Part shown: piece after piece, positions 1 through 64,000 of the stretch
How positions within the stretch are numbered: the first letter of the stretch is position 1
Layout of the letters: every line of letters starts with the position of its first letter
Origin: Escherichia coli
Lineage (GTDB): Bacteria; Pseudomonadota; Gammaproteobacteria; Enterobacterales; Enterobacteriaceae
Length of the DNA: 64,000 nt
NCBI RefSeq assembly: GCF_013315695.1
Contig: NZ_CP054354.1
Strand: one strand, 5' to 3'
Notes under the pieces: model-generated
What the model was told of the DNA's origin: nothing
Database searches by the model: none
What the model saw: only the letters and a program-made list of their open reading frames with translations
Position numbers and translations under genes: made by a program

Positions 1-1032
1 GTGGCAGGTCTGAAGAATACTTCATATAACGCAGTACACTGGAGTCAGTTAGCACCCGAAGAGCAGATCCGTTTCTGGGAAGACTATGAAGCGGGAAGGG
101 CGACCACTTTCCTGGTTGAACCGGAAAGGAAGCGCACGAAGCGCCGTCGCGGTGAGCACTCCACCAAACCCAAATGCGAAAATCCGTCCTGGTATCGTCC
201 TGAGCGCTATAAAGCGCTGAAAGGGCAGCTCGGGCACGCCTATAACCGTCTGGTGAAAAAGGACCCGGTGACCGGCGAGCAGAGCCTGCGCATGCGCATG
301 TCGCGGCATCCTTTTTATGTACAGAAACGGACGTTCGTCGGTCGCAAATACGCTTTCCGGCCGGAAAAACAACGTCTCCTCGATGCCATCTGGCCGGTTC
401 TGGTCAGCTTCAGTGATGCCGGCACACATACCGTGGGGATGAGCGTCACTCGGCTGGCTGAAGAAATCAGCCCGAAAGACAGCGAGGGACATGTTATTCC
501 GGAACTGGAAGTGACGGTCTCCCGTCTTTCCCGTCTGCTGGCCGAACAGGTGCGCTTTGGTGTGCTGGGTGTGTCAGAGGAAACAATGTGGGACCGTGAA
601 CATCGTCAGCGTCTGCCACGTTACGTCTGGATAACACCGGCAGGCTGGCAGATGCTGGGCGTCGACATGGTAAAACTTCACGAACAGCAGCAGAAACGAC
701 TGCGTGAAAGTGAAATCCGCCAGCAGCTCATTCGGGAAGGTGTTCTGCGTGAGGATGAAGATATCTCCGTTCATGCGGCCAGAAAACGCTGGTATCTGCA
801 GCGCAGCCAGGATGCCCTGAAGAAGCGCCGAGAAAAAGCCGCAGCCAGCAAGCGTGCCAACCGCCTGAAGAAATTACCTGTTGACCAGCAGATTTATGAG
901 ATGGCTGAGTATCTCCGGAAGCGTCTGCCGCCGGATGAAGCCTATTTCTGTTCCGATGACCATCTGAAGCGACTGGCCATCAGGGAGTTGCGTCAGCTTG
1001 AACTGACGCTGGCTGCCCCGCCACCGCACTAG
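1..1032 (+). CDS. Plasmid replication initiation protein (RepZ/RepA1-type); ORF begins with GTG at window position 1, so true start may be here or upstream
   Basis: 343-aa basic protein with Lys/Arg-rich C-terminal half; followed 167 bp downstream by a consensus DnaA box, as at IncFII/IncI origins. Family assignment from memory, not alignment. Confidence 0.65.
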   Translation: MAGLKNTSYNAVHWSQLAPEEQIRFWEDYEAGRATTFLVEPERKRTKRRRGEHSTKPKCENPSWYRPERYKALKGQLGHAYNRLVKKDPVTGEQSLRMRMSRHPFYVQKRTFVGRKYAFRPEKQRLLDAIWPVLVSFSDAGTHTVGMSVTRLAEEISPKDSEGHVIPELEVTVSRLSRLLAEQVRFGVLGVSEETMWDREHRQRLPRYVWITPAGWQMLGVDMVKLHEQQQKRLRESEIRQQLIREGVLREDEDISVHAARKRWYLQRSQDALKKRREKAAASKRANRLKKLPVDQQIYEMAEYLRKRLPPDEAYFCSDDHLKRLAIRELRQLELTLAAPPPH

Positions 1033-1198
1033 ACAGCATCATTCCCTCAGCACTGAATCATCGCCAGCCCCTCCGGGGCTTTCGGCGCAGATTCCGCTCA
1101 GCCCAAAATCCTTAGTAGTCACCTTAAATCCCCTCAGAGGGGCATATCTGCCCATAAAACCACGCATCAGTCATCAGAACGTGGCCACGTTGTTTCAG

Positions 1199-1207
1199 TT
1201 ATCCACA
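1199..1207 (+). promoter_or_regulatory. DnaA box TTATCCACA in the putative origin region downstream of rep
   Basis: Exact 9-mer TTATCCACA at 1199-1207; GC-rich hairpins follow (e.g. cccgccc-gaa-gggcggg near 1530-1546). Confidence 0.45.
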
Positions 1208-1939
1208 TAAATCCGCAAACAAAGAACTTTAAGAAGCTGCAAACCTGAAACAGCAAACCTGCAATATATTCTTAACCCCATCATTTAATCCCCTGCGTTG
1301 CTTCGCCGCAGGGAAAGTCTTTATCTCTGAAACCACTGTGAACAAATACAAAGAGGCCTTCGCTTGCAGCGGCCAAGGCCGCGCCGCTCAGAATCTAAAA
1401 GCACCTCCCACGCTGACGCGCGGGCCCCGAACCTCACCGTTCTGAAACCACAACAAAAAGACATCAGGAATAAAAACACCACACAAACGCAGCACCGTGC
1501 CTACCCCTCATAACTGAAAAGCGAGGCCGCCCCCGCCCGAAGGGCGGGAACAACATCGCTTTTAATTATGAATGTTGTAACTATACTCCGTCATCGCTGT
1601 CAGTCTTCTCGCTGGAAGTATTGAGTACACGCTCGTAAGCGGCCCTCACGGCCCGCTAACGCGGAGATACGCCCCGACTTCGGGTAAACCCTCGTCGGGA
1701 CCACTCCGACCGCGCACAGAAGCTCTGTCATGGCTGAAAACGGGTATGGCTTAGCAGGGCTGGGGATGGGTAAGGTGAAATCTATCAATCAGTACCGGCT
1801 TACGCCGGGCTTCGGCGGTTTCACACCTGTGCTACATGTAACCACCGTATGCCGCCTTACATGCGCTGACGCGCATTATTTGCCTTGTTTCGTCTGAAAG
1901 TAATCACTATGATTAAATATGATTAACAACTAATCGGAT

Positions 1940-2224
1940 ATGCAAATGAAAAACAATACCGCACAGGCAACAAAAGTCATTACCGCGCATGTGCCATTAC
2001 CTATGGCTGATAAAGTCGACCAGATGGCCGCCAGGCTGGAACGCTCCCGGGGCTGGGTTATCAAACAGGCGCTTTCTGCATGGCTTGCCCAGGAGGAGGA
2101 GCGTAATCGCCTGACGCTGGAAGCCCTGGACGATGTGACATCCGGACAGGTTATCGACCATCAGGCTGTACAGGCCTGGGCGGACAGCCTCAGTACTGAC
2201 AATCCGTTACCGGTGCCACGCTGA
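1940..2224 (+). CDS. Type II antitoxin, ribbon-helix-helix (RelB/ParD/CopG-like)
   Basis: 94-aa ORF whose stop overlaps the toxin start (TGATG at 2222-2226); small acidic protein upstream of a RelE/ParE-like toxin. Confidence 0.75.
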   Translation: MQMKNNTAQATKVITAHVPLPMADKVDQMAARLERSRGWVIKQALSAWLAQEEERNRLTLEALDDVTSGQVIDHQAVQAWADSLSTDNPLPVPR

Positions 2225-2499
2225 TGGAACTGAAGTGGACCAGTAAGGCGCTTTCTGATTTGGCGCGGTTATATGATTTTCTGGTGCTGGCCAGTAAACC
2301 TGCGGCCGCCAGAACGGTGCAATCCCTGACACAGGCACCGGTCATTCTGTTAACTCATCCACGTATGGGAGAACAGTTGTTTCAGTTTGAACCCAGGGAG
2401 GTCAGACGGATTTTTGCTGGCGAGTACGAAATCCGTTACGAACTTAATGGCCAGACTATTTATGTATTGCGCCTGTGGCACACACGAGAAAACAGGTAG
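2224..2499 (+). CDS. Type II toxin, RelE/ParE family
   Basis: 91 aa, MELKWT...YEIRYELNGQTIYVLRLWHTRE, typical RelE/ParE length and C-terminal motif; translationally coupled to the upstream antitoxin. Confidence 0.8.
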   Translation: MELKWTSKALSDLARLYDFLVLASKPAAARTVQSLTQAPVILLTHPRMGEQLFQFEPREVRRIFAGEYEIRYELNGQTIYVLRLWHTRENR

Positions 2500-2604
2500 A
2501 TTGTGTGTGGGGACAACTTAACATAGCCTGCAGATATTAATTCTGGAATATTATTATCAGGCCAGATATTTTTCATTCCATTAAATAATCTTGTAGGAGA
2601 TAAA

Positions 2605-2886
2605 ATGAATTACGATGAAATAACAAAAATTACCGCTGAACGTATTAGCGACTACATGACCGAAGCAGTTAATACAGACTCTATAGCCGTTGCGGAAATG
2701 TTTCATAACGCTGCCTGGGGAGTGCGAACATTGTGGTTTGAACTCGTCACAAAAATAGATATAGATATACATAAAAAGAACAGGTATGCGAGTTATGATC
2801 TTAGAAGGAAAATCGAAATGCAGCATGAAGAGTTTCAGAAAATGACAGAGCGCGAGCAAGTGCCTTTATTGAAATCGCCAGAATAA
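2605..2886 (+). CDS. Hypothetical protein (93 aa), low-GC
   Basis: ATG preceded by RBS taggagataaa; AT-rich codon usage unlike the flanking backbone. Confidence 0.5.
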
Positions 2887-3076
2887 TAGAAACAGTACAA
2901 GTACATTGCTGTATTGTGTTTTCCTTGAATATTGAATCGCGGTGCCCATGTACTACGATTCCTTTCGTGTTGTTTATCATTGCACACTTTCCCTGACTGA
3001 GCGTAAACACTGACTACTTTCCCCTCAAACTCCTGGACGGCGAATGCAAAATTGGTCTGTTCCAGCATAGAATATG

Positions 3077-3346
3077 TTACTTTTTCATGACCGAACCCGA
3101 AATTTTGCGCGTCAATAAGAGACGTTGTGTAAACTCAGTCCTTTTATCTGGCAGGTTAACCCCTATCAATCTTAGGATGAAACCACGCCATCCTCTGTTT
3201 GCCTGGTTATTAATTTCATAAAGACGATTGTTTTCCTCTCGTAGTTTTGTCCACTCTAAACAAAGTGTTATATCATCCAGTTCTGTGATGTGTTTCACTT
3301 TTCCATTGACAGTTACAGTGTTTATTCCATTTCCTGTGATCATCAT
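3077..3346 (-). CDS. Hypothetical protein (89 aa), last gene of a minus-strand three-gene unit
   Basis: Start overlaps the stop of the upstream ORF (3343-3346); low GC. Confidence 0.4.
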   Translation of the reverse strand: MMITGNGINTVTVNGKVKHITELDDITLCLEWTKLREENNRLYEINNQANRGWRGFILRLIGVNLPDKRTEFTQRLLLTRKISGSVMKK

Positions 3347-3819
3347 CTTATGCCTTTTTTATCTTCATTTGGGACCGTGCTTTTCTTCGGAGTATCACTA
3401 TTCGTTAACTGCTGTTTATCAATAAAATTCCTGATGTTATCAAGTGCTTCCTTTGTTTTTAGAATGCGCTTGATATCCATTTCATCCCGCCCGGTCATTC
3501 TTTTTCCGGACAAAAGACGTTCAAGAAGCTCCTGTTTCGCATCAGGAGAATCTTTGGCGAGATCCATCAGGTTAAGCAAATCTTCACGATCGAGAGGAAA
3601 GAAGTATTTTACAAAATACTCGAAAAGCGAAAGAAAGTAGTATGCTGTCCATGCAATACCGAAACCGATTCCTATACAGAAATGCAGGTATATAATCAGG
3701 AGAATAGGTAAAATCCATAATACTATAGCTAAAAAAATATATACGGGGTACTGGCATCTGTATGCCCGTTCATGTTTATCCAGGATGAATAAAATCTTCT
3801 CCGCTTCTGAATCACACAT
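3343..3819 (-). CDS. Hypothetical membrane protein (~158 aa from ATG at 3819; ORF track extends to GTG at 3858)
   Basis: Two long hydrophobic segments (YPVYIFLAIVLWILPILLIIYLHFCIGIGFGIAWTAYYFL); GGGAAGAG SD-like sequence before the ATG at 3819. Confidence 0.45.
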   Translation of the reverse strand: MCDSEAEKILFILDKHERAYRCQYPVYIFLAIVLWILPILLIIYLHFCIGIGFGIAWTAYYFLSLFEYFVKYFFPLDREDLLNLMDLAKDSPDAKQELLERLLSGKRMTGRDEMDIKRILKTKEALDNIRNFIDKQQLTNSDTPKKSTVPNEDKKGIR

Positions 3820-3874
3820 AACATTCTCTTCCCATTTTTTCTGATACGTAATGTCCACCTGTTATCAGGAGTGT

Positions 3875-4477
3875 TTATTGCCCAGAAATATTCTCCTGCT
3901 GTGCCTGCATCCTGAGCCACTTTTGTTCTAATGTCGCCAGTCTGCGACCGGCACTCTGTGCTTCAGAGTCTGAGACCTGCCCTTTGGGGTGACCATCCAG
4001 GCCATAACGTGGGACGCCGGCGACAGCTGTCCGCTGCAGATATACGCGGCGGGATGTGATGCAGGACACTGCACAGAGCCATTCGTCCATGGTCAGTTCT
4101 GTCTCCGGGTGTTCTGCCAGAAATGCCGAAATATCATTGTTTATGCCAATTTTCAGGGGAATAAATCCACCACCTTCAGCACGAAGATGAGGAAACAGGG
4201 CCTTTATTTTTTCCACGCACTCGTGAGTATACTCACGGGTCCAGTGGGAGGGACGTGGAAAACGGTGTCTTTTCTTTTTCTTCTTCCTGGCTGGCGCTTC
4301 GGGGATATGTGTTTCGACGGCAGATGAATTTATTCCGGCGGGGGCTGATTCTGCCGTCTGTTCAGTAAATACAGGTGCGATAATATCTGTTTTTTCGGAT
4401 AAGGACGGTGGCGAAAAAGTACGACGTTTTTTCACCACAATGACGGGAGTTTTCCTTTCTTCCTGATTTTTTCCCAT
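3875..4477 (-). CDS. FinO/ProQ-domain RNA-binding protein
   Basis: 200 aa; Lys/Arg-rich N-terminal region (ARKKKKKRHRFPR) and a C-terminal segment (IPLKIGINNDI...ITSRRVYLQRTAVAGVPRYGLDGHPKGQV) that aligns by eye with the FinO C-terminal domain; GAGG RBS. Confidence 0.65.
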   Translation of the reverse strand: MGKNQEERKTPVIVVKKRRTFSPPSLSEKTDIIAPVFTEQTAESAPAGINSSAVETHIPEAPARKKKKKRHRFPRPSHWTREYTHECVEKIKALFPHLRAEGGGFIPLKIGINNDISAFLAEHPETELTMDEWLCAVSCITSRRVYLQRTAVAGVPRYGLDGHPKGQVSDSEAQSAGRRLATLEQKWLRMQAQQENISGQ

Positions 4478-4830
4478 AAATACCTCGGCTGGCTGGTTTT
4501 ACTCTTTAATAATATCACAATTCATAAATTAGTAAATTTCCCATCAGGTGATTTTTCATGGCTAATAAGTCCGTTCTCTGAGTATTTATACTCGAGGTAG
4601 TAACAGTTATGGCGTGACAGTCGAATTGATATTCTACTGAACCCTGACAGAAACATGGTTGATATATTCTCTCACTTTAATGTTGTCATGATATAAATAA
4701 AAACAATTCATTTGAAAGGATATCAGAAGAAGATATCGGGGCGCACAGTTCATCTCTGCCTTTGTTTCATGGGGTGTTCTTTGTATATTTTACTTACTGT
4801 TTAAGCATGTACATAAGGAGTGCTTTCATT

Positions 4831-6177
4831 ATGCCAATGATACTTGTAAAGAAGAATCCCCGGGGCAAAGTGATTCGGGAGCTTAGCAGTGAGGAAGAGA
4901 CTGCAGTAAAGACGGTCTGTGGACTGAAAAAGCCAGCAACCATGGCACTACATAACCTGGCCAATGATATTCTCCGGGAAATGCGTGAGTATGATGCATG
5001 GTTACAGTGTGACTGTATTCCGGGAGATTCGCCGGCCATGAATTTTGCTGCTCTTAAAAACAATACGGGTACTCTTTATCTGTCCAGTTTTAATCATGAG
5101 CATGCACCTGAATGCCCCATGTATCGTCAGTTATCCGGAAATGAAGAGGAAACATCTTCCGGAGCAAGCCGGCATCCCGTTAGCACCCGTATAAATTACA
5201 GAAACTTTTTACCACCTGATGACAGTAATTCTGTTATCAAACTGCAGGCCCGCTCTGCTTACCATAATGGTGAGAGCTCCTCCGTTCGCAAGAAACGTCC
5301 GCGCCTTGCCCGTTTACTCCTGTCGCTTATTGACGATGCTGGGCTGAATAAACTGGATTCCCTGGCTAATCCCCGTATCCGGACTAATTATCGTGAGTGT
5401 CTTGATGCCATACGGCAGGTTACACTGCAGCAGGAGTATATTCGGGGAAGATCCTTATCTGAAATTATCCATTTCCGGCCTGGAATGTCTGAAAGGTCTC
5501 AGGAGCGGTTAATGGAAACGCTGGAGAATTCAGAACGACACTGGCCTGCCAGAAGAAAACATATGTTCTTTCAGATTTTTATGGCGCAGCACATCTGTCG
5601 TGATGCTGTGGAAATTCACTGGGCGAACGGTAATATTCAGGTCATCAGACCTGTGCGGGGGATCAGTATTAATGGTGAAGCGCAGGGCGGAATACGTCCC
5701 CCTTACTGGGTTATTCTTGCTTTTTGCCGGAGTGCCGATGGCAGAATCATCTGCAGTGAAGGGTATGCTCATGCTCTTTATCAACTGACATGTCCGGTGC
5801 CTGTGGACAGCAAACTGGAACGAAACACGCTCACTGCTCTTCTGAATGTGGCCAGCTGGCTTAAAAGAAAGCCAGGTACGCCGGAATTAAGTCTGGAAAG
5901 GCCCCTGTTTGATACAGAAGTTTATGTTAATGGTGAAAAGAAATATGTCCTGCCGGATTTCATTGTCACTGCAAGGGCTCCTGACGGAAAGACGGCCAGA
6001 GTGGTCATCGAAACGATGGGATATGAAGACAGTGATTACTGCGCGAGAAAATCCAGGCAGCATACCGGCATGAAGCAGATTGGTGTTCTGCATACCGATC
6101 CACCGAAATGGCTGGATAACGATCATCCCCCTTTTGAGAAACATATGTACGGTGTTTTTATGCATCTCAGGTACTGA
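4831..6177 (+). CDS. Hypothetical protein (~449 aa) with a Cys/His cluster and a degenerate PD-(D/E)xK-like C-terminal motif
   Basis: ORF track 4762-6177; ATG at 4831 follows AAGGAG (4814-4819). CDCIPGD...HEHAPECP cluster; C-terminal YVLPDFIV...VVIETMGY resembles a TnsA/PD-(D/E)xK core but lacks the Lys. Confidence 0.6.
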   Translation: MPMILVKKNPRGKVIRELSSEEETAVKTVCGLKKPATMALHNLANDILREMREYDAWLQCDCIPGDSPAMNFAALKNNTGTLYLSSFNHEHAPECPMYRQLSGNEEETSSGASRHPVSTRINYRNFLPPDDSNSVIKLQARSAYHNGESSSVRKKRPRLARLLLSLIDDAGLNKLDSLANPRIRTNYRECLDAIRQVTLQQEYIRGRSLSEIIHFRPGMSERSQERLMETLENSERHWPARRKHMFFQIFMAQHICRDAVEIHWANGNIQVIRPVRGISINGEAQGGIRPPYWVILAFCRSADGRIICSEGYAHALYQLTCPVPVDSKLERNTLTALLNVASWLKRKPGTPELSLERPLFDTEVYVNGEKKYVLPDFIVTARAPDGKTARVVIETMGYEDSDYCARKSRQHTGMKQIGVLHTDPPKWLDNDHPPFEKHMYGVFMHLRY

Positions 6178-6204
6178 GATATTTTGTGGCTCAGTTCTGT
6201 AACT

Positions 6205-6250
6205 TTTCCCGTAACATTGTCTGTTGTTACGGGAAAGTCCGGTTTTTGTA
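6205..6250 (+). terminator. Putative rho-independent terminator after the 449-aa gene
   Basis: 12-bp stem tttcccgtaaca / tgttacgggaaa (6205-6236) followed by ggttttt. Confidence 0.4.
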
Positions 6251-6622
6251 TTGCACCAGAGAATACTCAGACTGTGATGCTGCCACAGCGTCAGCAGGCT
6301 TTCTGAACGGTGTAACATTACTTCATGTTAATGATAATCACTATCATTAAATCTTGACATGCCATTTTCTCCTTAATAAATTAATACTGTATATGTATCC
6401 ATATACGTAAGCAGTTAATTCATTTGTTTTCCTCAGAGGATGAAGGAGATACCGAATGTCTGACCCTGTACGGGGTTCAGTGAGTTAGCTGGCCTGGATG
6501 TAACCACTCGTTCAACTCAATTCTCTTAGCGTGGGAAAATTTCCCTTTTCCAAGCGGACCCCTATTAATATTTGTTTTGTTTTAGGTTCTATTCAACATA
6601 GGTCATCCTAAAATACATTGAA

Positions 6623-6654
6623 GATAACAAGATAACAAGATAACAAGATAACAA
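6623..6654. repeat. Iteron array: 4 tandem copies of GATAACAA plus inverted copies, downstream of the partition operon
   Basis: gataacaa x4 at 6623-6654, then ggtgttatcttgttatc inverted copies to ~6690. Confidence 0.55.
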
Positions 6655-6679
6655 GGTGTTATCTTGTTATCTCAAGGTG

Positions 6680-6982
6680 TTATCTTTGTTTTACTTCTGC
6701 TATCAATCGTGATACCTCTGTTTTTGATAGTGTTTTAAGTGCTTCTACCGCCGCCCTGACAACATCAGAACGATTCACTCTGCCTTTACCTGAAACCATC
6801 TCAGCCGTTATAAGGGCATCAATGTCTTTTAGGTTTTCTTCAAAAAAAGAAATACTCACTGGTTTTGCTTTGCTTACAACCGATGATTTATCTGATGACT
6901 TTTTGGTATTATCAAGGCCAGCCGTGCCACCGTTAATAAATGCTGCCTCGTCACGAGGTGAAGTGTTTGCTCTATTTCTCAC
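6680..6982 (-). CDS. Partition centromere-binding protein, ParG-like (predicted ribbon-helix-helix C-terminus)
   Basis: 100 aa; GTG start overlapping the ParA stop (GTGA); C-terminal GRVNRSDVVRAAVEALKTL fits a strand-helix-helix pattern; sits immediately after a small ParA. Confidence 0.55.
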   Translation of the reverse strand: MRNRANTSPRDEAAFINGGTAGLDNTKKSSDKSSVVSKAKPVSISFFEENLKDIDALITAEMVSGKGRVNRSDVVRAAVEALKTLSKTEVSRLIAEVKQR

Positions 6983-7605
6983 AGAATAACCTCTTTCACT
7001 AACGCTTCGATTTCTTGCTGGGCTTTATCATTTTGCGTTTCAAAAATTGTCATTGATTCGGCCCAAGCATCTCGATGTGCTTTACGATCACATACCCGGG
7101 AGTTTGCCAGATGCATTTCAGGGTAATCCTTAAGTACTTCAGCTGCCTCATTGGCTTCATTAACAAACATATTTGTGGGCGTCATGTTTAAAACGAGATA
7201 TCCCCGAACATCCTCATTAAAATCTTTTGCTGCTGTAAAAACGGAGCATGTATGAGGCACAACATCCAGGTCCATCTGAGATGGGCGCAAAGGAGAAATG
7301 AATACATCTGCGGCCATCAATCCACTACGCATTTCTGCGCTATCACGGCCAGCACAGTCTGCAATAACAAAATCATAGGATTTTTCGTGTTCCTTTAACA
7401 TGGCTTTGATGTTACCTGTCGCGCCTGTAACCGGAATATGAGGGAGATCTTCAGGGCGATTGTTGTACCAGGTTAATACTGATTTCTGGTCATCTGCGTC
7501 GACAATAATCACTCTATTGCCTAGTGACATCAGATACGCAGCTATAGATACCGCCAGTGTACTTTTACCTACCCCACCCTTTTGACTACCTAATACTATT
7601 ATCAT
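6979..7605 (-). CDS. Partition ATPase, small ParA (type Ib, ParF-like)
   Basis: 208 aa with deviant Walker A KGGVGKST near the N-terminus; GAGG RBS; flanked by iteron arrays. Confidence 0.9.
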   Translation of the reverse strand: MIIVLGSQKGGVGKSTLAVSIAAYLMSLGNRVIIVDADDQKSVLTWYNNRPEDLPHIPVTGATGNIKAMLKEHEKSYDFVIADCAGRDSAEMRSGLMAADVFISPLRPSQMDLDVVPHTCSVFTAAKDFNEDVRGYLVLNMTPTNMFVNEANEAAEVLKDYPEMHLANSRVCDRKAHRDAWAESMTIFETQNDKAQQEIEALVKEVIL

Positions 7606-7731
7606 TATAGCCTCATATTAAGCTGTTAAGTTAACAACTTAATATTGCCATCTGAACGCGAACCATGCAATTATTTTTGTTATGTTAACAACTTAGCAAG
7701 TTGTTAAGTATTTGATTTATAGATTAATTAA

Positions 7732-7795
7732 GATAACAAGATAACAAGATAACAAGATAACAAGATAACAAGATAACAAGATAACAGGATAACAA
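7732..7795. repeat. Iteron array: 8 tandem copies of GATAACAA (one GATAACAG) upstream of parA; likely centromere/operator
   Basis: Perfect 8-bp tandem repeats 7732-7795; additional palindromes (ttaagttaacaactt) at 7620-7710. Confidence 0.6.
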
Positions 7796-7816
7796 TATTA
7801 TGGGTGGATTACATAT

Positions 7817-9088
7817 TCATAACTGGGCTACTGGCAAATCTGTCCATCTGGTGGTATACGCAGGAGAAAGCATTTCCCGTTTCATTTGCCATTCAGGGGC
7901 GGTTCCTCGCCCCGCAAACCACACTTTCCCTTTTCCCGACTGGTTCAGTTCATCGAGTGTTTTCATTAACTTTTCACTGTTTTTACGGGGCTGGATTTCA
8001 TCAAATAATCCCGGCTGCGCTATACCCGATGGTGTGAAATCAGCCAGCATGACACCTGCCTTCATATAGCGGTACCCTTCACGCCAGACATGGTTTAACG
8101 CTCTGCATGCTGCGGCAATAATGTCCCGGCTGTCCTGTGTGGGCAATGGAAGCTTTTCCACAGCGGCATTGCTGTAACAGGGTTCTTTTACTGCAAAGGG
8201 GGATGTCCGTACAAATGTCGTCACCTGCCGGCAATACTGACGCTCCCCACGTAGTTTCTCTGCGGCCCGCTCTGCATACTGAACAACAGCCTGGTGCATG
8301 GCATCTTTGTCTGTGATTCGTTCACCAAAACTGCGACTACAGACAATCTGCTGTTTTGCCGGCGGTGCTTCTTCCAGAGATATGCAGGACTCGCCGTTGA
8401 GTTCGCGTACCGTACGCTCAAGAATGACGCTGAAGTTTTTCCGGATGAATGCCGTGTTAGCCTGCGCCAGCTGCAGTGCTGTGTTAATACCCAGCGCATT
8501 CAGCTTTTCCGTCAGTCTGCGTCCTACTCCCCAGACCTCACCAACTGGCTGCAACCCCAGTAGCTTCAAGATCCGATTACGGTTTTCTGCCGTCAGCGCG
8601 ACCACACCGGAAAACTGTGGCCATTGCTTTGTTGCCCACTGGGCACTTTTAGCCAGCGTTTTTGTAGGCGCAATGCCCACCCCCATGGTGAGTCCTGTCC
8701 AGCTCTTTACCTGTTCCCTGAGCTGATGACCAAAAATCTCCGGAGAGATGCAATGATTTATCCCCCGCAAATCAATGAACATTTCATCAATTGAGTAGGG
8801 CTCAACTGCGGGAGAAAGCGACTCCAGAACAGCCATAACCCGTTGGCTCATGCTGTGGTACAGCGCATAATTGCTGGAAAATACATGTATTTTCTTCTCC
8901 AGGCGCATTTGTCTCACCTGAAACCAGGGCTGCCCCATTCTGATGCCAAGGGCTTTTGCCTCCGGGCTGCGCGCGATCACACAGCCATCGTTATTGCTGA
9001 GTACGATGACCGGTTCGTTGCGAAGGTCCGGGCGGAAAACTTTTTCACATGAGGCGTAGAAACTGTTGATATCAGCCAGTGCAAACAT
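7817..9088 (-). CDS. impB: Error-prone Y-family DNA polymerase subunit, UmuC homologue (ImpB)
   Basis: 423 aa, N-terminus MFALADINSFYASCE...VIVLSNNDGCVIARS typical of UmuC/MucB/ImpB; start overlaps impA stop. Confidence 0.95.
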   Translation of the reverse strand: MFALADINSFYASCEKVFRPDLRNEPVIVLSNNDGCVIARSPEAKALGIRMGQPWFQVRQMRLEKKIHVFSSNYALYHSMSQRVMAVLESLSPAVEPYSIDEMFIDLRGINHCISPEIFGHQLREQVKSWTGLTMGVGIAPTKTLAKSAQWATKQWPQFSGVVALTAENRNRILKLLGLQPVGEVWGVGRRLTEKLNALGINTALQLAQANTAFIRKNFSVILERTVRELNGESCISLEEAPPAKQQIVCSRSFGERITDKDAMHQAVVQYAERAAEKLRGERQYCRQVTTFVRTSPFAVKEPCYSNAAVEKLPLPTQDSRDIIAAACRALNHVWREGYRYMKAGVMLADFTPSGIAQPGLFDEIQPRKNSEKLMKTLDELNQSGKGKVWFAGRGTAPEWQMKREMLSPAYTTRWTDLPVAQL

Positions 9089-9525
9089 CAGCGTAACTCC
9101 CGCGTCCTGTGTATCACGTGAGTGACAACACCAAAAATACAGATGTTTTCCGGATACAGTGTGCGGAACTCCGGGCTGTCTGAAACCGGCTCCAGTGCCG
9201 GGCGTGGGCGCAACAGCAGTCGTTTGACGGTGGACTCACCGTCGATCTCAGCGATAACGATGTCCCCGTGTTGTGGTTTTTCGGCCCTGTCCACTACCAG
9301 CAGATCACCATTCTGCACGCCAGCCTGGTTCATCGATTCACCGCTGGCGCGCAGAAAGAAGGTGGCTGCAGGTCTGCTGATGCAATAGCTGTTCAGATCC
9401 AGTTCCTGCTCAGCATAATCAGTGGCAGGCGAAGGAAAACCGGCCTGGCAACGATCGGCAAACAACGGTCGCACGTAACTGTCATCGCCTGAAGGGTCAG
9501 CCGGACGGTGATAAACGGTACTCAT
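9088..9525 (-). CDS. impA: UmuD homologue (ImpA), LexA-like S24 peptidase
   Basis: 145 aa with the S24 self-cleavage region (GESMNQAGVQNGDLLVVDR) and Lys in VKRL; overlaps impC stop. Confidence 0.9.
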   Translation of the reverse strand: MSTVYHRPADPSGDDSYVRPLFADRCQAGFPSPATDYAEQELDLNSYCISRPAATFFLRASGESMNQAGVQNGDLLVVDRAEKPQHGDIVIAEIDGESTVKRLLLRPRPALEPVSDSPEFRTLYPENICIFGVVTHVIHRTRELR

Positions 9526-9770
9526 GCTGCAGGCAGCCAGCTGTCGTCCTGCCAGATTTCTTCCAGCAGAGACAGGATACGTTCTTTATCCTTGTCGTTG
9601 CGGGCTCCTGTGACAGATACAGACGGGGCGCTGCCCTGGTCTATACGCAGCCAGATTTCCGGGTAGTGTGGTTTCAGACGTTGTTCGATTTCATTCTGTA
9701 GCGCCTGAAGTGTGCCTGATTTGAGGTTTTTTGTGCTCTGGCGGTCGAAAAGAATTTCAATGCGGATCAT
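9522..9770 (-). CDS. impC: ImpC, small first gene of the impCAB operon
   Basis: 82 aa from ATG at 9770 (MIRIEILFDRQ...), GGAG RBS; ORF track extends it to 9941 but upstream codons lack an RBS and overlap the LexA box. Confidence 0.7.
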   Translation of the reverse strand: MIRIEILFDRQSTKNLKSGTLQALQNEIEQRLKPHYPEIWLRIDQGSAPSVSVTGARNDKDKERILSLLEEIWQDDSWLPAA

Positions 9771-9794
9771 GTTCTCATCTCCCTTTTCTTTATG

Positions 9795-9810
9795 CTGTAT
9801 GTTTATACAG
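9795..9810 (-). promoter_or_regulatory. LexA (SOS) box CTGT-N8-ACAG upstream of impC
   Basis: ctgtatgtttatacag at 9795-9810, 25 bp upstream of the impC start. Confidence 0.75.
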
Positions 9811-10164
9811 TATTCTAATAACTGAATCCGCACACAGTCAAATGTCATTGTTGTGACTAAAAAACGCTCAATTCTCTGAGTGTGTGGCTGTATGCCTGCT
9901 GTGGGCTGCTGTGTCCAGCTTATCCACAGCATTTTGTGCACGGTTCTGTGGACAAAATACCTGGTTACCCAGGCCGTGCCGGCACGTTAACCGGGCTGCA
10001 TCCGATGCAAGTGTGTCGCTGTCGCCGGCCTCCTCACCCGGTCACGTTTCGTCGTTCCTCCTCCACGCGCTGCGGCTTCGGGGCCGCACCTGCATTCGTA
10101 TGCGGTCGCCCGGTAACAGGTGCGGCACGGCCTGATGGAGGCCGCATGTGAGAGGAGAATTCCC

Positions 10165-11091
10165 ATGCCAAACTGGTGCTCGAATCGTATGTATTTTTCT
10201 GGTGAACCGGCACAGATCGCTGAGATTAAACGACTGGCCAGCGGTGCAGTCACACCGCTTTATCGCCGCGCTACAAATGAAGGTATTCAGCTGTTTCTGG
10301 CCGGAAGTGCCGGACTTCTGCAGATCACTGAAAATATCCGCTCTGAGCAGTGCCCCGGAGTGACGGCTGCCGGACGTGGTGCTGTATCACCGGAAAATAT
10401 CGCGTTCACCCGCTGGCTGACACACCTGCAGAACGGTGTACTGCTGGATGAGCAAAACTGCCTGATGCTGCATGAACTCTGGCTGCAGAGCGGTACTGGA
10501 CAGCGTCGCTGGGAAGAGTTACCGGATGATGTCAGGGAAACTATCACTGTGCATTTCACCGCAAAAAGAGGTGACTGGTGTGACATCTGGGGTAACGAGG
10601 ATGTATCGGTGTGGTGGAACCGTCTGTGTGACAACGTACTGCCGGAAAAAACCATGCCGTTTGACCTGCTGACGGTTTTGCCGACCCGCCTGGATATTGA
10701 AGTGAATGGCTTTAACGGCGGTGTTCTGAACGGTGTTCCTTCTGCATATCACTGGTATACAGAACGGTATGGCGTGAAGTGGCCTTGTGGGTATGACCTG
10801 AATATCAGCAGTCAGGGGGAAAACTTCATTCAGGTAGATTTCGACACGCCGTGGTGTCAGCCGGAAAGCGACGTTGTTGCAGAATTAAGCCGCCGTTTCG
10901 GCTGCACGCTGGAGCACTGGTACGCCGAACAGGGCTGCAATTTCTGTGGCTGGCAGTTGTATGAGCGCGGAGAGCTCGTTGATGTGCTGTGGGGGGAACT
11001 GGAATGGTCTTCCCCGACAGATGATGATGAGCTGCCGGAAGTCACCGGACCTGCGTGGATAATCGACAATGTGGCGCATTATGGCGGATGA
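10165..11091 (+). CDS. Conserved hypothetical leading-region protein (~308 aa)
   Basis: ATG at 10165 follows GAGGAG (10152-10157); ORF track start 10120 has no RBS; Trp/Cys-rich. Confidence 0.6.
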   Translation: MPNWCSNRMYFSGEPAQIAEIKRLASGAVTPLYRRATNEGIQLFLAGSAGLLQITENIRSEQCPGVTAAGRGAVSPENIAFTRWLTHLQNGVLLDEQNCLMLHELWLQSGTGQRRWEELPDDVRETITVHFTAKRGDWCDIWGNEDVSVWWNRLCDNVLPEKTMPFDLLTVLPTRLDIEVNGFNGGVLNGVPSAYHWYTERYGVKWPCGYDLNISSQGENFIQVDFDTPWCQPESDVVAELSRRFGCTLEHWYAEQGCNFCGWQLYERGELVDVLWGELEWSSPTDDDELPEVTGPAWIIDNVAHYGG

Positions 11092-11103
11092 AGTATGACG
11101 GAG

Positions 11104-11130
11104 ACGGGCGGGCAACCGCCCGTTTCTTTT
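11104..11130 (+). terminator. Putative rho-independent terminator
   Basis: Stem acgggcgg / ccgcccgt with loop gcaa, followed by ttcttttcc. Confidence 0.4.
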
Positions 11131-11475
11131 CCGACAAAGGATGTCGCCGTGCTCCTCTTTTTACTGCGCCGGCTGACGCGGCGCGGCATAAACGCTGCCT
11201 GTGGTCAGTGTCCCGCGTCCGGCCGGGCACGGGACGGGCGCTTTTACCGCTCCCGGCTGGCGTCGGTGACAGTGTACGCCAGCCCGTCGCCCTTTTCTGA
11301 TGAACGCCCTTCAAGCCGCTTTCGCGGCATAGCCTTGCCGTCAGAAAGACGACGGCTGCGGTATTCCACGGTCGGCCTGACCCGTTACCGGACGCGGTGA
11401 ACAGCCCACAGGCAGCGGGGAACGGGCACCACAGGGGTGCCCTCCCGGTGCCCTCTGTAAGAGAAGGAGTTTGGT

Positions 11476-12159
11476 ATGTCCCGTTTTGTCCTCGGTAACT
11501 GCATCGATGTTATGGCCCGTATCCCTGATAACGCCATTGATTTCATCCTCACCGACCCGCCGTACCTCGTCGGTTTTCGTGACCGTCAGGGGCGTACCAT
11601 TGCCGGCGATAAAACCGATGAATGGCTGCAACCGGCCTGTAATGAGATGTACCGCGTACTCAAAAAAGACGCGTTAATGGTGAGCTTCTATGGCTGGAAT
11701 CGCGTCGATCGTTTTATGTCTGCCTGGAAAAATGCGGGATTCAGCGTTGTTGGTCACCTGGTCTTCACCAAAAACTACACATCGAAGGCCGCATATGTGG
11801 GCTATCGCCACGAATGTGCCTACATCCTGGCAAAAGGCCGTCCACGTCTGCCACAAAACCCGCTGCCGGACGTGCTGGGCTGGAAATATTCGGGCAATCG
11901 CCATCACCCGACGGAAAAGCCCGTTACCAGCCTGCAACCACTGATTGAGAGCTTCACACATCCGAACGCGATTGTGCTGGACCCGTTTGCAGGCAGCGGA
12001 TCAACCTGCGTGGCCGCTCTTCAGTCCGGACGCCGGTATATCGGTATCGAGCTGCTTGAACAGTATCACCGTGCCGGACAGCAACGACTGACCGCCGTGC
12101 AACGGGCCATGCAGCAGGGGGCCGCGAATGATAACTGGTTTGAACCGGAGGCTGCGTAA
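11476..12159 (+). CDS. Orphan DNA N6-adenine methyltransferase
   Basis: 227 aa with DPPY motif (ILTDPPYLVG) and AdoMet-binding FAGSGST; AAGGAG RBS; no adjacent restriction gene. Confidence 0.9.
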   Translation: MSRFVLGNCIDVMARIPDNAIDFILTDPPYLVGFRDRQGRTIAGDKTDEWLQPACNEMYRVLKKDALMVSFYGWNRVDRFMSAWKNAGFSVVGHLVFTKNYTSKAAYVGYRHECAYILAKGRPRLPQNPLPDVLGWKYSGNRHHPTEKPVTSLQPLIESFTHPNAIVLDPFAGSGSTCVAALQSGRRYIGIELLEQYHRAGQQRLTAVQRAMQQGAANDNWFEPEAA

Positions 12160-12381
12160 ATGAACTATGCCGGACACGAAAAACTTCGCGCCGACGTGGC
12201 GGAGGTGGCCAACACCATGTGTGACCTTCGGGCCAGGCTGAACGATATGGAGCATCGCTGTCGCTTTGATTCCGATGTGCTTGTTGAACGCCTGACACGC
12301 CAGACGCTGTATCGCGCCAATCGCCTGTTCATGGAAGCGTATACCGAAATTCTGGAACTGGATTCCTGCTTCAAAGATTGA
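12160..12381 (+). CDS. Hypothetical leading-region protein (73 aa)
   Basis: ATG immediately after the methylase stop (taaATG). Confidence 0.5.
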   Translation: MNYAGHEKLRADVAEVANTMCDLRARLNDMEHRCRFDSDVLVERLTRQTLYRANRLFMEAYTEILELDSCFKD

Positions 12382-12394
12382 GAAGGAGACGAGA

Positions 12395-12829
12395 ATGTAC
12401 GGAACATGCGAAACGCTCTGCCGGGCGCTGGCAGCAAAGTATCCGGGAGATACGCCGCTGATGCTGGTTATCTGGTCCCCGGAAGAAATTCAGGCCCTCG
12501 CTGACGGAATGGATATTTCCCTGTCCGATCATGAAATCAGGACTGTCCTGGCGCGCCTGGAGGACATCCCGGAAGACCAGCGGACTGAATCCGGTATTTC
12601 TTCCGGTGCGGCGATGGAGATCATCAATAACGTGAGAGAAAACCGCCAGGTGACCGTCCCTGCTGAACTGCTGGCGTCCCTGATTCAGACCGCCGAACAG
12701 GCACTGTGGAAACGTGAGTGGGCCGCCCGTGATAACGGCCTCGCCGTCCCGGAATGCGTCACCCGCCGACAGGCGGTGGTTAATCAGGCCCGCGCCCTGC
12801 TGAAAAACAACACACGCGAAAACGACTGA
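12395..12829 (+). CDS. Hypothetical leading-region protein (144 aa); paralogue of 14532-14954
   Basis: RBS gaaggagacgaga-ATG; shares N-terminal MY.T..E and central HVTVPA segment with the 140-aa protein at 14532. Confidence 0.6.
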   Translation: MYGTCETLCRALAAKYPGDTPLMLVIWSPEEIQALADGMDISLSDHEIRTVLARLEDIPEDQRTESGISSGAAMEIINNVRENRQVTVPAELLASLIQTAEQALWKREWAARDNGLAVPECVTRRQAVVNQARALLKNNTREND

Positions 12830-12873
12830 TGTTATCGCCGCCTGCGGGCGGCGATTCAGGGAGACCATGAATC

Positions 12874-13644
12874 ATGAACGAAACGCTGAATGCACTGATT
12901 TGTCGCCACGCCCGTAACCTGCTGCTGGCGCAGGGCTGGCCGGAAGAGACGGATGTTGACCAGCGTAACCCGAAGTATCCGGGCTGGATCAGCATTTATG
13001 TTCTGCTGGATGCGCCCCGGCTGGCGACGTTACTTATCAACCGTCACGGCGGCGTACTGCCGCCGCTCCTGGCCTCTGCCATTCAGAAACTGACCGGAAC
13101 CGGGGCGGAACTTGTTCTGTCCGGCAGTCAGTGGCAGTCGCTGCCGGTACTTCCGGCAGACGGAACGCAGGTGTCTTTCCCGTATGCCGGAGAATGGCTG
13201 ACCGAAGACGAAATCAGGGCAGTTCTTGATGCGGTGCACGATGCGGTACGCAGTGTCAGTTGCCGGGTGGCAGAAGATGCGCGGCGTATCAGGGCGGCGC
13301 TGACCACAACCGGTCAGACGTTGCTGACCCGCCAGACGCGCCGCTTTCGCCTGGTTGTGAAGGAAAGCGATCACCCCTGCTGGCTCGATGAAGACGACGA
13401 AAACCTGCCCGTGGTGCTCGATGCCATCCTGAACCGGGGCGCTCGTTTTTCGTCGGTGGAAATGTATCTGGTCAGTGAGTGTGTGGAGCATATCCTGTCC
13501 AGTGGGCTGGCCTGCGATGTGCTGCGTATACCTGATGAACCGTCCCGTCGCTGGTTTGACCGGGATATTCTGCGGGAGGTGGTCCTGGAAGCCCGGACTG
13601 AAATCCGCAGCATGGCGGATGCACTGGCGAAAATCCGGAAATGA
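12874..13644 (+). CDS. Hypothetical leading-region protein (256 aa)
   Basis: Long ORF with backbone-like codon usage, no competing frame. Confidence 0.6.
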
Positions 13645-13700
13645 TGACGCTGGCGGGGAAAAATCTCCGCCTTTTCCAGCCGGTCCCCGGAAAGAGCAAA

Positions 13701-14040
13701 AGGATGTCGCCGCAGGCTCCGCTTTACCCGGCCATGCGGGGCATGGCCTTGTGGGTTTTCAGTTATGTGGCCTCAGCGCCGTGTGCGGGCTGTGCCGTGC
13801 CTCCATCGTAGCCGGGCTTCTGCGGGCGGGTTGCAAGGTAAGGTGAACCGCTGCGGTCACCCGGTCCCTCCTTCCCGTCTGCCGTGATTTTCCGGTCGTT
13901 CACCCGCTCAGATTTCGCGGTCTCACCCTTCAACTCCCGTCAGCCGTGCGCGTCAGGCTGCGGCTTCCCTTGCGCCCTTGCAACCCTGCAGGCCCGGCAA
14001 AGATGGAGGCACGGCACCGCCCGGTGTCGCGGAATATGTG
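13701..14040. repeat. GC-rich ~340-bp non-coding element, family A copy 1, immediately upstream of klcA
   Basis: Near-identical to 20650-20992; contains palindromes such as gccatgcggggcatggc; no supported ORF. Confidence 0.7.
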
Positions 14041-14059
14041 AACAACGGAGGAAAACATC

Positions 14060-14485
14060 ATGCAATATGCGAAACCTGTCACTCTGAACGTTGAAGAGTG
14101 CGACCGTCTGTCTTTTCTGCCTTACCTGTTTGGCCTGGATTTTCTGTATGCCGAAGCGTCTGTATACGCGCTGGCGAAAAAAATGATGCCGGAATATCAG
14201 GGAGGCTTCTGGCACTTCATCCGCCTGCCGGACGGTGGCGGTTACATGATGCCGGATGGCGACCGTTTCCACATGGTGAACGGTGCAAACTGGTTTGACC
14301 GTACCGTGAGTGCTGATGCCGCAGGCATCATCCTTACCTCCCTTGTGATTAACCGCCAGTTGTGGCTGTACCACGACAGCGGGGATGCAGGGTTGACACA
14401 CCTGTACAGGATGCGTGATGCGCAGTTGTGGAGCCACATCGAATTTCACCCCGAATGCAACGCGATTTACGCGGCACTTGACTGA
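14060..14485 (+). CDS. klcA: Antirestriction protein, KlcA/ArdB family
   Basis: 141 aa; FLPYLFG...[21 protein letters not shown]...SADAAGI matches the KlcA/ArdB pattern from memory; RBS aacggaggaaaa. Confidence 0.8.
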
Positions 14486-14531
14486 TTAACGGACGGGGCG
14501 GCAATGCCGCCCCTGTAAAGGAGACGAGAAC

Positions 14532-14954
14532 ATGTACTGTACTGTTAAAGAAATCATCCGCGATGTACTGGATACAGACGTGCCGGACAGTGAATGCGTT
14601 TTTGCCGTGGTGCTGACCCGTGGGGATGTGCGTCACATAGCCCAGGACTGGAACCTGTCAGACGATGAGCTGGAAACCGTCATGCAGCGACTGGACGATG
14701 CCTTTGAGCATGGTGCGGATGTCAGCGTTGTTCACGACGTTGTTCGTGAACTGATGGAAGAAAAGCGCGCCAGCCGTCATGTGACAGTCCCGGCGGTGAT
14801 GCTGGAAAAAGTGATGGCGCTGGCAGGCAGTGAAATGAAGCGCCTGTATGCCGTCGGGAGTGAGAACGGGGGCGACGGTGACGCATTCGTCAGGGAGGAA
14901 CGCGAAGCAATGGACGTTGTGTTACAGGCGCTGGACGGGGAGACGATGTCATGA
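14532..14954 (+). CDS. Hypothetical leading-region protein (140 aa); paralogue of 12395-12829
   Basis: RBS aaggagacgagaac-ATG nearly identical to that of 12395; acidic. Confidence 0.6.
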   Translation: MYCTVKEIIRDVLDTDVPDSECVFAVVLTRGDVRHIAQDWNLSDDELETVMQRLDDAFEHGADVSVVHDVVRELMEEKRASRHVTVPAVMLEKVMALAGSEMKRLYAVGSENGGDGDAFVREEREAMDVVLQALDGETMS

Positions 14955-15142
14955 ATATCAGCACAGAAACCCGCGAAATTCTGCGTAATTACAGGGCCGT
15001 GATTAATGCGCGGCGTCGTGAAATGGGGCAGAAACCGCTCACCACCGCGCAGATTGTTGATGAAATCTGCGATTTTGTGGCGAATCAGCAGGCGGTTTTC
15101 CTGGGCGGTCACTACATCCTTCAGGGCAGCAGAAACAGGTGA
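14951..15142 (+). CDS. Hypothetical small protein (63 aa)
   Basis: Start overlaps upstream stop (ATGTCATGA). Confidence 0.4.
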   Translation: MNISTETREILRNYRAVINARRREMGQKPLTTAQIVDEICDFVANQQAVFLGGHYILQGSRNR

Positions 15143-15342
15143 TACAGGGGCAGGCGGTGGAGGCCGCCTGTCAGCCCGCGCGAAAACCCCTGGCAGGCTG
15201 ACGCCTGCCGGAAACGCGGGGTGCAGCGCCTGCGGCGCTGCCGGCCCGGCTTTCCGGTCAGAAGGTAGTGTATGGCTGTATGCAGGGAACAGGAGTGATA
15301 TTCCGTGACACTGTCACCGTTTCTGGCTGTCTTTTATTGCGC

Positions 15343-15905
15343 CCACTTCGGCTCCCGGCTGCCTGGCGGCATCCGGTCGTCAGGCCCGACTCCGACGGGC
15401 AGCTGCTGGCGCACCCGCCAGTCTCCGCCGAACCCGCTGGCGCGGTTTCGGGCTGCCGCTACGGTCCGATGCGTGAAAACCCGGGCTTGCAGCGACCGTT
15501 CCGGTCGCGCCGCCCCTGTCGCGCCGTGACCTGCGCTCCCTGCACACCTGACGGTGTGTGAGGAAACTGCGCCTGATGGCGCAGCAGTCCTCCCTCCTGC
15601 CGCCCCCCCTGCGGCCTGTTTCCCCGCTGTGGACTTTCCGGGGGGCAGACGTAACCCCCTCCCGTTCCATCTGTCCAGGGTGAGATGCACCGGCCACAAA
15701 ATTTTTAGCCATGAACCCGGCAAAAAATTTTGCGTCCGCCCCCGGACAGCTGCCCCGTGAGGCGGTAAACGGGCCCCCATCGGAAAGGTCCACTGCGGGG
15801 AGAAACCCCTGTGAAGTGGACGGCAGGAGGAGCTTTCGCTCCTCTGAAGGGGCACATGAACGTCCCGTCGCCGGTATCCGGTTTATCTCACATCTTTCAG
15901 TCAGG
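15343..15905. repeat. GC-rich ~560-bp non-coding element, family B copy 1 (Frpo/ssi-like), upstream of ssb
   Basis: Repeated at 21690-22240 and partially at 25230-25600; hairpins such as ctgcgcc-tgat-ggcgcag; ORFs here lie on both strands without RBS. Confidence 0.65.
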
Positions 15906-15913
15906 AGGTTCTT

Positions 15914-16441
15914 ATGAGTGCACGTGGTATCAACAAGGTCATCCTCGTCGGGCGTCTGGGCAATGATCCGGAAGTCCGTTACATCCCCAACGGGGGCGCA
16001 GTGGCAAACCTGCAGGTGGCCACATCAGAAAGCTGGCGTGACAAACAGACGGGGGAGATGCGGGAGCAGACGGAATGGCACCGCGTGGTGCTGTTCGGCA
16101 AGCTCGCGGAAGTGGCAGGTGAATATCTGCGCAAGGGTGCGCAGGTCTACATCGAAGGTCAGCTTCGCACCCGTAGCTGGGAAGATAACGGTATCACCCG
16201 TTACGTCACTGAAATTCTTGTTAAGACCACGGGCACCGTGCAGATGCTGGGACGTGCACCACAGCAGAACGCTCAGGCGCAACCGAAGCCTCAGCAGAAT
16301 GGGCAGCCACAGAGTGCTGACGCGACGAAAAAAGGTGGCGCGAAAACGAAAGGCCGTGGACGTAAGGCCGCGCAGCCAGAGCCTCAGCCGCAACCGCCGG
16401 AGGGGGAGGATTACGGGTTTTCAGACGACATCCCGTTCTGA
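15914..16441 (+). CDS. ssb: Plasmid single-stranded DNA-binding protein
   Basis: 175 aa; OB-fold N-terminus ([18 protein letters not shown]), Gln/Pro-rich linker, acidic tail ending DDIPF; AGGAGG RBS. Confidence 0.95.
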
Positions 16442-16498
16442 TCGGGCTGACTGTGACAACCGCCCCGCCCTGTGCGGGGCATCACCGGAGATATGAGG

Positions 16499-16732
16499 AT
16501 GAGCGAATATTTCAGAATACTTCAGGGACTGCCGGACGGCTCCTTTACCCGCGAACAGGCGGAAGCCGTTGCCGCACAGCACCGGAACGTCTTTATCGAG
16601 GATGATCAGGGAACGCATTTTCGCCTGGTTGTCCGTCAGGATGGCACGTTGATCTGGCGCTCCTGGAATTTTGAGGACTGTGCCGGGTACTGGATGAACC
16701 AGTACATCAGGGATTTCGGGATTCTTAAGTAA
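16499..16732 (+). CDS. Hypothetical leading-region protein (77 aa)
   Basis: ATG at 16499 is 8 nt after GGAG (16487-16490); ORF track start 16472 is GTG without RBS. Confidence 0.5.
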
Positions 16733-16790
16733 GAGAGGTGCCGGACGCGCGAACGTCCGGCAGGACATAAGCAATTATAAGGGGATGATT

Positions 16791-18749
16791 ATGCCTGTAA
16801 CGAAGTGTGAACCAGAAACCACCCGCAAAGCAAGCCGTAAATCTGTAAAAACGCAGGAAACTGTCCTGTCTGCCCTGCTGGCGCAGACGGAGGAAGTGAG
16901 CGTGCCGCTGGCCTCGCTGATTAAATCACCGCTGAATGTGCGCACGGTGCCGTATTCTGCGGAGTCCGTCAGCGAACTGGCGGAGTCCATTAAGGGCGTC
17001 GGACTGCTGCAGAATCTGGTCGTGCATACCCTGCCTGGTGACCGTTACGCTGTCGCCGCAGGCGGTCGCCGACTGGCAGCACTCAACATGCTGGCAGAGC
17101 GCAACATCCTTCCGGCTGACTGGCCTGTACGCGTGAAGGTCATTCCGCAGGAGCTGGCGACTGCCGCATCGATGACCGAGAACGGTCAGCGTCGGGATAT
17201 GCACCCTGCCGAACAGATTGCCGGATTCCGCGCAATGGCGCAGGAAGGCAAAACACCTGCACAAATCGGTGATTTGCTGGGCTATTCACCCCGCCACGTT
17301 CAGCGAATGCTGAAACTGGCAGACCTTGCTCCGGTTATCCTCGATGCGCTGGCAGAAGACCGCATCACCACAGAGCACTGTCAGGCGCTGGCGCTGGAGA
17401 ACGACACCGCGCGTCAGGTGCAGGTGTTTGAAGCCGCCTGCCAGTCGGGATGGGGCGGTAAACCGGAAGTACAGACCATTCGTCGTCTGGTGACCGAAAG
17501 TGAAGTGGCGGTGGCGGGGAACAGTAAATTCCGCTTCGTGGGGGCTGATGCCTTCTCGCCAGACGAACTGCGCACCGATTTGTTCAGCGATGACGGGGAC
17601 GGTTATGTCGACCGCGTGGCGCTCGATGCCGCCCTGCTGGAAAAACTCCAGGCTGTCGCAGAGTTCCTTCGGGAAGCCGAAGGCTGGGAATGGTGCGCCG
17701 GACGCATGGAGCCTGTCGGTGAGTGCCGTGAAGATGCCCGGGCATACCGCAACCTGCCGGAGCCGGAAGCGGTGCTGACGGAGGCGGAAGACGAACGTCT
17801 GAACGAACTGATGGCTCGTTACGACTCGCTGGAAAACCAGTGTGAGGAATCTGACCTGCTGGCAGCAGAAATGAAGCTGATTGACTGCATGGCGAAGGTC
17901 AGGGCGTGGACGCCGGAGATGCGTGCCGGAAGTGGCGTGGTGGTGTCCTGGCGTTACGGTAATGTGTGTATCCAGCGTGGTGTGCAGTTGCGCAGTGAGG
18001 ATGATGTGGCTGACGACGCTGACCGCACGGAACAGGGGCTGGAGAGCGCGTCAGTGGAGGAAATTAGTCTGCCGTTGCTGACTAAATTGACCTCAGAGCG
18101 CACGCTGGCTGTCCAGGCAGCACTGATGCAGCAACCGGACAAATCCCTGGCACTGCTGGCATGGACGCTCTGCCTGAATGTGTTTGACAGCAAAGCGCAT
18201 AGTAGTCCCGCCAGAATTCGCCTGGAATGTGAGCATTATGCGCTGACCAGCGATGCACCGTCAGGGAAGGAAGGTGCCGCATTCATGGCGCTGATGGCAG
18301 AACACTCTCGTTTTGCTGCCCTGCTGCCGGAAGGATGGGAACGGGATATGACGACGTTCCTGTCACTTAGCCAGGAGGTGCTGTTATCCCTGCTCAGTTT
18401 CTGTACCGCGTGCAGTCTTAACGGTGTCCAGACCCGCGAGTGTGGTCACACGTCACGCAGTCCGCTGGACTCGCTGGAAACCGCCATCGGCTTTCACATG
18501 CGCGACTGGTGGCAGCCGACAAAAGCAAACTTCTTCGGACACCTGAAAAAGCCGCAGATTATCGCAGCCCTGAATGAGGCCGGACTGTCCGGTGCCGCAC
18601 GGGACGCGGAGAAAATGAAGAAAGGCGATGCGGCTGAACATGCAGAGTTCCATATGAAAGACAACCGCTGGGTGCCTGGCTGGATGTGTGCACCACGTCC
18701 ACAGACGGATGCCACTGAACACACCGCTAACCTGGCTGATGCCGCCTGA
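16791..18749 (+). CDS. ParB-like nuclease-domain protein of the leading region (~652 aa)
   Basis: N-terminal ParB/Srx-like segment (GLLQNLVVHTLPGDRYAVAAGGRRLAALNML); alternative ATG at 16785. Confidence 0.8.
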   Translation: MPVTKCEPETTRKASRKSVKTQETVLSALLAQTEEVSVPLASLIKSPLNVRTVPYSAESVSELAESIKGVGLLQNLVVHTLPGDRYAVAAGGRRLAALNMLAERNILPADWPVRVKVIPQELATAASMTENGQRRDMHPAEQIAGFRAMAQEGKTPAQIGDLLGYSPRHVQRMLKLADLAPVILDALAEDRITTEHCQALALENDTARQVQVFEAACQSGWGGKPEVQTIRRLVTESEVAVAGNSKFRFVGADAFSPDELRTDLFSDDGDGYVDRVALDAALLEKLQAVAEFLREAEGWEWCAGRMEPVGECREDARAYRNLPEPEAVLTEAEDERLNELMARYDSLENQCEESDLLAAEMKLIDCMAKVRAWTPEMRAGSGVVVSWRYGNVCIQRGVQLRSEDDVADDADRTEQGLESASVEEISLPLLTKLTSERTLAVQAALMQQPDKSLALLAWTLCLNVFDSKAHSSPARIRLECEHYALTSDAPSGKEGAAFMALMAEHSRFAALLPEGWERDMTTFLSLSQEVLLSLLSFCTACSLNGVQTRECGHTSRSPLDSLETAIGFHMRDWWQPTKANFFGHLKKPQIIAALNEAGLSGAARDAEKMKKGDAAEHAEFHMKDNRWVPGWMCAPRPQTDATEHTANLADAA

Positions 18750-18803
18750 TGAACAACCACACCGCCCCGCCGGAGACGGGGCGGCAGCAAGGGAGATACC
18801 GTG

Positions 18804-19238
18804 ATGAAAACTGAACTGACCCTGAATGCCCTGCAGTCCATGAACGCACAGGAATATGAAGATATCCGTGCTGCGGGAAGCGATATGCGCCGTAATCTCA
18901 CTCACGAGGTGATGCGTGAAGTGGACGCACCGGCTAACTGGGTGATGAACGGAGAGTATGGCAGTGAGTTCGGGGGCTTTTTCCCCGTCCAGGTTCGTTT
19001 CACGCCAGCCCACGAACGTTTCCACCTGGCATTATGTTCGCCGGGAGACGTCTCTCAGCTCTGGATGCTGGTTCTGGTGAATGGTGGTGGACAGCCTTTC
19101 GCCGTCGTTCAGGTGCAACATATCTTCACGCCTGTCGCGATCAGTCACACGCTGGCGCTTGCCGCGACACTGGATGCGCAGGGATACAGTGTTAACGACA
19201 TCATCCATATCCTGATGGCAGAAGGAGGTCAGGCATGA
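18804..19238 (+). CDS. psiB: Plasmid SOS inhibition protein PsiB
   Basis: [27 protein letters not shown]...[34 protein letters not shown] matches F PsiB as recalled; GGGAG RBS 8 nt upstream; GTG at 18801 used by the ORF track. Confidence 0.95.
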
Positions 19239-19954
19239 GCGCACGTTCACGGGCACTGATCCCCCTCAGCGCAGAACAACAGGCCGCCATGCAGGCGGTG
19301 GCTGTCACAGAACAACGTCGTCGTCAGGGACGCACACTTTCAGCATGGCCTTATGCCACCGCTTTCTTTCGCTGCCTGAATGGCAGTCGCCGGATTTCGC
19401 TGACCGATCTCCGCTTTTTTGCCCCTGCGCTGACGAAGGAGGAATTTCATGGCAACCGTCTCCTGTGGCTGGCTGCCGTGGATAAACTGATTGAAAGTTT
19501 TGGGGAAGTCTGTGTTCTTCCCCTGCCATCCGATGCGGGGCACCGTCTGTTCCCGTCCGTGCCTTTTCGTGAAGGTGAGCGTCGTCGTCAGAAAACCACG
19601 CTGACAGAGCAGAAATACAGCCGCCAGCGGGAACGTGAGGCAGAACGACGGGAACTGGAATACCAGACATGTTTTGCTCAGGCGCAGATTGACCTTGCGT
19701 TTCATACTCCCGCCACGGTCGGAAGCTGGTTGTCCCGCTGGTCTGGTGTTGTTGAGGAGCATGATCTGGAAACGATTTTCTGGGGGTGGTGCGGGCGTTT
19801 TCCATCACTGTCATCATTTGACCGGTTTTTCTGGCAGGAGGAACCACTCTGGCGGCTGATTTTTGAAGCCGGTGAGGCCGGTCGTGGTGCACCGGTACAG
19901 GTACGTGCACTTGAGCAGTGGATGATCCCGAACAAGCTGGAGAACGTAATATGA
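19235..19954 (+). CDS. psiA: PsiA
   Basis: 239 aa directly downstream of and overlapping psiB (ATGA), the conserved psiB-psiA arrangement. Confidence 0.85.
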
Positions 19955-20547
19955 TGAAATCAGACGAAAAATACCAGGTTCCCGCGTGGATGCGACCTCT
20001 GTTGCCGTTGCTCTGCAACACCGGGGGGAACGATCCGGAAGAACTGCTGAATGATACAGAAACCACTGCCAGTGCGAATGTTGTCCGTTATGTACTGATA
20101 GTTGCTGTGCGGTCGCAGGTTGATCTGCTGCAGCTTCTGTACAGGAAAGGGCTGTTGCGCACAGAGATACCAGGTGGCTTTTCACCGGAAGAAGCGCAGG
20201 CACTCCTGGATAATCTGGTGCGCAGCCATATCAGCAAGGCGCTGTCGGGCGAGCGAATGGCAGCCCGTGACAGAAATGCCGATCTGGCCTGGATTGGACA
20301 GCAACTGGTCGATGCCGCCTGGTTTGTCCGTGCCACACTGGAAGCGCATGGGATGAGCGTCGGAAATGAGAGTCCCCCTGCTCCGCCGGAGACAATGCCG
20401 GACATACAGACACGGGAACTGGTGATGTTGATCAAGCGACTGGCATCATCGCTGAAAGCGGTGAAACCGGACAGTTGTGTGGTGCGTGAAGCGCAGGACT
20501 GGCTGCGCGACAGAAAACTTGTGGATATCACAGATATTCTCCGGTGA
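19951..20547 (+). CDS. Hypothetical leading-region protein (198 aa)
   Basis: ATG overlaps psiA stop (ATATGA); ORF track start 19918 lies inside psiA. Confidence 0.55.
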   Translation: MMKSDEKYQVPAWMRPLLPLLCNTGGNDPEELLNDTETTASANVVRYVLIVAVRSQVDLLQLLYRKGLLRTEIPGGFSPEEAQALLDNLVRSHISKALSGERMAARDRNADLAWIGQQLVDAAWFVRATLEAHGMSVGNESPPAPPETMPDIQTRELVMLIKRLASSLKAVKPDSCVVREAQDWLRDRKLVDITDILR

Positions 20548-20649
20548 ACCAGGCATGTATATTTTACGCAGGGACATGCCGGTCATGATCGTTTCGTTCC
20601 AGGGGTGGTCTGGAGATCATGCGGTGTGCTCCCTGCTCTCGCCGGAATA

Positions 20650-20992
20650 AGGACGTCGCCGCCGGCTCCGCTTTTACCCGGCCATGCGGGGCATGGCCTT
20701 GTGGGTTTTCAGTTATGTGGCCGCCGTGTCGTGTGCGGGCTGTGCCGTGCCTCCATCGTAGCCGGGCTTCTGCGGGCGGGATGCAAGGTAAGATGAACCG
20801 CTGCGGTCACCCGGTCCCTCCTTCCCGTCTGCCGTGATTTTCCGGTCGTTCACCCGCTCAGATTTCGCGGTCTCACCCTCCAACTCCCGCCAGCCGTGTG
20901 CGTCAGGCTGCGGCTTCCCTTGCGCCCTTGCATCCCTGCAGGCCCGGCAAAGATGGAGGCACGGCACCGCCCGGTGTCGCAGAACATGTGAC
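20650..20992. repeat. GC-rich ~340-bp non-coding element, family A copy 2, immediately upstream of ardA
   Basis: Near-identical to 13701-14040 over ~330 bp. Confidence 0.7.
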
Positions 20993-21008
20993 TATGGAGG
21001 ATTCGGGA

Positions 21009-21509
21009 ATGTCTGTTGTTGCACCTGCTGTATACGTTGGAACCTGGCACAAATACAACTGTGGAAGCATCGCTGGCCGCTGGTTTGACCTGACAACGTT
21101 TGATGATGAACGCGACTTTTTCGCCGCCTGCCGTGCCCTTCACCAGGATGAAACCGACCCGGAACTGATGTTTCAGGATTATGAGGGATTCCCGGGGAAT
21201 ATGGCCTCTGAATGCCATATCAACTGGGCCTGGGTTGAAGGCTTCCGCCAGGCGCGGGATGAAGGCTGCGAAGAGGCTTATCGTCTCTGGGTGGATGATA
21301 CCGGTGAGACGGATTTTGACAGCTTCCGCGATGCCTGGTGGGGCGAGGCTGACAGTGAGGAGGCTTTTGCGGTTGAGTTCGTCAGTGATACCGGCCTGCT
21401 GGCTGACGTGCCGGAGACGGTGGCGCTCTATTTTGACTATGAGGCGTATGCGCGGGATTTATTCCTGGACTCCTTCACCTTTATTGACGGTCATGTGTTC
21501 CGTCGGTGA
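21009..21509 (+). CDS. ardA: Antirestriction protein ArdA
   Basis: 166 aa from ATG at 21009 (GGAGG RBS 20996-21000); MSVVAPAVYVGTWHKYNCGSIAGRWFDLTTFDDE and very acidic C-terminal half typical of ArdA DNA mimics. Confidence 0.85.
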   Translation: MSVVAPAVYVGTWHKYNCGSIAGRWFDLTTFDDERDFFAACRALHQDETDPELMFQDYEGFPGNMASECHINWAWVEGFRQARDEGCEEAYRLWVDDTGETDFDSFRDAWWGEADSEEAFAVEFVSDTGLLADVPETVALYFDYEAYARDLFLDSFTFIDGHVFRR

Positions 21510-21689
21510 TTTACTCCCCGCTCCGGCGGGGGGATGGCCTGCCAGGCCCCCGGAAAACCCTGGCAGGCTTACGCCTGCCTGAAATACAGGAGGGCCGCGC
21601 CTGCGGCGCTACCCTTCCTGCCTGTCATAGTGTGAGGCATTTTTCTGTTTTGTCGTTTCTGTTGTTCTGACTCCCGGGGGCGGGGACAC

Positions 21690-22240
21690 CCTTCGGCTCC
21701 CGGCTGCCTGGCGGCATCCGGTCGTCAGGCCCGACTCCGACAGGCAGCTGCTGGCGCACCCGCCAGTCTCCGCCGAACCCGCTGGCGCGGTTTCGGGCTG
21801 CCGCTACGGTCCGATGTCTGAAAAACCAGGCTTGCAGCGACCGTTCCGGTCGCGCCGCCTCTGTCGCGCCGTGACCTGCGCTCCCTGCACACCTGACGGT
21901 GTGTAAGGAAACTGCGCCTGATGGCGCAGTTGTCTGCCCTTCCGCCGCCCCCCCTGCGGCCTGTTTCCCCGCTGTGGACTTTCCGGGGGCTGAAGCGGCC
22001 ACAACACGTTTCAGCCGTCCAGGGGAGAGATGTACCAGCCACAAAACTTTTTGCCGCAAGCGTCAAAAACTTTTGCGTCTGCCCCCGGACAACTGCCCCG
22101 TGCCGTGGCAGTCGCTGCCCCATCGGAAAGGTCCACTGCGGGGAGAAACCCCGAAGAAGTGGACGGCAGAAGGGGCTTTCGCCCCTCCGGGGGAGCAACC
22201 GGTCGGCCCGGCGACCTGATTCAGCAGAAGGAGACGTTTT
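21690..22240. repeat. GC-rich non-coding element, family B copy 2 (Frpo/ssi-like)
   Basis: Aligns with 15343-15905 along most of its length; ends at the RBS of the 22242 gene. Confidence 0.65.
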
Positions 22241-22241
22241 C

Positions 22242-22676
22242 ATGACAGTCAGCAGCACGATTTCCGTTTTTTGCCGCGACGGGGTGTTCCGTACCGTTTA
22301 CTGCCACCTGCACGGTGAGCCGACCTGGAACGGTCGCATCCTGCATACCCACTATGCCACCGGTCAGCAGGCCGAAGCCCTGGTTGAACACGGTGATATC
22401 CGTTGCCTCGGTCCCCGTTGCGACAAACCCGCCGGGCATACGCTTCAGAACCCGGTGGACGGTGTGACGGCTTATTACGGACGTGACAGTGGTTTCCGGA
22501 TGGACAGTGAGGCGCGTGAGTACCGTTCTTTCAGGGAGGCCATCGCCACGGAAAGCACTGAAGAGGTGCGCTTCCATTATGTGTTCATCGACGGCTACTG
22601 GAAGGTGATGTACCGCACGCCGGAAGGCTGGAAGATGAAAGCGCTCGCGCTGGCACTGCGTCGCTGTCCGGAATGA
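22242..22676 (+). CDS. Hypothetical leading-region protein (144 aa)
   Basis: AAGGAG RBS then ATG at 22242; followed by hairpin terminator gcagggcgataaaccctgc (22682-22700). Confidence 0.55.
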   Translation: MTVSSTISVFCRDGVFRTVYCHLHGEPTWNGRILHTHYATGQQAEALVEHGDIRCLGPRCDKPAGHTLQNPVDGVTAYYGRDSGFRMDSEAREYRSFREAIATESTEEVRFHYVFIDGYWKVMYRTPEGWKMKALALALRRCPE

Positions 22677-22768
22677 AAAAAAGCAGGGCGATAAACCCTG
22701 CCTTTCTCCGCTGGCGCTTCCCCGTACGGAAGTCCGGCATCTCATTCACTAACTATGGAGATTATGCC

Positions 22769-23035
22769 ATGAGACCATCAATTATCTTCGCAACCGCCGA
22801 GTATGTAAAGCGTCTGCGAGAAGAGTGCCTGCGGGAGAACAAACCCCTGCACCGCCATACCCGCTTCAGACGCCAGGAACTGGCACCGGATGAGATTAAC
22901 CCGGACGTCCTGGCGATGGGCGGTCATATCGCCAGACGCTGCAGTGAGCAGAAGCGGGTACGTATCCCCGCCATGAAAGTCAGCGAATGGGGCCACCTGC
23001 TCCGCGCGCTTGAAATTGAACGGGTCTGTCACTGA
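22769..23035 (+). CDS. Hypothetical basic protein (88 aa)
   Basis: ATG at 22769 after ctatggagattatgcc; Arg/His-rich. Confidence 0.45.
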   Translation: MRPSIIFATAEYVKRLREECLRENKPLHRHTRFRRQELAPDEINPDVLAMGGHIARRCSEQKRVRIPAMKVSEWGHLLRALEIERVCH

Positions 23036-23211
23036 TTAACCCCTGCCGTCTGCCTGTGCAGGTGGCAGGATGTGTTCAGGTACTTTACCAGGAGGAACCG
23101 TGAGCAAGATGAAAAACATCACGACGTCTGTGTTGCATGGTGTCTCCACAAAAAACAGAAAAGGGAAACAGATTCTCTTTCATTCAGGGCCCGGGAGGGC
23201 TGGAGATAACA

Positions 23212-23601
23212 ATGAAGTCTTGTTTTGATACTGACAAAGCTTTTCATATGTCTTTTGATGAAGTCACTTTCAACGCTGACAGAATTCGCTCAAAACTGGA
23301 ACTATTATCCGAAGAACTAATGCCCCGTTGTGGTCTTGTTTATGAGCTATATCAGCGACGTTTGAGTGCTGCTATTGATAATTTTGTGGCCACATTGCCG
23401 ACAGAACAACATCTACTGGTCCTGGAACTGGCCCGTGAGGAGTTTGATTACCTTTCCGCAGAAGAGATTGCTGAAGAAATACGCCGTGACTCAGAACGCG
23501 GCTATTGTTGTCATGGCTTTGAACGCAATTGCTGTCCTCTCGGTTGTGGGGATTTGGGCGATGATTGCTGCGATGCTGCTGATTTGATGGAGGAACCGTG
23601 A
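23212..23601 (+). CDS. Hypothetical acidic protein with Cys-rich C-terminus (129 aa)
   Basis: GGAG RBS 23202-23205; C-terminal CCHGFERNCCPLGCGDLGDDCCD. Confidence 0.5.
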   Translation: MKSCFDTDKAFHMSFDEVTFNADRIRSKLELLSEELMPRCGLVYELYQRRLSAAIDNFVATLPTEQHLLVLELAREEFDYLSAEEIAEEIRRDSERGYCCHGFERNCCPLGCGDLGDDCCDAADLMEEP

Positions 23602-24512
23602 GTAAGAAGAAAAACACCACAACGCCCACGCCGCATGATGCCGCGTTCCGGTCGTTCCTGGCGAATCCCGACGTCGCCAGAGATTTTCTGGAACTGCATC
23701 TTCCTGCGGAGTACCGGCAGTTGTGCGACCTGTCCACGCTGAAGCTGGAACCCGCCACCTTTGTAGAGCCGGACCTGCATCAGTACGCCAGCGATATCCT
23801 CTGGAGCGTGAAAACCACCGGGGGTGAAGACGGCTATGTTTATACGCTCATCGAGCACCAGAGCACAGAAAATCTGTACATGCCTTTTCGCATGTTACGC
23901 TACAGTGTGGCGGCGATGCAGAGACATCTGGAGCAGCACAAAACGTTGCCACTGGTGATTCCGGTGCTGTTCTATCACGGTGAGCGCAGCCCGTACCCGT
24001 ACAGCATGAACTGGCTGGACTGTTTTGAGAATCCGGCACTTGCGGCTAAAATATACACAAAACCGTTTCCGCTGGTTGATATCACTGTCGTTGATGACAA
24101 TGAAATCATGAATCATCGCCGGATGGCCGCACTGACGCTGCTGATGAAGCATATCCGCCATCGTGACATGATGGAGCTGCTGGACAAACTCCCGCAGGTC
24201 ATGGTGGAAATTTCAGACGAGCAGGTGCGTGTTCTGATTCATTACATCGTTAACGCAGGGGACTCTGTATCACCGGAATTTATGCGGGCGCTGGCTGAGC
24301 GTCTGCCGCAGCATGAGGATAAACTGATGACTATCGCAGAACGTCTTGAGCAAAAAGGTCGCCAGGAAGGCAGGATGGAAGGACGCATGGAAGGAGCGCT
24401 TGAAAAAGCCCTGGCTATTGCGTGCCAGCTTCAGAAAATGGGGATGACGCCGGAGCAGATTAAGCAGGCTACCGGACTTTCCGATGACGAACTGAAGAAA
24501 ATCACTCACTGA
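23598..24512 (+). CDS. Rpn (YhgA-like) recombination-promoting nuclease, PD-(D/E)xK family
   Basis: 304 aa, GTG start after GGAGG; N-terminal PHDAAFRSFLANPDVARDFLELHLP and C-terminal QEGRMEGRMEG...MGMTPEQIKQATGLSDDELKK are characteristic of Rpn proteins as recalled. Confidence 0.8.
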   Translation: MSKKKNTTTPTPHDAAFRSFLANPDVARDFLELHLPAEYRQLCDLSTLKLEPATFVEPDLHQYASDILWSVKTTGGEDGYVYTLIEHQSTENLYMPFRMLRYSVAAMQRHLEQHKTLPLVIPVLFYHGERSPYPYSMNWLDCFENPALAAKIYTKPFPLVDITVVDDNEIMNHRRMAALTLLMKHIRHRDMMELLDKLPQVMVEISDEQVRVLIHYIVNAGDSVSPEFMRALAERLPQHEDKLMTIAERLEQKGRQEGRMEGRMEGALEKALAIACQLQKMGMTPEQIKQATGLSDDELKKITH

Positions 24513-24519
24513 TGAGAAC

Positions 24520-24552
24520 CGCAAAGCCCGGCAAAATCCCGGGCTTTTTTGC
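24520..24552 (+). terminator. Rho-independent terminator after rpn
   Basis: aaagcccggcaaaatcccgggctttttt: GC stem plus T-run. Confidence 0.6.
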
Positions 24553-24574
24553 CTGCAGGAGCAGAGCAAACAGC

Positions 24575-24745
24575 ATGACGATTGCAGAACGTCTTATACA
24601 GAAAGGTTTTGAAAAAGGTGCTCTTGAAGTGGCGCGGGAAATAGCCTGCCGGCTGCGGGATATGGGCTGGACGCCGGAACGGATTCAGGAGGCGACCGGA
24701 CTTTCCGGTGAAGAACTGAAAAAGCTGTTTCCTGATGAGCAGTAG
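24575..24745 (+). CDS. Free-standing Rpn C-terminal-domain paralogue (RpnS-like small protein, 56 aa)
   Basis: MTIAERLIQKGFEKGALEVAREIACRLRDMGWTPERIQEATGLSGEELKK parallels the rpn C-terminus MTIAERLEQKG...; begins after the rpn terminator; weak RBS. Confidence 0.45.
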   Translation: MTIAERLIQKGFEKGALEVAREIACRLRDMGWTPERIQEATGLSGEELKKLFPDEQ

Positions 24746-24775
24746 CCTGGCATTCTGCCAGGCTGTGAATCACGC

Positions 24776-25027
24776 TCACACATCCTCTGCCGTTTCCCCC
24801 AGTTCATTTTCCAGTCGCCTGATGATATCTGCCTTACGCATCCCCTGCATGTGAGGCAGCAGGTCACGGACTGAAAGTGCCTGGGTGGTCCTCCAGACGG
24901 TGACATCCACCTGCTCCGCATTTTCCCAGGCGTGCCATGTTCTCTGTGTCACGCCAAATTCTCTGGCCGCTTTTTCGCGTGACCAGAGCATGCTTTTTCG
25001 CCAGATTCGCAGTTCCCAGCCGGTCAT
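24776..25027 (-). CDS. Small Xre-like helix-turn-helix regulator (83 aa)
   Basis: REKAAREFGVTQRTWHAWE resembles an Xre-type HTH; divergent from the leading-region genes; operator-like repeats upstream. Confidence 0.5.
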   Translation of the reverse strand: MTGWELRIWRKSMLWSREKAAREFGVTQRTWHAWENAEQVDVTVWRTTQALSVRDLLPHMQGMRKADIIRRLENELGETAEDV

Positions 25028-25039
25028 AAAATACCTTTT

Positions 25040-25140
25040 AAAAAGTGAAAAAACTTCACTTTATTTTATCACCATAATCACCAAATCAGCGCGAAAAATA
25101 AATGTGAAAAAGTGAAGAAATTTCACTTTTTTTAGTTGTA
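25040..25140. promoter_or_regulatory. Inverted-repeat operator candidates (GTGAA-N-TTCAC) upstream of the Xre-like gene
   Basis: aaagtgaaaaaacttcacttt and gtgaaaaagtgaagaaatttcac in an AT-rich stretch. Confidence 0.4.
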
Positions 25141-25229
25141 GATGTCGTGCTGTTTTCTCTGTTTTCACCTGTGCGGGAGTGGGTGTCAGTGACCACCACA
25201 TGCCATTGTTGTGCCGTCGTTTTTCTTCA

Positions 25230-25600
25230 GTCGCGCCGGATGCAGCGCTCCCTGCACACCTTACGGTGTGTAAGGCCACTGCGCCTGATGGCGCAGCTGT
25301 CTCTGCCTGTCTGCCGCCGCACTGCGGCCTGTTCTCCGCAGACGGACTTTCCGGGGAACATACACGACCACATCCCGTTTCAGTTATCCAGGGGAGAGAT
25401 GTACCAGCCACAAAACTTTTTGCCGCAGGCGTCAAAAACTTTTGCGTCTGCCCCCGGACAACTGCCCCGTGACGTGGTGAGCATCCCCCGTCGGAAAGGT
25501 CCACTGCGGGGAAATCCCCGAAGACCCGGACGGCAGAAGGAGCTTCGCTCCTCCGGGAAATGACCTGGCTGACCCGGCAGTCGTGACGATGAGGAGACAA
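25230..25600. repeat. GC-rich non-coding element, family B copy 3 (partial, 3' ~370 bp)
   Basis: Aligns with the 3' part of 15343-15905 and 21690-22240; ends at the RBS of the 25605 gene. Confidence 0.6.
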
Positions 25601-25604
25601 TGTG

Positions 25605-26453
25605 ATGAATCAGACTTTACCCACTGCTGACCTGAATACTGCCGGCACGACAGATGTTATTCCGTCTGTAGCTATCGACCGCATCATCGCGCAGCGTAAC
25701 GAAGGTATTGCACTGTTCATGCAGGCGATGGAATGCCTGGCGACAGCGCGCAAGATTCTGCTCGATGCGTCAGGTGATATTTTTCTTTACGGGTTTGAAG
25801 ACTGCGTGACTGATTCCGTTCGTCGCATGGATAAGACGGAAGAAGCGAAAAGGAATATCACCCGTCTTGCCGACCGGAAAATCTGGGACCGCCTGATGAC
25901 AGATACGGGCATGTACACCTTCATGAGTTCATGCCAGCGTGATGAGTGGAACAGCCAGCTGATGAGCGACACCTGTCCTGAAATCACCCTGGACAATGTA
26001 CTGGCAACATTCCGCCATCTTAATGCCAGCAAGATGCAGACGTTTGAACAGGGGCTGATTGATGTCTACCGGAAATTGTCATGGGATTACAGAACCAATA
26101 ATCCCTGCCGTCTGGGTAAGAAAATCATTATTGAAAACCTACTGTACCGCTGGAGTAACGGGCGTGTGACGCTGGACTGCAGCGGACGGGAGGCACTGGA
26201 TGACCTGGTACGTCCGTTTTATCTGCTGGAGGGGCGCAACGTTCCTGACTTCAGGAACAGCATCGGGGCGCAGTATGGTGAATTTCTCGGGAACGGTGAC
26301 AATGTCGGTAAGCTGTTAGAAGGGGAATATTTTACGGTGCGTGGCTACCAGAAAGGGACCGTACACATTGTCTTTAAGCGTTCTGACCTTGTTGAAAAAC
26401 TGAATGATATTATTGCACGGCATTATCCTGGTGCATTGCCGCCACGAGTCTGA
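25605..26453 (+). CDS. Hypothetical leading-region protein (283 aa)
   Basis: GAGGAG RBS 25591-25596 then ATG at 25605; terminator-like hairpin at 26464-26496. Confidence 0.6.
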   Translation: MNQTLPTADLNTAGTTDVIPSVAIDRIIAQRNEGIALFMQAMECLATARKILLDASGDIFLYGFEDCVTDSVRRMDKTEEAKRNITRLADRKIWDRLMTDTGMYTFMSSCQRDEWNSQLMSDTCPEITLDNVLATFRHLNASKMQTFEQGLIDVYRKLSWDYRTNNPCRLGKKIIIENLLYRWSNGRVTLDCSGREALDDLVRPFYLLEGRNVPDFRNSIGAQYGEFLGNGDNVGKLLEGEYFTVRGYQKGTVHIVFKRSDLVEKLNDIIARHYPGALPPRV

Positions 26454-26538
26454 TTAAACAGAAAAGCCCAGGTATTTATGCCGGGGCTTTTTTTTCTGTA
26501 ATCATCATAATCTCAGAACACAATGTGACATTGTCACA

Positions 26539-26880
26539 TCAATTGTTGTTCATATCGATGCCATCTTTCCTGCCTGAATCTGTCTTTTTAGGTGCTGTTT
26601 TAGAGGAAGAACGGCGGGATGGTTTTTTCGATTCTGCTTCCCGAATAATGTCACGAAGTGCTTTCTCTCCTACTTCATATCCTGCATTTTTGAGCGTGTC
26701 ACGAACATCTGTCAGTGTATAACCCTTTGTCCTTACCAGGATAATGATGTCATCACGAATGGCATCAAGAAAATCACGCAATGTTTTCCGTTGAGCGGTG
26801 AGGTCTGGCAATTCCGATAAAGCAGCTTTTGCCAGCTGGATGTCATCATCTGAGTAAAATTTTTTAGACGCCATTGGCAC
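26539..26880 (-). CDS. Hypothetical Lys/Ser-rich protein adjacent to oriT (113 aa)
   Basis: GGAGAG RBS before GTG at 26880 (alternative ATG at 26874); basic C-terminal tail. Confidence 0.5.
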   Translation of the reverse strand: MPMASKKFYSDDDIQLAKAALSELPDLTAQRKTLRDFLDAIRDDIIILVRTKGYTLTDVRDTLKNAGYEVGEKALRDIIREAESKKPSRRSSSKTAPKKTDSGRKDGIDMNNN

Positions 26881-26989
26881 TTTCTCTCCGTTTAATGTTG
26901 AAGCCTGATTTTATCATCAAAAACTGCCTCCTGGCAGGGCTGCGCCCTGCCTCTGCCGTCTGCATAAGACTATGATGCACAAAAATAAC

Positions 26990-27065
26990 AGGCTATAATG
27001 GACTGAAAAACGGGACAGGATGTGTAATCGTATAACCGCGCACGCACGGCTATACGATTACCACC
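26990..27065 (-). other. oriT core: MOBP-type nic site ATCCTG|T on the minus strand (nick between 27016 and 27015) plus 11-bp inverted repeat
   Basis: Minus strand reads cacATCCTG|TCCCGTTTTTC; inverted repeat GTAATCGTATA...TATACGATTAC at 27024-27061, 7-8 nt from the nick; sits just upstream of nikA-nikB. Confidence 0.75.
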
Positions 27066-27106
27066 TGGTCAGGGCTTAGCCCCGACACCCCGGTAAGGAG
27101 CAGACC

Positions 27107-27439
27107 ATGAGTGAGAAGAAAACCCGAAGTGGCAGTGAGAAACGGCAAAAGAATGTCCTCATTGCTGTTCGTTTTTCACCAGAAGAGGCTGAGATTGTTA
27201 AAGAAAAGGCAGAAAAAAACGGACTGACAGTTTCAACTCTGATAAGAAAAACTGTGCTGGGAAAACAGATAAATGCCCGCATTGACGAAGATTTTTTGAA
27301 AGAGCTGATGCGTCTTGGTCGCCTGCAGAAGCATCTGTTTGTGGAAGGAAAACGCACGGGAGATAAAGAGTATGCAGAGGTTCTCGTTGCTATTACAGAG
27401 CTTGCTAATACTCTGCGAAGAAATTTAATGGGACGCTGA
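27107..27439 (+). CDS. nikA: Relaxosome accessory protein NikA (ribbon-helix-helix)
   Basis: 110 aa; VRFSPEEAEIVKEKAEKNGLTVSTLIRK...LMRLGRLQKHLFVEGKR matches R64 NikA as recalled; AAGGAG RBS. Confidence 0.9.
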   Translation: MSEKKTRSGSEKRQKNVLIAVRFSPEEAEIVKEKAEKNGLTVSTLIRKTVLGKQINARIDEDFLKELMRLGRLQKHLFVEGKRTGDKEYAEVLVAITELANTLRRNLMGR

Positions 27440-27450
27440 GATAATCGCTG

Positions 27451-30171
27451 ATGAATGCCATCATTCCGAAAAAAAGACGTGACGGAAAGTCTTCTTTTGA
27501 AGACCTGATTGCGTACACCTCAGTGCGGGATGATGTGCCGGAAGATGAACTCAGGCCTGACACGGAAATGAAAGCTGAGATTCCGCACCGGAACCGCTTC
27601 AGACGTCTTGTTGATTATGCAACACGTCTGCGTAATGAAAAATTTGTTTCCCTGATTGATGTGATGAAAGACGGCAGTCAGTGGGTGAATTTCTATGGTG
27701 TGACCTGCTTTCATAACTGTTTGTCTCTTGAATCTGCGGCTGAAGAAATGCAGAAAGCAGCAGAGCTTGCTCATTTTTCCAAAGATGATACAGACCCTGT
27801 TTTTCACTATATTCTCTCCTGGCCTGCGCACGAAAGTCCGCGTTCTGAGCAGCTTTTTGACTGTGTGCGTCACACCCTGAAATCCCTTGAGCTGTCAAAA
27901 CATCAGTATGTGGCAGCCGTTCATACAGACACGGATAACCTGCATGTACATGTTGCAGTGAATCGTGTCCACCCTGAAACCGGCTATATCAATTGCCTTC
28001 CGTGGAGCCAGGAAAAACTCAGTCGTGCATGCCGTGAACTTGAACTTAAGCACGGATTCGCGCCGGATAATGGTTGCTTTGTACATGCACCGGGCAATCG
28101 TATTGTGCGCAAAACAGCGCTGGTACGTGAGCGCCGTAATGCCTGGCGACGCGGGAAAAAGCAGACGTTCAGGGAATATATTGATCAGATGTCGATTGCC
28201 GGGCTGCGTGAAGAGCCAGCACAGGACTGGTTATCTTTGCATAAACGGCTGGCCAGTGATGGTCTGTATATCACGATGCAGGAAGGGGAACTGGTGGTGA
28301 AGGATGGCTGGGACAAAGCGCGGGAAGGTATTGCACTCAGTTCGTTCGGACCGTCATGGACAGCTGAAAAACTGGGGCGGAAACTGGGGGAATATCAGCC
28401 TGTACCGACAGATATTTTCAGTCAGGTGGGGACACCCGGTCGTTATGATCCGGAAGCCATAAACGTTGATATCCGGCCGGAAAAAGTGGCAGAAACGGAG
28501 AGTCTGAAACAGTACGCCTGCCGTCATTTTGCCGAACGCTTACTGGCAATGGCGCGCAATGGTGAACTGAAAAGCTGCCTGGCTGTACACCGTACTCTGG
28601 CAGAGGCGGGATTATGGATGGGGATTCAACACGGGCATCTGGTACTGCATGATGGATTTGATAAACAACAGACACCAGTACGTGCAGACAGTGTGTGGCC
28701 GTTAATGACGCTGGATTACATGCAGGATCTGGATGGTGGATGGCAGCCTGTACCGAAGGATATTTTTACTCAGGTCGTTCCCGGAGAACGATTCCGGGGA
28801 CACAGTATTGGCTCTCAGCCTGTCAGTGATTACGAATGGTATCGCATGAGGATGGGCACAGGTCCGCAGGGGGCTATAAAGCGTGAACTGTTTTCTGATA
28901 AGGAAAGTCTGTGGGGATACGGCCTTATTCAGTGCAGGAGCCTGATTGAAGAGATGATAGCTGACGGGGATTTCAGCTGGCAGGCATGTCATGAGATGTT
29001 TGCACGTAAAGGGCTTATGCTGCAGAAACAGCATCATGGTCTTGTGATTGTGGATGCGTTTAATCATGAGCTGACACCGGTGAAGGCCAGCAGTATCCAT
29101 CCTGATTTGACGTTATCCCGTGCCGAGCCTCAGGCCGGGCCATTTGAAATTGCGGCTGCAGATATTTTCGAACGGGTGAAGCCTGAATGTCGTTACAATC
29201 CGGAACTTGCTGCCAGTGATGAAGTGGAACCCGGCTTCCGGCGCGATCCTGAGATTCGTCGTGAGCGCCGTGAAGCCCGTGCAGCTGCGCGGGAAGATTT
29301 GCGTGCGCGTTATCTTGCATGGAAGGAGCACTGGCGTAAACCCGACTTACGTTACGGAGAACGGTTACGGGAAATTCATGCTGCCTGCCGTCGGCGCAAG
29401 GCGTATATCCGTGTGCAGTTCCGGGATCCACAATTGCGTAAGCTGCATTACCATATTGCGGAAGTGCAGCGTATGCAGGCGCTGATCAGGCTGAAGGAGA
29501 GTGTGAAGGAAGAGCGGTTGTCACTGATTGCGGAGGGTAAGTGGTATCCTTTGTCCTACCGGCAGTGGGTGGAACAACAGGCGGCTCAGGGAGACAGGGC
29601 TGCAGTATCGCAGTTACGTGGCTGGGATTATCGTGATCGTCGCTCGCGTAATAAGGATAAAAGACGCACAACTAATGTTGATCGTTGTGTCGTACTCTGC
29701 GAACCCGGAGGAACGCCACTTTTTAATAATGTTGCAAAACTTGAAGCTCGTCTTCAGAAAAATGGAAGTGTTCATTTCAGGGATACGCGGACAGGAAAAA
29801 ATGTCTGTACGGATTACGGAGATCGGGTTGTTTTCTACCATCACACGGACCGAAATGAACTGGCAGAGAAGCTTGATTTAATTGCGCCAGTTCTGTTCAG
29901 CCGCAACGGAAAGCTTGGTTTTGAGCCGGAAGGTTCATACCAGCAGTTTAATGATGTGTTTGCAGAAATGGTGGCCTGGCACAATGCAGCGGGAATAACC
30001 GGAAACGGACACTTCACCATTACTCGTCCGGACGTGGATTTGCACCGTCAACGCAGTGAGCAGTATTACCGGGAATATATCAGACAGCAGACCCGTTTAT
30101 CGGAGAGCCATGATGATAATTATACGTTACGGCAGGAGAAAACATGGGAGCCACCATCACCTGGAATGTAA
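27451..30171 (+). CDS. nikB: Relaxase NikB (MOBP family)
   Basis: 906 aa; relaxase histidine motif HVHVAVNRVHP; directly downstream of nikA. Confidence 0.95.
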   Translation: MNAIIPKKRRDGKSSFEDLIAYTSVRDDVPEDELRPDTEMKAEIPHRNRFRRLVDYATRLRNEKFVSLIDVMKDGSQWVNFYGVTCFHNCLSLESAAEEMQKAAELAHFSKDDTDPVFHYILSWPAHESPRSEQLFDCVRHTLKSLELSKHQYVAAVHTDTDNLHVHVAVNRVHPETGYINCLPWSQEKLSRACRELELKHGFAPDNGCFVHAPGNRIVRKTALVRERRNAWRRGKKQTFREYIDQMSIAGLREEPAQDWLSLHKRLASDGLYITMQEGELVVKDGWDKAREGIALSSFGPSWTAEKLGRKLGEYQPVPTDIFSQVGTPGRYDPEAINVDIRPEKVAETESLKQYACRHFAERLLAMARNGELKSCLAVHRTLAEAGLWMGIQHGHLVLHDGFDKQQTPVRADSVWPLMTLDYMQDLDGGWQPVPKDIFTQVVPGERFRGHSIGSQPVSDYEWYRMRMGTGPQGAIKRELFSDKESLWGYGLIQCRSLIEEMIADGDFSWQACHEMFARKGLMLQKQHHGLVIVDAFNHELTPVKASSIHPDLTLSRAEPQAGPFEIAAADIFERVKPECRYNPELAASDEVEPGFRRDPEIRRERREARAAAREDLRARYLAWKEHWRKPDLRYGERLREIHAACRRRKAYIRVQFRDPQLRKLHYHIAEVQRMQALIRLKESVKEERLSLIAEGKWYPLSYRQWVEQQAAQGDRAAVSQLRGWDYRDRRSRNKDKRRTTNVDRCVVLCEPGGTPLFNNVAKLEARLQKNGSVHFRDTRTGKNVCTDYGDRVVFYHHTDRNELAEKLDLIAPVLFSRNGKLGFEPEGSYQQFNDVFAEMVAWHNAAGITGNGHFTITRPDVDLHRQRSEQYYREYIRQQTRLSESHDDNYTLRQEKTWEPPSPGM

Positions 30172-30391
30172 GCCCGGATAAGTGATGGTGCAAAGATTCA
30201 GCCCAAAAACGGCAGGAATCTTCGTCAATAAGGGCGGGAGTAGTCACTGAATTGAGTTTATACCCGGTTAACTCTGAATTAAGGGCCGTGTCTGCGGCCC
30301 TTATCCAGTGCGCCGTAAAACCCCGGACTTAGTGAACAGGGTTTTACAGTCTGATTGACAGATATGGTCACCAGAAAATATTTGTATTCCT

Positions 30392-32692
30392 TCAGTATTT
30401 TTCGTCAGTTGTTGGTTGTGCTCCACATGATTTCTGGGGATGATCATTATTTATTGTCTTCGATTTATTATTTTCAGCGACCGGTAACAGTATCTCCAGG
30501 GGGAGCAGGGTATTCAGAATCGCCTTCACTGAAGGTATATCTTCAGGACCGGAGTGTTCCTCTTCCGGACGATTCAGTGTGATATAACATACCCGGCGTT
30601 CTTCCCTGGTTGTGTTATTGATAGTGTGCACAGCCTTTTTCCACAGTTCGTTTGCCCGGGATTCGATATCTGTATCATATTGCGGAAGCAGATCCAGTGA
30701 TGTCTGCGCTGTTGCCAACCGGCGCTGGAATGTATCAATGATACGGTAAGGCTCTGTACGGTTTTTACGACGTTTACGGGATGGTTTTGCTGTCAGTACA
30801 CCGATGATGCTGCTGACATGCTCCGGTGTGGGGAGCCTGCGCTGCACTGTCCTGGGGACGAGACGGCGGAGACGCTCCAGCCGGGGGGCTTCAACGGAAA
30901 TATAGCGGTTGATGACCACCGGATCACTGTCGCAACTTTTCTCGCTGTCCGGAATATACACAGAGGCTGACGGCACCACATCCCCCTGGAAAACGGTAAA
31001 GAACTCACCGGCATTCAGTCTGATCAAATCCTGCACGTCGATTTTGCTTTCCATCTGGATGGTGATCTGGTTACCGTCCACCCAGGACTCACCCATCACA
31101 CCATCGTGGCGCTGCAGGCTGCCCATTCTGGCCCGTGCCTCTTCACCGGCGGCATTTTTCACCGTTCTTGCCGTTTTGTCGTCACTGACAATGCGTCCGG
31201 CGAATTTGGTGCCGGCGTTCTGCATCAGTGTGGCGGTGTTGGTGGCGGAGGTCTGCCCTTCAATTCGCTCCTGATCCTGCGCCATCATTATCAGGGAAAA
31301 CTCCAGTGAACGTACCTGGGTGGCCTCCACAGCAATGCGGTCTGTGTAGTAGGCACCGACTTCGTCAAGGATACAGATATAGGGGAAGCTGCCTTTGTAT
31401 TTTTTGACTTCCAGGGTCTGTGCATCTGTGCCTTCCAGGCGGTAGCCCAGGTCACGGGCGAGGAGCATGCTCTGCTGGGTGACGAACATACGACCGAGTG
31501 CCGACGTGGTATGGGCCGATGTGTCCAGTGCAGGGATCATCACAATCAGAATGCGGTCGCTGTGAATACTGTCGCGAATATCGATATCGCCGGCATCTGC
31601 CGCAAAGACGTCCCCGAAGGTTTCGGCAAAGGTTGTGAACGTTTCCGAGAACTGACCGGAGAGATAAGCATGCTGTTTACGGGGCTCCTCAGTCCAGGCT
31701 GACGGCGTTCTCACCAGTGACATATCGAATCCCGGGACATCCTGCAGGTAGTTTCGCAGTGGTGCGATAGCTTCTTCCGGCCACTGGTCATCAAGGCCAC
31801 GGCAATAGAGTTTTGCCATCCCTTCCAGCGTCATATGTTCCCGTAACATCTGCAGGGACATGGTTTTACCTTCCCGGACGCACCAGAATTTTGTGCCAAA
31901 GACCAGGGCTTTGTTCATGGCTATCGCCCGTGACTGCCATTCACCGCCCTGAACGTTCTGGGGCAGCATGGACTGCATGGTTTCGGCGGTGAAGGCTTCG
32001 GTGCTGAATGCGAACGGGTTCCAGGTGTTTGACTGTGGGCGGGATTTATCGCCACTCTGAATGACTTCACTGCGGGATTTTCCGCCGTTCATGAAGTTGA
32101 TGACTTCGATATCATCCTCCCTGCCAAAACGTCGGGAGAGATACCAGATTGTCCTCGTGGTATCGTTCTGTGCCTTGCCGTCAACAAAGGTAAAGCCTCT
32201 TCCCCAGCAGAGCGGGTTGAGCAGCCAGGCAAAGGTGGTTTCTGTTTTACCGCCACCGGTGGTGGCAAAAAACATGACATGCCGGGTGAGGTCATCCATG
32301 CTCAGCCAGAGTTCGCGACCGATATCGTTGATACGGCGGTAACCGACATAAAAAATCCCCCGGGCGGGGAATGTTTCATCCGCTTCATACTGAAACAGGG
32401 TGGGCCAGAAGCTGAAGAGGCTTCTCCTGACCTTTCTGTCCTGGGAGGGGTCATCAAGGCTGAGTGTCATGGGCATACGCAGGGGGCATCGCCAGCGTTG
32501 CAGCATGAATATCACGGAGGTGACCAGGGTGAACAGCAGGCAGACAGGAAGGGCCAGTGGCCATATCAGCGCCGTAATGATACTGCCGGCCAGACACAGA
32601 CCAGTGATGTTCAGGTTATGCAGTGCATTCCACAACGGGTTTCCCCAGGCCGTGCGGTGTATGAGGTCAGGATTAACGTGGTGCTGGCTCAT
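30392..32692 (-). CDS. trbC: TrbC, DotL-like type IV coupling protein
   Basis: 766 aa; N-terminal transmembrane segments and Walker A TTGGGKT; GAGGAG RBS. Confidence 0.85.
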   Translation of the reverse strand: MSQHHVNPDLIHRTAWGNPLWNALHNLNITGLCLAGSIITALIWPLALPVCLLFTLVTSVIFMLQRWRCPLRMPMTLSLDDPSQDRKVRRSLFSFWPTLFQYEADETFPARGIFYVGYRRINDIGRELWLSMDDLTRHVMFFATTGGGKTETTFAWLLNPLCWGRGFTFVDGKAQNDTTRTIWYLSRRFGREDDIEVINFMNGGKSRSEVIQSGDKSRPQSNTWNPFAFSTEAFTAETMQSMLPQNVQGGEWQSRAIAMNKALVFGTKFWCVREGKTMSLQMLREHMTLEGMAKLYCRGLDDQWPEEAIAPLRNYLQDVPGFDMSLVRTPSAWTEEPRKQHAYLSGQFSETFTTFAETFGDVFAADAGDIDIRDSIHSDRILIVMIPALDTSAHTTSALGRMFVTQQSMLLARDLGYRLEGTDAQTLEVKKYKGSFPYICILDEVGAYYTDRIAVEATQVRSLEFSLIMMAQDQERIEGQTSATNTATLMQNAGTKFAGRIVSDDKTARTVKNAAGEEARARMGSLQRHDGVMGESWVDGNQITIQMESKIDVQDLIRLNAGEFFTVFQGDVVPSASVYIPDSEKSCDSDPVVINRYISVEAPRLERLRRLVPRTVQRRLPTPEHVSSIIGVLTAKPSRKRRKNRTEPYRIIDTFQRRLATAQTSLDLLPQYDTDIESRANELWKKAVHTINNTTREERRVCYITLNRPEEEHSGPEDIPSVKAILNTLLPLEILLPVAENNKSKTINNDHPQKSCGAQPTTDEKY

Positions 32693-33797
32693 TGTGATAC
32701 TCCTCGCTATCTGTTGCTTTCAGGAAGAGGCGAACGGAAGTGGCGTCTTTCAGGATGCCGGACGGCAGGTGCCAGCCGGTATCTGATAACACCCAGGGGG
32801 TTCCGCCAAAACCGAACTGGCGGAAAGCCTGGTTATTGACATCGATGGCAGCACGTGCGGCGGTCAGACACTGTCCATCCTGTGCGGCCGGTGCATCGCC
32901 GGTGGGGGCCATACCACTGTCAGCGGAATACAGCTGATGCCATCCGGTCGCCCGTTTTTGTGAGTCCGGTTCACACAGCAGCGGAGCAGTCCGCTTTGTA
33001 CTGGACTCCCCGCCAATCACGGAGACCGGATAAATCACCACGCTGAATTCCCGGGCCAGTTGCTTAAGCGCGGGTTCCAGCAGACGGCAGTTGATGCATG
33101 CGGGGTCAAGGAAGGCGTACAGCGTGCGTTCATGACCAGTGGACAGGTTAATGGTGAACATCCCCCGGTCTGCGTTGCGTTTAAGTACTGTGGCCAGATT
33201 ACGGCGGGCCTCAGCGGCCTGAACGTGTTGTTCTTCCGTCACTGCCGTCGGGGCGGGGGCAGAAGAAGGTTCCTGCTGTGTGGGAGCCGGGCGGACCGGG
33301 ATGCTGTTAACATGATGTTCCGTATGTGGGCGTGGTGTCTCTGTGTCGGTTACTGGTTCAGCTCTCCATTCCTGAGATGTAGGGTAAGCCAGCGTGGAAG
33401 GGGACTCTGCCTTCATCCAGTGGTAACCTGCAACTGTCGCCGGCAGAGCAATTCCGGCGATAAAGCCACACATCAGTGTCCGCCAGAAGCCATTTTTCCG
33501 GGAGGGATGTTTTCCTTTTCCGGCATATTCGGCATCCAGGCAGGCATCAATCGCTGAGAGCATTCTGCCGATGTGATGTCCGGGACGTTCTGCATCAACG
33601 GTATCAACAAGCACCGTTTCGGTTATTTCGCGAAAAGGGGAACTGAAGGACAGGTGCATCAGCCTGTTATTACGGTTAATCAGTGCGCCCAGTTCTGTGA
33701 CTGGCAGGATGGCAATCACCTCCCGATTACCGTCAGGGTACAGGGCGGTCAGGGACAGGTGTTTATTATTCAGTGTTGCAGTGTAGTGGATGGTCAT
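32673..33797 (-). CDS. trbB: TrbB, thioredoxin-fold disulfide isomerase-like
   Basis: 374 aa; CxxC motif (DPACINC) in the C-terminal domain; start overlaps trbA stop (ATGA). Confidence 0.75.
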   Translation of the reverse strand: MTIHYTATLNNKHLSLTALYPDGNREVIAILPVTELGALINRNNRLMHLSFSSPFREITETVLVDTVDAERPGHHIGRMLSAIDACLDAEYAGKGKHPSRKNGFWRTLMCGFIAGIALPATVAGYHWMKAESPSTLAYPTSQEWRAEPVTDTETPRPHTEHHVNSIPVRPAPTQQEPSSAPAPTAVTEEQHVQAAEARRNLATVLKRNADRGMFTINLSTGHERTLYAFLDPACINCRLLEPALKQLAREFSVVIYPVSVIGGESSTKRTAPLLCEPDSQKRATGWHQLYSADSGMAPTGDAPAAQDGQCLTAARAAIDVNNQAFRQFGFGGTPWVLSDTGWHLPSGILKDATSVRLFLKATDSEEYHNEPAPR

Positions 33798-35137
33798 TGT
33801 TCTTTTTCCTTGTCGGCGGGATGCTGTTTTTCGGTGGTTTCGGTGGTTTCGGTGGTTTCGGTGGTTTCGGTGGTTTCGGTGGTTTCGGTGGTTTCGGTGG
33901 TTTCGGTGGTTTCGGTGGTTTCACCAGTGTCAGTGTCTTCGTCGTTATCATGGCGGCGGGGTATCACGTCATCCGTGAGTGACCAGCGGGTTCTGATCTG
34001 ACGTTTACGATCGCGATCTGGCTGAGGTTCGTCCCATATCAGGCCCAGCCCCAGCATGTCCCGTCGAAGCCCTTCAATGGCCTCTTCCACACAGGGTTCC
34101 GGGCAGGGGAGGCCGAGACGGCTGGCTTCATTTTCTGCCCGGGCAACGGCCACCACGCCGGCCCCTTCGATGAAGCCTTTTGTGGTGTTTGCCCGGTGAA
34201 GGGCATAGAAGAGCGTCCGGTCAACGCCCTTGAGCCACAGCCAGTTGGGGGGCGTCAGGCGCAAATCATGTGCGTAAAGCCAGACCAGACCGCTGCGAAC
34301 GTAACGGTGCTGCCTGAGCCACTGTTGTGCACCTTCTGTTTTTATGACCCGGATAAAGGCGTTTCTGGCCAGTGAATACACTGGCGTGCTGAAACGCCCC
34401 TGGTCCCGCTTGCTTTTGAGTCTGCAGGAGAGGTTGAGGTTATTCATCAGGGAAACAGCCGCTTTCCGGTCCCCGAGGAAGAACTGCAGGCCAAAGACGG
34501 CAAAGAGCGCTTTTTCATGTGGAGCCATGTCTTTCCAGGTGGTCAGAGGCTGGCCCAGCTGCGCCATAAAGCGCTGGCGCGTGGCCGCAACATCGAGCTG
34601 CATGTTGCGGATAAGGTTGTTCTGCGCCACAAAGACTTCCGGGGTTAGAGCGACACGGCGCTCGGGACGTTTTTGTCCGTGGAAGAGTCTGTTGCTGTCT
34701 CCGTCAGCCAGAACGGGGGCGATCGCCGGTGACAGTGATGAAAACAGATGTGGCAGCGTGTGGATATTCAGTGGTCTGCGGGTGAAGCGGGGCTGGGCCG
34801 GATGCTGAAACCACATCCACAGAAAGCCGATCGTCATGGGAAGCAGAATCAGCCAGAGGATCCCCACGGTCTGTGACATGACATCCAGCCACTGGCTGAA
34901 AGTGATCGTTGCAGCGTTGTTGGCGGTGTTGGCCAGCAGGTTATAACGGGGGGCGGCAAAATGGTGAAAAGGCCCCCAGTCAGTCATCCCCCACATTGTG
35001 TGCAGGATCAGGCAGGTGGCAAAGACGATGTCGGGTAAAAAGAGCCAGATGAGAAGCGCAAAGAGCAGACATATGGTGCCAACGATATACCATATGTTCA
35101 TCGGGTCTTCTGTTGTGGGGGAGTGTTGGTAAGACAC
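33794..35137 (-). CDS. trbA: TrbA (membrane protein) with a C-terminal Thr-Thr-Glu repeat tract
   Basis: 447 aa; GTG start 7 nt after GGAGG; N-terminal transmembrane segments; C-terminus (TTE)x9. Confidence 0.75.
   Translation of the reverse strand: MSYQHSPTTEDPMNIWYIVGTICLLFALLIWLFLPDIVFATCLILHTMWGMTDWGPFHHFAAPRYNLLANTANNAATITFSQWLDVMSQTVGILWLILLPMTIGFLWMWFQHPAQPRFTRRPLNIHTLPHLFSSLSPAIAPVLADGDSNRLFHGQKRPERRVALTPEVFVAQNNLIRNMQLDVAATRQRFMAQLGQPLTTWKDMAPHEKALFAVFGLQFFLGDRKAAVSLMNNLNLSCRLKSKRDQGRFSTPVYSLARNAFIRVIKTEGAQQWLRQHRYVRSGLVWLYAHDLRLTPPNWLWLKGVDRTLFYALHRANTTKGFIEGAGVVAVARAENEASRLGLPCPEPCVEEAIEGLRRDMLGLGLIWDEPQPDRDRKRQIRTRWSLTDDVIPRRHDNDEDTDTGETTETTETTETTETTETTETTETTETTETTEKQHPADKEKEQ
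33832..33921. repeat. Perfect 9-bp tandem repeat (cggtggttt x10) encoding the TrbA TTE tract
   Basis: Ten exact units at 33832-33921. Confidence 0.9.
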
Positions 35138-35281
35138 GAGGATTCCTCCATCGATAAATAGATAAATTTCGGGATGAGGCTGAGTGGAATTAATGCGAAC
35201 AATCGCCGGTAATGACCGGGCAGGGCTGAATTCAGCAGGGCATTTTCACAGGAACAACAGAAGGTGGTGAGAGACAGGCAC

Positions 35282-35312
35282 AAAAAAGCCGACTGGTGAG
35301 GCCGGCTTTTTT
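35282..35312. terminator. Hairpin flanked by A-run and T-run (bidirectional terminator geometry) at the start of type I module 1
   Basis: aaaaaagccgactggtgaggccggctttttt; on the minus strand the hairpin is followed by a T-run. Confidence 0.55.
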
Positions 35313-35375
35313 GCGATCCCAGGGAGAGTGGGTGGCTCTGGCCCGGAGGAAGTCTCTTTTCAACTAACGTTACCA
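35313..35375 (-). ncRNA. Predicted antisense sRNA for module 1 (cis-encoded upstream, minus strand)
   Basis: 35335-35367 repeats 35570-35601 (in the toxin leader) at ~31/33; a minus-strand transcript here would be complementary to the leader and end at the 35282-35312 terminator. Not demonstrated. Confidence 0.3.
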
Positions 35376-35673
35376 GAATATCGTTATATTCACCTGATCG
35401 CAATCTGTTCGTTACAGTCTATTGTTCCGGGAGTAGCGATATCGCCTGAAACAAGTATAATCAGCAAGTTAGCCTTGTCTGGAGACTTACCTTCGCATCA
35501 ATCCATCGGGACTATGGATCTGTGCTATTCAAAGACCTGGGCGGACAAACAGGTGGTGCTGCGTCTGGTGCTCTGGCCGGAGGAAGTCTCTTTTCAGCTA
35601 ACAATGAAAGAGCTGTTGTGACAGGCAATGTAAGAGTAAACAACAGTGATTTCCTCCATTGATGGAGAAACGG

Positions 35674-35769
35674 ATGATTAACCTGTTAATCATCGTTCTC
35701 AGGGCGGTTGTTGCTGTGGCTAACGCAGTGATAGCTCTCCTGGAACTGATCCGGGAACTGGTTGACTGA
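35674..35769 (+). CDS. DinQ/TisB-like type I toxin, copy 1 (31 aa, single transmembrane helix)
   Basis: MINLLIIVLRAVVAVANAVIALLELIRELVD; GGAG RBS 6 nt upstream next to a CCTCC stretch; strong terminator 35791-35816; below the ORF-track size cutoff. Confidence 0.6.
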   Translation: MINLLIIVLRAVVAVANAVIALLELIRELVD

Positions 35770-35790
35770 TAATCCCGGAAACGTACTTAA

Positions 35791-35819
35791 GGGCAGAGGG
35801 TCACCGCCCTCTGCCCTTT
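35791..35819 (+). terminator. Terminator hairpin after toxin copy 1
   Basis: gggcagaggg-tcaccg-ccctctgccc followed by ttt. Confidence 0.55.
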
Positions 35820-36010
35820 AATAATCTACGGACAGATTACTTTCTGTACTTCCAGAGCCTGTTTCTGTGAGTCAAACATGAGCTGGTTTTTACCGACTAC
35901 ACCCAAGTAAATATATTCGATATCTCCCATTTGCCGTATTTTCGTAAAATTCAACAGGAAATATTCAACGGGAGTGAGAGAACTGCTGTCCGGGGAGGAG
36001 GTACAGACGC

Positions 36011-36044
36011 AAAAAAACCGACTGGTGAGGCCGGTTTTTTTGCG
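36011..36044. terminator. Hairpin with flanking A/T runs at the start of type I module 2
   Basis: aaaaaaaccgactggtgaggccggttttttt, paralogue of 35282-35312. Confidence 0.55.
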
Positions 36045-36105
36045 ATTCCGGATCGAAGTTGGTAGCCCTGACCGGAAGATAACTGCCTATAACTGACTAT
36101 GAAAT
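36045..36105 (-). ncRNA. Predicted antisense sRNA for module 2
   Basis: 36071-36101 repeats 36254-36292 (toxin 2 leader) at ~26/30; repeat sequence differs from module 1. Confidence 0.3.
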
Positions 36106-36357
36106 AATACGGCTGAAATAATATTTCTGCAAGCACAGTATAAGTATATACTCGGTGTGTCAGCTTTGAGGCACGTTCTTTCCGGCATATCGTTCACCGG
36201 GATGAACAGGTTGCAAGTCCTGGCCAAAACATCAGGTGGTGCTGGTTTTGGTGCTCTGGCCGGAGAAGAACTGTCTATAACTGACACTATAGAAAACGTG
36301 GCGACAGGCAATGTAAGGGCAAACCACGGTGTTCTTTCTCCATTGATGGAGAAGCGG

Positions 36358-36453
36358 ATGATTAACCTGTTAATCATCGTTCTCAGGGCGGTTGTTGCTG
36401 TGGCTAACGCAGTGATAGCAATCCTGGAACTGATCCGGGAACTGGTTGACTGA
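36358..36453 (+). CDS. DinQ/TisB-like type I toxin, copy 2 (31 aa)
   Basis: MINLLIIVLRAVVAVANAVIAILELIRELVD, one substitution from copy 1; same RBS context and terminator. Confidence 0.6.
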   Translation: MINLLIIVLRAVVAVANAVIAILELIRELVD

Positions 36454-36473
36454 TAATCCCGGAAACGTACTTA

Positions 36474-36503
36474 AGGGCAGAGGGTCACCGCCTTCTGCCC
36501 TTT
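36474..36503 (+). terminator. Terminator hairpin after toxin copy 2
   Basis: gggcagaggg-tcaccg-ccttctgccc then ttt. Confidence 0.55.
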
Positions 36504-36515
36504 AACAAAATATGC

Positions 36516-36692
36516 TCAGGTTAAAAATCGAAAACCTTCCTGCACTTCCTGTGCCTGTTCCCGTGAGTCAAACATGAGCCGGCTTTTACCCGGAACTCCC
36601 CAGGAAATATATTCTACATCCACCCACCATTTTCCGTATTCTTCATACGGTCCGGATATCACTTTAGTGACAAATGCATCAACCAGGTTCAT
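36516..36692 (-). CDS. Hypothetical small protein (58 aa) convergent with toxin copy 2, possibly co-transcribed with nuc
   Basis: AAGGTG RBS then ATG at 36692; MNLVDAFVTKVISGPYEEYGKWWVD...; a frameshifted paralogous stretch lies at ~35830-35950. Confidence 0.35.
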   Translation of the reverse strand: MNLVDAFVTKVISGPYEEYGKWWVDVEYISWGVPGKSRLMFDSREQAQEVQEGFRFLT

Positions 36693-36842
36693 TTTTACAC
36701 CTTTCTGTTATTCTGCTTATTACGACCAGCAGACAGCAAATATTAAAAATAACGCGGCGGTAAAAATGGCAATTTTTTTCCATGCTGTATTTTTGCCATT
36801 TATTTTCTTTGAAATGGTTTTTTTCTTCATATCAGCAAATAA

Positions 36843-37310
36843 TTATTTCTTATTCTGTTTTCTCCAGGTCCATGGTGGTACCGGATTTTTATCTGCCCAT
36901 AATCCCCGCTTCAGGGCGCGGGCATCACGCTGGAGCGGCGGGAGAGTATAGTCATTATTGTAGTCCGGGTACACCCAGGCAGCGCCGTTACGGACCTGCC
37001 AGCGATTTGCTTCTGTGCCGTCAGCGGTATAGACCCGGCCGAGAATACGGCCATACCTGTCTGTCTGCGCGTATTGCACGGTTACGGGCTTTCCGGCCAC
37101 CAGGTCCTTCAGCTGAGTGGCTGACCAGCGTCCAAAGGGCTGTTTCTTTTCCGGTGCATCAATATTAGCCAGACGGACCCTGACAGGCTTTTTGTCCTGT
37201 AATATTTCCAGCGTATCACCATCAAGAACGCGGATGACGTGCCCCTGAATCTGTGCAGCACAGAGAGAAGCGGAAAAAATAATGGTGAGTGAAAAGATAT
37301 ATTTTATCAT
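36843..37310 (-). CDS. nuc: Secreted thermonuclease (micrococcal nuclease-like)
   Basis: 155 aa; signal peptide then VIRVLDGDTLEI...VRVRLANIDAPE, matching SNase active-site pattern; GGAG RBS. Confidence 0.85.
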   Translation of the reverse strand: MIKYIFSLTIIFSASLCAAQIQGHVIRVLDGDTLEILQDKKPVRVRLANIDAPEKKQPFGRWSATQLKDLVAGKPVTVQYAQTDRYGRILGRVYTADGTEANRWQVRNGAAWVYPDYNNDYTLPPLQRDARALKRGLWADKNPVPPWTWRKQNKK

Positions 37311-37412
37311 TTCATCGTCTCCTTTTTATTTATGAAAACAGGTGCAATTAATATTGCGAAATAATAACGTTCAGGTGTGTTTTTTTTGGCAGTGTGATAC
37401 TTCACGCAGGGC

Positions 37413-38093
37413 ATGAATTCCAGTACGCTGATATCCGTGATGATACGGCAACAGATATCCGGTGACGGTATGCAGGAACATATTGATTATCAGATTGAGA
37501 AATATCAGTTCAGGGCCAGGAATGAGTCACCGCGACTGATGCGCCAGTGGGAAGATGTCATGCGTGAATGCCGTGATACCGGAGCAGGAGCCAGGGAGCG
37601 GCTGCGGATTGCCTTACTTAATGTTGATTATGTGACCAGTTTTGAACTGCCGTTTCGTCTGCTGTTAACCCGGACACCGCAGATGATTGACAGCGTGCGG
37701 CGGGAATGGCAGCTCAGCCAGAAAAAAGTTGTATTCAATGAGCGGCAGCGGGGATGTGTATACAGTCTGCAGAATGACTTATCCGGCGTGCCGGATAGCT
37801 TCAGTTACAGTCTTGCGACGCGAATACGGCGGGCGGACAGCTATGGCATGACGACGCGTTGTTTCACTGATATAGCCGGGCAGGTTAAAGCCCCGACAGC
37901 ACGGCTGAAACTGGCGCTGGAAAGCGGGTTAATTGTCACCGCGCTGGATGGTCTGTTCTGGCTTGGTATTCAACGTATTGCCGCAGATGTGCAGCGGCTG
38001 CGTCAGTCCGGAATGACAATCATCACCCGGGATGTTGAGGTCTCAGACTCGCTGACCGGAACCACACGGGTTGTTTCCGGGTACAGCCTTTGA
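37413..38093 (+). CDS. Hypothetical protein (226 aa)
   Basis: Long ORF, no clear RBS at any candidate start; 3' end overlaps the convergent 38043-38294 ORF by 51 nt. Confidence 0.45.
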   Translation: MNSSTLISVMIRQQISGDGMQEHIDYQIEKYQFRARNESPRLMRQWEDVMRECRDTGAGARERLRIALLNVDYVTSFELPFRLLLTRTPQMIDSVRREWQLSQKKVVFNERQRGCVYSLQNDLSGVPDSFSYSLATRIRRADSYGMTTRCFTDIAGQVKAPTARLKLALESGLIVTALDGLFWLGIQRIAADVQRLRQSGMTIITRDVEVSDSLTGTTRVVSGYSL

Positions 38094-38294
38094 TTTATGC
38101 AACAAAGTATCGCAGCGTCGAATATGAGCTATGGCCAGATTTTTGTTAATCGTGGTTGTTGCAACATGTAAGGCGAATGACCACACTATTCTGGCACGCT
38201 CGTAATCATGCTGAAATTCTGCTTCCTGTCCTGCCGTGATGAGTTCCGACCAGGACATACGGCGAAGTGTATGTCTGTCAGTAATATCCGTCAT
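38043..38294 (-). CDS. Small putative regulatory protein (83 aa), possibly PerC-like
   Basis: GGAGGAGG upstream of ATG; YERARIVW...AIAHIRRC loosely recalls PerC-type motifs; weak assignment. Confidence 0.4.
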   Translation of the reverse strand: MTDITDRHTLRRMSWSELITAGQEAEFQHDYERARIVWSFALHVATTTINKNLAIAHIRRCDTLLHKSKAVPGNNPCGSGQRV

Positions 38295-38506
38295 GAGCTC
38301 TCAGCCTCCTCCTTCGTATTTCCGTCAGAAACACAAACGCCCCGCAGAGAAAATTCGCCAACATTCTCCTTTTTAATGGCGCGCAATGCATCGCGGCAGG
38401 CCCGTTCGGTATGAAAGGCCTGGCTGTGCACCGCCAGTGTGGGCTGACGGGCATCACCGGAAGAGACATTAAAGGGCGATGAAAGCCAGAAAATCAGTAG
38501 CCACAT
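38291..38506 (-). CDS. Hypothetical small protein (71 aa) with hydrophobic N-terminus
   Basis: GAGGTG RBS 6 nt before ATG; N-terminal MWLLIFWLSSPF. Confidence 0.5.
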   Translation of the reverse strand: MWLLIFWLSSPFNVSSGDARQPTLAVHSQAFHTERACRDALRAIKKENVGEFSLRGVCVSDGNTKEEAESS

Positions 38507-38509
38507 GCG

Positions 38510-38878
38510 TCACACCTCGTCCTTTTTATGCGGGTATCTGGACAGAATATTGAGCGCCTGTAATGGCGCTTCATGCATTTCACGGATACAACGGGCATCG
38601 GTGATATTTTCCCGGTAATGTGTGGTTTCCAGCATCATATGATGCATATGGAGCATCCGGGCCAGGGCTGCGCGGAGTTCTTCAATATGTTGTTCATGGG
38701 AATGCTGGCGGGGCTGTATCCGGCAGAGAGGGATAACCTCCACATCATCCGGGTGCGCGCGAAGCCACGCGTCAGTGACTGCAATGTCGTCAGTGTAAAA
38801 CCATGTGCCGGATGTCCCGTTGGCCAGAAAACGCATTTTCCAGGCTTCTGGGGTGGCGGTTGTGTTGTTATCTTTCAT
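38510..38878 (-). CDS. Hypothetical His-rich protein (122 aa)
   Basis: ATG at 38878 after GGTGG; ORF track start 38893 is upstream alternative. Confidence 0.5.
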   Translation of the reverse strand: MKDNNTTATPEAWKMRFLANGTSGTWFYTDDIAVTDAWLRAHPDDVEVIPLCRIQPRQHSHEQHIEELRAALARMLHMHHMMLETTHYRENITDARCIREMHEAPLQALNILSRYPHKKDEV

Positions 38879-39177
38879 GGTGCCACCACTCATTCAACAG
38901 GCTTAATGCTGTCCAGGCGCAGTCTGCTCAGACTGTCGTGGCTGCCACAGCGGCGTCCAGTGCTTTTGCTGTAGCACTCCTGCCCCCTGATACACCATGC
39001 CGTTGGCGTTTCGTAGAGGCTGACACGTCGGGTTTTATCTTTAATGATGAGAAGCCCGGTGTGAGTTTTTGTCTTTTTCATCGGTGGGGTACAAACGCAG
39101 AAATTTTGTTGTCATTACATCATCAGTTTTAGCCTGCAGAGACGCTGAAAAATCAGCGTTTTCAGACCCTGTTCAGG

Positions 39178-39420
39178 TTAGTGAATATTCTTGCCTGGCC
39201 TTTCGGCAATATCAATCCCCTGAAGTTGCATGGATATCCCATGCCCATTGAGCATCTGGCTGTCCATGGAATGGATACCGCATGTCATCATCAGGTTGTA
39301 ACAAAGCGTACTCAGCATGGCGAGTGCCTCTTCTGAGGATTTACAATGTGTGTTCATAAGGGCCAGAAACTGCTCAACAACATCCGGGTTAATGCTGGTA
39401 CTGTGTATTTCATCCTTCAT
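39178..39420 (-). CDS. Hypothetical small protein (80 aa)
   Basis: AAGGA RBS 6 nt before ATG at 39420; ORF track extends to 39498 without RBS. Confidence 0.4.
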   Translation of the reverse strand: MKDEIHSTSINPDVVEQFLALMNTHCKSSEEALAMLSTLCYNLMMTCGIHSMDSQMLNGHGISMQLQGIDIAERPGKNIH

Positions 39421-39749
39421 GATGTGTCCTTGTTTTTTATTATTTTGCATTTCAGAAAATAACACGATGCCTGCAGCCCGGAAAACAGATGTGTGCACAC
39501 GTAGTCACTTTCCGGCTTTATTTCTGTCCCTGACACAAAATACGTGGTGGCATGAAAAGGATTGTGGCGGACTGGAAAACGATTAGAATAGCGGCGGGCG
39601 CTTGAGGCTGTATGCCGAAAGCGTTTTGTGGACGGCATGTAGCAGAAAGCCCCAGGCGATTTTTTTATCAATCAACCCAGGGCCCACTGTAATGCCTCAA
39701 CAACATTATAGTAGCCCGATGACGGCCGAAAGGCAATGGAGGGGCTGCG

Positions 39750-39902
39750 ATGCCACAACGAACGTTTTTAATGATGTTAATCGTCGTCTGTGTGACGATA
39801 CTGTGTTTTGTCTGGATGGTGAGGGATTCGCTTTGCGGATTTCGTATCGAGCAGGGAAATACGGTGCTTGTGGCAACGTTAGCCTACGAAGTTAAACGTT
39901 AA
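39750..39902 (+). CDS. Hok/Gef-family type I toxin (PndA-like, 50 aa) with overlapping mok-like frame
   Basis: MPQRTFLMMLIVVCVTILCFVWMVRDSLCGFRIEQGNTVLVATLAYEVKR fits the Hok pattern (...R.SLC....G...V.A.LAYE.K); overlapping ORF 39692-39895 ends 7 nt before the hok stop, as mok does; below the ORF-track cutoff. Confidence 0.7.
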   Translation: MPQRTFLMMLIVVCVTILCFVWMVRDSLCGFRIEQGNTVLVATLAYEVKR

Positions 39903-40039
39903 CGGGCAACACGGCGGTAGAGAATCTGCCGCCGGATTGTTGCGAAGGCTGACCTCAATGCGCCTTGTTTGTCTTTTTTACCGGACGACTGCTGGTTGCT
40001 GCTGTCCGGCAGCTATTATTTTTTCCGTCCTGTGCGTCA

Positions 40040-41626
40040 TCAATTATGACAGTCGCTCTCATTTAGTTGTCTCTGGTTAGATGTATTATTAGATATTTTC
40101 GGGGTAATTCGATAAAAGTTATCCACTTCAGCACCAGACTGAATGATATATGCAATAAGATCTAAACGATGAATCTCGTATCGTGTACGTAACTCCATCA
40201 TTTCACGCCATGCTAAAATCCTTGATGTTTTCAGTTCAGCCTCTATAAGTTTCCATGTGTTTGTTGAGATGGCATGTTCTTCCAGCTGACGTAACGAGAA
40301 CCTATCACTAATGACCAACCATCCCCATCCTCGAGTATGTGCCCATTTGCGACCTGCATTACTTTTTATTCTCGTGAGACTCAAGGTCATTCGGTCTGTT
40401 GGCTTCACTTCCATAAGTAGGCACCGACCATCAACTGTCGCAATGAGTAAATCTGGATAGTATTTTTTTGATTTGTTTTTAAAACAATATGGAATAGAAA
40501 ATGGTTGTTCTTGATAGAAAAGAACCTGATCGCAACATTCTAATAGATTCATTATTTTAAACTCAAGCCCTGATTCGTACTGGACTGTACGACCTAATTT
40601 TTGAGAGTAAAAGAATCCAGATATGTCAGTATCATTAACCGCTCTCTGTGAACATAGCTGTTCTACGGGGGGAGGAGGTGCGATATATTTTGGCCAATGT
40701 GTATTGTCTAGCCATTTACTGAATATGAACTCAACTCTTTCTTTCTTGATTCGGGCTCTTTCCTGAGCGCGAGCGTGTGCTAATTCTGCTCTTCGTTCAC
40801 GTAACCTCTGCTTTTGTAATTGTGATATTAATGAGAGCGAACTTTTTATTTCATCTCGTCTTGCTTTAGGAATGCCTGCGGTAAAAATAATGAATTTGGC
40901 GGCTAAGTCAGAGGATGTAACGAAATCCCGATGAACAATACGATAAATCCATACTGCTATATCATATGGTGAATTACCTATTGAGTTAATAAGGGCTTTA
41001 AGGCAAGCTCCAGGTGTCCCTTCATAGCGAGATTTAGCAGCTAGTAAGCCAAGGGCTCGTTCCTGAAGTTGTCTTACCCTTTCACGGGAAATTCCTAATT
41101 TGACGGCAATATCTGCCAGAGAATGAGGTGAATCATCTGTGCCGAGTCGCATTAGAAGAATATATTGATGTCGTTTATTAGATAAACTTTCGATAGCAGA
41201 ATGAATTAGCATAATGACATCATGTTCATCGGCTATATAATCTTTAAAATCTGTATTGGGTTGGCAGAGGGGGAGTGGGGTATTTTGTTTAAAACTATTC
41301 TTTTGTATTTCAACTTTATCATGAGCAATTGTTTTTGCAGTGCTCAATGATATTAAATTATTGATGATACTATTGTGTTCTTGGCGAGGAATCTTGTTGA
41401 AGTAATTGCTGAGATCATTCACCGTGTTTATATCGTTGAACTCAAGAAACTCAGAAGGAAGCAGGCGTTTGATTGCTCCACGTATTCCCCCGGACGATCG
41501 TTGATGTGTTTGAGTAAGTTTTTTTAGCGAGACGCCCTCCGCTATGGATACGAGAAGACGCTGTAACTCTTCAGTATTCCATGGAGTACCATGTCGTGCT
41601 GGAAAATTGCTGCGGGATTCAGACAT
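40040..41626 (-). CDS. AT-rich multi-domain protein: Myb/SANT-like N-terminus, sigma-70 region-4-type HTH, C-terminal TnsA-like PD-(D/E)xK endonuclease (528 aa)
   Basis: GTPWNTEELQRLL (SANT-like W..EEL), SLADIAVKLGISRERVRQLQERALGLL (sigma r4/LuxR-type HTH), QYESGLEF...YYPDLLIATVDGRCLLMEVKP (E...PD...EVK nuclease core). Domain calls by eye. Confidence 0.65.
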   Translation of the reverse strand: MSESRSNFPARHGTPWNTEELQRLLVSIAEGVSLKKLTQTHQRSSGGIRGAIKRLLPSEFLEFNDINTVNDLSNYFNKIPRQEHNSIINNLISLSTAKTIAHDKVEIQKNSFKQNTPLPLCQPNTDFKDYIADEHDVIMLIHSAIESLSNKRHQYILLMRLGTDDSPHSLADIAVKLGISRERVRQLQERALGLLAAKSRYEGTPGACLKALINSIGNSPYDIAVWIYRIVHRDFVTSSDLAAKFIIFTAGIPKARRDEIKSSLSLISQLQKQRLRERRAELAHARAQERARIKKERVEFIFSKWLDNTHWPKYIAPPPPVEQLCSQRAVNDTDISGFFYSQKLGRTVQYESGLEFKIMNLLECCDQVLFYQEQPFSIPYCFKNKSKKYYPDLLIATVDGRCLLMEVKPTDRMTLSLTRIKSNAGRKWAHTRGWGWLVISDRFSLRQLEEHAISTNTWKLIEAELKTSRILAWREMMELRTRYEIHRLDLIAYIIQSGAEVDNFYRITPKISNNTSNQRQLNESDCHN

Positions 41627-41832
41627 GATTTTATCTTTATGTTTTCTAGGTACTGCCTTGAGTGTGTGGATATGATAATTATTTGTAATGATATTGTTAT
41701 CTTTTATAGATAACTGATATGCAGAATTGTATTGATTTTGTCTACAGTGGGCAAGACAGTGCTAAGAATTTGTGGGGAAAACATAGAGACTCCATGCGGC
41801 GTCCTGAGATAGACGGCAGACAGGCATTCTGC

Positions 41833-41867
41833 CTGAAAAGAAAAAGCCGGTTCAGAGAAAACCGGCT
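41833..41867 (-). terminator. Rho-independent terminator after the excA-like gene
   Basis: Minus strand: agccggttttctctgaaccggct followed by ttttt. Confidence 0.5.
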
Positions 41868-41899
41868 GACGGATTATCGTCTAACAGTTGATAGCTACC

Positions 41900-42553
41900 T
41901 CAAAATACTTCTGCAACAGGAACACCGGCAACTTTTTCCCACTCTTTAACCCGATACCGGATCATCTGTGGGAAACGTTCCTTGTACTCATATCCACGTG
42001 CAGCCATGGTGTGCATGGTGTTGGCCAGCGTCCTTGCTGAGATGCCGGAGATCTCAAGAGGAATCATCGGCAGACTCACATAGGTGGTGTGGATTTCCAG
42101 CTTGCCGTCTTCAGCAACCGTGCGGGTAAAGTTGTGAATATCCAGACCAATCACATCCATCACATTGTTTGGATAAATACGCACATACAGCATGGTGCCG
42201 TTTTTAATGTCGATCCCGAAATAACAACTCTTCGAGAATGACAGTTGCTCATAATCGCTGGTCGGCGCAAAGGGACTGCTTTCTTTTATCTGCTGAACAA
42301 CCTGCTGGACTTTCTTTTTCTTCGCTCTGGTTTTCATATATAGCCAGAGTGATGGGAGTATTAATAGGAGCCAACTGCCATAAGTATATAGATATGCTTG
42401 AATATCTGTTTCTATATATGGTTCTGTAAGCATCATACCGGTAAATCCTAGAGAACATAGTAATAAAAAAGGAACACCAAATATAAAATAAGCAGTGCGG
42501 ATAAGGTAATAATATGCCCACCAGGAAGGATATCTGCTTTTTGTTGTGTTCAT
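41900..42553 (-). CDS. Putative entry-exclusion inner-membrane protein (ExcA-like by position)
   Basis: 217 aa, two N-terminal transmembrane segments, GGAGG RBS; lies directly downstream of traY where I-type plasmids carry exc; AT-rich; sequence itself not recognised. Confidence 0.45.
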   Translation of the reverse strand: MNTTKSRYPSWWAYYYLIRTAYFIFGVPFLLLCSLGFTGMMLTEPYIETDIQAYLYTYGSWLLLILPSLWLYMKTRAKKKKVQQVVQQIKESSPFAPTSDYEQLSFSKSCYFGIDIKNGTMLYVRIYPNNVMDVIGLDIHNFTRTVAEDGKLEIHTTYVSLPMIPLEISGISARTLANTMHTMAARGYEYKERFPQMIRYRVKEWEKVAGVPVAEVF

Positions 42554-42640
42554 AATAAACCTCCATATTCACCTGAATGTATTTTAATCTCTTCAGGTGA
42601 ATATGGCAATGGTGTTTTAGTGGTTTTTCGATATTTTCAT

Positions 42641-44806
42641 TTATTGTTTTATTCCGTCTTTATCATCTCTATTAATATTTTTCAGTTTTTCTTCACGAAC
42701 GCCAGGTGTTCTGCGCATATTGGTATTACCTCCGGCAATAATATCTTTGACTGAAGAAACCATATTCCCCAGCATATTAACACCGTCACGTCCGCCCAGA
42801 AAATTAATTACATGGTCAGGCAGATAAGCCTGAAGCGCAAAAACGGCTGCAACCAGTGTGGTACAGGCGCGGGCATAAATCATCAAAAATCCCGCCATGC
42901 TGAACACACCCGTCACAGAGTTTATCTGGACATTCATCAGTGCAGCAGCATACAGCGCATTCAGGATTGTGCCGCCGGCCACGATGGCGACTGATGCAAA
43001 AAAGAACCCGAACACCATCAGCAGCGGTCTGATCATGCTGTCTATCAGGTAGATGTAACCGTAAGCGGCTCGGCTTCCCCGGTCCTGACTTGTTCCCAGA
43101 TGGGTGGCGGCCCACAGGGGGCCAGCAGCACATCCAATCAGTACGCTGACTATCCAGTTGCCGATGCCGGTCATCCAGAAGATAAACGGGATAAACGGCA
43201 GGTAAATGGATAACGAAAAACCGGCACAAAACAGCAAAAACAGCAGGAAGTAGAGTGGTGGTGCGGATGCTTCCAGAAAAGCCTTTGCGGCGTCAGATAA
43301 TCCGCTGACGGCATTGACCAGTCGACCAAAAACGGAGTTGCTGCCGGCCGTGGAAAGTACCCTGACGGTGGTATAACCCGCCCAGATGGTTTCGGTCGTA
43401 ACCATGGTGTAATCGCCAATGTTTTTCATTTTTATCAACGGATTTAGTTGATTAGTTGTGGTACCTGTACCGCTCAGATAAGTGGCTGTCCAGTTAGTCA
43501 TTCTTGTTAGGTTAAACCCAATCAATTTTAAGATTGCTGATTGAGGGTCTTGAGTTTTAGATGCGTGGTATTCACTGGCAGAGGTGGCGGTTCCCAGTGC
43601 AGGAGTATACGCTGAGTTCTGCAGCTGTGCCTGGTAAGCCCCCTTGACTTCCTTCAGGAATTCCGTATCCCCGGCTTCGCCCAGTGACGAGACGCCACTC
43701 ACTGTAGGAGCACGGTCGGCCAGTTCAGCCAGTCGCTGGTTGGCGGTGGCAAAGGTCTGGTACCAGGCGCCCAGGGCAACCCAGCCGTAGGTGGTCAGGT
43801 AGGATTTCAGCTGCTCCCTGCGCTCAGTTTCTGCGTTATCTGCCGGCAACGCCTTCTGCACCGTTTCTTCATACCGGTTGGCTGCCTTCTGAATACGGCT
43901 TTCAATATCCGGCAGGTTGCCGTTACCCGTGTCGCGCCGGGTCCGGTATGCCGACACAAATTCCTGCGCCGCGCTGTCCAGGTCACGGAGCATGGTATCC
44001 ATGGCGGAGCGCTGTGCCGTCAGAACCCCCTGATATTCCGTTTCAATGAAGGGATTGAAAAAATGGGCCAGCGCGGACTGCTTGTTACTGCCGTTTCCTT
44101 TCACGGAGAGACTCACACTCCCGCAGGTGGCGCTGCCATTTGAGACGGTGACGGTATATCTGCCATTCTCTGTCCGTGAGGATTCGCTCATGGGCGGCGT
44201 TGATGAACGTGCGGTACGGTTAAAGTCATCGAGGCCCGTATTCATGGCGTGTTTGCACAGTTCCATCTCCAGAATTCCCCGTGCTGCCGTGCGGGTGGAG
44301 ACATGTACTGGCTGTACGGTCATTGAATAGCCTTCAGCAATGTTTTCTGCCGCTGTCTGAACCATGATATTGGCGGAACCGATGCCCATGATGGATGCGC
44401 CCCACAGCATGACCAGTTGCGCCAGACTCCAGCCGGAAGCGGTGGGCACAATCATCAAAAATCCACTCACGACACTGAGTATGCCGACGACGTCCCGTCC
44501 GTTGTTAAAGACACTGCCCTGGTGTCCCGTGCGGACAGCATGACGGATACCAATAAACAGAAACCAGACTATCCCCATCGTGGCGATAATTGCGTTAAAC
44601 ACCATGAACAGGTTGCCAATGATGGTGTTGCTGCTGGCTGTCAGGGGATTTGTGACCACATCACCAAAAATGGTGACCAGTGCCTGGCGCGACAGGTCAT
44701 CCGGATTGGTGGCGGCACTCACAATGTCCTGATAGGTGACGAAAGCCTGTGCAGGTACGGCAGCCAGCGCCAGACCTGCACTCAGTGCTCTGGGTATGAT
44801 TTTCAC
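42641..44806 (-). CDS. traY: TraY, polytopic inner-membrane T4SS protein (DotA-like)
   Basis: 721 aa, signal peptide plus many transmembrane segments; GTG start 5 nt after GGAG. Confidence 0.8.
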   Translation of the reverse strand: MKIIPRALSAGLALAAVPAQAFVTYQDIVSAATNPDDLSRQALVTIFGDVVTNPLTASSNTIIGNLFMVFNAIIATMGIVWFLFIGIRHAVRTGHQGSVFNNGRDVVGILSVVSGFLMIVPTASGWSLAQLVMLWGASIMGIGSANIMVQTAAENIAEGYSMTVQPVHVSTRTAARGILEMELCKHAMNTGLDDFNRTARSSTPPMSESSRTENGRYTVTVSNGSATCGSVSLSVKGNGSNKQSALAHFFNPFIETEYQGVLTAQRSAMDTMLRDLDSAAQEFVSAYRTRRDTGNGNLPDIESRIQKAANRYEETVQKALPADNAETERREQLKSYLTTYGWVALGAWYQTFATANQRLAELADRAPTVSGVSSLGEAGDTEFLKEVKGAYQAQLQNSAYTPALGTATSASEYHASKTQDPQSAILKLIGFNLTRMTNWTATYLSGTGTTTNQLNPLIKMKNIGDYTMVTTETIWAGYTTVRVLSTAGSNSVFGRLVNAVSGLSDAAKAFLEASAPPLYFLLFLLFCAGFSLSIYLPFIPFIFWMTGIGNWIVSVLIGCAAGPLWAATHLGTSQDRGSRAAYGYIYLIDSMIRPLLMVFGFFFASVAIVAGGTILNALYAAALMNVQINSVTGVFSMAGFLMIYARACTTLVAAVFALQAYLPDHVINFLGGRDGVNMLGNMVSSVKDIIAGGNTNMRRTPGVREEKLKNINRDDKDGIKQ

Positions 44807-44880
44807 GGTAACTCCGGAACCGAAGGGGATGCCCGGGCATCAGCCCCCGGAATGAGGAAAAGAAATTGCAGACCGGACAG

Positions 44881-45450
44881 TCAGTACTGCCGGTGGGTAA
44901 TGGCCAGCCATGTGGCCTGTTTCCAGCCGTGCCGGGCCTGCAGGTAATCGGGGAATGTGCCCTGTTCGTCCTCGCTGACCCGACGTTCATTCAGCTGCCA
45001 GAGGCGGTATGACGCAATCAGGGCTTTTGAGGCACACAGTGCTGCAATGGTGCTCATCAGTAACAGGCAGACCAGGATACGTATCAGGGTGATGACCGGC
45101 AGTGCGGTGGCCGCAAGGGCCATACCACACAGCAGAAGTACCGGTATCATCATCAGCCAGAATCCTGTCCGCCAGAACATCCTGCGACGTCGCAGACGCC
45201 GGTCCAGTTCGTCGACCGTCAGTCCGCTGGCCCTGACCGCTTCCTCCCAGGTCATACAGACCGGACTCTCCGGTTGCCGGTCGGGCATGAGGCGCTTCAG
45301 GCGCGTTTTATGCTGGTCCAGCATATGGCGGCAGCTGCGCAGCATCCAGCGGGTTTCGGCCAGTGGTGCGAACAGATTTATCCCTATATCACCGATGCGG
45401 CGGAGACGGGGGGCCGGTTTTTTTTCGTCGATGCTGTTGTCGTCTTTCAT
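44881..45450 (-). CDS. traX: TraX, membrane protein
   Basis: 189 aa with two central transmembrane helices; assigned by synteny between traW and traY. Confidence 0.6.
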   Translation of the reverse strand: MKDDNSIDEKKPAPRLRRIGDIGINLFAPLAETRWMLRSCRHMLDQHKTRLKRLMPDRQPESPVCMTWEEAVRASGLTVDELDRRLRRRRMFWRTGFWLMMIPVLLLCGMALAATALPVITLIRILVCLLLMSTIAALCASKALIASYRLWQLNERRVSEDEQGTFPDYLQARHGWKQATWLAITHRQY

Positions 45451-46652
45451 CTTACGCTCCCCTGGCTCATGGCCTGTGACAGTTCGCCAAGGCGCTGTCC
45501 GTAATACTGCCGTGCGGCCAGCGCAAGTTGCTGCCCGGCGATAACGTTACCCTGACGAATCTGCTCTTTCAGATCGTTCATCTGCCAGTTCAGCAGGGCG
45601 GTGGTGCGCAGCAGCTCACGGAGAAGGTTATCGCCTTCCATGCCCTGCAGATCCTGCTGCCAGTCGGTGTTGGCATACCGTCTGCCGGCTTCAAAGGCCT
45701 CAAACTCCCGCTGGCTCATGTGGCCACGGGTGCGGGCTTCTGATGATGCGGTCCGGTCAAAATATGCCGCAGCTGACGGTGACTGCAGGGCTTCAGTCAG
45801 TGCCCCACGGGTGGCTTCATTAGGGGTACTGTCAGCAATCAGTGACAGCTGCGGATGAGAGGCGGCATCGATGATGCCGTTGTATTCATTCTGCAGGCCC
45901 ACATACGTGCGCCCGGTCTGTGTGCCCACTTCTCCTTTCCCCGGGGCACGACCCGCTGACGGTCTGGCGGTGTTTTTCATATAAGCCGTCGCGGCATCAA
46001 TCTGTTTCTGATCCCAGGTGAGAGCGGCCGGGGTATCTGCTGTGCCTGCGCCCTGATAGAGCGATCGTACCTGGCTGTCTCCGCCCGGCAGATCGCCCAC
46101 GGCAGGGCAGACATCAGTTCCGCCAAAGCGGGCATACTCCGCTTCCGTGCAGTAACCGGCGTGGATGCCGGCACTGTCATACGCCTCGCGGACCGGGGAG
46201 TCCGCAGCCCGGGAGAGACGTTCCCGGATGGGTTTACTGCTGACCCCTCCCCCCTGACTCAGACGTGCCGCTGCAGACGCTGCTGCCCGGCGGCTTTCTG
46301 CTGCAATGCCGGACGCGGATTCACTGCAGATGGAGTCCGGCACGCTGAAGCTTTTCCTGGCCTCCTCGAGGCGGTGTGTTTCATTACTGAATATCATCTG
46401 CTGACGGGTGGCCTGCCCGTCCTGGGCAATGACGGTGGCCAGTTTTTCTGAGTTCTGGGTGATGGCTGTGCCGGTGGCCGTCTGCATACGGACCATTTCC
46501 TCCATGATGCCCTGTATGGTGGCCAGCTCCGGCATGATCTGTCGGGTGACGGGCTGACTGGACACAACATTCACAGAGTAGGCATGGGTGGCAGGGATAA
46601 CCGCACAGCCTACAAGGAGTGCAAGCAGTGTGGTTGCAGATTGTCTTTGCAT
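45447..46652 (-). CDS. traW: TraW, lipoprotein
   Basis: ATG at 46652 with GGAG RBS gives MQRQSATTLLALLVGCAVIP (lipobox LVGC); ORF track starts further upstream at 46757. Confidence 0.65.
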   Translation of the reverse strand: MQRQSATTLLALLVGCAVIPATHAYSVNVVSSQPVTRQIMPELATIQGIMEEMVRMQTATGTAITQNSEKLATVIAQDGQATRQQMIFSNETHRLEEARKSFSVPDSICSESASGIAAESRRAAASAAARLSQGGGVSSKPIRERLSRAADSPVREAYDSAGIHAGYCTEAEYARFGGTDVCPAVGDLPGGDSQVRSLYQGAGTADTPAALTWDQKQIDAATAYMKNTARPSAGRAPGKGEVGTQTGRTYVGLQNEYNGIIDAASHPQLSLIADSTPNEATRGALTEALQSPSAAAYFDRTASSEARTRGHMSQREFEAFEAGRRYANTDWQQDLQGMEGDNLLRELLRTTALLNWQMNDLKEQIRQGNVIAGQQLALAARQYYGQRLGELSQAMSQGSVR

Positions 46653-47230
46653 TCTTTTTTCTCCGTTTTCGGGGGATACAGGATGTCTGGTACGCGATGA
46701 CTGAGTGATTCCGGCAGCGGAGCCAGCGGGAAACACTGGAAGCGGCGCGTGATCCATCCCTGACGGTTACGGTTATCGATGAGCGTGAAGGTACGACGCT
46801 TCACGCGTTTCAGTGTCGGGGTGTCGCTTTCCATGACCGGCCAGTCTCCGGCTGTGAGTGCCGGTGTGCCGGGGACATCCGGCCACAGCCAGGTGTTGTC
46901 AGACATCAGCGCAGTGAGTGGTGCGGGCAGAAGCCAGTGAATGACATGCTGTATATCAAAAGGCGGTCGCTCCGGCACGTTAACCTGCCAGGTGGCCGTT
47001 GTTATCAGCGTGCCTGTCTCTCCGGGCAGGGCCAGGCGAATACCACTCATCTCCCCGTCAGCCCGTCTGTCACTGGCAAAAATGACCCGGGGATTAGGGG
47101 ACGGTCGCAGTGTGAAGCAGGCGGACGGCAGGGTGAAGCTGAAACTGTCACCGTCCACGCGCAGTGTTTTCAGGAAGACCTGTCCCCGGGCAGGACGCCG
47201 GCAGCGGGGGGTGATATGAATGCTGTACAT
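46610..47230 (-). CDS. traV: TraV
   Basis: 206 aa; start overlaps traU stop; assigned by synteny. Confidence 0.55.
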   Translation of the reverse strand: MYSIHITPRCRRPARGQVFLKTLRVDGDSFSFTLPSACFTLRPSPNPRVIFASDRRADGEMSGIRLALPGETGTLITTATWQVNVPERPPFDIQHVIHWLLPAPLTALMSDNTWLWPDVPGTPALTAGDWPVMESDTPTLKRVKRRTFTLIDNRNRQGWITRRFQCFPLAPLPESLSHRVPDILYPPKTEKKECKDNLQPHCLHSL

Positions 47231-50200
47231 CAGAGGTTATATCCCTGCTTACGGATGAGTTCTGCTGCCAGCTCATGGATGACGTTTTCACTGTCATGTG
47301 TACGGGCGCGGTGTTCTATCAGTGAGGTGGCTGAACCCCGGGGAAAGTGTTCGGCCAGGATCTGGCGTGCCCGCAGTGACCCCACCTCCTGCGTCAGCGC
47401 ACGTCGCAGGGCGCTGTCTTTAGGAGAGGAGTTCAGTGCCCACAGCTCCAGTGGACCGAGGGTGAATTTCAGGATCCGGGCCAGCGTGCCGTTTTTTACA
47501 CGGAACACAGCCAGTACCGGGACACCACTGCCGTCCGGTGCGGCCCCTTCCGGCATTTTCAGGAAGCGCCGCAGTGTGACTTCCGGGACGCCAAAGTTAT
47601 CCCGCAGGAACGGAATTTCGTCAGGGCGGTAACGCAGCAGCCACAGGGTGTTGGCGGATTTGAGCACGGCCGGAGGATAATGCTGCAGCAGCTGGGTGCT
47701 CAGCACCGTGCGTATCCCGAACTTACGCTGCTCCAGCTCCTGGGTGTCCAGGGCTTCCCAGATGAAGTTGATCCCTTTTGCATTGTGCAGTTCGTCATAG
47801 ACTTTGGTCTTGACCTCCTGATCAAGCTGTTCAATGCGGCGGAAAATCACCTCATGGTAGCGTGGGTCGAGATTTTTCCGTATTTCCTCCTGATACTGCG
47901 GCAGGACAAAATCCCCGCCGGCGATCTGCCCGGCCAGCAGATACATGATACCGGTGCGCAGACGTCCGGCAGGTGTCTTGTCCCCGGCCACATTGTTCAG
48001 ATCAACGGCGACCACGCGGGTGTCGGGGCTGAGCATAAACCGGGTACAGCCGGACATCATCGGGTAGTCACTGTGTCCCTGATCGAGGGCACGGCGGATG
48101 TAGTCCAGCAACCGCTCTTCCGAGTTATCACGCTGAACGGTGCCGAACACATCCCGGATGGACGGCTGTCCCAGCAGGGCGGACATTTCAGCCAGCAGGG
48201 GCATGGCCTGGTAGTGTGCCCGCTGGGCGGCGGGGATATTCCCTGCAATATGCAGCATGTCCCTGATTTCAAACCAGGTGGCGGCATTCCACCATCCGGC
48301 ATCATGTTGTTCAGCGATGCCGCTCTCTTCCAGGGCGAGATCCACCAGGGGTTCCGTACCTGCGCGGTAAAGTCTGGGGTTATTCTCGCCATATTCCCGG
48401 AAGGCCAGGTCCACCAGGCTGCTGATGATTTGCCGGGTGTCGCCGGGATTACAGGGCTGACCGGTGCCGGTATCCACACACAATGCACAGAGGACGGAGA
48501 CCATGAAGTTCTTTTCCGGTGTGACGGGTTTTCTGGCCCCGTACATCACATCAAACAGGTTGCGGGTGTGGTCCGGGTCATTACTCAGAATGATCCCCAC
48601 GGCTTCGTCCTTTCTCTGCTCAGGCAGGCTGTCACGGATAAGCTGTACCAGTCCCTGTGCACTGAATCCCTTGTCGATATAGGCAATGAAAGGGAGATTC
48701 TTCTGGGCTGAGGCTATCTGGATCTCCGACAGTGCGTTGATGAGTACCGATTTGCCCAGACCGGGTGCGCCGGGTGTCAGCTCCGTGTGCTTGTTCTGTT
48801 GTGATGACGCCAGCGCCACCTCCCATGCAGAGCCGTCTTCGGTGTGCATCATCAGATTTCCCTGTCCCCGCCAGACAGAGCCTGCCCTGTTCAGGGGAAA
48901 CAGGGAAAGGGCGTGTGAAAGGGGCGGGTAAAGGGGGATCGGGCCGGAGCTGTGGGAGGCTGCCAGAACCGTGTTCACCCAGGCACGTCTCGGATCACCG
49001 AAGGTTGTGGTGGTGCCGCATACCCCCCAGCCTTCCAGCGCAGATTTCAGGAGAGCCTGGTTACGGGTACAGACTTCCCGGCTGTTTCCCCATGTGGTGG
49101 CAACAATGGTCATGATACAGACCGGATCATGCTTGTTGATGTCATTCAGCATCATTACCGAGTCATACATGGGCCGGAGAGGAGGAATAAAGCTGCTGTA
49201 GGTCAGCAGGGTTTTCTTGACCCCCAGCGCCTTCATGCCGTCGGGCATCAGATCCATCCGGATACGCCAGGGGATTGCACGGGGCACATCCCTGACCAGC
49301 TGGTTGAATGTCCGCAGATTCTGAGGGGGCAGGGTAATGGCGACCATACCGTGCCAGAGCTCACCGGCCTGAATCAGGCTGCCGTGTGTTTCAGGCTGTG
49401 TGGTGAATAACTGCAGATTCAGCGACGGTGCGTGGAATACAGAGGTATCCCCGCCCTGTCGCCAGCCGGCAGGACGGGCATCTTCAGGCAGATGAGGCTG
49501 CCATACTGCCGGTGTACTGTTGCGCTCCAGCTGGCGGCGGATTTCCCGTCCCACTTCATGGATATCCATCAGGCGAATCAGCAGGCCATCAGAATCATGT
49601 GTCAGGGCCTGCTCCAGCGTGTCCAGTAAGGCGTCATGCCGTATTTTGAGGGCGGAAAGTGTCCAGCGCCAGGGATCCTGCGCAAAACGGGCTGGCGGAG
49701 CGTGTTCAGCGAGTTTCCTGACACGGGTCTGATGGTCCTTGCGATCGGTCCGGCTCAGCAGTTCTTCAGAGCTCCAGACGGTCAGCCAGCAGCGCTCCCG
49801 GACAAGCCAGGGGGTGAGTGTGGTGACTTTTTCATCCAGGACGTCCTGAAGCAGGATCCCCGTGCGTGCGATGGATTTTCGCTGGGGTAAGAGCATGGCT
49901 TCGATTTCATCCCTTCCACGCTCCGGATCGCGTTCGAAAACAAAACTGATTTTGTGGCCGGAATTTTTCCAGGCCGTGTTCATTCGCTCAGCCAGTGCTG
50001 CAATCAGTGACTCCAGTGTCCCGGGGGCCGTCTGGTCCGGGTTTTCATCCATTTCTTTCAGGGCACCGCTGATTTCAAAGACGGAAAGGTAATACCCCTG
50101 TTTTGTGGTGGCAATGTAGGGGGCTTTCAGCCAGGGGCGGCGTTCGCGGTCCTGCTGGTCCAGACCGATGACGGTGTGCAGATCACAGTAATCGGGGAAG

Positions 50201-50286
50201 AATGCGGAAACGGAATACCGTGACAGGGTACTGATACAGTCTTCAATGGCAAAAATAATGCGGTTGATATTCATGGCATGGGGCAC
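47230..50286 (-). CDS. traU: TraU, large nucleotide-binding T4SS protein (DotO-like)
   Basis: 1018 aa; Walker A GAPGLGKS; size and position match R64 TraU. Confidence 0.85.
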   Translation of the reverse strand: MPHAMNINRIIFAIEDCISTLSRYSVSAFFPDYCDLHTVIGLDQQDRERRPWLKAPYIATTKQGYYLSVFEISGALKEMDENPDQTAPGTLESLIAALAERMNTAWKNSGHKISFVFERDPERGRDEIEAMLLPQRKSIARTGILLQDVLDEKVTTLTPWLVRERCWLTVWSSEELLSRTDRKDHQTRVRKLAEHAPPARFAQDPWRWTLSALKIRHDALLDTLEQALTHDSDGLLIRLMDIHEVGREIRRQLERNSTPAVWQPHLPEDARPAGWRQGGDTSVFHAPSLNLQLFTTQPETHGSLIQAGELWHGMVAITLPPQNLRTFNQLVRDVPRAIPWRIRMDLMPDGMKALGVKKTLLTYSSFIPPLRPMYDSVMMLNDINKHDPVCIMTIVATTWGNSREVCTRNQALLKSALEGWGVCGTTTTFGDPRRAWVNTVLAASHSSGPIPLYPPLSHALSLFPLNRAGSVWRGQGNLMMHTEDGSAWEVALASSQQNKHTELTPGAPGLGKSVLINALSEIQIASAQKNLPFIAYIDKGFSAQGLVQLIRDSLPEQRKDEAVGIILSNDPDHTRNLFDVMYGARKPVTPEKNFMVSVLCALCVDTGTGQPCNPGDTRQIISSLVDLAFREYGENNPRLYRAGTEPLVDLALEESGIAEQHDAGWWNAATWFEIRDMLHIAGNIPAAQRAHYQAMPLLAEMSALLGQPSIRDVFGTVQRDNSEERLLDYIRRALDQGHSDYPMMSGCTRFMLSPDTRVVAVDLNNVAGDKTPAGRLRTGIMYLLAGQIAGGDFVLPQYQEEIRKNLDPRYHEVIFRRIEQLDQEVKTKVYDELHNAKGINFIWEALDTQELEQRKFGIRTVLSTQLLQHYPPAVLKSANTLWLLRYRPDEIPFLRDNFGVPEVTLRRFLKMPEGAAPDGSGVPVLAVFRVKNGTLARILKFTLGPLELWALNSSPKDSALRRALTQEVGSLRARQILAEHFPRGSATSLIEHRARTHDSENVIHELAAELIRKQGYNL

Positions 50287-50568
50287 TCCGGTAAGGATGA
50301 ATCATCACGGTCTTATATTTTTTGATGCCACAGCAGGGGATGTGGCATGAAAAAACAGCAGAGAAGATAAATAATCTGTTGAGGGGCAGGGGCGTATTTC
50401 TGTGTGATTACACCCGGATAAATAAACTGCTGGCGGCGAATGAACCGGGCAATCTCTTTTTCATCTCCGTCAGGCGGAATATCGTCAGTCAGCGACCGGA
50501 TAATAAAGTGCCGGAATGCATCTGCGGAGAACTGATATCCGGCAGAACGTCACCGGCACCGGTGTGTG

Positions 50569-51387
50569 TCACATGACGTACTTTTTGTCAGGAAACGAAT
50601 CCGGCAGCAGAATGAGCGCCACCCCGTCCATTTTCTCCCTCAACGTTTTACGCTGTGCCGGCGGCCAGCGGCGCAGGGCATCAGCAAAATCCGCCGGACG
50701 CCAGGTGCGGAATTTCTCCTCAACGGCCAGACGGTTCTGTACCAGGGCATTCAGGACTGCCCGTCCCTGCCTGACCCGCTGACGGTTATCGCTGAAAATC
50801 TCCTGCAGTGCCCGCGCATTGAGGGCAACCACCGAGGCCGGATGCAAATCGGGGAGCCAGACCATCACTCCCTGTGCGGCAGCGTAGCCGTTCAGACAGT
50901 GCCAGGCGTGGCAGAAGGCACAGAGATGAAAGGGCGGGCCTTCCGGCTGCAGCAGGTCACTTTCATTTTCGCTGAGTGCATCCGTTGTGACGATTTGCGA
51001 CTTTTCCACATGACGCAGGGCCAGTCGCCTGGCCGACAGGCGGGCCTGTGCCAGGGACCGCTCCGCATCCTGCAGGGTTCGGGTGTGTTTCTTTTTTTCG
51101 TCAGCGTTTTCCGGTACCGGACGTTTTTTCAGGCGCATCACCCGGGTGAGGTTTTTTTCCAGCAGGACGATCGTATCCCGGCAGGTGTCAGCCATCTGCT
51201 GTAATGGCCATGAATCTTCCAGAATGAAGCGGTGAGTGACGGTTCTGCGACAGCAGGGGCAGCGTCCCTCTGTTGAGAGCACTGGCGGTGGTAACAGGGC
51301 TTCACCGCTGAATACCGTGTCCGGTTGCGGGAGCGGGAAAAGCCATCGTTCCCGGACCGGGGCGATGAGTGGCGGGGTCTTTTTCAT
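50569..51387 (-). CDS. traT: TraT (I-type transfer protein, not the F surface-exclusion TraT)
   Basis: 272 aa; assigned by synteny upstream of traU; start uncertain because it overlaps the traS candidate. Confidence 0.55.
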   Translation of the reverse strand: MKKTPPLIAPVRERWLFPLPQPDTVFSGEALLPPPVLSTEGRCPCCRRTVTHRFILEDSWPLQQMADTCRDTIVLLEKNLTRVMRLKKRPVPENADEKKKHTRTLQDAERSLAQARLSARRLALRHVEKSQIVTTDALSENESDLLQPEGPPFHLCAFCHAWHCLNGYAAAQGVMVWLPDLHPASVVALNARALQEIFSDNRQRVRQGRAVLNALVQNRLAVEEKFRTWRPADFADALRRWPPAQRKTLREKMDGVALILLPDSFPDKKYVM

Positions 51388-51553
51388 ACGCTTTTCTCTC
51401 TGTATACAGGGTGACGGCAGCCAGAATCAGTGCTGCTATAGCGGTGGAGTAACACTCTGCAAACACAAACTCCTGATTATCCCGGTTGTCGCGGGCAATC
51501 ACGTTGCCGTGCTCTGTTCTGAGCAGGGTGAAAGGGGGTAGCTCACAGGACAT
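51302..51553 (-). CDS. Small membrane protein, TraS candidate (83 aa)
   Basis: GGAGG RBS 8 nt before ATG at 51553; one transmembrane segment; overlaps traT by 86 nt in another frame. Confidence 0.35.
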   Translation of the reverse strand: MSCELPPFTLLRTEHGNVIARDNRDNQEFVFAECYSTAIAALILAAVTLYTERKAYEKDPATHRPGPGTMAFPAPATGHGIQR

Positions 51554-51609
51554 GGTCTGGTCCTCCTCATTGTGTGAAGACGGCACCGGTTTCCCGGTGC
51601 CTTTGCGGA

Positions 51610-52008
51610 TTAACTGATTGAAACCGGAGAAAGACCGAGCGTTTTCTGTCCGCTGCCCATCAGTTCCGGTACGACGGCAAGGCAGACGCCGACCAGAATT
51701 GACAGCAGGCAGGCCAGCCCTGCACCGGGTTTTTTACCGATTTGTTTGAGGCCAAGCAGTCCGCCGATAAAGAGCACCAGGCCAATAACCTGACCGATAG
51801 CCACAAACGAACTGCTGGAGCCTCTGGCACCATCGCCAACGGTTTTAATCATATCGAAGAGGGTATTTGCCATTGCGGTGTGGGGCAGCAGCATCACGGG
51901 AAGCAGCAGTAACAGGCGTACCAGCCGGTCACGGCAGGCCATCAGGCATAACTGAACATAAACAGATGCAGCGCGCAGACGCGCCGCCATGGCACGAAGT
52001 CGTGACAT
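51610..52008 (-). CDS. traR: TraR, small membrane protein
   Basis: 133 aa from ATG at 52008 (GGAG RBS); hydrophobic core; ORF track starts at 52161 inside traQ. Confidence 0.55.
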   Translation of the reverse strand: MSRLRAMAARLRAASVYVQLCLMACRDRLVRLLLLLPVMLLPHTAMANTLFDMIKTVGDGARGSSSSFVAIGQVIGLVLFIGGLLGLKQIGKKPGAGLACLLSILVGVCLAVVPELMGSGQKTLGLSPVSIS

Positions 52009-52054
52009 AGTGTCTCCTTTATTAACAGATTGATTTACTGAAAAAATACAGGGG

Positions 52055-52585
52055 TCAGAAGGCGATACCGAGGCTTGCCAGAGTGGCATCGATAACCCGG
52101 TCGTTGAAAACCAGCAGAACGCCGGCCACAAACTTGACGTTCCCTTTACTGATGGATTCACTGGCGCTCAGGGCGGTGTGCCCGTCCAGCAGTGATTTGC
52201 GCCAGATGGATATGCCGTTCATGACAAAACCGACGCCGGCCAGTTTTGCCAGTGAGAGAATGGCATTGACGGCACCGGCAGCGGCACCAAAGGAGCCCGG
52301 CTGCACGTATGCGATGGGGGCGAAAGAATCTGCCCTGAAGCCCATCTGGGTACCACCGGCATTGATCATTGAGGGCAGACTGACCAGCATGCCGCAGATG
52401 AAGATACCGGCAATAAATTTTCCCGGTCCCATACTGTGACGTCCTTCTGCCCGGGCGCGCATCAGATGACCGATAAGGCCGATAATCCCCAGCAGCTCTC
52501 CCCAGGTAAAGAGAAACTCCATGCCTGCACTGAAAATACCGCTGGCAAAGTTCTCTATGGCTGTCAGGGCATCAATGCTCATCAT
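52055..52585 (-). CDS. traQ: TraQ, membrane protein
   Basis: 176 aa, Gly/Ala-rich hydrophobic segments; synteny. Confidence 0.6.
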   Translation of the reverse strand: MMSIDALTAIENFASGIFSAGMEFLFTWGELLGIIGLIGHLMRARAEGRHSMGPGKFIAGIFICGMLVSLPSMINAGGTQMGFRADSFAPIAYVQPGSFGAAAGAVNAILSLAKLAGVGFVMNGISIWRKSLLDGHTALSASESISKGNVKFVAGVLLVFNDRVIDATLASLGIAF

Positions 52586-53295
52586 CGTAATGTACCGGCA
52601 GAGGTGATGACTGCCCGGCTGGACGGGTCAATCCGAGTGATGGTGATGTTTCCCAGACTGTCGCCTTCCCGTACTGCCCAGGCACTGCCCTGCCAGCGGA
52701 TCCAGGCCATGCCTTTCTCCACCGACATGATTTTCATGCCCTGCAGAGGTGAAGGCAGGGTTTTCGCAGGCTGTCTGTTATTCCCGGTCGGGGCTGGCAG
52801 TGCTCCCTGCATCTGCAGGGTATGCACCTGCTTACGGGTCTCCTCAAGCAACTGACGGGTTTCCTGTGCCCAGGCCTCATCCTTCTGAATGGCGTTACTG
52901 AGGGTGGTGATACTGTCCTTCAGCATGGTCAGGGTGCGCCGGATTTCCTCATCCCGTCTGTCCAGCTCTGCTTTCAGATCACGGGCAAGTTGCTGCATGT
53001 CTGCCTGTGGGGTAACCGGCGGTGCGGGCATGTTGTTTCCGCTCCCGGACTCCGTCATGGTCATGGGCTCTGCCCAGCTCTCAGCAGCGGGCGGTGTGAC
53101 AGCAAAGCCTGCATCTGCAGGGGGCTCTGAGGGTGTCCGCAGAAACTTGTACCAGATGGCGACCAGGATGATGAGGGCACAGCCGGCCCAGACCGGCAGG
53201 CTGTATCCCATATACTGGCGTTTCAGGAAGGATTTGCCGGATGCCGGTGCCGTCGTTTCGCCAAAGCTGCCGGGATCTTCATGTTCGTTTTTCAT
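52582..53295 (-). CDS. traP: TraP (DotF/IcmG-like bitopic protein)
   Basis: 237 aa, single transmembrane segment then coiled-coil-like region; synteny. Confidence 0.6.
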   Translation of the reverse strand: MKNEHEDPGSFGETTAPASGKSFLKRQYMGYSLPVWAGCALIILVAIWYKFLRTPSEPPADAGFAVTPPAAESWAEPMTMTESGSGNNMPAPPVTPQADMQQLARDLKAELDRRDEEIRRTLTMLKDSITTLSNAIQKDEAWAQETRQLLEETRKQVHTLQMQGALPAPTGNNRQPAKTLPSPLQGMKIMSVEKGMAWIRWQGSAWAVREGDSLGNITITRIDPSSRAVITSAGTLR

Positions 53296-54629
53296 GGATA
53301 ACTTTCCTGTTGTATGCCGTAGCGTTGCTGCATTTCATTCTGTTTACGGAGGACCGCCGCCCGGATCCTGTCAGAGGCCTGGTGCTCTGCCTCCGCCTGG
53401 GTGAGCGGACGTCCGGAGGAGGGGGACTCAGAAGGGGCAGTGCCGGAGGACGGCGTACTGATATCGTTGCTCATGACCGGCTCAACAAACAGAATGGAGA
53501 CGACCTCGCCCCGTGATACTGTCACCTGACGGTAAGGTTCGCTCTCTGCCTGGCGGGTCAGCAGCTGGCTGCCCCGTTCGGCCATGCCACCTGCAATGAC
53601 GCCGGCCAGCGCCTCTCCATCAGGCATTCCCACCCTGCCGGTAATACTGCCGTAGTTTCCCTGAAGGATCTGTGTGTTGGCGTCTTTGTAAAGACTTCCG
53701 ACATTGCCCACCCCGCCAAGTACGGACGGCAGAACGATGTGCTTAAACCAGCGGTGGTTCACGTCGCTGGCCACGGTTGACATTCCTGTTCGTTCATTCA
53801 GGGCATATGCATTCACCTTCAGAAACATGCCCCTCCACATCATCCGGTCAAAGTGGATATCCATTCCCTGACCTGCGAGTCTGGCGTCCTGGCTGTAGAG
53901 GACGGCCCCGGCCCATGGGCCGGCAGGTACGGAGGCCACCACACGGGAGACCGCATTGTCAGAGTCCACTTCGGTATCAATGTAGGCCGGTACGCGGGTC
54001 AGTGCCGGTATCAGCTGGATCCCCGGACGTGCTGCCGGGGTTGCCAGACTCGTCTCCTGCAGACGGGGATGTTGTGATGTAACGGTACCGGGCGGTGACG
54101 CATGTGGGGCTGTCCCGGGAGTGCCGGTGGTGCTCCACATGGCTGCTGCCACTACCGGTGGCCGGGCATCCTGATGCTGTGTATTGATACGGGCAAGCAG
54201 TTTCTGTAATGCCTCACGCCGTTTTTCCCGGGCAGTCTGATCTTCCTGAGGGGGGGATGCGTTTTGCCCGGAAGTGCCTGACTGATCATCGGGGGGATTA
54301 TCCCTTTTCTGATCGTTTCCGGTATCGGTATCCAGTCCCCGGGGCAGACTGGCGATAAACGTCTCGTTATTACGTAACGCTTCTGCAGCACCACGTTCAT
54401 TGTCAGCCCGCAGTAAATCCCGGTAGTGCTGTGTCTCCATCACGTTCCGTCCGCCGCCGGACGTTGTGCTGTTGATATTGACTGACGAGAGCGATGCAGC
54501 GTTTTCGGGGGACAGCCAGGTGAGCAGCAGGTATCCGCCCCCGATGATAATCACGCCCCCCATAACCAGCAGGGCTGACAGCTTTTTGCCGGATTTTGCG
54601 GCTGTGTCCTGTTCTTGTTCTGCGCTCAT
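53292..54629 (-). CDS. traO: TraO (DotG/IcmE-like, VirB10-type)
   Basis: 445 aa; N-terminal transmembrane segment, Pro/Thr-rich linker, conserved C-terminal domain; synteny. Confidence 0.65.
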   Translation of the reverse strand: MSAEQEQDTAAKSGKKLSALLVMGGVIIIGGGYLLLTWLSPENAASLSSVNINSTTSGGGRNVMETQHYRDLLRADNERGAAEALRNNETFIASLPRGLDTDTGNDQKRDNPPDDQSGTSGQNASPPQEDQTAREKRREALQKLLARINTQHQDARPPVVAAAMWSTTGTPGTAPHASPPGTVTSQHPRLQETSLATPAARPGIQLIPALTRVPAYIDTEVDSDNAVSRVVASVPAGPWAGAVLYSQDARLAGQGMDIHFDRMMWRGMFLKVNAYALNERTGMSTVASDVNHRWFKHIVLPSVLGGVGNVGSLYKDANTQILQGNYGSITGRVGMPDGEALAGVIAGGMAERGSQLLTRQAESEPYRQVTVSRGEVVSILFVEPVMSNDISTPSSGTAPSESPSSGRPLTQAEAEHQASDRIRAAVLRKQNEMQQRYGIQQESYP

Positions 54630-54632
54630 GAT

Positions 54633-55607
54633 TTACTCCAGTTCCGGGGTGACGTGAACGGACTGACCATTCACGGAGAAGGTGAGTAAGGGGGTCACCG
54701 GCAGTTTCCACAGCCGCGTACCATCAGCCGATGCCAGCGTCTGTTCAAATTCATCCCGCAGCATGGCCCGTGAGCGCACGAGAAGATCATCGCCGTGTTG
54801 CCAGATGGTGGTGTCCGGGACGTTACCGGAGAATTTCAGGCGGCGGATGGCGGGATCATCCGGTGGCACACCGTCCAGAAAGGCCTGCAGAGTGGCGTCA
54901 TGCAGGGCAATTTTTTCTGACGGTATGGACACCACCGGGCTGGCAGGTCCCTGCCGGGGAATGCGCAGATCCAGACGACTGTCGATTTCCTGACTCAGGG
55001 TAGTGGTGTCCGTTTCACCACTGGTGATATTCAGGATGACCGGTACAGACAATCCTTTGAGATAGACCGTCACATTCCCGGCAGCCCAGGCGCGCAGGGG
55101 GGTGACGGACACCATATTGCCGTTGAACTGCACGTCAAAGTGACCGGGCGCAGCGTTATAGGGCGGATCCGACTGTGGCCACGGACTGCCGTTGACGTCC
55201 GTGAAGGTCACCACGCTGACGTTATGCAGAGCGGTACGGACAAGGGGCAGGCTGGCCCCCGGAGACAGATTCACCGTGAGGGAACTGATACGGGGCACCA
55301 CACTGGTGAGCGGGGCACTGATGGCCCGTTCGTTATCGGCCATTATCCCACGGAGTTCACGAATTTCACTGGCATTCAGGGGAGAATCCAGCGATGCGCC
55401 TTCCTGTACAAGAGCAGCGCCGGGAGGCGGCAGGTTTCCCGGGAGTTGTGCGGCTGGCGGGGGACCGCCTGCCGGGGTGTTCCCGGTTGCCTGTGCGGTC
55501 TTTCCGCCGGTCTGCGGGCTTCGTGCATTTTTCCAGCCCGGGTTATCTGCAGCTGTGACAGTGCCGCACACAATAAGCAGTGCGCCAATAAGATGATGTA
55601 TGTGCAT
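54633..55607 (-). CDS. traN: TraN (DotH/IcmK-like secreted protein)
   Basis: 324 aa from ATG at 55607 giving signal peptide MHIHHLIGALLIVCGTVTA; ORF track start 55904 runs into traM. Confidence 0.65.
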   Translation of the reverse strand: MHIHHLIGALLIVCGTVTAADNPGWKNARSPQTGGKTAQATGNTPAGGPPPAAQLPGNLPPPGAALVQEGASLDSPLNASEIRELRGIMADNERAISAPLTSVVPRISSLTVNLSPGASLPLVRTALHNVSVVTFTDVNGSPWPQSDPPYNAAPGHFDVQFNGNMVSVTPLRAWAAGNVTVYLKGLSVPVILNITSGETDTTTLSQEIDSRLDLRIPRQGPASPVVSIPSEKIALHDATLQAFLDGVPPDDPAIRRLKFSGNVPDTTIWQHGDDLLVRSRAMLRDEFEQTLASADGTRLWKLPVTPLLTFSVNGQSVHVTPELE

Positions 55608-55617
55608 GATATGAGTC

Positions 55618-56313
55618 TCAGATTCCTGCTGCGGCGTTACGGGAAACCATCTGGCTGATTTCCATGCCGCCGGGTTTGATGCGGGGGTCAACGCGCCGGA
55701 CAGTGATTTCAAAGGTGAAGGCCTGTTCGGGGCGGGTGCTGGTCTGACCGACCAGGCGCATCCTGACCGGATACTGGAATTTCCAGAACCAGACGCCGTT
55801 CTCCATCTGTCCCTGGTTGACCAGGGTACCTGCCCCGATAGTGGTTGTGAGGTTAAATTTCTCCTTTTTAATAGTGTCGAGAATGTTCGAGGCCTGAAGG
55901 GCATTCACATAGCCGGCAAAGCCGGCTTCGGAAAAGCGGGGGGCCTGTGTCGTGATTTGTTTTCGGTAGTGGACAAAATCGAGATTGAAGGCTTCGCTCA
56001 GCGTCATGCTGCCAAAGTTCATGACGTCGCTCTGACTCCAGGCCGGCTGGCTGGTTGGTGCCAGACGGACCAGTCGGCCATTGTCAGTGGCAAAGTATTC
56101 GCGCGTCACGCCGGTGGCATGCCAGTACTGTATGCCATTAGCCACCAGGCTGATGCAGAGTGCTGCGCCGCTGTACAGCAACGCCCTGACCAGACCGGGT
56201 ACCAGCGCGGCCCGTTGTTCTGACTGTGCGATGGTTCTGAGCACGGGGTTATAAATATCTCCGCTGTTATCCGCTTCCGGTGAGACAGGGGAGGTGGGTT
56301 GTGCTTCGCTCAT
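55618..56313 (-). CDS. traM: TraM (DotI/IcmL-like)
   Basis: 231 aa with one transmembrane segment; AGGAG RBS. Confidence 0.65.
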   Translation of the reverse strand: MSEAQPTSPVSPEADNSGDIYNPVLRTIAQSEQRAALVPGLVRALLYSGAALCISLVANGIQYWHATGVTREYFATDNGRLVRLAPTSQPAWSQSDVMNFGSMTLSEAFNLDFVHYRKQITTQAPRFSEAGFAGYVNALQASNILDTIKKEKFNLTTTIGAGTLVNQGQMENGVWFWKFQYPVRMRLVGQTSTRPEQAFTFEITVRRVDPRIKPGGMEISQMVSRNAAAGI

Positions 56314-56324
56314 GGTGCTCCTGT

Positions 56325-56675
56325 TCAGAGGTTGTAGTCTTTCCAGGGGTCGATATTCCCCGGAAGATGGTCATTCACCCGATCCACGACGGCATCACAG
56401 ACCTGGTTTTCCAGGTCGCGGAGGAGCTTGTCCAGGCTGGGGAACTGCGGAAGAGTGATACTGATGTCCTTGATGCGGGACAGGCAGGACTGCAGGGAGG
56501 AGGCGACGTCATTCTCCCGCTGTGACCATGCCTGGCTGGCTGTGCGCGCCCGCTCCCAGGCGGCTCTGCTGCCGGCTTCGGCAGCGGCCCCCGCCCGGCA
56601 GGTGGCGGCACCTGCCACCGGTGATGCCAGGGTGATGCCGGTCAGTATGACCAGCAGCGTTTTTTTCATGTTCAT
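56325..56675 (-). CDS. traL: TraL, small secreted protein
   Basis: 116 aa from ATG at 56675 (AAGGA RBS), signal peptide MNMKKTLLVILTGITLASPVAGA; ORF track start 56846 overlaps sog. Confidence 0.5.
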   Translation of the reverse strand: MNMKKTLLVILTGITLASPVAGAATCRAGAAAEAGSRAAWERARTASQAWSQRENDVASSLQSCLSRIKDISITLPQFPSLDKLLRDLENQVCDAVVDRVNDHLPGNIDPWKDYNL

Positions 56676-56691
56676 GGTCGTCCTTACCGGC

Positions 56692-59600
56692 TCATCGGCC
56701 GGGGCTGTGGGATTGTGCCTGTTGCAGAGTTTTTTCCTGCCTGTCCTCCGCCTTTTGGCTGTCAGACCACTCTTTCCAGGTCTGCTCAAAACCCAGAGAG
56801 CGGAAAAGCTTGTCCGGTTGCTCTTCCGGTTTGTGGATGGCGGCAAACAACGGGGAGTCCTGTTGCTTCAGGTGAAACTGCATTATTTGTGGGGACGGAC
56901 GCTGATGATTATTCTCATCATGGTTAACAGCTTCACCGTAACCGGCAAACTGCAGACCGTTATCCGTCAGGGCATTGATAACCAGCTGACGGTTGTCAGC
57001 TGACGGGGTGGCCAGTGCCGGGTAAAGGGTGCCGTTCAGGCGGACCACGCCCTGCAGATGATCATCTGCGCTGTGGACCAGCAGAAGATTCAACTGACGA
57101 TTGTCCTTATCGGCAGAGGCGATGGCTGGTATCAGTTCATTGGGGGCATTACCAGCGAGGGGGAGTCGCATTGATTGATCCTGAGGTGCTGATGCAGGTT
57201 GCCTGTCTTCACCAATGTACAGATTATTGGGAGGATTTTTGGGGGAGCGAACTTCCTGCATTATCTGTGGCCAGTGTTGTTGCATCTGTAACATCACCTG
57301 GCTGAATGTTGCCATCGGAAACTCCAGGGTATGCTGACCCGCATGAGGTTGGTCATTATTAACGGTAATGCCGTTACTGACCGGGGTTATGGCCCAGATA
57401 TTACGGATACGATCCCGCGTTTCACCGGACAGCCGGAATGTTTCTCTCGCCTGCAGTGTCAGTGTGACGGGGTCACCCTTCTGATGGTTTTTGACCAGTT
57501 CTTCCAGGCCGTTTCCCCAGTATTCCCGTTTGCCACTGCGGTTGGTGAGCTCCACAAAAAAGCAGCGCCCTTTTCCGGGCGCATACTCTTTTTCTCCGTA
57601 GTTTGTCAGGACGGCAGTCACACTTTCACCGGGGCTGAGCTTGCCGGGCGGCTCTTCCACCGGTGTGTCGGGTTGCTGCGGCTGTGCACTGACAGGGGCT
57701 TTTTCTGGCGCAGACGACGGGGCGGCGGGGTGTTCCGGTCTGTCGGCCCGGGGGGCTTCAGCTTTTGCCGTGACCGGCGCTTCCGGATGCGGTGTTTCAG
57801 CCGTACTGCCTGCTGTTTGTTCAGCCTCTGCCTTCGGTGACACAGGGGGAGCCGGTTGGGCCATTGTTGTCTCTTCCGGTGACTGGCGGTTGAGTTCCGG
57901 CGTGGGTCTGTGGGTGACAATGGCATCATGCGCCATCTCTTTTTCCTTGCGGAGTTTTTCCAGTGCTGCCCGCTGGGCCGGGAGTTTCATGCGAACCTTG
58001 ATGTCGTATTCGACAATCAGCTGCATGGCTTTTTGCTTAAAGGCATCACTGCCGGTCAGCTCGATAACGCCGCCATAGAAGTTGGTGGCCACAGCAAGGG
58101 CAGCCAGGACCTTTTTGTCATCCGCGCTGGCGCCATCCACCATTTCGAGACAGTAGAGTCTGTCCAGGAAGGCGGGTTCACCGTCAACGCTGTAGAGCGC
58201 AGTCCTGTCGGGAAACTCTTTGTGTGTAAGATTTTTAAGGATCTCGTCCAGGTTGTGCCGCTGCGGACTGTCGGGACGGCGGGGTGCAAAGATAATCGTG
58301 TCCGGTTCCGCTGACGATGTGTCTTCCGGGCTGGTTTCCGGTGGTGATGGTGGTGCGACCTCCTCTGTTGCTGTTTCAGCCTCCGTGGGCTTTTTCTCCT
58401 GAATAACGGAAGGTTCTGAGGTGCGTGATTTCACACCGGTCAGAAAACGGCGCAGACGGCTGAAAAGCGATGGCGTTTCAGGGCGGGCTGCTTCATTCGC
58501 TGTGCTGGTCTCAGTGGCGGACACAAGACGCTCTTCCTGCAGTTTATCTTCAGCCGTCGGTTCAGCGGTGGCCTGCCGGACTGGCTGAGTTTCTGCAGGT
58601 TCAGAAGGTGAGGCTGTTTCTGCTGTGCCGGTGTTGTGAACAGCAACCGTGGCATCGGCATTGAGCTCCTCAGCGGGTGCGTTCCTGTTGTCATCGGTGA
58701 TGTCAGAGGAGTGCTCTGCGCCGGTCTCAGCGGCAGACGCAACGCTCTTTTCCTGTGCTTTATCTTCTGCCGTCAGTTCAGTGGTCACCTGCTGAACTGG
58801 CCGCATCCCGGCCGGTTCAGAAACTGTGTTTGTCTCCGCGTTGTCGGTGTTGTGAACAGTGGGGGCCCCCGGAGTGTCAGCGTTGAGATCTTCCGCAAAT
58901 GCGCTCCAGTCGTCAGCGCTGGCCATGGAAACCTGCACTTGTTCTTCAGACTGCGTTGTGGTGGTGTGCTGTGTCCCGGCCGCGTCGGAGAGGGCGGTTT
59001 CCGGTGTGTCTTCACTCCGGGGATGTTCTTCTGCCTGCGTGCTCTGGTTGTCAGCGGTGGTGGCAGAGGCATTTTCTTCACCGGTATCAGCGGTAGCCAC
59101 AGAGGCATTTTCTTCTCTGGTATCGGCAGCGGAAACAACGTTCTCGTGTGGTTTATCTTCTGCGGTCGGTTCAGTGGTTGCCTGCTGCACGGACTGCATC
59201 CCGGCAGGTTCAGGAAGCGCTCCTGTTTCTGCTGTGTCGCTGTTGTGAGCGGTGTCTGTACCTGTGGCGTCTGTATTGAGGTCTTCCTGGTCGCCAGCGG
59301 TAGGCACAGAGGTATTCTCTGTGCCGGTATCAGCGGCAGACGCAATATTCTCCAGTGGTTTATCCGGGGATAACGTCTCCGCAGTTACTGATTGCAGGGA
59401 TGCATAGGCGGCATAGTCATCTTCATATGCCTGGTTTTCTGTATCGTCGGAGTGGGTGTCATAAGGCGTATCCTGTGTCGCCAGCTCCGTTTCCGGGGCT
59501 GTGCTCTGTCTGTTTTCAGGGGACATTTGTGGCTTCTCATCTTTTACCGGTGTGAATATCAGGTTGTCGATCACGACAGCCTCACGATGGTCGGCAGTGT

Positions 59601-60753
59601 CACTGTTGGGTGTGGGGATACCGATATGTTTTAACTGTGCATTCATGGCATTCTGAAAGTTGTCCCGTCCCCGGCTGGCGTCCAGGTCATTGAAATCGGT
59701 CAGTCCCTGTGCTTTTTCCGCCTCCGTAAAGGCCGGAATAATGACTTCGCCATTCGTGACTTCTGCGGCCTTTGTTGCACTAAAAACCCCTTTGTTAATT
59801 TCCCGTTGATGATCGTTGTCGGCACAGAAGACAAAGGGGCTGTCAGTCCAGATTTGGCGGGCATTTTCTGCCACGGCAATCATATTGCTGGCATCAACTG
59901 TCATCAGAACCGGAAGGCCGGTTGCTTCGTGCAGGGAGGCGGCAGTAGCGTAACCTTCCGCAAATAACAGGGGGCGGCCATTTTCCGGGGTTCCGAAGGT
60001 GAACCAGTTGCCGGTTTTCTCGGAGTCTTTCAGAATGCGGGCATCCTTCCCGCCGGTGACCGGAATACGCTGGTACGAACGTATTTCTCCCCGGCCGTTG
60101 CTGAAGGGAATAACCAGCTCATTTTTATTGTTCAGCCGCACGCCAGGCGCGGCCCGGATGCCCTTGCGCGTCAGGTATTCATGTGCTGTTGCCTGTGGCA
60201 ACCTGTTAATATAGGAGCGGGCATAGCCGGCCTGTTTGTTATACTGTTGCTGCAGTTTACGAGCGTTATCATCGCGCTGTTGCTGAGCGAATGCCCGCAG
60301 ATGCAGTCTGGCCAGAGGATCGTGTTGTTCTCCGCCGGAAAATACCCAGTTTGTGGGACTGTCATCGGCGCTCCGGTAGTCGCGGTACCAGCCGGCGGGA
60401 CGACCATCAAGATAGGCCCTGTATGCGCCACTTTTGGCCCCTTTTTTGTCATCCCGGGTGGCCACTCTGTGTATGGCTCCGTCCATCTGTGGCAATCCCT
60501 GAATAACCAGCCCGGCGTTTTCCAGGACCTGAGCAAATTCAGTGACCGGATCGCCGGCATCCATCGACAGTTCCTGTGGCCGGGGTAACCAGCGCTCCAG
60601 CAGTGAAAGTTCGGTACCCGCCCGGGCATACCAGAGCTTTTTTTCTGGATCCCATGCGACAGCTTTGCGGCCATTTAACGGGGGAACTGCATTTTTTACG
60701 GCTTCTGTCTCCTCAGGCGGGACAGCAAGCCAGGTTCGATATCTGGACTTCAT
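56692..60753 (-). CDS. sog: Sog-type conjugative DNA primase with repeat-rich linker
   Basis: 1353 aa; TOPRIM-like motifs (FAEGYATAASL, CADNDH) in the N-terminal third; central region of imperfect ~80-aa Thr/Ala/Glu-rich repeats; GGAG RBS. Confidence 0.85.
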   Translation of the reverse strand: MKSRYRTWLAVPPEETEAVKNAVPPLNGRKAVAWDPEKKLWYARAGTELSLLERWLPRPQELSMDAGDPVTEFAQVLENAGLVIQGLPQMDGAIHRVATRDDKKGAKSGAYRAYLDGRPAGWYRDYRSADDSPTNWVFSGGEQHDPLARLHLRAFAQQQRDDNARKLQQQYNKQAGYARSYINRLPQATAHEYLTRKGIRAAPGVRLNNKNELVIPFSNGRGEIRSYQRIPVTGGKDARILKDSEKTGNWFTFGTPENGRPLLFAEGYATAASLHEATGLPVLMTVDASNMIAVAENARQIWTDSPFVFCADNDHQREINKGVFSATKAAEVTNGEVIIPAFTEAEKAQGLTDFNDLDASRGRDNFQNAMNAQLKHIGIPTPNSDTADHREAVVIDNLIFTPVKDEKPQMSPENRQSTAPETELATQDTPYDTHSDDTENQAYEDDYAAYASLQSVTAETLSPDKPLENIASAADTGTENTSVPTAGDQEDLNTDATGTDTAHNSDTAETGALPEPAGMQSVQQATTEPTAEDKPHENVVSAADTREENASVATADTGEENASATTADNQSTQAEEHPRSEDTPETALSDAAGTQHTTTTQSEEQVQVSMASADDWSAFAEDLNADTPGAPTVHNTDNAETNTVSEPAGMRPVQQVTTELTAEDKAQEKSVASAAETGAEHSSDITDDNRNAPAEELNADATVAVHNTGTAETASPSEPAETQPVRQATAEPTAEDKLQEERLVSATETSTANEAARPETPSLFSRLRRFLTGVKSRTSEPSVIQEKKPTEAETATEEVAPPSPPETSPEDTSSAEPDTIIFAPRRPDSPQRHNLDEILKNLTHKEFPDRTALYSVDGEPAFLDRLYCLEMVDGASADDKKVLAALAVATNFYGGVIELTGSDAFKQKAMQLIVEYDIKVRMKLPAQRAALEKLRKEKEMAHDAIVTHRPTPELNRQSPEETTMAQPAPPVSPKAEAEQTAGSTAETPHPEAPVTAKAEAPRADRPEHPAAPSSAPEKAPVSAQPQQPDTPVEEPPGKLSPGESVTAVLTNYGEKEYAPGKGRCFFVELTNRSGKREYWGNGLEELVKNHQKGDPVTLTLQARETFRLSGETRDRIRNIWAITPVSNGITVNNDQPHAGQHTLEFPMATFSQVMLQMQQHWPQIMQEVRSPKNPPNNLYIGEDRQPASAPQDQSMRLPLAGNAPNELIPAIASADKDNRQLNLLLVHSADDHLQGVVRLNGTLYPALATPSADNRQLVINALTDNGLQFAGYGEAVNHDENNHQRPSPQIMQFHLKQQDSPLFAAIHKPEEQPDKLFRSLGFEQTWKEWSDSQKAEDRQEKTLQQAQSHSPGR

Positions 60754-60816
60754 GTCGTTCTCCGGGGATTAAAGATGAGGGCGTTGTGATACGCCGGGAT
60801 GATGAACAAAAGAGGG

Positions 60817-61107
60817 TTATTCCGTTCCGCGCCATTCACGGGGTAATTCTGTGCGATGCCGGTACCACCAGGGACGGCCTGACGCCTGTTTACCCTGCAC
60901 CAGGCTGTACAGACGCCGGCAGAGCGTCCGGACAGTCCATCCTGAGTACCCCAGGAGCACAAAAAACAGCAAAATGCCGCTGCACACCCAGAATGTTGTT
61001 TTTGACGGATACGGAAACAGCAGCAGGTAAATCATGGTAAACGGCAACGGGACACCATAAATATTCAGTGGCGGAGTGACATCCCGCCAGAAGCCTTCGC
61101 GTTTCAT
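60817..61107 (-). CDS. traK: TraK, small membrane protein
   Basis: 96 aa, two transmembrane helices; start overlaps traJ stop. Confidence 0.5.
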   Translation of the reverse strand: MKREGFWRDVTPPLNIYGVPLPFTMIYLLLFPYPSKTTFWVCSGILLFFVLLGYSGWTVRTLCRRLYSLVQGKQASGRPWWYRHRTELPREWRGTE

Positions 61108-62252
61108 TTGGGGAATTCTCCGGCCGGGATGAAGAGCGCAGCTTCTGATGCCTCAATGCTGCCCGTCTGATACATGGTCAGAACCTGATCCCGTATCCGC
61201 CGTTTTTCCTTGCGAATGATTTCATCAATGTAATGCCCCCATGTCGCATGGGACTGCCGGGAGAGCGTATCACGCAGTTCGTCAGTTATGACGATGTATT
61301 CCCGGACGGCCTGTCTGCCACCGTCATTTGTTCTGACCAGGACCTGCACCAGAATGAACTGCACCAGGGAAAGGGTGGCGGCTGCCATTGAATCCCTGAT
61401 TTCCGGTGGAAATAACCCCAGCAGCCGGGCAAAGGTTTCACCGGGTGATTTGGTGTGCATGGTGCCGATGCATAAGTGACCGGTGTTACCTGCCTGGACG
61501 GCTGCATCTGCCGTTTCATAATCCCTGATTTCACCGATACCGATGATGTCCGGGTTACGGCGAACGGCAGAGCGAAGTCCTGCCGCAAAACTTTCCACAT
61601 CACGCCCGATTTCGGCCTGATGGGGTGGCAGAAGGTCATTCTCTCCCCCCAGAATGTATTCCACCGGATCTTCATAGGTCACCGTTTTGCGGTCGGGGAA
61701 ATGCGTCTGAATGTAGCGGTACAGTGCCGCTGCCAGTGTGGATTTACCGGAGCCGGTCTCTCCGCAGATGAAACCCAGACCGGTTTTCCGGAGCATGGCA
61801 TCCAGCAGGTCCGGTTCAATATTCATGGTGAGGATGTCCGGAATATCGGACGGGATCACCCGCATGGTGACGGAGATTACTTTTTCTTCTGTTGCTGATG
61901 TTCCCTGAATCAGATGACAGCGCAGGCGAACACGCTGCCCCCGTTGCAGACCGTAGCGACCGGAGGCATCACCGCTGACCTGAATGGTACGGTCCACGGG
62001 ATGACCGGACAGCACCCGGGGAAGGACTTCCCGTCCAAACAATTCATCACTCAGCGCCATCATGATGGAGGACGGCAGAGGATGTGCGGACGAACGTACC
62101 CGCCGTCCAAAGCGACTGACAGATACCGGTGAGCCGCCTGTCAGATCGATATCACTGACGCGGTGTCGGGCACACCAGGCAAAAAAATAGCGAAACTCTT
62201 CGGCCGTGAAACGGGCGAAAGGGAATGTGCCGAACTCATCGGGTAATTTCAT
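61104..62252 (-). CDS. traJ: TraJ, PilT/VirB11-family traffic ATPase (DotB-like)
   Basis: 382 aa; Walker A GETGSGKST; GGAAGGAG RBS. Confidence 0.9.
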   Translation of the reverse strand: MKLPDEFGTFPFARFTAEEFRYFFAWCARHRVSDIDLTGGSPVSVSRFGRRVRSSAHPLPSSIMMALSDELFGREVLPRVLSGHPVDRTIQVSGDASGRYGLQRGQRVRLRCHLIQGTSATEEKVISVTMRVIPSDIPDILTMNIEPDLLDAMLRKTGLGFICGETGSGKSTLAAALYRYIQTHFPDRKTVTYEDPVEYILGGENDLLPPHQAEIGRDVESFAAGLRSAVRRNPDIIGIGEIRDYETADAAVQAGNTGHLCIGTMHTKSPGETFARLLGLFPPEIRDSMAAATLSLVQFILVQVLVRTNDGGRQAVREYIVITDELRDTLSRQSHATWGHYIDEIIRKEKRRIRDQVLTMYQTGSIEASEAALFIPAGEFPK

Positions 62253-63072
62253 CGGGGGCTCCTTCCGTGCTGACGACCGGACGCCAGCGTGATTTCTGCA
62301 GGGTGAATTCCGCGTGTGTCTTCAGACGGCGGACGTGGTCTCCGGTGATGAGTTTCCTGCCGTTACCGGTGACGGTCTGCCGCTGTTCAGTCACATCCGG
62401 GCGTGTGATCATGCCCTGACGCCAGAGCAGGGCATAAAGCATCATTCCCCGGTAATCCCGGGTCAGGCGTTTCTGGTTGGCTTCCAGGGTGAGGTCAGCG
62501 TTGTCACGGCCTTCCTGCCAGCCCTGGCGGAGTGCGTTTTCCCAGAGTCTGCGCTGTGCGCGGTCTTCCGGTACAACACGGCCCTCAGTTCCCGGGGTGG
62601 CGGTAGTGGAAAGCCCCCGCAGAAGCCAGTCACGCCAGCCCGGCGGGTTACTGACAAAACGTTCGGGGCGCAGGATGGTCCAGACACGGGACGCGGTTCT
62701 TATCTGGTCAGGCTGAATGTGAGCAACATCCTGCGCTTCATCAATAACAGGGGGTAGCCAGCCTTCCCTGCTGATAAGGGGACGGAAGTCATACAGGGCA
62801 TTCAGTGTACTTTCCCGGGCATTCAGTGCCTGAATCAGTTCCCATGAGCGCTGTGCTTTTCCGCCACGGAATCCCAGCGTTCGTCCGGCGTCCGTGAGCA
62901 TCTGGCGACGGGTGTCTGAAATGCCGTCATCCTGGTTGTCAGTGGGCGTCAGCCATGCCCGGAGATCCGGCGGTGGTAAATTGCCTGCCATACCGGCAGG
63001 GGGGCGATGGTGCTGTCCGGCACAGCCTGCCAGCAGGAGCCCGGACAGCAGGAGACAGACCTGTTTTTTCAT
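62236..63072 (-). CDS. traI: TraI, lipoprotein (DotC-like)
   Basis: 278 aa; MKKQVCLLLSGLLLAGC lipobox; start overlaps traH stop. Confidence 0.65.
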   Translation of the reverse strand: MKKQVCLLLSGLLLAGCAGQHHRPPAGMAGNLPPPDLRAWLTPTDNQDDGISDTRRQMLTDAGRTLGFRGGKAQRSWELIQALNARESTLNALYDFRPLISREGWLPPVIDEAQDVAHIQPDQIRTASRVWTILRPERFVSNPPGWRDWLLRGLSTTATPGTEGRVVPEDRAQRRLWENALRQGWQEGRDNADLTLEANQKRLTRDYRGMMLYALLWRQGMITRPDVTEQRQTVTGNGRKLITGDHVRRLKTHAEFTLQKSRWRPVVSTEGAPDEITR

Positions 63073-63527
63073 TTTTTCTCCGTTGGCATATAGGAAAGAT
63101 GTAAACGCCCGGCTGACTGTGAGAGGACTGCCCGCCAGGCAGTCTGGGCCTCTGTGAGACGAAGGGCATCAGCGAAGGTCATATCGCGTACATGGAGTGA
63201 GACGGGCAGGGGAAGACGCACGCCGCTGTAACTGAACTGTTGTCCGCGCAGACGGGCCAGCTCGCTCAGGAGCTCCAGAGCATCGCCTTCCCAGTCAAAG
63301 GAAACCCGCCCGCTGTGAGCCTGCAGGCTGCCTCCGGGCTGGCGGGAAGGCAGGGCTGCAGAATACGTGCCCTGCTCCCACAACTGATACTGTGCATGTC
63401 GTGTGACAGCGACTTCAGAAGCTGCACCGTACTTCCTGGCCGGTGCGGTATTATCCGGGGGAAGATGACAGCCGCTCAGACAGAGCATGGCAACTCCCCC
63501 TGCAAGGGTGATACGTTTTTTTTGCAT
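63069..63527 (-). CDS. traH: TraH, lipoprotein (DotD-like)
   Basis: 152 aa; MQKKRITLAGGVAMLCLSGC lipobox. Confidence 0.6.
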   Translation of the reverse strand: MQKKRITLAGGVAMLCLSGCHLPPDNTAPARKYGAASEVAVTRHAQYQLWEQGTYSAALPSRQPGGSLQAHSGRVSFDWEGDALELLSELARLRGQQFSYSGVRLPLPVSLHVRDMTFADALRLTEAQTAWRAVLSQSAGRLHLSYMPTEKK

Positions 63528-63630
63528 GGTTTTATCCGGAAAATAATGAACAGGACTGGCGGTGAGTGGCCAGAAGAGCGGAAACGAGCAGATTCAGGTC
63601 AGAAGCCCCGGGCGTCCCGGGGCGTGATAA

Positions 63631-64000
63631 TCAGAAGGTGAACTGTAACTGAGCAATGGCACCGTAGTTGTTGTCGGTGCCCACGAGGCCGGCGACATCA
63701 ATGTGAATCACATCAAACGGTGAGAGCCCAATCCCGGCAGTGAATGCACTGCCGTTGTTGCTGGCCAGATTCTGGCGGTAACCGGTACGTAACTGTGCCC
63801 ATTTCCAGGCATTAAACTCAGCACCTACGGCGGCAAACTGACGTTTGCTGTCTGATGTGAAGCCGCTGGCCGGGGTCAGATCCACATCCAGTGCCGTGGT
63901 GAACATGTCGTTGTGCCATGATACGCCGGTTGTTACCTGCGGACGGATCCTGAAGGTTTCAGTGACACCATGTACCTCTTTGGTCTCAATGCTGCGTGGG
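63631..64000 (-). CDS. 3' end of an upstream transfer gene (start beyond the window), outer-membrane-type C-terminus
   Basis: Frame is open from 64000 down to the stop at 63631 (I translated 63907-63999: no stop); C-terminus ...GAIAQLQFTF ends in aromatic-X-Phe typical of beta-barrel proteins. Confidence 0.5.
   Translation of the reverse strand, partial: PRSIETKEVHGVTETFRIRPQVTTGVSWHNDMFTTALDVDLTPASGFTSDSKRQFAAVGAEFNAWKWAQLRTGYRQNLASNNGSAFTAGIGLSPFDVIHIDVAGLVGTDNNYGAIAQLQFTF

Follow-up and report, generated by a model that had tools for sequence, protein, structure and literature searches.

The trbA gene of an IncB/O/K/Z-type (I-complex) conjugative plasmid carries ten identical head-to-tail copies of a 9-bp unit, and the number of these copies differs by whole units among closely related plasmids. 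We consider it likely that this tract is an in-frame coding VNTR whose copy number is driven by slippage, and that the length of the protein tail that it encodes is tolerated, this tail forming a disordered acidic spacer with at most a weak modulatory effect.

A perfect 9-bp repeat within trbA

Within the 64-kb stretch of DNA that was analysed (hereafter the window), Tandem Repeats Finder (TRF) delimits an exact period-9 run of 94 bp at 33829–33922, which amounts to 10.4 copies with 100% matches (score 188), and whose unit reads TTTCGGTGG on the plus strand and CCACCGAAA on the minus strand, the latter being the coding one. A direct check of the sequence established that 33832–33921 consists of exactly ten CGGTGGTTT units, as had been stated by the first-pass annotation, which had reported ten copies free of point differences. 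The array cannot be put down to chance, since elsewhere in the window the CGGTGGTTT unit is absent from the plus strand and present just once on the minus strand. In the frame of trbA on the minus strand, codons 407–436 (33830–33919) read (ACC ACC GAA)10 and hence encode (Thr-Thr-Glu)10, that is, (TTE)10. The repeat had been described as the tail of TrbA, and its ten exact in-frame copies agree with this description, but it does not reach the extreme C-terminus: 11 further residues, KQHPADKEKEQ, come after (TTE)10 and before the stop codon.

The trbA ORF (33794–35137, minus strand) encodes, when read from a GTG at 35137, a 447-aa DotM-like subunit of the I-type (T4B) conjugative coupling complex. 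Its start is ambiguous, as an ATG at 35101 would give a protein of 435 aa, and both the GTG and the ATG are in use in public annotations of 10-copy trbA alleles. On the same strand, a DotM_C-like cytoplasmic domain (aa 185–358) is encoded at 34064–34585 and a predicted disordered C-terminal tail (aa 377–447) at 33797–34009, the latter being composed of a DNDEDTDTGE acidic patch, of (TTE)10, and then of the KQHPADKEKEQ end, which is conserved within the lineage. The last 11 codons and the stop of trbA (33794–33828, minus strand) were read as holding an SD-like AAGGA for trbB, and the stop of trbA overlaps the start of trbB in an ATGA, an arrangement which suggests that the translation of the two genes may be coupled. 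The array lies upstream of the trbB ATG, from which its end is separated by 32 nt.

Directly downstream of trbA, the trbB gene (32673–33797, minus strand) encodes a DsbC/thioredoxin-like protein, and trbC (30392–32692, minus strand) encodes a DotL/VirD4-like coupling protein (NCBIfam TrbC_conju, 1007 bits; Pfam TraG-D_C), the partner of the DotM-like TrbA. The gene order is thus trbA-trbB-trbC on one strand, with trbA adjoining, and upstream of, the gene segment of the DotL-like ATPase. The plasmids closest to the window are of the IncK2/Z, IncI1/B/O, or IncI-gamma/K1 types, with MPF_I and MOBP, and a 25-kb query from the window matches such plasmids, pMS7163B included, at 97–99% identity (97% over 98% of the query for pMS7163B itself). 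The host element is an IncB/O/K/Z-type conjugative plasmid. In pMS7163B, a trbA::Cm mutation abolishes conjugation, which is restored by complementation in trans (PMC10286972).

With respect to the surroundings of trbA, a comparison with the closest 25-kb relative (NZ_CP146671.1, 8 copies; query 21500–46400) placed nearly all of the 149 mismatches in nikB-trbC-trbB-trbA (~25500–35500), the ~10-kb flank on the other side being nearly identical to the window, which suggests that the relaxase and coupling-protein region may be a recombinational mosaic. Just upstream of trbA, TRF also detected two short 12-bp repeats sharing a common motif (ATCCGGGAACTG), at 35738–35760 and 36421–36444, ~680 bp apart; in the region matching ~35700–36450, dqlB, which encodes a DinQ-like type I toxin, is present twice in one relative (L017), and this suggests a duplicated small toxin module upstream of trbA, where R64 has pnd. 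Further away in the window, arrays of the 8-bp unit AAGATAAC are found at 6621–6672 (4.4 direct copies, then two inverted) and at 7730–7795 (8.2 copies). They flank a minus-strand pair formed by a 208-aa ParA/MipZ-like ATPase (6979–7605) and a 100-aa ORF (6680–6982) for which a search against Pfam gave no match, and the ensemble resembles the layout of a type Ib partition cassette, with centromere/operator repeats on both sides.

Copy number across related plasmids

A 390-bp query across the tract has matches in ~470 plasmid records and in 392 E. coli records, and copy-number distributions were drawn from evenly spaced samples of each ranking, at 59 rows apiece. All full-length matches in the two samples (118 of 118) span 390+9k bp, with a range of 309 to 417. 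In the plasmid sample, alleles of 1, 2, 3, 4, 5, 6, and 7 copies were met 5, 8, 2, 6, 6, 8, and 5 times, respectively, and those of 8, 9, 10, 11, 12, and 13 copies 5, 2, 4, 3, 2, and 3 times. In the E. coli sample, where copy number ranges from 1 to 11, the corresponding figures were 7, 14, 2, 6, 10, 4, and 5 for 1 to 7 copies, then 5, 3, 1, 2, 0, and 0 for 8 to 13 copies. Both distributions are broad and devoid of a sharp mode. At each of the 24 loci that were fetched, 1–13 units occupy one fixed position, and the reading frame of trbA and its overlap with trbB are intact. The first-pass annotation had predicted that the length of the TrbA tail would differ from isolate to isolate by multiples of 9 bp and had proposed to look for this in related plasmids: such variation is indeed what the comparison brought out, from 1 to 13 whole units with the frame kept, and the copy number is not invariant. 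A phase-variable on/off switch was rejected, since the 9-bp unit is a multiple of three and since, in all 24 alleles, the ORF and its overlap with trbB are preserved.

The arrays at these 24 loci are pure TTTCGGTGG except for a few. A 13-unit allele (L012) has two interrupted units, and the 8-unit array of pO104_H21 is made of six TTTCAGTGG units (ACT for ACC, both Thr, hence synonymous), of one further point variant, and of one canonical unit. Given that pO113, a relative of pO104_H21, has two units, the comparison of the two arrays indicates that expansion arose independently on different founder units.

From the perspective of the pace of change, several sets of plasmids combine near-identical flanks with distinct copy numbers. 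The loci L005 and L009 have 3 and 11 copies, and L001 and L002 have 6 and 5, in both cases with 0 flank mismatches in 3 kb; L001 and L010 (6 and 8 copies) as well as L003 and L013 (10 and 7 copies) are separated by 1 flank mismatch in 3 kb. Three UK S. sonnei plasmids of ~86.9 kb have 10, 9, and 10 copies, with 0 flank mismatches in 4.4 kb. Likewise, the IncK2 blaCMY-2 plasmids pDV45, p5312.29, pTMSA970, and pTMSA1088, which their publication presents as virtually identical except in the shufflon and in one variable region (PMC5350095), have 12, 11, 10, and 10 copies, respectively, with 0–1 flank mismatches in 3.2 kb. Copy number is thus decoupled from backbone divergence. The absence of point differences between units had been taken earlier as a sign of recent expansion or ongoing slippage, and the identical flanks associated with differing copy numbers are in keeping with change that is both recent and recurrent. 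On a shorter scale, at least 17 S. sonnei records have 6 copies in every one, which indicates stability of the tract during short clonal spread.

Because the differences consist of whole units only and because near-identical backbones differ in copy number, we infer that the tract is a slippage-driven coding VNTR, which would change far faster than point mutation. Units may be gained and lost through slipped-strand mispairing in replication or in conjugative DNA synthesis, and such gains and losses would never break the trbA frame nor the downstream coupling of trbB. That the copy-number differences might instead be produced by assembly or sequencing is hardly credible: tandem repeats of 90–117 bp do come close to the length of short reads, and some records rest on long reads alone, but each difference amounts to a whole multiple of 9, the units being otherwise perfect, the S. 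sonnei records agree with one another at 6 copies, and IncK2 plasmids with Sanger-confirmed SNPs (PMC5350095) still differ from each other, at 10, 11, and 12 copies. Taken together, these three observations exclude an assembly artefact for practical purposes.

It is also very improbable that the array is at heart a DNA- or RNA-level element, be it a series of iteron-like protein sites or an unstructured C/A-rich leader aiding the translation of trbB, with the peptide as an incidental product. Such a role would suit the position of the array, which stops 32 nt short of the trbB start codon, and the mRNA over it, which is almost structure-free (MFE of -8.9 kcal/mol for 191 nt, z of +0.63). However, many natural plasmids carry a single unit, which is unfit for a required binding array, and a standby site is not needed if trbB is coupled to trbA through the ATGA overlap; besides, no promoter-like site was found when searched for in 33500–34300, the frame is always kept, and the variant unit is synonymous. 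Accordingly, an iteron, promoter, or protein-binding array was rejected on account of the location of the tract inside a coding region, of the commonness of 1–2-unit alleles, and of this lack of promoter-like sites. RNA structure across the array was rejected as well, in view of the same fold z-score.

The product names given to TrbA in the sampled records follow the number of repeats. Alleles with up to 9 units are named "IncI1-type conjugal transfer protein TrbA," those with 10, 11, or 13 units are named "conjugal transfer protein TrbA" or "DotM-related subunit," and the two listed 12-unit alleles are named "hypothetical protein." The VNTR apparently pushes TrbA across the threshold of a naming model at ~10 units, and thereby perturbs automated annotation.

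TrbA as a DotM relative with an acidic tail

The gene name proposed by the first-pass annotation was right: relatives of the ORF are annotated as "IncI1-type conjugal transfer protein TrbA," with a DsbC-family gene (trbB) and trbC downstream, and Pfam DotM_C (PF23127) matches TrbA at aa 185–358 with 158.9 bits against a cutoff of 27 (E 1.9e-46). A phmmer search against the PDB matched only DotM chains (E 2.4e-7), with TrbA 187–358 aligned to DotM 201–362 of 380. The AlphaFold2 (AF2) model of TrbA, built on 30 homologues, has pLDDT values mostly of 82–95 at aa 161–370, with dips at ~aa 241–250 and 291–300, and adopts the all-alpha DotM fold; with this model as a query, Foldseek returned only DotM entries from the PDB at E <1e-3 (TM-score on target of 0.68–0.86). 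Taken together, the annotation of relatives, the Pfam/NCBIfam matches, the PDB sequence matches, and the Foldseek hits identify TrbA as the DotM-like partner of the DotL-like coupling ATPase in an I-type (T4B) conjugation system. At the level of the Legionella-type DotM equivalog (NCBIfam NF033890), TrbA obtained 69.4 bits and is below the cutoff of 230; as judged from these profile scores, it is DotM-related and not a DotM equivalog. Hydrophobic windows start at aa 12–30 and 86–93, and AF2 predicts helices at 12–32, 34–51, and 92–111, so that TrbA would comprise an N-terminal membrane region and a cytoplasmic C-terminal domain. The function of TrbA is still described as unknown (PMC5802825).

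DotM/IcmP of Legionella pneumophila (PDB 6EXB, 5X1U, 6SZ9; PMC5802825), a member of the T4B coupling complex, shares its cytoplasmic fold with TrbA, with Foldseek TM-scores of 0.72–0.86 on the target; in both proteins the N-terminal part is a membrane region and the surface is basic, and both genes are located upstream of one for a DotL-like ATPase. The two proteins differ in that their identity is just ~26–29% and in that most of the arginines that bind Glu-rich peptides in DotM are not conserved in TrbA. They also differ in their ends, as DotM stops ~18 residues past the fold, whereas the TrbA of the window runs on for 89 residues, including the repeat.

In TrbA, the DotM-like fold ends at ~residue 364 and the repeat lies beyond it, in a region (aa 377–447) which the AF2 model leaves without secondary structure and with pLDDT below 50. 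The charges of the two parts are opposite: aa 151–358 have a net charge of +13 and a pI of 10.3, and the 89-residue tail has a net charge of -14, which is further shifted by -1 with each additional unit. As a result, the calculated pI of the whole protein goes from 9.1 at one unit to 6.2 at 13 units.

Most homologues of TrbA, the R64-like IncI1 cluster included, are 401–406 aa long and lack the repeat; they share ...LGLIWDEPQPDRDRKRRIRTNWSLTDD..., followed by ~10–14 Asp/Glu-rich residues and a terminal Phe (...DDDSPF, ...DHEF). Among the TrbA homologues compared, (TTE)n followed by ...HPADKEK.Q is limited to the branch of the window. On these alignments, the acidic end is a feature of the TrbA family and the repeat a lineage-specific, expandable elaboration of it, the VNTR being confined to the IncB/O/K/Z-type branch. 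The R64-type IncI1 TrbA (~402 aa), for which the comparison was made with the R64-like protein cluster P0003, illustrates this relationship: it is an orthologue with the same trbABC arrangement and 75% identity to the TrbA of the window, with which it shares a ...LGLIWDEPQPDRDRKR.I.T.WSLTDD... motif and then an acidic end, but it has no TTE repeat, and its tail of ~10 residues ends in ...PRPPATDHEF. That an acidic C-terminal end is conserved family-wide argues for some function of the tail that its length or charge could modulate.

A look at the termini of the homologues P0006–P0040 adds that most of them end in acidic residues followed by Pro/Leu-Phe (...DDDSPF, ...DEQPF, ...DDTLF, ...DHEF), an end that the window allele does not have. 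E. coli SSB has an acidic tip at its C-terminus (DDDIPF) that serves as a protein-docking peptide, and these acidic, Phe-terminated ends are presumably reminiscent of it. The lineage of the window appears to have replaced this ending with (TTE)n-KQHPADKEKEQ.

Tail length, conjugation, and comparable repeats

Plasmids proficient in transfer are found at 2, 5, 10, and 11 copies, which indicates that the length of the tract is tolerated. Indeed, pMS7163B, whose tract has 5 copies, conjugates and needs trbA to do so (PMC10286972); p5312.29 and pTMSA970, with 11 and 10 copies, both gave transconjugants, with the same reported frequencies (PMC5350095); and pO113, where the array is of 2 units, has been described with a functional transfer region (PMC2681110). 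Since several lengths are transfer-proficient and since the copy-number distribution is broad, we favor a spacer with at most a weak effect. Each change in copy number would produce a disordered acidic tail of another length, to which every unit contributes one more negative charge, and this tail would act as a flexible, largely length-tolerant spacer between the conserved acidic patch and the conserved terminal peptide. On the basis of this tolerance, we take copy number to be, most probably, close to neutral with regard to conjugation, with a weak modulatory effect at the very most; it does not amount to an on/off switch. The only variant unit that has expanded, TTTCAGTGG in pO104_H21, is synonymous, which is weakly suggestive of a constraint on the peptide.

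A more ambitious proposal, which we regard as unlikely, is that of an adaptive rheostat: (TTE)n would be a functional acidic element whose length or charge tunes the coupling complex, and slippage would supply selectable variation in transfer efficiency or in substrate choice. The tail could then serve in cis as a pseudo-substrate or as an electrostatic shield for the basic DotM-like domain, or could determine how far the conserved terminal peptide reaches. In this regard, basic patches of DotM are known to bind acidic Glu-rich C-terminal peptides (PMC5802825), and TrbA has a net charge of +13 at aa 151–358, where R307 (aligned to DotM R314) and K303 are invariant among the 30 homologues. Each unit brings one more negative charge, which takes the pI from 9.1 to 6.2, acidic ends are kept throughout the family, and the sole independently expanded variant unit is synonymous. 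However, R196, R197, R217, and R315 of DotM are not conserved in TrbA (in the alignment, R217 is replaced by D203 and R315 by T308), the tail is not docked on the domain in the AF2 model, the broad distribution of copy number displays no clear optimum, the 10- and 11-copy plasmids have the same reported transfer frequencies, and alleles of 2 to 13 units are maintained in natural plasmids that typing classes as conjugative. As to the structural point, a docked conformation of the tail was sought in the AF2 model of TrbA and none was seen, a result that speaks neither for nor against a fuzzy electrostatic interaction. One version of the idea, in which (TTE)n would be a built-in acidic pseudo-substrate that occupies or shields a basic surface of the Glu-rich-peptide-binding type, on TrbA's own DotM-like domain or on a neighboring subunit, and in which the number of units, changed by slippage, would act in IncB/O/K/Z plasmids as a heritable rheostat for the recruitment of substrates and the frequency of conjugation, strikes us as improbable. 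Should it nonetheless be true that copy number tunes transfer, conjugation would be under a novel form of heritable control; the evidence favors tolerance over control.

TrbA is essential for the transfer of I-complex resistance plasmids, and the repeat has practical implications. The tract separates plasmids that otherwise look identical, as in the IncK2 blaCMY-2 set and in the UK S. sonnei plasmids, and could therefore help track plasmid transmission; it is also a source of spurious "differences" or of collapsed repeats in plasmid comparisons. Moreover, the natural allelic series, with its 1–13 units of one charge each, could be used to test the role of acidic tails in DotM-type proteins. 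As a coding VNTR in the disordered tail of a conjugation coupling protein, the tract is of a known kind, and this particular case is apparently unreported. In the searched literature, we found no description of a trbA tandem repeat, which does not prove it unreported (PMC10286972 and PMC5350095 are silent on the tract), and no use of it for typing. The 9-bp repeat of PMC8004404 is a different one, located near pilJ.

The closest precedent is the QQP (Gln/Pro) repeat of F-like TraD (PMC3245843), which is also a short in-frame repeat of variable length (5 residues in F, 23 in R1). It, too, belongs to a protein of the coupling complex, where it lies in a C-terminal extension that is disordered and is followed by a conserved interaction peptide at the terminus; its significance is described as unresolved (PMC3245843). 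The two cases are nevertheless distinct, as TraD is a VirD4-type ATPase of an F-type system with a neutral Q/P repeat, whereas TrbA is a DotM-like partner in an I-type/T4B system with an acidic T/E repeat. In addition, the TrbA array differs from the QQP repeat in its perfect purity and in its variation between plasmids that are identical in other respects. Plasmid-borne VNTR loci, such as STTR10pl on pSLT, serve in MLVA typing, and their copy number shifts on outbreak time-scales. The trbA tract resembles loci of the STTR10pl type in being a short tandem repeat on a plasmid and a possible typing marker, and it differs from MLVA loci in that it is located in a gene essential for transfer and alters the encoded protein.

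Follow-up and report, generated by a model that had tools for sequence, protein, structure and literature searches.

Organization of the locus

Positions 35280-36505 of the window (the whole 64,000-nucleotide stretch of Escherichia coli contig NZ_CP054354.1 that was analysed) contain two paralogous modules side by side, and a repeat search gives an offset of 683-729 bp for the duplicated unit. Each module comprises a minus-strand sRNA gene, divergent promoters, a leader of ~200 nt, a 31-codon ORF and a terminator (Table 1). A tandem pair of modules had been described in a first-pass annotation of this DNA, and all of its elements were present on re-examination. Very probably the locus is a tandem of AgrB/DqlB type I toxin-antitoxin modules, both of them complete, carried by a conjugative plasmid of IncI1 type. 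Family membership, architecture, cognate-specific complementarity and covariation are established; transcription, processing, toxicity and killing after plasmid loss would be expected by analogy with the homologues on pOXA-48 and pOXA-484 and with dinQ.

The first-pass annotation regarded the modules as possibly undescribed, but the AgrB/DqlB family already has a name and an annotation, and its function has been validated by experiment for members from other plasmids. The dql naming dates from 2016 (PMC5066626), dqlB has been reported on 67.4% of IncI1 plasmids (PMC12365149), and 99.6%-identical plasmids such as IncI1 pHUSEC41-1 carry two PGAP annotations of dqlB at this site, the agrB genes being without annotation. 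Both ORFs are already dqlB in RefSeq and nothing new is needed there.

Table 1. Features of the tandem modules and of the adjoining ORFs.
Feature	Position	Strand	Basis or detail
AgrB1 sRNA, 88 nt	35280..35367	-	Rfam RF02891, 37.4 bits, E 5.6e-4, full-length model
AgrB1 promoter, predicted	35375..35403	-	-35 TTGCGA 35398-35403, 17-nt spacer, -10 TATTCT 35375-35380; read from sequence
dqlB1 promoter -10 and inferred start	35456..35468	+	-10 TATAAT 35456-35461; +1 = G of GTTAGC, 35468; dinQ alignment
dqlB1 leader element 1 (GGAGACTTACCTTC)	35481..35494	+	predicted pairing with AgrB target in full-length minimum-energy fold; analogous to dinQ element 1
AgrB1 target (element 2), dqlB1 leader	35570..35602	+	direct repeat of 35343-35368
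dqlB1 anti-SD TTCCTCC and SD GGAG (35664-35667) hairpin (elements 3 and 4)	35651..35667	+	sequence, fold
dqlB1 ORF, 31 aa, MINLLIIVLRAVVAVANAVIALLELIRELVD	35674..35769	+	NCBIfam NF041473, 63.7 bits; tblastn
dqlB1 terminator hairpin	35784..35823	+	inverted repeat, 17-nt arms; homologous to dinQ 3' hairpin
Remnant ORF, 42 codons, shortened from 58-codon ORF	35826..35954	-	80% repeat of 36536-36620
AgrB2 sRNA, 88 nt, terminator 36011-36041	36009..36096	-	Rfam RF02891, 47.7 bits, full-length model
AgrB2 promoter	36104..36132	-	-35 TTGCAG 36127-36132, 17-nt spacer, -10 TATTAT 36104-36109; sequence and cross-locus conservation
dqlB2 promoter -10 and inferred start	36147..36159	+	-10 TATACT 36147-36152; +1 = G of GTCAGC, 36159; homology with dinQ and locus L003
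dqlB2 leader element 1 (GTTCTTTCCGGC)	36175..36186	+	pairs with target in full-length minimum-energy fold
AgrB2 target (element 2), dqlB2 leader	36253..36285	+	repeat of 36065-36097, 82%
dqlB2 anti-SD and SD GGAG (36348-36351) hairpin, 7-bp stem	36332..36351	+	sequence, fold
dqlB2 ORF, 31 aa	36358..36453	+	NCBIfam NF041473, 66.2 bits
dqlB2 terminator hairpin	36468..36505	+	inverted repeat; 92% identical to module 1 3' region
Convergent 58-codon ORF, function unknown	36516..36692	-	phrog_8110, E 2e-18

Each module carries a repeat of which one copy lies upstream and the other in the dqlB leader. In module 1 the second copy (35577-35602) is identical to the first at 25 of 26 positions, and the spacing of 234 nt agrees with the ~240 nt of the first-pass annotation; this figure does not hold for module 2, in which the 33-nt copies are 188 nt apart. 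The sole difference between the module 1 copies would give a G-U pair in the RNA duplex and, by inspection, so would four of the six differences in module 2. By our own estimate, with the ~1.3 million position pairs that 1.6 kb offers, a 25/26 match has a chance of ~1e-8. All 14 independent loci examined also share the two-copy design, with the register fixed at -72 to -110 relative to the start codon; the repeats are therefore not a product of chance.

The remnant ORF marks the 3' end of the first duplicated unit, with similarity stopping near 35925, and has no family match in NCBIfam or PHROGs. The 58-codon ORF, although within the duplicated DNA, is treated here as a neighbour rather than as part of the system; beside dqlB on some IncI1 plasmids it is annotated as 'hypothetical', and on others different genes occupy its place. 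No third copy of the module was found in the window using tblastn and Rfam. Plus-strand ORFs of 97 and 98 codons (35328-35621 and 36157-36453) were considered as genes but were treated as spurious: they have no family match of their own, they overlap AgrB or the leader, and conservation between the modules is lowest where they are located. The 98-codon ORF matches NCBIfam solely through its in-frame C-terminal DqlB part, and the annotated 97-codon 'hypothetical protein' that spans AgrB1 and the dqlB1 leader is probably spurious.

DqlB toxins

The DqlB1 and DqlB2 sequences differ at a single residue (L22I), and the ORFs are 98% identical at the nucleotide level. Both exceed the 35-bit curated equivalog cut-off of NF041473 (DinQ_rel, 'DinQ-like type I toxin DqlB') and match this model over residues 1-31 of 31. 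The matches to the model for DinQ proper (toxin_DinQ, NF041472) are weaker, at 22.2 and 19.1 bits, and are under its 30-bit cut-off. The peptides had been called DinQ/TisB-like, and the first half of that label is borne out by these scores; the second is not, as these two DinQ-type models were the only matches in the NCBIfam scan at E <= 0.1, with no TisB or ZorO match. The peptide of the window is identical at 25 of 31 residues to the IncL/M form (locus L007) and at 24 of 31 to the IncX3 form (locus L006). Representatives of both forms have proved in experiments to be toxic, to be neutralised by agrB and to stabilise plasmids (PMC12365149, PMC12317039), which by analogy favours the addiction role originally suggested for the present modules.

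The dqlB promoters have weak -35 elements. A simple promoter scan missed the dqlB and agrB promoters, which were placed by homology instead. The toxin terminators were not called in a simple terminator scan because their T-tail is short, and were likewise placed by homology; that of dinQ is of the same design.

AgrB sRNAs

AgrB1 falls just under the RF02891 gathering score of 40 bits and AgrB2 lies above it, while relatives with 5' tails near-identical to that of AgrB1 reach 52.8 bits (L010) and 55.3 bits (L004) on the same model. The 5' end of AgrB1 was placed by homology to the annotated E. coli agrB. The resulting predicted RNA has a single-stranded 5' tail of ~20 nt, stem-loop 1 and a Rho-independent terminator (35282-35312), and its fold resembles that of E. 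coli AgrB; the fold of AgrB2 has a z-score of -4.6. The hairpins at the ends of both sRNAs each consist of an A-run, a stem and a T-run. The first-pass annotation anticipated that the upstream repeat copy would belong to a minus-strand sRNA, and in each module this copy does sit in the 5' tail of a predicted AgrB-type sRNA.

The TTGC..-17-TA...T promoter layout also precedes most of the AgrB genes used for comparison, among them agrA and agrB of E. coli. The inferred 5' ends of the sRNA and the toxin mRNA are 101 nt apart in module 1 (35367/35468) and 63 nt apart in module 2 (36096/36159). T1TAdb (PMC8594479) defines the DinQ/AgrB type by an sRNA gene that lies 5' of the toxin mRNA and is divergent, non-overlapping and within 300-500 nt of it, and both modules have this placement.

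Leader elements and access to the SD

The +1, the agrB site (G88-A119) and the SD (G184-G187) of dinQ have been published (PMC5066626). These map to equivalent positions in dqlB, and both the layout and the leader are co-linear with those of E. coli dinQ. Access to the SD in dinQ is controlled by the mutually exclusive leader pairings 1:2, 2:3 and 3:4 (PMC5066626). The predicted pairings are 1:2, 2:3 and 3:4 for dqlB1, and 1:2 and 3:4 for dqlB2, with 2:3 disfavoured, in an analysis that weakly reproduced the dinQ control. The GGAG of each module pairs with an upstream CTCCA, which is part of a CCTCC stretch in module 1; the first-pass annotation placed such a stretch next to GGAG in both modules, but module 2 has TCTCC.

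The predicted fold of dqlB1 reproduces the dinQ switch. The SD is closed in the full-length mRNA (unpaired probability 0.003), partly open after most 5' truncations of 16-68 nt (0.2-0.4) and closed again when the target is blocked (0.00). The SD of dqlB2 is predicted to stay closed under every truncation (P 0.01), but this is a low-power test in which dinQ, the positive control, likewise shows little opening in silico at +44 (0.06).

Pairing specificity and covariation

Membership of the type calls for an sRNA whose 5' tail is complementary over at least 15 nt (about 31-35 in known cases) to a stretch of the toxin 5' UTR that precedes the SD. Each cognate duplex here has 33 predicted pairs, and relative to the ATG the targets span -107 to -72 and -109 to -73. 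AgrB1 pairs with its own target at 24 of 24 positions, and AgrB2 at 22 of 24, 20 of these Watson-Crick (ungapped, first 24 nt); in the crossed pairs six of 24 positions are unpaired. Each sRNA was also computed against both leaders, as the first-pass annotation had proposed. The predicted energies are -59.8 kcal/mol for AgrB1:dqlB1 and -51.2 kcal/mol for AgrB2:dqlB2, compared with -33.9 and -38.4 kcal/mol for the crossed sRNA-leader duplexes. As a calibration, the E. coli duplexes give -59.9 kcal/mol for AgrB:dinQ, which is functional, and -44.4 kcal/mol for AgrA:dinQ, which is not. The AgrB2 duplex, at -51 kcal/mol, lies between these calibrators and is weaker than that of its single-copy relative L003 (-62 kcal/mol). 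Three positions of AgrB2 have drifted from the L003 version, which matches the same target perfectly.

In the comparison of 14 modules, the share of paired cells is 93.5%; it falls to 77% in shuffles and to 41-47% with the partner slid. Both-sided changes occur at 16 of 24 pairs and the observed covariation score was reached by none of 500 shuffles, with the register for the count picked per module by maximal pairing. Together with the cognate energies, this 14-locus covariation supports the reading of the module-specific repeats as covarying antisense/target pairs, as in dinQ/agrB. In the pOXA-48 system, repression was lost when a mismatch of 4 nt was introduced and returned with a compensatory change (PMC12365149). 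Because the recognition sequences differ between the modules, each AgrB should, on the modelled duplexes, neutralise its own dqlB alone.

Proposed mechanism and alternative readings

In the mechanism that we propose, a sigma-70 promoter in each module would produce a dqlB mRNA of ~360 nt. In the full-length mRNA the 5' end (element 1) would pair with the internal leader segment (element 2), leaving the anti-SD element 3 to sequester GGAG, so that the transcript would be translationally inert. By analogy with dinQ, 5' processing would free element 2 to capture element 3, opening the ribosome-binding site for translation of a small hydrophobic inner-membrane toxin. The divergent and presumably unstable 88-nt AgrB would pair with element 2 through its single-stranded 5' tail, which would re-close the SD hairpin and probably trigger RNase III cleavage, as shown for dinQ. 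On loss of the plasmid the sRNA would decay first and the toxin would kill the cell (post-segregational killing).

It is unlikely, in our view, that one module alone works as a toxin-antitoxin pair and that the other is a redundant copy decaying after duplication or recombination. The sub-threshold Rfam score of AgrB1 and the drift of AgrB2 from the L003 version could be read in this way, but promoter, tail, stem-loop and terminator are kept in both sRNAs, and in each module cognate pairing is predicted to be much stronger than crossed pairing. Similarly, the SD hairpin of dqlB2 is longer and is predicted never to open, and the adjacent small ORF copy is already truncated, yet both toxin ORFs are intact and close to identical. 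The arrangement is also fixed in ~235 plasmid records, and counter-selection would be expected against an intact toxin with a failing antitoxin.

We consider it very unlikely that the modules are stress-induced membrane modulators like chromosomal dinQ, or abortive-infection (anti-phage) devices, and not mainly addiction systems. This reading draws on the homology to SOS-regulated dinQ and on a candidate SOS box reported 119 nt upstream of dqlB in the IncI1 plasmid pTF2 (PMC12211044). The homologous CTG-N10-CAG motifs (35537-35552 and 36220-36235), which are the only ones in the region, lie ~70-80 nt inside the inferred transcript, within the inferred 5' UTR, and the dinQ segment with which they align (CTGGTCAGAAGTACGG) does not constitute a LexA box. 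In dinQ the genuine box (TACTGTATGATTATCCAGTT) is located over the -10, where the dqlB promoters have no CTG-N10-CAG, and control by LexA/SOS was rejected. A defence role was also suggested in the first-pass annotation, but a PADLOC scan of the region gave no match; the PHROGs match is limited to the neighbouring 58-aa ORF and is to a family of unknown function, so that a link to defence or phage was likewise set aside. In experiments, the homologues behave as addiction modules.

A third reading, in which trbA has its transcribed leader or a regulatory region here and the small ORFs are incidental, is effectively refuted by the context-independent distribution of the modules, which lie far from any trbA on IncX, IncL/M, IncN, IncP and IncF plasmids. 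Transcription of AgrB1 does run in the direction of trbA, with 143 bp between the AgrB1 terminator and the start of the trbA ORF downstream, but this terminator is strong and separates the two, and the ORFs match a curated family model.

Comparison with related systems

Two plasmid homologues of the tandem AgrB/DqlB modules were characterized in 2025. The DqlB-AgrB of pOXA-48 (IncL), a base-pairing-dependent addiction module (PMC12365149), likewise has a 31-aa DqlB and an upstream divergent antisense RNA complementary to the 5' UTR; DqlB kills on plasmid loss, and mismatch and compensatory mutants demonstrate that repression depends on base pairing (PMC12365149). It differs in being a single module with a different recognition sequence, and the AgrB of the IncL/M form is a shorter RNA in which the first stem-loop of the AgrB type is missing and which is below Rfam detection. 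The DqlB-AgrB of pOXA-484 (IncX3) is also an addiction module, in which agrB, linked to the toxin gene, neutralises the toxin, and a test plasmid is stabilised (PMC12317039). The IncX3 form (L006) has an Rfam-detectable AgrB (47.8 bits), but it has a GTAGAGAG-type recognition sequence, is present in single copy and is flanked by transposable elements instead of transfer genes.

The chromosomal dinQ-agrA/agrB system of E. coli K-12 (PMC3567139, PMC5066626) resembles the window modules in gene order, elements 1-4, SD hairpin and AgrB architecture, and its AgrB site likewise lies ~75-110 nt upstream of the start codon. DinQ differs in having 27 residues and in being LexA-controlled, with a box over its -10 that the window modules lack. 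Duplicated sRNA genes are common to both, and in E. coli solely the well-matched sRNA represses. There the sRNA gene alone is duplicated, whereas here the whole module is, and each sRNA has a matching toxin.

The zorO-orzO/zorP-orzP locus of E. coli O157 (PMC5397157) also has a small toxin, a long 5' UTR whose processing permits translation, divergent non-overlapping sRNAs that pair with the leader and two tandem paralogous modules. The first-pass annotation drew this parallel, and for the sRNAs it holds for the terminator stem-loop (loop CUCACCAG) but no further: the OrzO-P Rfam matches cover the terminator alone (model positions 46-76) and, at 30.8 and 28.7 bits, stay well short of the 60-bit gathering score. 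The window toxin matches DinQ-type models instead of ZorO.

A copy of the hok/sok (pnd) system of IncI plasmids lies 3 kb away in the window (sok 39596-39752, 124.7 bits). It too is a plasmid-borne type I system for addiction, whose full-length mRNA is inert until activated by processing. Sok overlaps its target (cis-encoded), the Hok/Gef toxin family is unrelated to DqlB, and activation of the hok mRNA is by 3' and not 5' processing.

Distribution and possible exchange of specificities

The same pair, which the first-pass annotation proposed to look for in other I-complex plasmids, is present with both specificities stacked in ~235 PLSDB plasmids. Each of the two recognition specificities also occurs alone, on IncI1 backbones that are nearly identical apart from what appears to be a swapped cassette of 271 bp (one backbone pair examined). 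No description of the stacking or of the cassette swap was found in the literature searched on dinQ or DinQ-like systems and plasmids, and the terms 'tandem' and 'two copies' are absent from the main text of PMC12365149.

We tentatively suggest, as a possibility that falls short of being probable, that there is a 'specificity cassette' of ~270 bp, consisting of the 5' tail of AgrB, the divergent promoter pair and the dqlB leader, which is exchanged as a unit among IncI1 backbones that are otherwise near-identical, creating mutually orthogonal addiction alleles, and that the lineage of the window has stacked two of them. If so, a plasmid with both alleles would not be displaceable by a related plasmid with either one, because the AgrB of the competitor would leave the other toxin unsilenced. 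Addiction specificity would then be a weapon in competition between related plasmids, and would diversify by recombination rather than by point mutation. Modules that are predicted not to cross-protect, together with swapped cassettes, would offer a natural system for the study of type I antitoxin specificity divergence and plasmid competition.

The IncI1 plasmid pESBL has been reported to kill segregants that have lost it even when pnd is absent, an observation implying that a further, hidden toxin-antitoxin system exists (PMC7602700). AgrB/DqlB is a direct candidate for this system, since pESBL-EA11 carries dqlB 0.8 kb from pnd.

Identity and layout of the modules

Two paralogous units occupy 35280–36505, with an offset of 683–729 bp by sequence-repeat analysis; they are referred to here as modules 1 and 2, each pairing a dqlB toxin gene with a minus-strand AgrB antisense RNA. 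Each begins with an A-run, stem, T-run hairpin and ends, after a 31-codon ORF, with a G+C-rich terminator hairpin. Between repeat and ORF the GGAG ribosome-binding site sits within a CTCCA/TGGAG hairpin. In module 1 the segment 35343–35368 recurs at 35577–35602 (25/26 identical, distance 234 nt), and in module 2 the segment 36065–36097 recurs at 36253–36285 (82% identity, distance 188 nt). The first-pass annotation had described this arrangement accurately, except that it gave a repeat spacing of ~240 nt, which does not hold for module 2, and a CCTCC anti-Shine–Dalgarno (anti-SD) stretch, which in module 2 reads TCTCC.

Features of the module region and of other sites in the window
Feature	Coordinates	Strand	Remarks
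CTG-N10-CAG site pair	9795–9810; 9822–9837		CTGTATGTTTATACAG; CTGAATCCGCACACAG
trbA	33794–35137	minus	left neighbour of modules
Tandem repeat in trbA	33829–33922		TTTCGGTGG
AgrB1	35280–35367	minus	
AgrB2	36009–36096	minus	
Leftmost hairpins	35282–35312; 36011–36041	minus (as AgrB terminators)	modules 1; 2
97-codon ORF	35328–35621	plus	
AgrB1 promoter, inferred	35398–35403 + 35375–35380	minus	TTGCGA-17-TATTCT
AgrB2 promoter, inferred	36127–36132 + 36104–36109	minus	TTGCAG-17-TATTAT
dqlB1 start, inferred	~35468	plus	after TATAAT 35456–35461; dinQ alignment
dqlB2 start, inferred	~36159	plus	after TATACT 36147–36152; dinQ alignment
dqlB1 element 1	35481–35494		
Leader CTG-N10-CAG	35537–35552; 36220–36235		dqlB1; dqlB2
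dqlB ORFs	35674–35769; 36358–36453		31 codons; one residue apart
42-codon paralogue	35826–35954	minus	truncated; after dqlB1
58-codon ORF	36516–36692	minus	convergent with dqlB2
Thermonuclease gene	36843–37310	minus	right neighbour of modules
sok RNA	39596–39752	plus	RF01794

The dqlB1 and dqlB2 ORFs match the NCBIfam model NF041473, 'DinQ-like type I toxin DqlB', with 63.7 and 66.2 bits (cut-off 35), and score weakly against the true DinQ model (22 and 19 bits, below its cut-off of 30). Rfam AgrB (RF02891, threshold 40) matches full length on the minus strand at both AgrB2 (47.7 bits) and AgrB1 (37.4 bits, E 5.6e-4). The hairpins previously read as bidirectional-looking are therefore AgrB terminators, and each upstream repeat copy forms the single-stranded 5' tail of its sRNA. 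The two RNAs are predicted to fold like E. coli AgrB, with a ~20-nt tail, stem-loop 1 and terminator. No third module copy was found within the window using tblastn and Rfam.

The pair is an already known system that had been correctly read: its kind and mechanism were rightly deduced from raw sequence. The suggestion that it was undescribed does not stand. The dql genes were named and seen on plasmids, some strains having more than one, by Kristiansen et al. (2016; PMC5066626), their AgrB partners were predicted in T1TAdb (PMC8594479), and in 2025 toxicity of DqlB, rescue by AgrB and plasmid stabilisation were reported for both pOXA-48 (IncL; PMC12365149) and pOXA-484 (IncX3; PMC12317039). 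The share of plasmids reported to carry dqlB is 67.4% for IncI1 and 83.2% for IncB/O/K/Z (PMC12365149). IncI1 plasmids including pHUSEC41-1 are 99.6% identical to the window over the module region, and PGAP already annotates two dqlB genes on them.

On pHUSEC41-1 the 97-codon ORF carries a hypothetical-protein annotation (WP_023636565.1) that is probably spurious: the ORF extends from AgrB1 through the promoters into the dqlB1 leader, matches no family and falls where the module is least conserved. The 58-codon ORF matches phrog_8110, of unknown function (E 2e-18); it lies beside dqlB on some IncI1 plasmids, with hha or other genes there on others.

Comparison with dinQ

The dinQ-agrA-agrB locus of E. 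coli K-12 is co-linear with both modules from the −10 element through the terminator. The published dinQ landmarks (+1, element 1 U16–C28, agrB site G88–A119, element 3 U167–U178 and SD G184–G187; PMC5066626) align to equivalent positions in both modules, which is the basis for placing the dqlB starts. The AgrB promoter layout recurs in most other loci compared, E. coli agrA and agrB among them.

Unlike dinQ, which has a LexA box, neither dqlB promoter contains one by sequence scan and dinQ alignment. Both leaders do carry a CTG-N10-CAG motif, the pTF2 homologue of which has been given as a candidate SOS box (PMC12211044). Here the motif falls ~70–80 nt downstream of the inferred dqlB start and aligns with a dinQ segment that is no box, which makes a conserved RNA element more likely than an SOS box. 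Elsewhere in the window, a pair of CTG-N10-CAG sites is separated by 27 bp. The pair is very similar to the two LexA boxes reported upstream of impCAB on pTF2, an IncI1 plasmid (PMC12211044), and is probably the SOS operator of an imp operon in the window.

Folding predictions for dqlB1 reproduce the dinQ model, in which element 1 is the 5' end of the leader, element 2 the AgrB target, element 3 the anti-SD and element 4 the SD. In the predicted full-length RNA element 1 pairs with the target and the SD is closed (unpaired probability 0.003). With 16–68 nt removed from the 5' end, GGAGGAA of the target can pair with TTCCTCC, and in most of these truncations the SD opens to 0.2–0.4; blocking the target, as a mimic of bound AgrB, shuts it again (0.00). 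For dqlB2 the 1:2 pairing and SD hairpin are also predicted, and the 7-bp hairpin never opens in silico; this says little, because the dinQ control likewise opens weakly at +44 (0.06). The AgrB tail and elements 1, 2 and 3 form a matched set that is particular to each module.

Pairing specificity and covariation

The claim that each sRNA pairs with its own leader is supported by duplex energies predicted from the first 36 nt of the two sRNAs: −59.8 (AgrB1:dqlB1) and −51.2 kcal/mol (AgrB2:dqlB2) for cognate pairs, against −33.9 (AgrB1:dqlB2) and −38.4 kcal/mol (AgrB2:dqlB1) for crossed pairs. For comparison, E. coli AgrB, which represses dinQ, gives −59.9 kcal/mol and AgrA, which does not, −44.4 kcal/mol. 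Repression on pOXA-48 was lost with a 4-nt mismatch and regained with a compensatory change (PMC12365149); as 6/24 positions are unpaired in the crossed pairs, the two modules are expected to be orthogonal. A reservation is that dqlB2 shares its exact target with the single-copy plasmid pEC00704_3, but AgrB2 differs from the AgrB of that plasmid at three positions, which accounts for its weaker predicted pairing (22/24 pairs, −51 kcal/mol, compared with 24/24 and −62).

Seventeen plasmid loci were fetched (IncI1/I-gamma, X1, X3, X4, X5, L/M, N, P and FIB). AgrB exceeded the Rfam threshold in 13; on IncL/M, IncN and IncP plasmids the sRNA is shorter and can be identified from its upstream repeat in the same way. 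The all-against-all duplex matrix falls into blocks, most sRNAs forming their strongest duplex with a cognate or same-type leader (non-cognate medians −28 to −44 kcal/mol). When 14 distinct modules were aligned without gaps over 24 pairs, 93.5% of cells were paired, versus 77% in shuffles and 41–47% with the partner slid by 1–3 columns. The predicted covariation of the repeats is borne out, with both sides changed in 16/24 pairs and the observed score reached by 0/500 shuffles. The register was picked module by module for best pairing, and is constant relative to the start codon (target ends at −73 to −80).

A separate, unrelated tandem agrB/dqlB pair with two different recognition types lies at 1753–2904 of the fetched pHNAH8160R locus (IncN/IncR/IncX1), where the first dqlB copy encodes a shortened 27-aa peptide.

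Recognition types and possible cassette exchange

Other IncI plasmids carry a single module, in the same two recognition types as the window: alpha (GAAAAGAG tail, as in AgrB1) in pSL476_91 and a further locus, L010, and beta (ATAGxCAG tail, as in AgrB2) in pEC00704_3 and pESBL-EA11. Between the IncI1 plasmids pEC00704_3 and pSL476_91 a 271-bp block (2557–2827 of the fetched pEC00704_3 locus; 116 mismatched columns) is replaced, covering AgrB nt 1–30, both promoters and the leader to −21. Identity is ~99–100% over ~1 kb on each side and reaches 100% in the dqlB ORF and 3' UTR. In the window the two ORFs are 98% identical and the target zones 28%, yet each ORF is just 85–86% identical to that of the single-copy plasmid with the same recognition type. 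Recognition cassette and ORF therefore differ in history, which suggests recombination or gene conversion. The tandem arrangement occurs in ~235 PLSDB records, this alpha leader in 221 and a beta leader in 815.

We found no description of the recognition types, cassette swap, ORF and cassette histories or tandem counts in the literature searched. The recognition-type, cassette and stacking points come from a small set of loci and from predictions. In our view the features particular to this locus (stacking in tandem, orthogonality and exchange of the cassette) are unproven and an incremental step, akin to the known behaviour of other duplicated type I loci such as zorO/zorP and agrA/agrB.

Neighbouring systems and other observations

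Poidevin et al. (2020; PMC7602700) found that the IncI plasmid pESBL without pnd still kills plasmid-free segregants, and a hidden second toxin–antitoxin system was proposed. We note that pESBL-EA11 carries a beta-type dqlB at 80800–80895 (6801–6896 of the fetched locus), 0.8 kb from pnd (Hok/Gef), an easily testable candidate for that system. The window also has a sok antitoxin RNA (124.7 bits), the sign of a further type I system (hok/sok, pnd-type) at a distance of 3 kb from the dqlB pair, giving at least three type I modules on the plasmid.

The AgrB terminator stem-loops (loop CUCACCAG) match the terminator part of OrzO-P with 30.8 (36011–36041) and 28.7 bits (35282–35312), and the same loop is found in most plasmid AgrB genes compared. 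The AgrB and OrzO antitoxins could share a common origin, or the likeness could be convergent. Lastly, the 3' end of trbA contains a perfect 9-bp tandem repeat (10.4 copies), which is translated as a (TET)n tract close to the TrbA C-terminus and whose other reading frames also yield long repeat ORFs.

Follow-up and report, generated by a model that had tools for sequence, protein, structure and literature searches.

The window, a stretch of 64,000 nucleotides of Escherichia coli DNA, comes from an I-complex (IncB/O/K-type) conjugative plasmid that is here 100% identical to E. coli pMB9108_2. Between positions 38043 and 39420 its minus strand carries five small open reading frames, encoding proteins of 80, 63, 122, 71 and 83 amino acids. 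An initial annotation, made from the sequence alone, had listed four of these (80, 122, 71 and 83 aa); all four lie exactly where it placed them, but it missed the 63-aa gene. In the annotated identical plasmid, the cluster sits between two blocks of transfer genes, traY-excA and trbABC. On one side, the neighbor described as hok-like is indeed a hok/sok module (39596-39902; Rfam sok, 124.7 bits). On the other side, what had been called a 226-aa orphan is in fact a winged-HTH protein of the ECs1377 family (NF052300, 299.6 bits; Pfam HTH_39), for which PGAP chooses a start at 37471 to give 207 aa.

The features are as follows.

37968..39579, no strand assigned: block shared with ExPEC chromosomal islands and an IncF plasmid at 93-95% identity, running from the 3' stub of the HTH gene to just before hok/sok
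38043..38294, minus strand: orf83, 83 aa, 9.4 kDa, predicted remote ANR-like three-helix protein, last gene of the cassette
38092..39179, minus strand: core of the four-gene cassette orf63-orf122-orf71-orf83, with limits from comparison with pECOED
38291..38506, minus strand: orf71, 71 aa, PGAP CDS WP_000266543.1, short hydrophobic N-terminus and two conserved Cys
38510..38878, minus strand: orf122, 122 aa, PGAP CDS WP_001302696.1
38890..39081, minus strand: orf63, 63 aa, basic (pI 9.9), PGAP CDS WP_000751583.1 in the identical plasmid
39082..39177, minus strand: spacer of 96 nt separating orf80 from orf63 and forming the cassette's upstream edge, with a 7-bp hairpin at 39142-39159
39178..39420, minus strand: orf80, 80 aa, acidic (pI 5.3), PGAP CDS WP_001363144.1, first gene of the cluster
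39456..39485, minus strand: candidate sigma-70 promoter of the cluster (TTTTCC, 18-nt spacer, TG-n-TATTTT with extended -10)

Gene packing and expression signals

The genes are, as had been proposed, tightly packed, real, and not recognizable as transfer genes; none of the five has a Pfam or a PADLOC match. The 4-nt overlap claimed at 38291-38294 is correct, the sequence ATGA being common to orf71 and orf83. The start of orf71 lies 3 nt past the stop of orf122, and the stop of orf63 overlaps an ATG at 38893 upstream of orf122. That ATG would extend orf122 to 127 aa; it is not conserved, and the copy of the gene on a Shiga toxin-producing E. coli (STEC) plasmid starts at the equivalent of 38878.

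Each of the four genes first listed had also been credited with a ribosome binding site. Clear sites precede orf80 (AAGGA), orf71 (GAGG) and orf83 (AGGAGG), but those of orf63 and orf122 are weak or absent; these two genes are instead closely juxtaposed to their neighbors.

Signals for transcription are less distinct. The candidate promoter at 39456-39485 matches the hexamers at just 7 of 12 positions, and a stricter scan finds nothing there, instead reporting TTGATA-17-AAGAAT at 39215-39187, within the 3' end of orf80. Neither scan finds a promoter or terminator of consensus quality for the cluster, which is best described as a putative operon with a predicted promoter. The spacer hairpin was considered as a terminator or structured RNA and rejected, its fold not being significant (z -1.27); it lacks a U-tract, and is therefore not a typical terminator. 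Rfam has no match inside the cluster.

All five reading frames are real genes, beyond chance open reading frames, because selection on all of them is purifying (dN/dS 0.06-0.3). In comparisons with diverged copies, the ratio is 0.12 for orf63, 0.12 for orf122 and 0.06 for orf71; orf80 has 0.17, measured against the IncK2/Z allele, and orf83 has 0.29, its dS being saturated against the STEC copy. PGAP nevertheless skips orf83 on plasmids, and sometimes orf63 as well, while annotating a 90-aa version of orf83 in chromosomal islands. Transcription of orf71 is observed on the plasmid pCT. There, RNA-seq under AZT gives the gene for an identical protein a log2 fold change of +0.94 (padj 2e-8; PMC13079834 supplement).

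A backbone gene and a separable cassette

The cluster is not one unit. It consists of orf80 and a four-gene cassette that can be separated from it. This is seen in pECOED, where blastn places breakpoints at 38091/38092 and 39179/39180. In the same slot pECOED carries genes for a DUF2569 protein and a phosphoethanolamine transferase instead of the cassette, while orf80 stays beside hok. Thus, orf80 is a gene of the plasmid backbone. Repeats flanking the cassette amount to short chance matches only.

On STEC plasmids, a version of the four genes with 72% DNA identity lies near espP; pO104_H21 shows it in the same order, orf63-orf122-orf71-ANR-like gene. Intergenic gaps are 0-27 nt both in the window and in this 72%-identical version, between which dS is saturated. 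A larger block of ~1.6 kb, whose limits come from blastn of the window against three other loci (L004, L007 and L008), recurs in chromosomal islands of extraintestinal pathogenic E. coli (ExPEC) beside iha, and on an IncF plasmid. The island copies retain orf80 without hok.

This block is common. Of 5426 complete E. coli genomes, 976 (~18%) contain at least 80% of it; a match is present at 1021 chromosomal and 986 plasmid places. The same coverage is reached in 360 PLSDB plasmids; for comparison, traY is found at 80% identity or more in 469 plasmids, and 1806 cover at least 80% of it. A search of the block DNA against phages gives no match.

Among I-complex plasmids, the distribution is uneven. 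ColIb-P9, the classic IncI1 plasmid, has trbA followed directly by hok, with the cassette and orf80 absent. The initial annotation regarded absence from most relatives as grounds for giving up its proposal, and half of this holds: IncI1 proper lacks the cluster, but most plasmids of the IncB/O/K-type sub-clade have it, intact wherever it was checked. The placement "inside the transfer region" is likewise right as to position, between traY-excA and trbABC, but misleading, as the slot holds variable cargo and is missing in classic IncI1. The gap between the HTH gene and orf80 is a cargo slot of IncB/O/K-type plasmids, and these genes no longer count as candidates for a part in transfer.

Four of the five proteins

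For all five proteins, scans against Pfam, NCBIfam, PHROG and PADLOC left only the ANR and PHROG leads standing, and sequence searches of the PDB, with single sequences or profiles, returned nothing credible. A phmmer comparison with every open reading frame of the phage and distant loci brought no further linked homologs to light.

The first gene, orf80, is an orphan restricted to E. coli and the Enterobacteriaceae. Its 89 homologs are all unnamed and without a Pfam match; the gene exists as two alleles ~71% identical. The 122-aa protein is equally isolated, having homologs in E. coli only and no match to any family, PDB entry or phage, tblastn against phages included. Its N-terminal part is predicted to be beta-beta-alpha-beta, with two long helices after it, and the protein holds an invariant Met/His-rich stretch, LHMHH. 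An AlphaFold (AF2) model built from a 7-sequence alignment is of low confidence (pLDDT 48). A weak resemblance to M-CSF in the PDB search (E 0.05) was rejected as chance.

The remaining two have relatives in phages, as judged by profile matches. Residues 1-63 of orf63 match the 67-position profile phrog_1226 at 7.1e-17, three further PHROGs match as well, and tblastn finds relatives in 101 phage records. This makes orf63 a member, by sequence, of a family of small open reading frames from the early regions of lambdoid and Stx phages. A zinc site built from its three Cys and one His was considered and rejected, as the Cys are not kept in the phage homologs. In orf71, residues 1-65 match the 66-position profile phrog_3766 at 2.5e-11, which assigns it to a small phage-borne family; in lambdoid phages of Klebsiella, a homolog that keeps both the hydrophobic start and the two Cys has EaD on one side and Eaa on the other. 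Neither phrog_1226 nor phrog_3766 has a function assigned.

By sequence, the two proteins are members of lambdoid early-region families of the nin, ea and exo-xis "moron" kind (PHROGs 1226, 7520, 5148, 4183 and 3766, none with an assigned function), small genes that are not essential to the phage. Their phage homologs lie between NinC and other small open reading frames in Stx phage PA2, beside a DksA-like gene in Flotzy, and beside EaD/Eaa in the Klebsiella phages. Unlike these, orf63 and orf71 are borne on plasmids and islands and are linked to one another and to the ANR-like gene, whereas the phages inspected carry them singly.

The N-terminus of orf71 had been described as secretion-like. 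A Sec-type signal is expected to combine a basic n-region with an h-region of 7-15 hydrophobic residues and a cleavage site of the AxA type. The N-terminus of orf71, MWLLIFWLSSPFNVSSG, does contain an 8-residue hydrophobic run (WLLIFWL), giving an h-region of ~8 residues with a Kyte-Doolittle 19-residue maximum of 0.81, but it has no basic residue and hence no basic n-region. The likeness to a secretion signal is weak and unconvincing.

orf83 as a remote relative of the ANR family

The closest known family to orf83 is that of the AraC negative regulators, ANR (NCBIfam NF033650; Aar of EAEC 042, Cnr of ETEC, Rnr of Citrobacter rodentium), small proteins that turn off virulence regulators of bacteria. 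ANR proteins are defined by a low molecular mass (<10 kDa; 39-80 aa) (PMC4038620, PMC4983702), and are known to bind AggR/Rns/ToxT and H-NS (PMC4983702, PMC5570504).

Against NF033650, orf83 scores 20.6 bits (E 3e-4), which is under the curated cut-off of 32 bits; its STEC paralog (P0177) scores 28.5 bits, and only two distant relatives, P0179 (41.1 bits) and P0186 (34.9 bits), pass. With a profile of orf83 and its family, eight small proteins (72-95 aa) are retrieved at E 1e-20 to 1e-4, P0179 at 1e-19 and P0186 at 7.5e-9 among them. All eight match NF033650, two above the cut-off. Aligned with Aar by hhalign, the orf83 family gives a probability of 78% (E 1.8e-5) over 51 gapless columns. Between single sequences, by contrast, orf83 and Aar share 18% identity, BLASTP is not significant, and tblastn of orf83 against plasmids does not directly reach annotated ANR genes. 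Among the sequence searches run, the relationship is visible to profile methods only.

The conserved core of orf83 covers residues ~10-68 (about 38091-38267), or ~65 aa. Its family alignment is gapless, with A34, W38, A41, N50, A54 and C61 invariant. The last 15 residues form a variable tail, whose codons overlap the 3' end of the converging HTH gene on the opposite strand; proteins of this type have 83-103 aa in total, and their tails differ between copies. At least 80% of the length of orf83 aligns in 364 plasmids.

The ANR signature consists of A10, E14, A22, W26, A29, W43 and R47, with a conserved Cys (PMC4983702). Of these, orf83 keeps E26, A34, W38, A41 and C61; A10 is Ala in the family consensus and G22 in the window copy. 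Two positions are changed: W43 is L53 here, with L, Y or F in relatives, and R47 is H57, where relatives have K or R. Mutation of the equivalent Trp in helix 3 of Aar (W45) abolishes activity (PMC4983702). In Aar, A14, E18 and A26 are also sensitive to mutation (PMC4983702, PMC4038620); hhalign maps these to A/G22, E26 and A34 of the orf83 family, and the conserved Cys to C61.

Structure prediction points the same way. The AF2 model of orf83 has a pLDDT of 82.8, exceeding 90 over residues 11-65, with helices at 15-27, 31-44 and 48-70. It superimposes on the "ANR family transcriptional regulator" of Aeromonas phage 2_D05 with an rmsd of 0.9 Å over 58 columns (TM 0.91, target-normalized). Foldseek E-values are not significant (0.24), because three-helix TPR-like folds are common; a Foldseek search of the PDB with the same model yields only generic TPR, MIT and 14-3-3 helical matches (E > 0.3).

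By profile and by model, then, orf83 is a remote ANR homolog with an ANR fold. It has the size of the class (9.4 kDa, with a core of ~65 aa), three predicted helices, and no DNA-binding domain; it shares with ANR the motif W..L...A..AE.......A...W..A...(helix 3)...C; and, like ANR genes, it is found on plasmids, islands and phages of enteric pathogens. It differs in its helix-3 residues (Leu for Trp, His for Arg), in its variable tail and total length, in a score below the curated cut-off, and in being the last of four genes rather than solitary.

It differs also in having no AraC/XylS activator next to it. None lies near the cassette in the annotated parts of the identical plasmid within record positions 9565-85000, nor within 9 kb of it in two chromosomal islands. 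In classical cases, the ANR gene has its AraC partner nearby (PMC4038620). The ANR gene of C. rodentium, however, is phage-borne and not adjacent to its partner (PMC4038620), and proximity is therefore typical, not universal.

The initial annotation had found one protein of the cluster loosely PerC-like. This was near the mark as to the kind of protein, the PerC/Pch family (PF06069) being made up of small helical regulators that pathogenic E. coli carry on plasmids, prophages and PICIs, but not as to the family. PF06069 gives no match at E <= 1 with orf83, with nine small distant relatives, or with one repeat protein, while profile, profile-profile and fold comparisons indicate ANR. The two families have been noted to cross-match one protein (PMC11773190). 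One distant relative of orf83 has a PerC gene 1.1 kb away.

Alternative explanations for the cluster

One assumption would be that these genes assist conjugation or establishment as accessory factors of I-complex transfer, and that they lie between traY-excA and trbABC because they serve transfer. Under AZT, the increase of orf71 in pCT equals that of trbA and excA (log2FC about +0.94), and a distant ANR-like gene lies within another transfer region, between traC and traU. Transfer genes would be expected to be conserved across the I-complex and to resemble known Tra/Trb families. However, ColIb-P9, a fully transfer-proficient IncI1 plasmid, lacks them; pECOED replaces the cassette with unrelated cargo; the same genes occur in chromosomal islands and on an IncF plasmid with MPF_F; and neither Pfam nor NCBIfam finds similarity to any Tra, Trb or Pil family. 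A role in transfer is, on this evidence, highly improbable. Still less can be said for assigning orf80, or the whole cluster, to the post-segregational killing locus next door (hok/sok, or pnd). In I-complex plasmids orf80 is always beside hok, even without the cassette, and the two are transcribed divergently. But hok/sok is a self-contained type I toxin-antitoxin system, and a complete sok/hok match is present at the flank; island copies have orf80 without hok, and ColIb-P9 has hok without orf80. The chance that this explanation is correct is close to negligible.

The phage relatives of orf63 and orf71, in families from the early-left or nin/ea regions of lambdoid phages, suggest something different, that these are phage-type proteins for early host take-over or anti-defence, protecting the incoming element on the model of the anti-defence islands of plasmid leading regions. 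The small size of all five proteins (63-122 aa) and the spread of the cassette across mobile elements speak for such a proposal. The cluster, however, is ~10 kb from oriT on the trbABC-nikAB side, which in IncI1 transfer enters the recipient last and is not the leading region; no PADLOC model of known defense-related proteins matches, and orf122 and orf80 are without phage relatives. Protection of this kind is possible but unlikely. It might also be held that the genes are functionless, hitch-hiking remnants of a degraded prophage or island, and that the ANR likeness reflects a generic TPR-like three-helix fold. Island flanks are indeed rich in IS fragments and truncated genes, the structural matches are generic (TPR, Sel1, MIT) with E-values that are not significant, and PGAP leaves out orf83 and sometimes orf63. 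Remnants would not be expected, though, to show strong purifying selection on all five genes where synonymous sites are saturated, to retain orf83 over most of its length in hundreds of plasmids, or to be transcribed, as orf71 is in pCT; and the sequence-profile links to ANR are independent of fold. Functionless remnants therefore make a very unlikely explanation.

A proposed reading: accessory cargo with a candidate regulator

The reading preferred here, to which a probability of roughly 55% is given, is that the region is accessory cargo, a mobile cassette whose divergent ANR protein retunes host regulators, and not conjugation machinery. The absence of the cassette from classic IncI1, its structure and its mobility are matters of observation, as are the reality of the genes, the remote homology and shared fold of orf83 with ANR proteins, and the transcription of orf71 in pCT; the remainder is an interpretation. 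The backbone gene orf80 beside hok is followed by the tightly packed genes orf63-orf122-orf71-orf83, which are probably co-transcribed and which move as a unit among plasmids of the IncB/O/K type, pathogenicity islands of ExPEC and virulence plasmids of STEC. Both orf63 and orf71 would come from the pool of small early-region genes that are non-essential to lambdoid phages. The last gene encodes the divergent ANR, a TPR-like protein of ~65 residues in three helices without a DNA-binding domain.

On the analogy of Aar, Cnr and Rnr, this protein would most likely bind the oligomerization region of host regulators, candidate targets being activators of the AraC/XylS family, silencers of the H-NS family, or both. 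Such binding would retune the expression of host or island genes when the element is present. Both the partners and the regulatory effect are predictions. The authors of the ANR work compare ANR with the small H-NS antagonists of mobile elements (PMC5570504). Of these, H-NST of EPEC and UPEC islands and gp5.5 of phage T7 are borne on mobile elements, lack a DNA-binding domain, and bind the oligomerization domain of H-NS; for orf83 they offer a functional analogy, of mechanism only. The GC content of the cassette is 50-55%, like that of E. coli, and there is therefore no obvious need for anti-silencing of the cassette itself.

Any role of the other four proteins is putative. It is conceivable that the conserved four-gene unit is a multi-protein module, so far unrecognized, that antagonizes H-NS-family silencing or AraC-family activators of the host; here, a divergent ANR-type adaptor would act with three small partners, one of them having a conserved Met/His/Cys-rich helix. 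This is quite unlikely. Were it true, plasmids and islands carrying iha, espP, sat or pap would share a switch for host and virulence gene expression, present in ~1/6 of E. coli genomes. Apart from the ANR-like gene, the region is an ordinary patch of small accessory genes.

If the 83-aa protein acts like Aar, then the ANR class, so far studied in diarrheagenic pathogens, gains new settings in epidemic ESBL plasmids (the IncK plasmid pCT has the same genes) and in the iha/sat/pap islands of extraintestinal E. coli. This would also be a route by which a plasmid retunes the transcription of its host. The analysis further corrects the database labels of the orf83 family, whose members go under a meaningless legacy name, "neurotensin receptor R8," or, on plasmids, are unannotated.

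A divergent putative regulator in an accessory patch

The region is an accessory patch of an ordinary kind, and the one informative result from it is orf83, a divergent, mis- or un-annotated regulator resembling the AraC negative regulators (ANR; NCBIfam NF033650), which lies in a conserved and widely spread four-gene cassette.

The initial annotation described a cluster of four genes, each with a ribosome binding site. The ORF list bears out these four and the ATGA overlap at 38291-38294. The cluster is not, however, one of four genes; a fifth ORF, of 63 aa, fills the supposed gap.

39178-39420, minus strand: orf80
38890-39081, minus strand: orf63
38510-38878, minus strand: orf122
38291-38506, minus strand: orf71
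38043-38294, minus strand: orf83

The added ORF is annotated by PGAP in the identical plasmid pMB9108_2. In a coding test, each ORF was compared with diverged copies from other plasmids and chromosomes. The resulting dN/dS was 0.17 for orf80, 0.12 for both orf63 and orf122, 0.06 for orf71, and 0.29 for orf83, where synonymous sites are saturated against the STEC copy. With values between 0.06 and 0.29, purifying selection acts on all five, which are therefore genes. Good Shine-Dalgarno sequences precede orf80, orf71, and orf83, but that of orf122 is poor, as is that of orf63; these two instead lie 0-3 nt from their upstream neighbours. On plasmids, where a convergent HTH gene overlaps the last 51 nt of orf83, PGAP leaves the gene unannotated; in chromosomal islands PGAP does annotate a version of 90 aa. 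Alignments of orf83 to 364 plasmids span 80% or more of its length. The earlier observation is thus partly confirmed, with five genes forming two units, and its interpretation is partly supported.

Cargo within a transfer region

The E. coli plasmid pMB9108_2 (NZ_CP103535.1; IncI1/B/O replicon type, MOBP relaxase, MPF_I) is 100% identical to 2.55 kb around the cluster. Its gene order runs trbC-trbB-trbA, two dqlB type I toxins, a 58-aa ORF, a thermonuclease, a winged-HTH gene (plus strand), the small-gene cluster (minus strand), hok/sok (plus strand), a 528-aa protein with TnsA-N and sigma-70 region 4 domains, excA, and then traY onward. The cluster therefore sits between two transfer blocks, where it had been placed. 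The neighbours in the window are:

35280-35367 and 36009-36096, minus strand: two AgrB-like antisense RNAs (Rfam RF02891, 37.4 and 47.7 bits)
about 35674-35769 and about 36358-36453, plus strand: two tandem copies of the DinQ-like type I toxin dqlB
36516-36692, minus strand: 58-aa ORF (phrog_8110, 2e-18), downstream of the thermonuclease gene (minus strand)
37413/37471-38093, plus strand: ECs1377-family winged-HTH gene (PGAP start 37471, giving 207 aa)
40040-41626, minus strand: 528-aa protein, TnsA-like endonuclease N-terminal domain plus sigma-70 region 4

The dqlB/AgrB-like pair is a second toxin-antitoxin type beside hok/sok in the same cargo region, and the 58-aa ORF is a further small phage-family gene of that stretch. 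What had been called a 226-aa orphan is no orphan; it matches the ECs1377 family (NF052300, 299.6 bits), carries a C-terminal HTH_39 winged helix, and convergently overlaps the orf83 tail with its final 51 nt. The gene for the 528-aa protein, also carried by the IncK plasmid pCT, is the "putative RNA polymerase sigma factor pCT_066" of that plasmid (PMC3377399); its combination of domains points more to a nuclease/HTH protein than to a sigma factor. It has a weak SspB match in PADLOC (E 5.6e-4).

The five genes are cargo, not transfer genes. The classic IncI1 plasmid ColIb-P9 has none of them, and its trbA directly adjoins hok; the well-studied pCT has the same arrangement as the window. In PLSDB, 360 plasmids cover 80% or more of the 1.5-kb block. 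Counted separately, a traY at least 80% identical to that of the window (the IncB/O/K-type sub-clade) occurs in 469 plasmids, and at least 80% of traY is covered at any identity in 1806.

The block (37968-39579) has further copies at 93-95% identity. They lie beside iha in ExPEC chromosomes (in ATCC 25922, for example, with pap and sat nearby) and likewise beside iha on an IncF plasmid. At least 80% of the block is found in 976 of 5426 complete E. coli genomes; matches fall in 1021 chromosomal and 986 plasmid places. Island copies keep a 3' stub of the HTH gene, and these copies thus derive from a plasmid-like arrangement. In ATCC 25922, a "TOTE conflict system primase-domain" fragment is annotated beside this remnant, just outside the shared block.

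A replaceable four-gene cassette

In pECOED (IncK2/Z), homology to the window stops at 38091 and restarts at 39180; a DUF2569 gene and a phosphoethanolamine transferase lie between the breakpoints. Therefore, orf80 is backbone kept with hok, while orf63-orf122-orf71-orf83 form a replaceable cassette. A second orf80 allele, about 71% identical, is found with the other four genes in near-identical form, which puts a recombination joint between orf80 and orf63, in their spacer. A hairpin in this spacer was considered as a structured RNA and rejected, its fold not being significant. The transferase, with DUF2569, stands in place of or beside the cassette in some IncK2/Z plasmids, and carries no mcr allele flag in PLSDB:

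38092-39179: slot in the window, corresponding to 3626-6000 of pECOED and 1176-2720 of comparison locus L005

STEC plasmids such as pO104_H21 keep the order 63-122-71-(103-aa orf83 homologue) while DNA identity is just 72%; there, the genes are close to espP and orf80 is absent. That the order has survived while synonymous divergence is saturated speaks for a functional link between the genes of the cassette, most simply as a predicted operon. Sequence scans of the cluster gave no convincing promoter or terminator. In STEC records such as NZ_CP023542.1 and NZ_CP027372.1, three to five separate places match parts of the 1.5-kb query, and pO26/pO157-like plasmids retain only an orf63 homologue, adjoining espP.

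Four PHROG families are matched by orf63 (best 7e-17), and phrog_3766 by orf71 (2.5e-11), none with an assigned function. Their phage homologues are small early-region ORFs: in Stx phage PA2 they follow NinC, in phage Flotzy they are enclosed by a DksA-like gene and an exonuclease, and in Klebsiella lambdoid phages they flank EaD/Eaa within the nin region. The N-terminus of orf71, once called secretion-like, does have a hydrophobic start, kept with two Cys in the phage homologue, but is too short and uncharged to be called a signal peptide. The identical protein of pCT was detected in published RNA-seq and changed significantly under azidothymidine (log2FC +0.94; PMC13079834 supplement), so at least orf71 is transcribed.

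Relatives of orf122 and orf80, in turn, are restricted to E. coli/Enterobacteriaceae and are without names or domains. Of the 122 residues of orf122, 10 are His. The protein has an invariant LHMHH helix and conserved Cys and His, which may form a metal-binding site; it yielded no usable predicted structure.

38510-38878, minus strand: orf122 Met/His-rich helix MLHMHH (residues 75-80) with C52, C97, and H102, conserved across both lineages

An ANR-like protein

A loose resemblance to PerC-type regulators had been proposed for one of the genes. PerC is not matched by orf83, nor is any other Pfam model, but the NCBIfam ANR family is, at 20.6 bits (E 3e-4), below its cut-off of 32. A core profile built from six family members and searched against 1.84 billion representative proteins found, beyond close relatives, eight small proteins (72-95 aa, E 1e-20 to 1e-4). 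All eight match the ANR model, two of them above its cut-off. The joint alignment core is gapless, with the motif W15..L18...A22..A25-E26.......A34...W38..A41........N50...A54.A56....C61.

Profile-profile comparison of the family with Aar, the ANR protein of EAEC 042 (sequence from pAA), gave a probability of 78% (E 1.8e-5) over 51 gapless columns. Aar is inactivated by mutation of A14, E18, A26, or W45 (PMC4983702); these map to A/G22, E26, A34, and L53. In orf83, the helix-3 Trp is lacking. The Cys highly conserved in ANR proteins (PMC4038620) corresponds to the invariant C61.

AlphaFold with the joint alignment gave three helices and a disordered tail (pLDDT 82.8). Among viral predicted structures, an Aeromonas phage protein annotated as ANR superposes on the model, with 58 columns at 0.9 A. 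None of the Foldseek E-values reaches significance, and there are matches to generic TPR, Sel1, and MIT folds as well. The C-terminal 15 residues vary between copies, and on the plasmid are read-through into HTH-gene antisense. No AraC/XylS gene adjoins orf83 in the annotated parts read of the identical plasmid or in the inspected islands. We take orf83 to be a genuine, though divergent, member of the ANR superfamily.

ANR proteins have no DNA-binding domain. They act by binding two kinds of protein: AraC-family activators (AggR, Rns, ToxT), at the central region used for dimerisation, and H-NS-family proteins, at the oligomerisation domain (PMC4983702, PMC5570504). By this analogy, orf83 would bind host regulators and act on them in the ANR manner, which is the best-supported inference; the phage-type proteins of orf63 and orf71 may be independent passengers or partners.

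Other explanations must, of course, be weighed. A transfer function would suit the position of the cluster, and has to face ColIb-P9. Membership of the hok locus would suit orf80, which stays with hok in pECOED, and has to face ColIb-P9 as well, where hok occurs without orf80. Junk would have to be squared with the dN/dS values. An anti-defence role, with two phage-type genes in the cassette, is the least excluded of these rivals. The proposed action of orf83 on host regulators remains the preferred reading.

In NCBI and UniRef, members of the orf83 family (38043-38294) go by "neurotensin receptor R8", a legacy name repeated uncritically in a genome paper (PMC7371111); no functional basis for the name was found. 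Distant ANR-like relatives of orf83 occupy other mobile contexts:

L014, 5001-5234; L022, 4001-4258; L025, 268-516: distant relatives in three comparison loci

An F/ICE-type transfer region holds one distant relative, with traC on one side and the traU-side genes on the other. Another is 1.1 kb from a PerC-family gene, and one stands beside a YdgH-TetR-DUF417 trio, which is found next to the cassette in the ExPEC island too.

Follow-up and report, generated by a model that had tools for sequence, protein, structure and literature searches.

An apparently intact pnd toxin–antitoxin cassette of the R16 type on an IncB/O-type conjugative plasmid of Escherichia coli

The 64,000-nucleotide stretch of Escherichia coli DNA analysed here (from contig NZ_CP054354.1; hereafter the window) contains a 50-codon open reading frame (ORF) that is overlapped by a longer frame, an arrangement that the original prediction took for a Hok/mok-like type I toxin, and which raises the question of which member of this toxin family is present and whether the RNA elements that would control it are there as well. 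We consider it very probable (approximately 0.93) that the locus is an intact pnd cassette, made up of the pndA toxin gene, the pndC leader frame and the gene for the pndB antisense RNA, and that this type I toxin–antitoxin system of the Hok/Sok family is the allele of plasmid R16 (IncB). There is nothing new in the locus as such: pnd is already known and publicly annotated, and this allele was first described on R16. Since pndA is annotated in public records, it had been “missed” solely through the 60-aa cut-off of the ORF track that accompanied the DNA, which is also the reason that the original prediction gave. The value of the result lies mainly in annotation; in biological terms, the locus is one more copy of a textbook addiction module, here on the backbone of a resistance or virulence plasmid of IncB/O type. 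The features on which the argument draws are collected in Table 1.

Table 1. Features of the pnd cassette and of the neighbouring DinQ-like modules, in positions of the window
Feature	Position	Strand	Remarks
AgrB-like RNA match	35280-35367	-	37.4 bits, slightly under the gathering score of 40
dqlB copy 1	35674-35769	+	DinQ-like ORF MINLLIIVLRAVVAVANAVIALLELIRELVD
AgrB-like RNA match	36009-36096	-	47.7 bits
dqlB copy 2	36358-36453	+	one residue different from the copy at 35674-35769
Putative pndA/pndC mRNA promoter	39562-39589	+	-35 TTGTGG (39562-39567), 16-nt spacer, -10 TAGAAT (39584-39589)
tac element	39596-39607	+	GGGCGCUUGAGG; 5′ end of the mRNA, pairs with fbi
hok-type mRNA leader	39596-39752	+	about +1 to the pndA AUG; full-length match to Rfam RF01794
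Predicted PndB antisense RNA	39701-39640	-	~62 nt; ends inferred by alignment
ucb-like anti-SD GCCC	39649-39652	+	predicted partner of the pndC Shine-Dalgarno
pndC (mok analogue)	39692-39895	+	67 codons plus stop; overlaps pndA
PndB (Sok analogue) promoter	39736-39708	-	-35 TTGCCT (39736-39731), 17-nt spacer, -10 TACTAT (39713-39708)
pndA	39750-39902	+	ATG start, 50 aa; Hok/Gef-family membrane toxin; ORF list and Pfam
Stable hairpin	39913-39933	+	GGCGGUAGAGAAUCUGCCGCC; predicted in all folds
fbi element	39953-39965	+	CCUCAAUGCGCCU; 3′ partner of tac
Terminator-like hairpin and T-run	39993-40025	+	from the consensus scan; 3′ of fbi

We found that the product of pndA (MPQRTFLMMLIVVCVTILCFVWMVRDSLCGFRIEQGNTVLVATLAYEVKR, from the ORF list) matches the Pfam family HOK_GEF (PF01848) over profile positions 3–42 of 42, scoring 47.5 bits where the curated cut-off is 22 bits (E=1.3e-12), in agreement with the predicted Hok/Gef character of the short ORF. 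A Shine-Dalgarno (SD) sequence, GGAGGGG, lies 5′ of the gene, and residues 6–24 of the peptide are hydrophobic (mean Kyte-Doolittle value 2.95), forming the expected N-terminal transmembrane segment. An alignment to Hok, PndA and SrnB had been proposed alongside the original prediction; in ours, which took in Hok-R1, Flm, SrnB, HokA, PndA-R483 and one further Hok-family sequence, the peptide kept the family-invariant residues C14, T16, L18, F20, L28, C29 and A45. Among these are both family cysteines, C14 and C29, whose counterparts in R1 Hok are C16 and C31. Identity over the alignment was 92% to PndA-R483, 50% to HokA, 43% to SrnB and 32% to Hok-R1.

The coding sequences (CDSs) of “PndA_R16” and “PndA_R483” are given in the supplement of a 2025–26 survey of Hok proteins (bioRxiv 10.1101/2025.08.07.668861), and comparison with the first of these showed pndA of the window to be identical at 153 of 153 nucleotides and 50 of 50 amino acids. 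Because of this nucleotide identity to the published CDS, we refined the name from “Hok/mok-like” to pndA/pndC/pndB, R16 allele. This is the sole refinement that the original prediction needed; what it had observed was confirmed, and its interpretation was supported. The protein collection also contains the exact peptide, which it calls “Hok/Gef family protein” and “Protein PndA ... PNDA1_ECOLX” (UniRef). The authors of the survey counted pnd among the studied Hok homologues, used R483 PndA as a toxic control, and failed to clone the R16 PndA CDS without mutations, which suggests that its product is toxic (bioRxiv 10.1101/2025.08.07.668861).

The frame of pndC is open from 39602 to 39895, with an ATG at 39692, and its stop codon lies 7 nt ahead of the pndA stop (ORF list), just as had been claimed for the longer of the two frames; a putative SD, AGGG(C), is located at 39679–39683. 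The reading of this overlap as the classic mok arrangement also held. In 7/7 pnd variants examined, the frame is open and ends at the toxin end minus 7, and it matches the mok frame of R100/R1 with a small difference in offset: the 67-aa pndC frame stops 7 nt short of the pndA stop, and the 70-aa mok frame of R100 stops 4 nt short of that of hok. The protein collection already has the exact 67-aa product, labelled “hypothetical protein” or “plasmid stability protein”; near relatives in its cluster are named “PndC” or “counter protein to PndA.” A Pfam search of the product matched no family, which fits a role for pndC that is exerted via its translation and not via the protein.

At the RNA level, the Rfam model RF01794 (“sok”) matched the leader with 124.7 bits (E=5e-28), well over its gathering score of 59. 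The match is on the toxin strand and finishes in the pndA AUG, and the toxin strand was likewise the one matched in 9/9 further hok-type leader matches, so that the model describes the 157-nt hok-type mRNA leader and not the ~64-nt antisense RNA. Automatic annotation from RF01794 would thus misplace the “antitoxin,” assigning it both the wrong strand and the wrong extent, and the true antisense gene must be placed by alignment. Within the leader are tac and its metastable partner, ucb, the SD and start of pndC, the target of PndB, and the SD of pndA. A Vibrio homologue (L009) and a degenerate IncF remnant (L008) gave no RF01794 leader match at the gathering threshold, and both were excluded from the RNA comparisons.

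The RNA from 39596 to 40026 folds far better than shuffled versions of itself (z=-5.35), with its 5′ end closing onto the 3′ region. In the minimum free energy (MFE) folds of both the full-length and the truncated RNA, GCCC (+53-56) was predicted to pair with the pndC SD, GGGC (+84-87), and an equivalent SD/anti-SD pairing was predicted by MFE folding for R100 hok. The pndC SD is accordingly modelled as sequestered by the upstream GCCC, and the SD-mok/ucb pairing described for R1 is of the same type (PMC9841398). In the fold of the truncated RNA, tac was paired with +19-28, just 3′ of tac itself, resembling the metastable hairpin that has been described (PMC9841398). MFE folding gave no counterpart of the published “open” form of the 3′-truncated mRNA for pnd, nor did it do so for the R100 hok control; since the control behaved in the same way, we attributed this to a limit of the method and dropped it as a test. 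In the loop predicted to be the target, CCUCAACAA (39695–39703), the letters CUCA can be read as a YUNR (U-turn) motif, which we set aside because a motif of 4 nt is too weak to serve as evidence.

RNA folding for fbi and tac elements had been suggested as a further check, and the long-range pairing of 39596–39607 with 39953–39965 was indeed present. It comprises 12 pairs at -20.3 kcal/mol (G1-U, G2-C, G3-C, C4-G, G5-C, C6-G, a bulged U, U7-A, U8-A, G9-C, A10-U, G11-C and G12-C) and also forms when the full-length RNA is folded by MFE. Of 2000 shuffled 13-mers, 17 reached this energy, and none of the 289 other 13-mers of the same mRNA did so. The pairs were taken from RNAduplex, with shuffling as a control, because a MAFFT alignment of the full mRNAs misplaced the fbi of distant homologues. 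When pnd, srnB, IncHI2 hok and R100 hok were compared, two-sided compensatory changes were seen at four positions of the helix (4, 6, 7, and 8). At position 4, srnB and IncHI2 hok have U-A where pnd and R100 hok have C-G; C-G at position 6 and U-A at position 7 are replaced in srnB by U-A and C-G, respectively, and U-A at position 8 is replaced by G-C in IncHI2 hok.

The hok CDS of R100 is that of R1, and the R100 equivalent of fbi, GAAGCGCC, ends at +398, in agreement with a full-length hok mRNA of 398 nt. The hairpin at 39913–39933 sits where the truncated hok mRNA of R100/R1 has its terminal hairpin, and by analogy it is likely to protect the 3′ end of the mRNA in its processed, active form. 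The primary transcript could have its 3′ end near 39964–39985, or at the terminator-like hairpin that ends at ~40025, a possible transcription stop that may be common to the convergent gene at 40040–41626. The terminator-like hairpin is not conserved in R483-type pnd loci, and so may not belong to the cassette.

We placed both promoters by aligning the locus to R100/R1, srnB and IncHI2 hok. In the mRNA promoter, the -10 box holds a conserved position, 6–7 nt 5′ of the leader start, in all pnd variants, in srnB and in IncHI2 hok, and we infer from the sequence that this is a plausible weak promoter. A consensus promoter/terminator scan, which needs at least 9/12 consensus matches to call a promoter, called neither the mRNA promoter (3+5 of 12) nor the PndB promoter (4+4 = 8/12), as each falls just under the thresholds of the scan; for the mRNA promoter, a sub-threshold score fits a weak promoter.

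The original prediction had pointed to 39700–39800 on the minus strand as the place to look for a Sok-like promoter, and the promoter found there aligns with that of R100/R1 Sok. Column by column, it corresponds to TTGCGC-17-TATCCT in R100/R1, TTGACC-18-TACAAT in srnB and TTGCAT-17-TACGCT in IncHI2 hok, and a block, GGCTA, is invariant throughout this alignment. The start of Sok was located using the 5′ end of R1 Sok, which we take to be GACUAGACAUAGGG..., and the complement of which was found in R100 at mRNA +101 to +125. The R100 Sok 5′ end thus falls 9 nt beyond the A of the mok start codon, and the aligned position, 39701, is equally far from the A of the pndC start codon. Folding of the predicted PndB RNA leaves 12 nt free as a 5′ tail, ahead of a long hairpin and a short U-rich tail, and PndB-like folds are adopted by R100 Sok and by the R483-type and srnB equivalents; in a consensus fold of the antisense RNAs of six lineages, 6 of the 19 pairs show two-sided compensatory changes. 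The 5′ tail of PndB is complementary to the pndC start codon, and an arm of its hairpin to the pndC SD. We therefore predict that a Sok/PndB-type antisense gene with a promoter of its own is present over the pndC start.

We also compared the cassette with experimentally known relatives. From pnd of R16 it has no detectable difference in the pndA CDS, and the best-matching whole plasmid has an IncI1/B/O replicon. With the experimentally dissected pnd of R483/R64 (IncI1) it shares the architecture, leader, tac, fbi, pndC frame and antisense promoter, at ~89–92% DNA identity from the promoter through fbi. The differences from R483 amount to 10/153 nt and 4 aa in pndA (V13I, F31L, I33L, and E34Q), to a single bulged U in fbi where the R483 type has a 1x2 internal loop, and to the sequence 3′ of fbi, which in R483-type pnd is unrelated to the window. 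The hok/sok (parB) system of R1/R100 belongs to the same Pfam family and has both cysteines, an overlapping mok-type frame, a 5′-GGCGCUUGAGG tac that pairs to a 3′ fbi, a sequestered leader-frame SD, and an antisense promoter and RNA at an equal relative position with the same 5′-tail-plus-hairpin fold. Hok differs, however, in sharing just 32% of its residues with PndA, and the pnd leader is ~20 nt shorter than that of hok, the toxin AUG being at +154/155 vs. +174. The srnB/srnC system of F has the family and the regulatory layout in common with pnd, and its tac/fbi helix is preserved via three two-sided compensatory changes, whereas the N-terminus of its toxin (43% identical overall) differs from that of PndA and its leader frame is organised otherwise, with no mok-like ATG frame detected by the same search.

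The mechanism that we propose is modelled on the hok/sok paradigm (PMC9841398, for R1, and PMC4147584). Elements supported directly by our analysis (the ORFs, their family, the identity to R16, the covariation of tac and fbi, the sequestration of the SD in the predicted folds, and the conservation of the antisense promoter and hairpin) are combined in it with what the literature on R1, R483 and R64 says of the transcripts, their 3′ processing, coupled translation, cleavage by RNase III and killing, all of which would apply here by analogy. A stable mRNA of ~370 nt would be made from the weak promoter, with tac at its 5′ end paired to fbi at its 3′ end and the GCCC box hiding the pndC SD, such that the full-length RNA would be neither translated nor bound by the antisense RNA. 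Slow 3′ trimming, probably to the hairpin at 39913–39933, would then take off fbi, whereupon the leader would refold and the ribosome-binding site of pndC would be exposed; translation of pndA would depend on translation of the overlapping pndC. In plasmid-bearing cells, a strong antisense promoter would supply the unstable ~62-nt PndB, and its pairing with the pndC start region would block translation and lead to cleavage by RNase III. In plasmid-free segregants, PndB would decay first, and PndA, presumably a single-pass inner-membrane peptide of 50 aa, would be made and would kill the cell.

Evidence on what pnd does for its host plasmid comes from relatives of the cassette. The native R483 pnd locus brings about post-segregational killing (bioRxiv 10.1101/2025.08.07.668861), and inactivation of pnd led to rapid loss of R64, as cited in PMC4083329. 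In the related IncK plasmid pCT, deletion of pndACB left stability unreduced over ~80 generations and had no effect on conjugation, growth or competition (PMC4083329), which indicates that a maintenance phenotype is not guaranteed in an IncB/O-type backbone. The pCT result is the kind of finding to be expected if pnd were a functionally silent or redundant passenger, with stability owed to partitioning, the two DqlB modules and other systems, and so are the inability of chromosomal hokA, hokB and hokC to mediate post-segregational killing (bioRxiv 10.1101/2025.08.07.668861) and the presence of two more type I toxin modules within ~4 kb. We nevertheless think it unlikely that pnd of the window is such a passenger, as all of its regulatory elements are intact, the locus is 100% identical across many plasmids in differing hosts, the overlapping frame is kept in all variants, the R16 PndA CDS resisted intact cloning in a manner suggestive of toxicity (bioRxiv 10.1101/2025.08.07.668861), and the maintenance of R64, as cited in PMC4083329, needed pnd. 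A wider reading, speculative and in our estimation quite improbable, is that the two tandem dqlB/agrB-like units and pnd, which lie between trbA and excA, make up a co-selected, mutually backing “addiction island” within the transfer region, or that they act in establishment after conjugation and not in classic segregational killing, with pnd exchanged between backbones as a discrete recombination unit. If this were true, mutual backup could account for the phenotype-free deletion of pnd in pCT.

We give very little credence to a main selected role other than addiction, whether phage exclusion of the abortive-infection type or a function linked to conjugative transfer. Such a role could be argued from the position of pnd inside the transfer gene cluster, by excA and trbA, and from phage exclusion by a relative: Pecota and Wood reportedly described, in 1996, the exclusion of phage T4 by R1 hok/sok. 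The cassette is, however, also carried on IncF and IncHI-type backbones away from any tra setting, and the conjugation frequency of pCT was unchanged by the pndACB deletion (PMC4083329). As for the notion that the small ORF and the frame overlapping it arose by chance in non-coding DNA, to which the short length of the ORF alone might lead, its probability is negligible; it is refuted by the Pfam match (E=1.3e-12), by the Rfam match (124.7 bits) and by the nucleotide identity to a published toxin gene, that of R16, and it is also at odds with the thousands of homologous plasmid loci.

The pnd cassette lies in a setting familiar for this system, the window being the transfer region of a conjugative I-complex plasmid of IncB/O type. 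Over 8 kb around the locus, identity is 99.9% to an E. coli plasmid of 86 kb that is typed as IncI1/B/O, MOBP and MPF_I. On one flank of pnd are trbA, the two dqlB genes, a thermonuclease-family gene and an HTH-domain gene, and on the other a 528-aa TnsA-like/sigma70-region-4 gene followed by excA and traY; this site, between the trbA side and excA/traY, is the usual place of pnd in I-complex plasmids. A 601-bp locus sequence was present in 1890 plasmid records, nearly all of them conjugative plasmids, in which the ORF is annotated as “Hok/Gef family protein,” and identity is 100% in at least 13 of the public plasmids, which come from E. coli and Shigella. A recombineering primer from the pCT pndACB study (PMC4083329), compared by eye, is an exact match to 39652–39691.

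DNA homology between R16-type and R483-type pnd stops exactly at the fbi end, 39964, and in one plasmid group pnd homology starts at the mRNA -10 box, 39583. These sharp edges suggest that the cassette has moved as a discrete unit between IncI, IncB/O/K/Z, IncF and pESI-like backbones. The 528-aa gene next to it (40040–41626, minus strand), which is convergent with pnd, encodes a Sigma70 region-4 HTH and a TnsA-like N-terminal endonuclease domain. It is missing from p86 (L001), a plasmid that is otherwise ~99% identical, and it appears to match pCT_066, the “unusual putative sigma factor” of pCT, the inactivation of which gave no phenotype.

Several other loci showed variations on the pnd or Hok theme. 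In the K. michiganensis plasmid pPIMR (L004 337-621), the pnd leader is partly duplicated in tandem, with Rfam matches at 337–458 and 464–621 and a single pndA. The IncF plasmid pEcQE11-421-1 (L008 401-621) has a pnd-like fragment with 78% identity over part of the query and no annotated gene; the fragment adjoins an IS3 transposase and is probably a decayed remnant. More distant Hok-like tblastn matches (38% identity; H64/H65) fall under genes annotated as “DUF5431 family protein” on Enterobacter and Klebsiella megaplasmids, and it may be that the annotated genes there represent the overlapping mok-type frame, not the toxin.

The original prediction had further placed two DinQ-like modules near the toxin, and these were borne out by the two dqlB ORFs, by the AgrB-like match that lies ~300 nt upstream of each on the minus strand, and by the PGAP name given to the genes in near-identical plasmids, “DinQ-like type I toxin DqlB.” The dqlB gene has been treated in recent plasmid papers. 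Together, the two dqlB genes and pndA span 35674–39902, or ~4.2 kb, in accord with the 4.5 kb first given for the three type I toxins. A cut-off of 60 aa in an ORF track can thus hide well-known type I toxins, three of them within ~4.2 kb in the present case. The two DqlB/AgrB-like modules are arranged in tandem (35280–36453), with a period of 684 bp.
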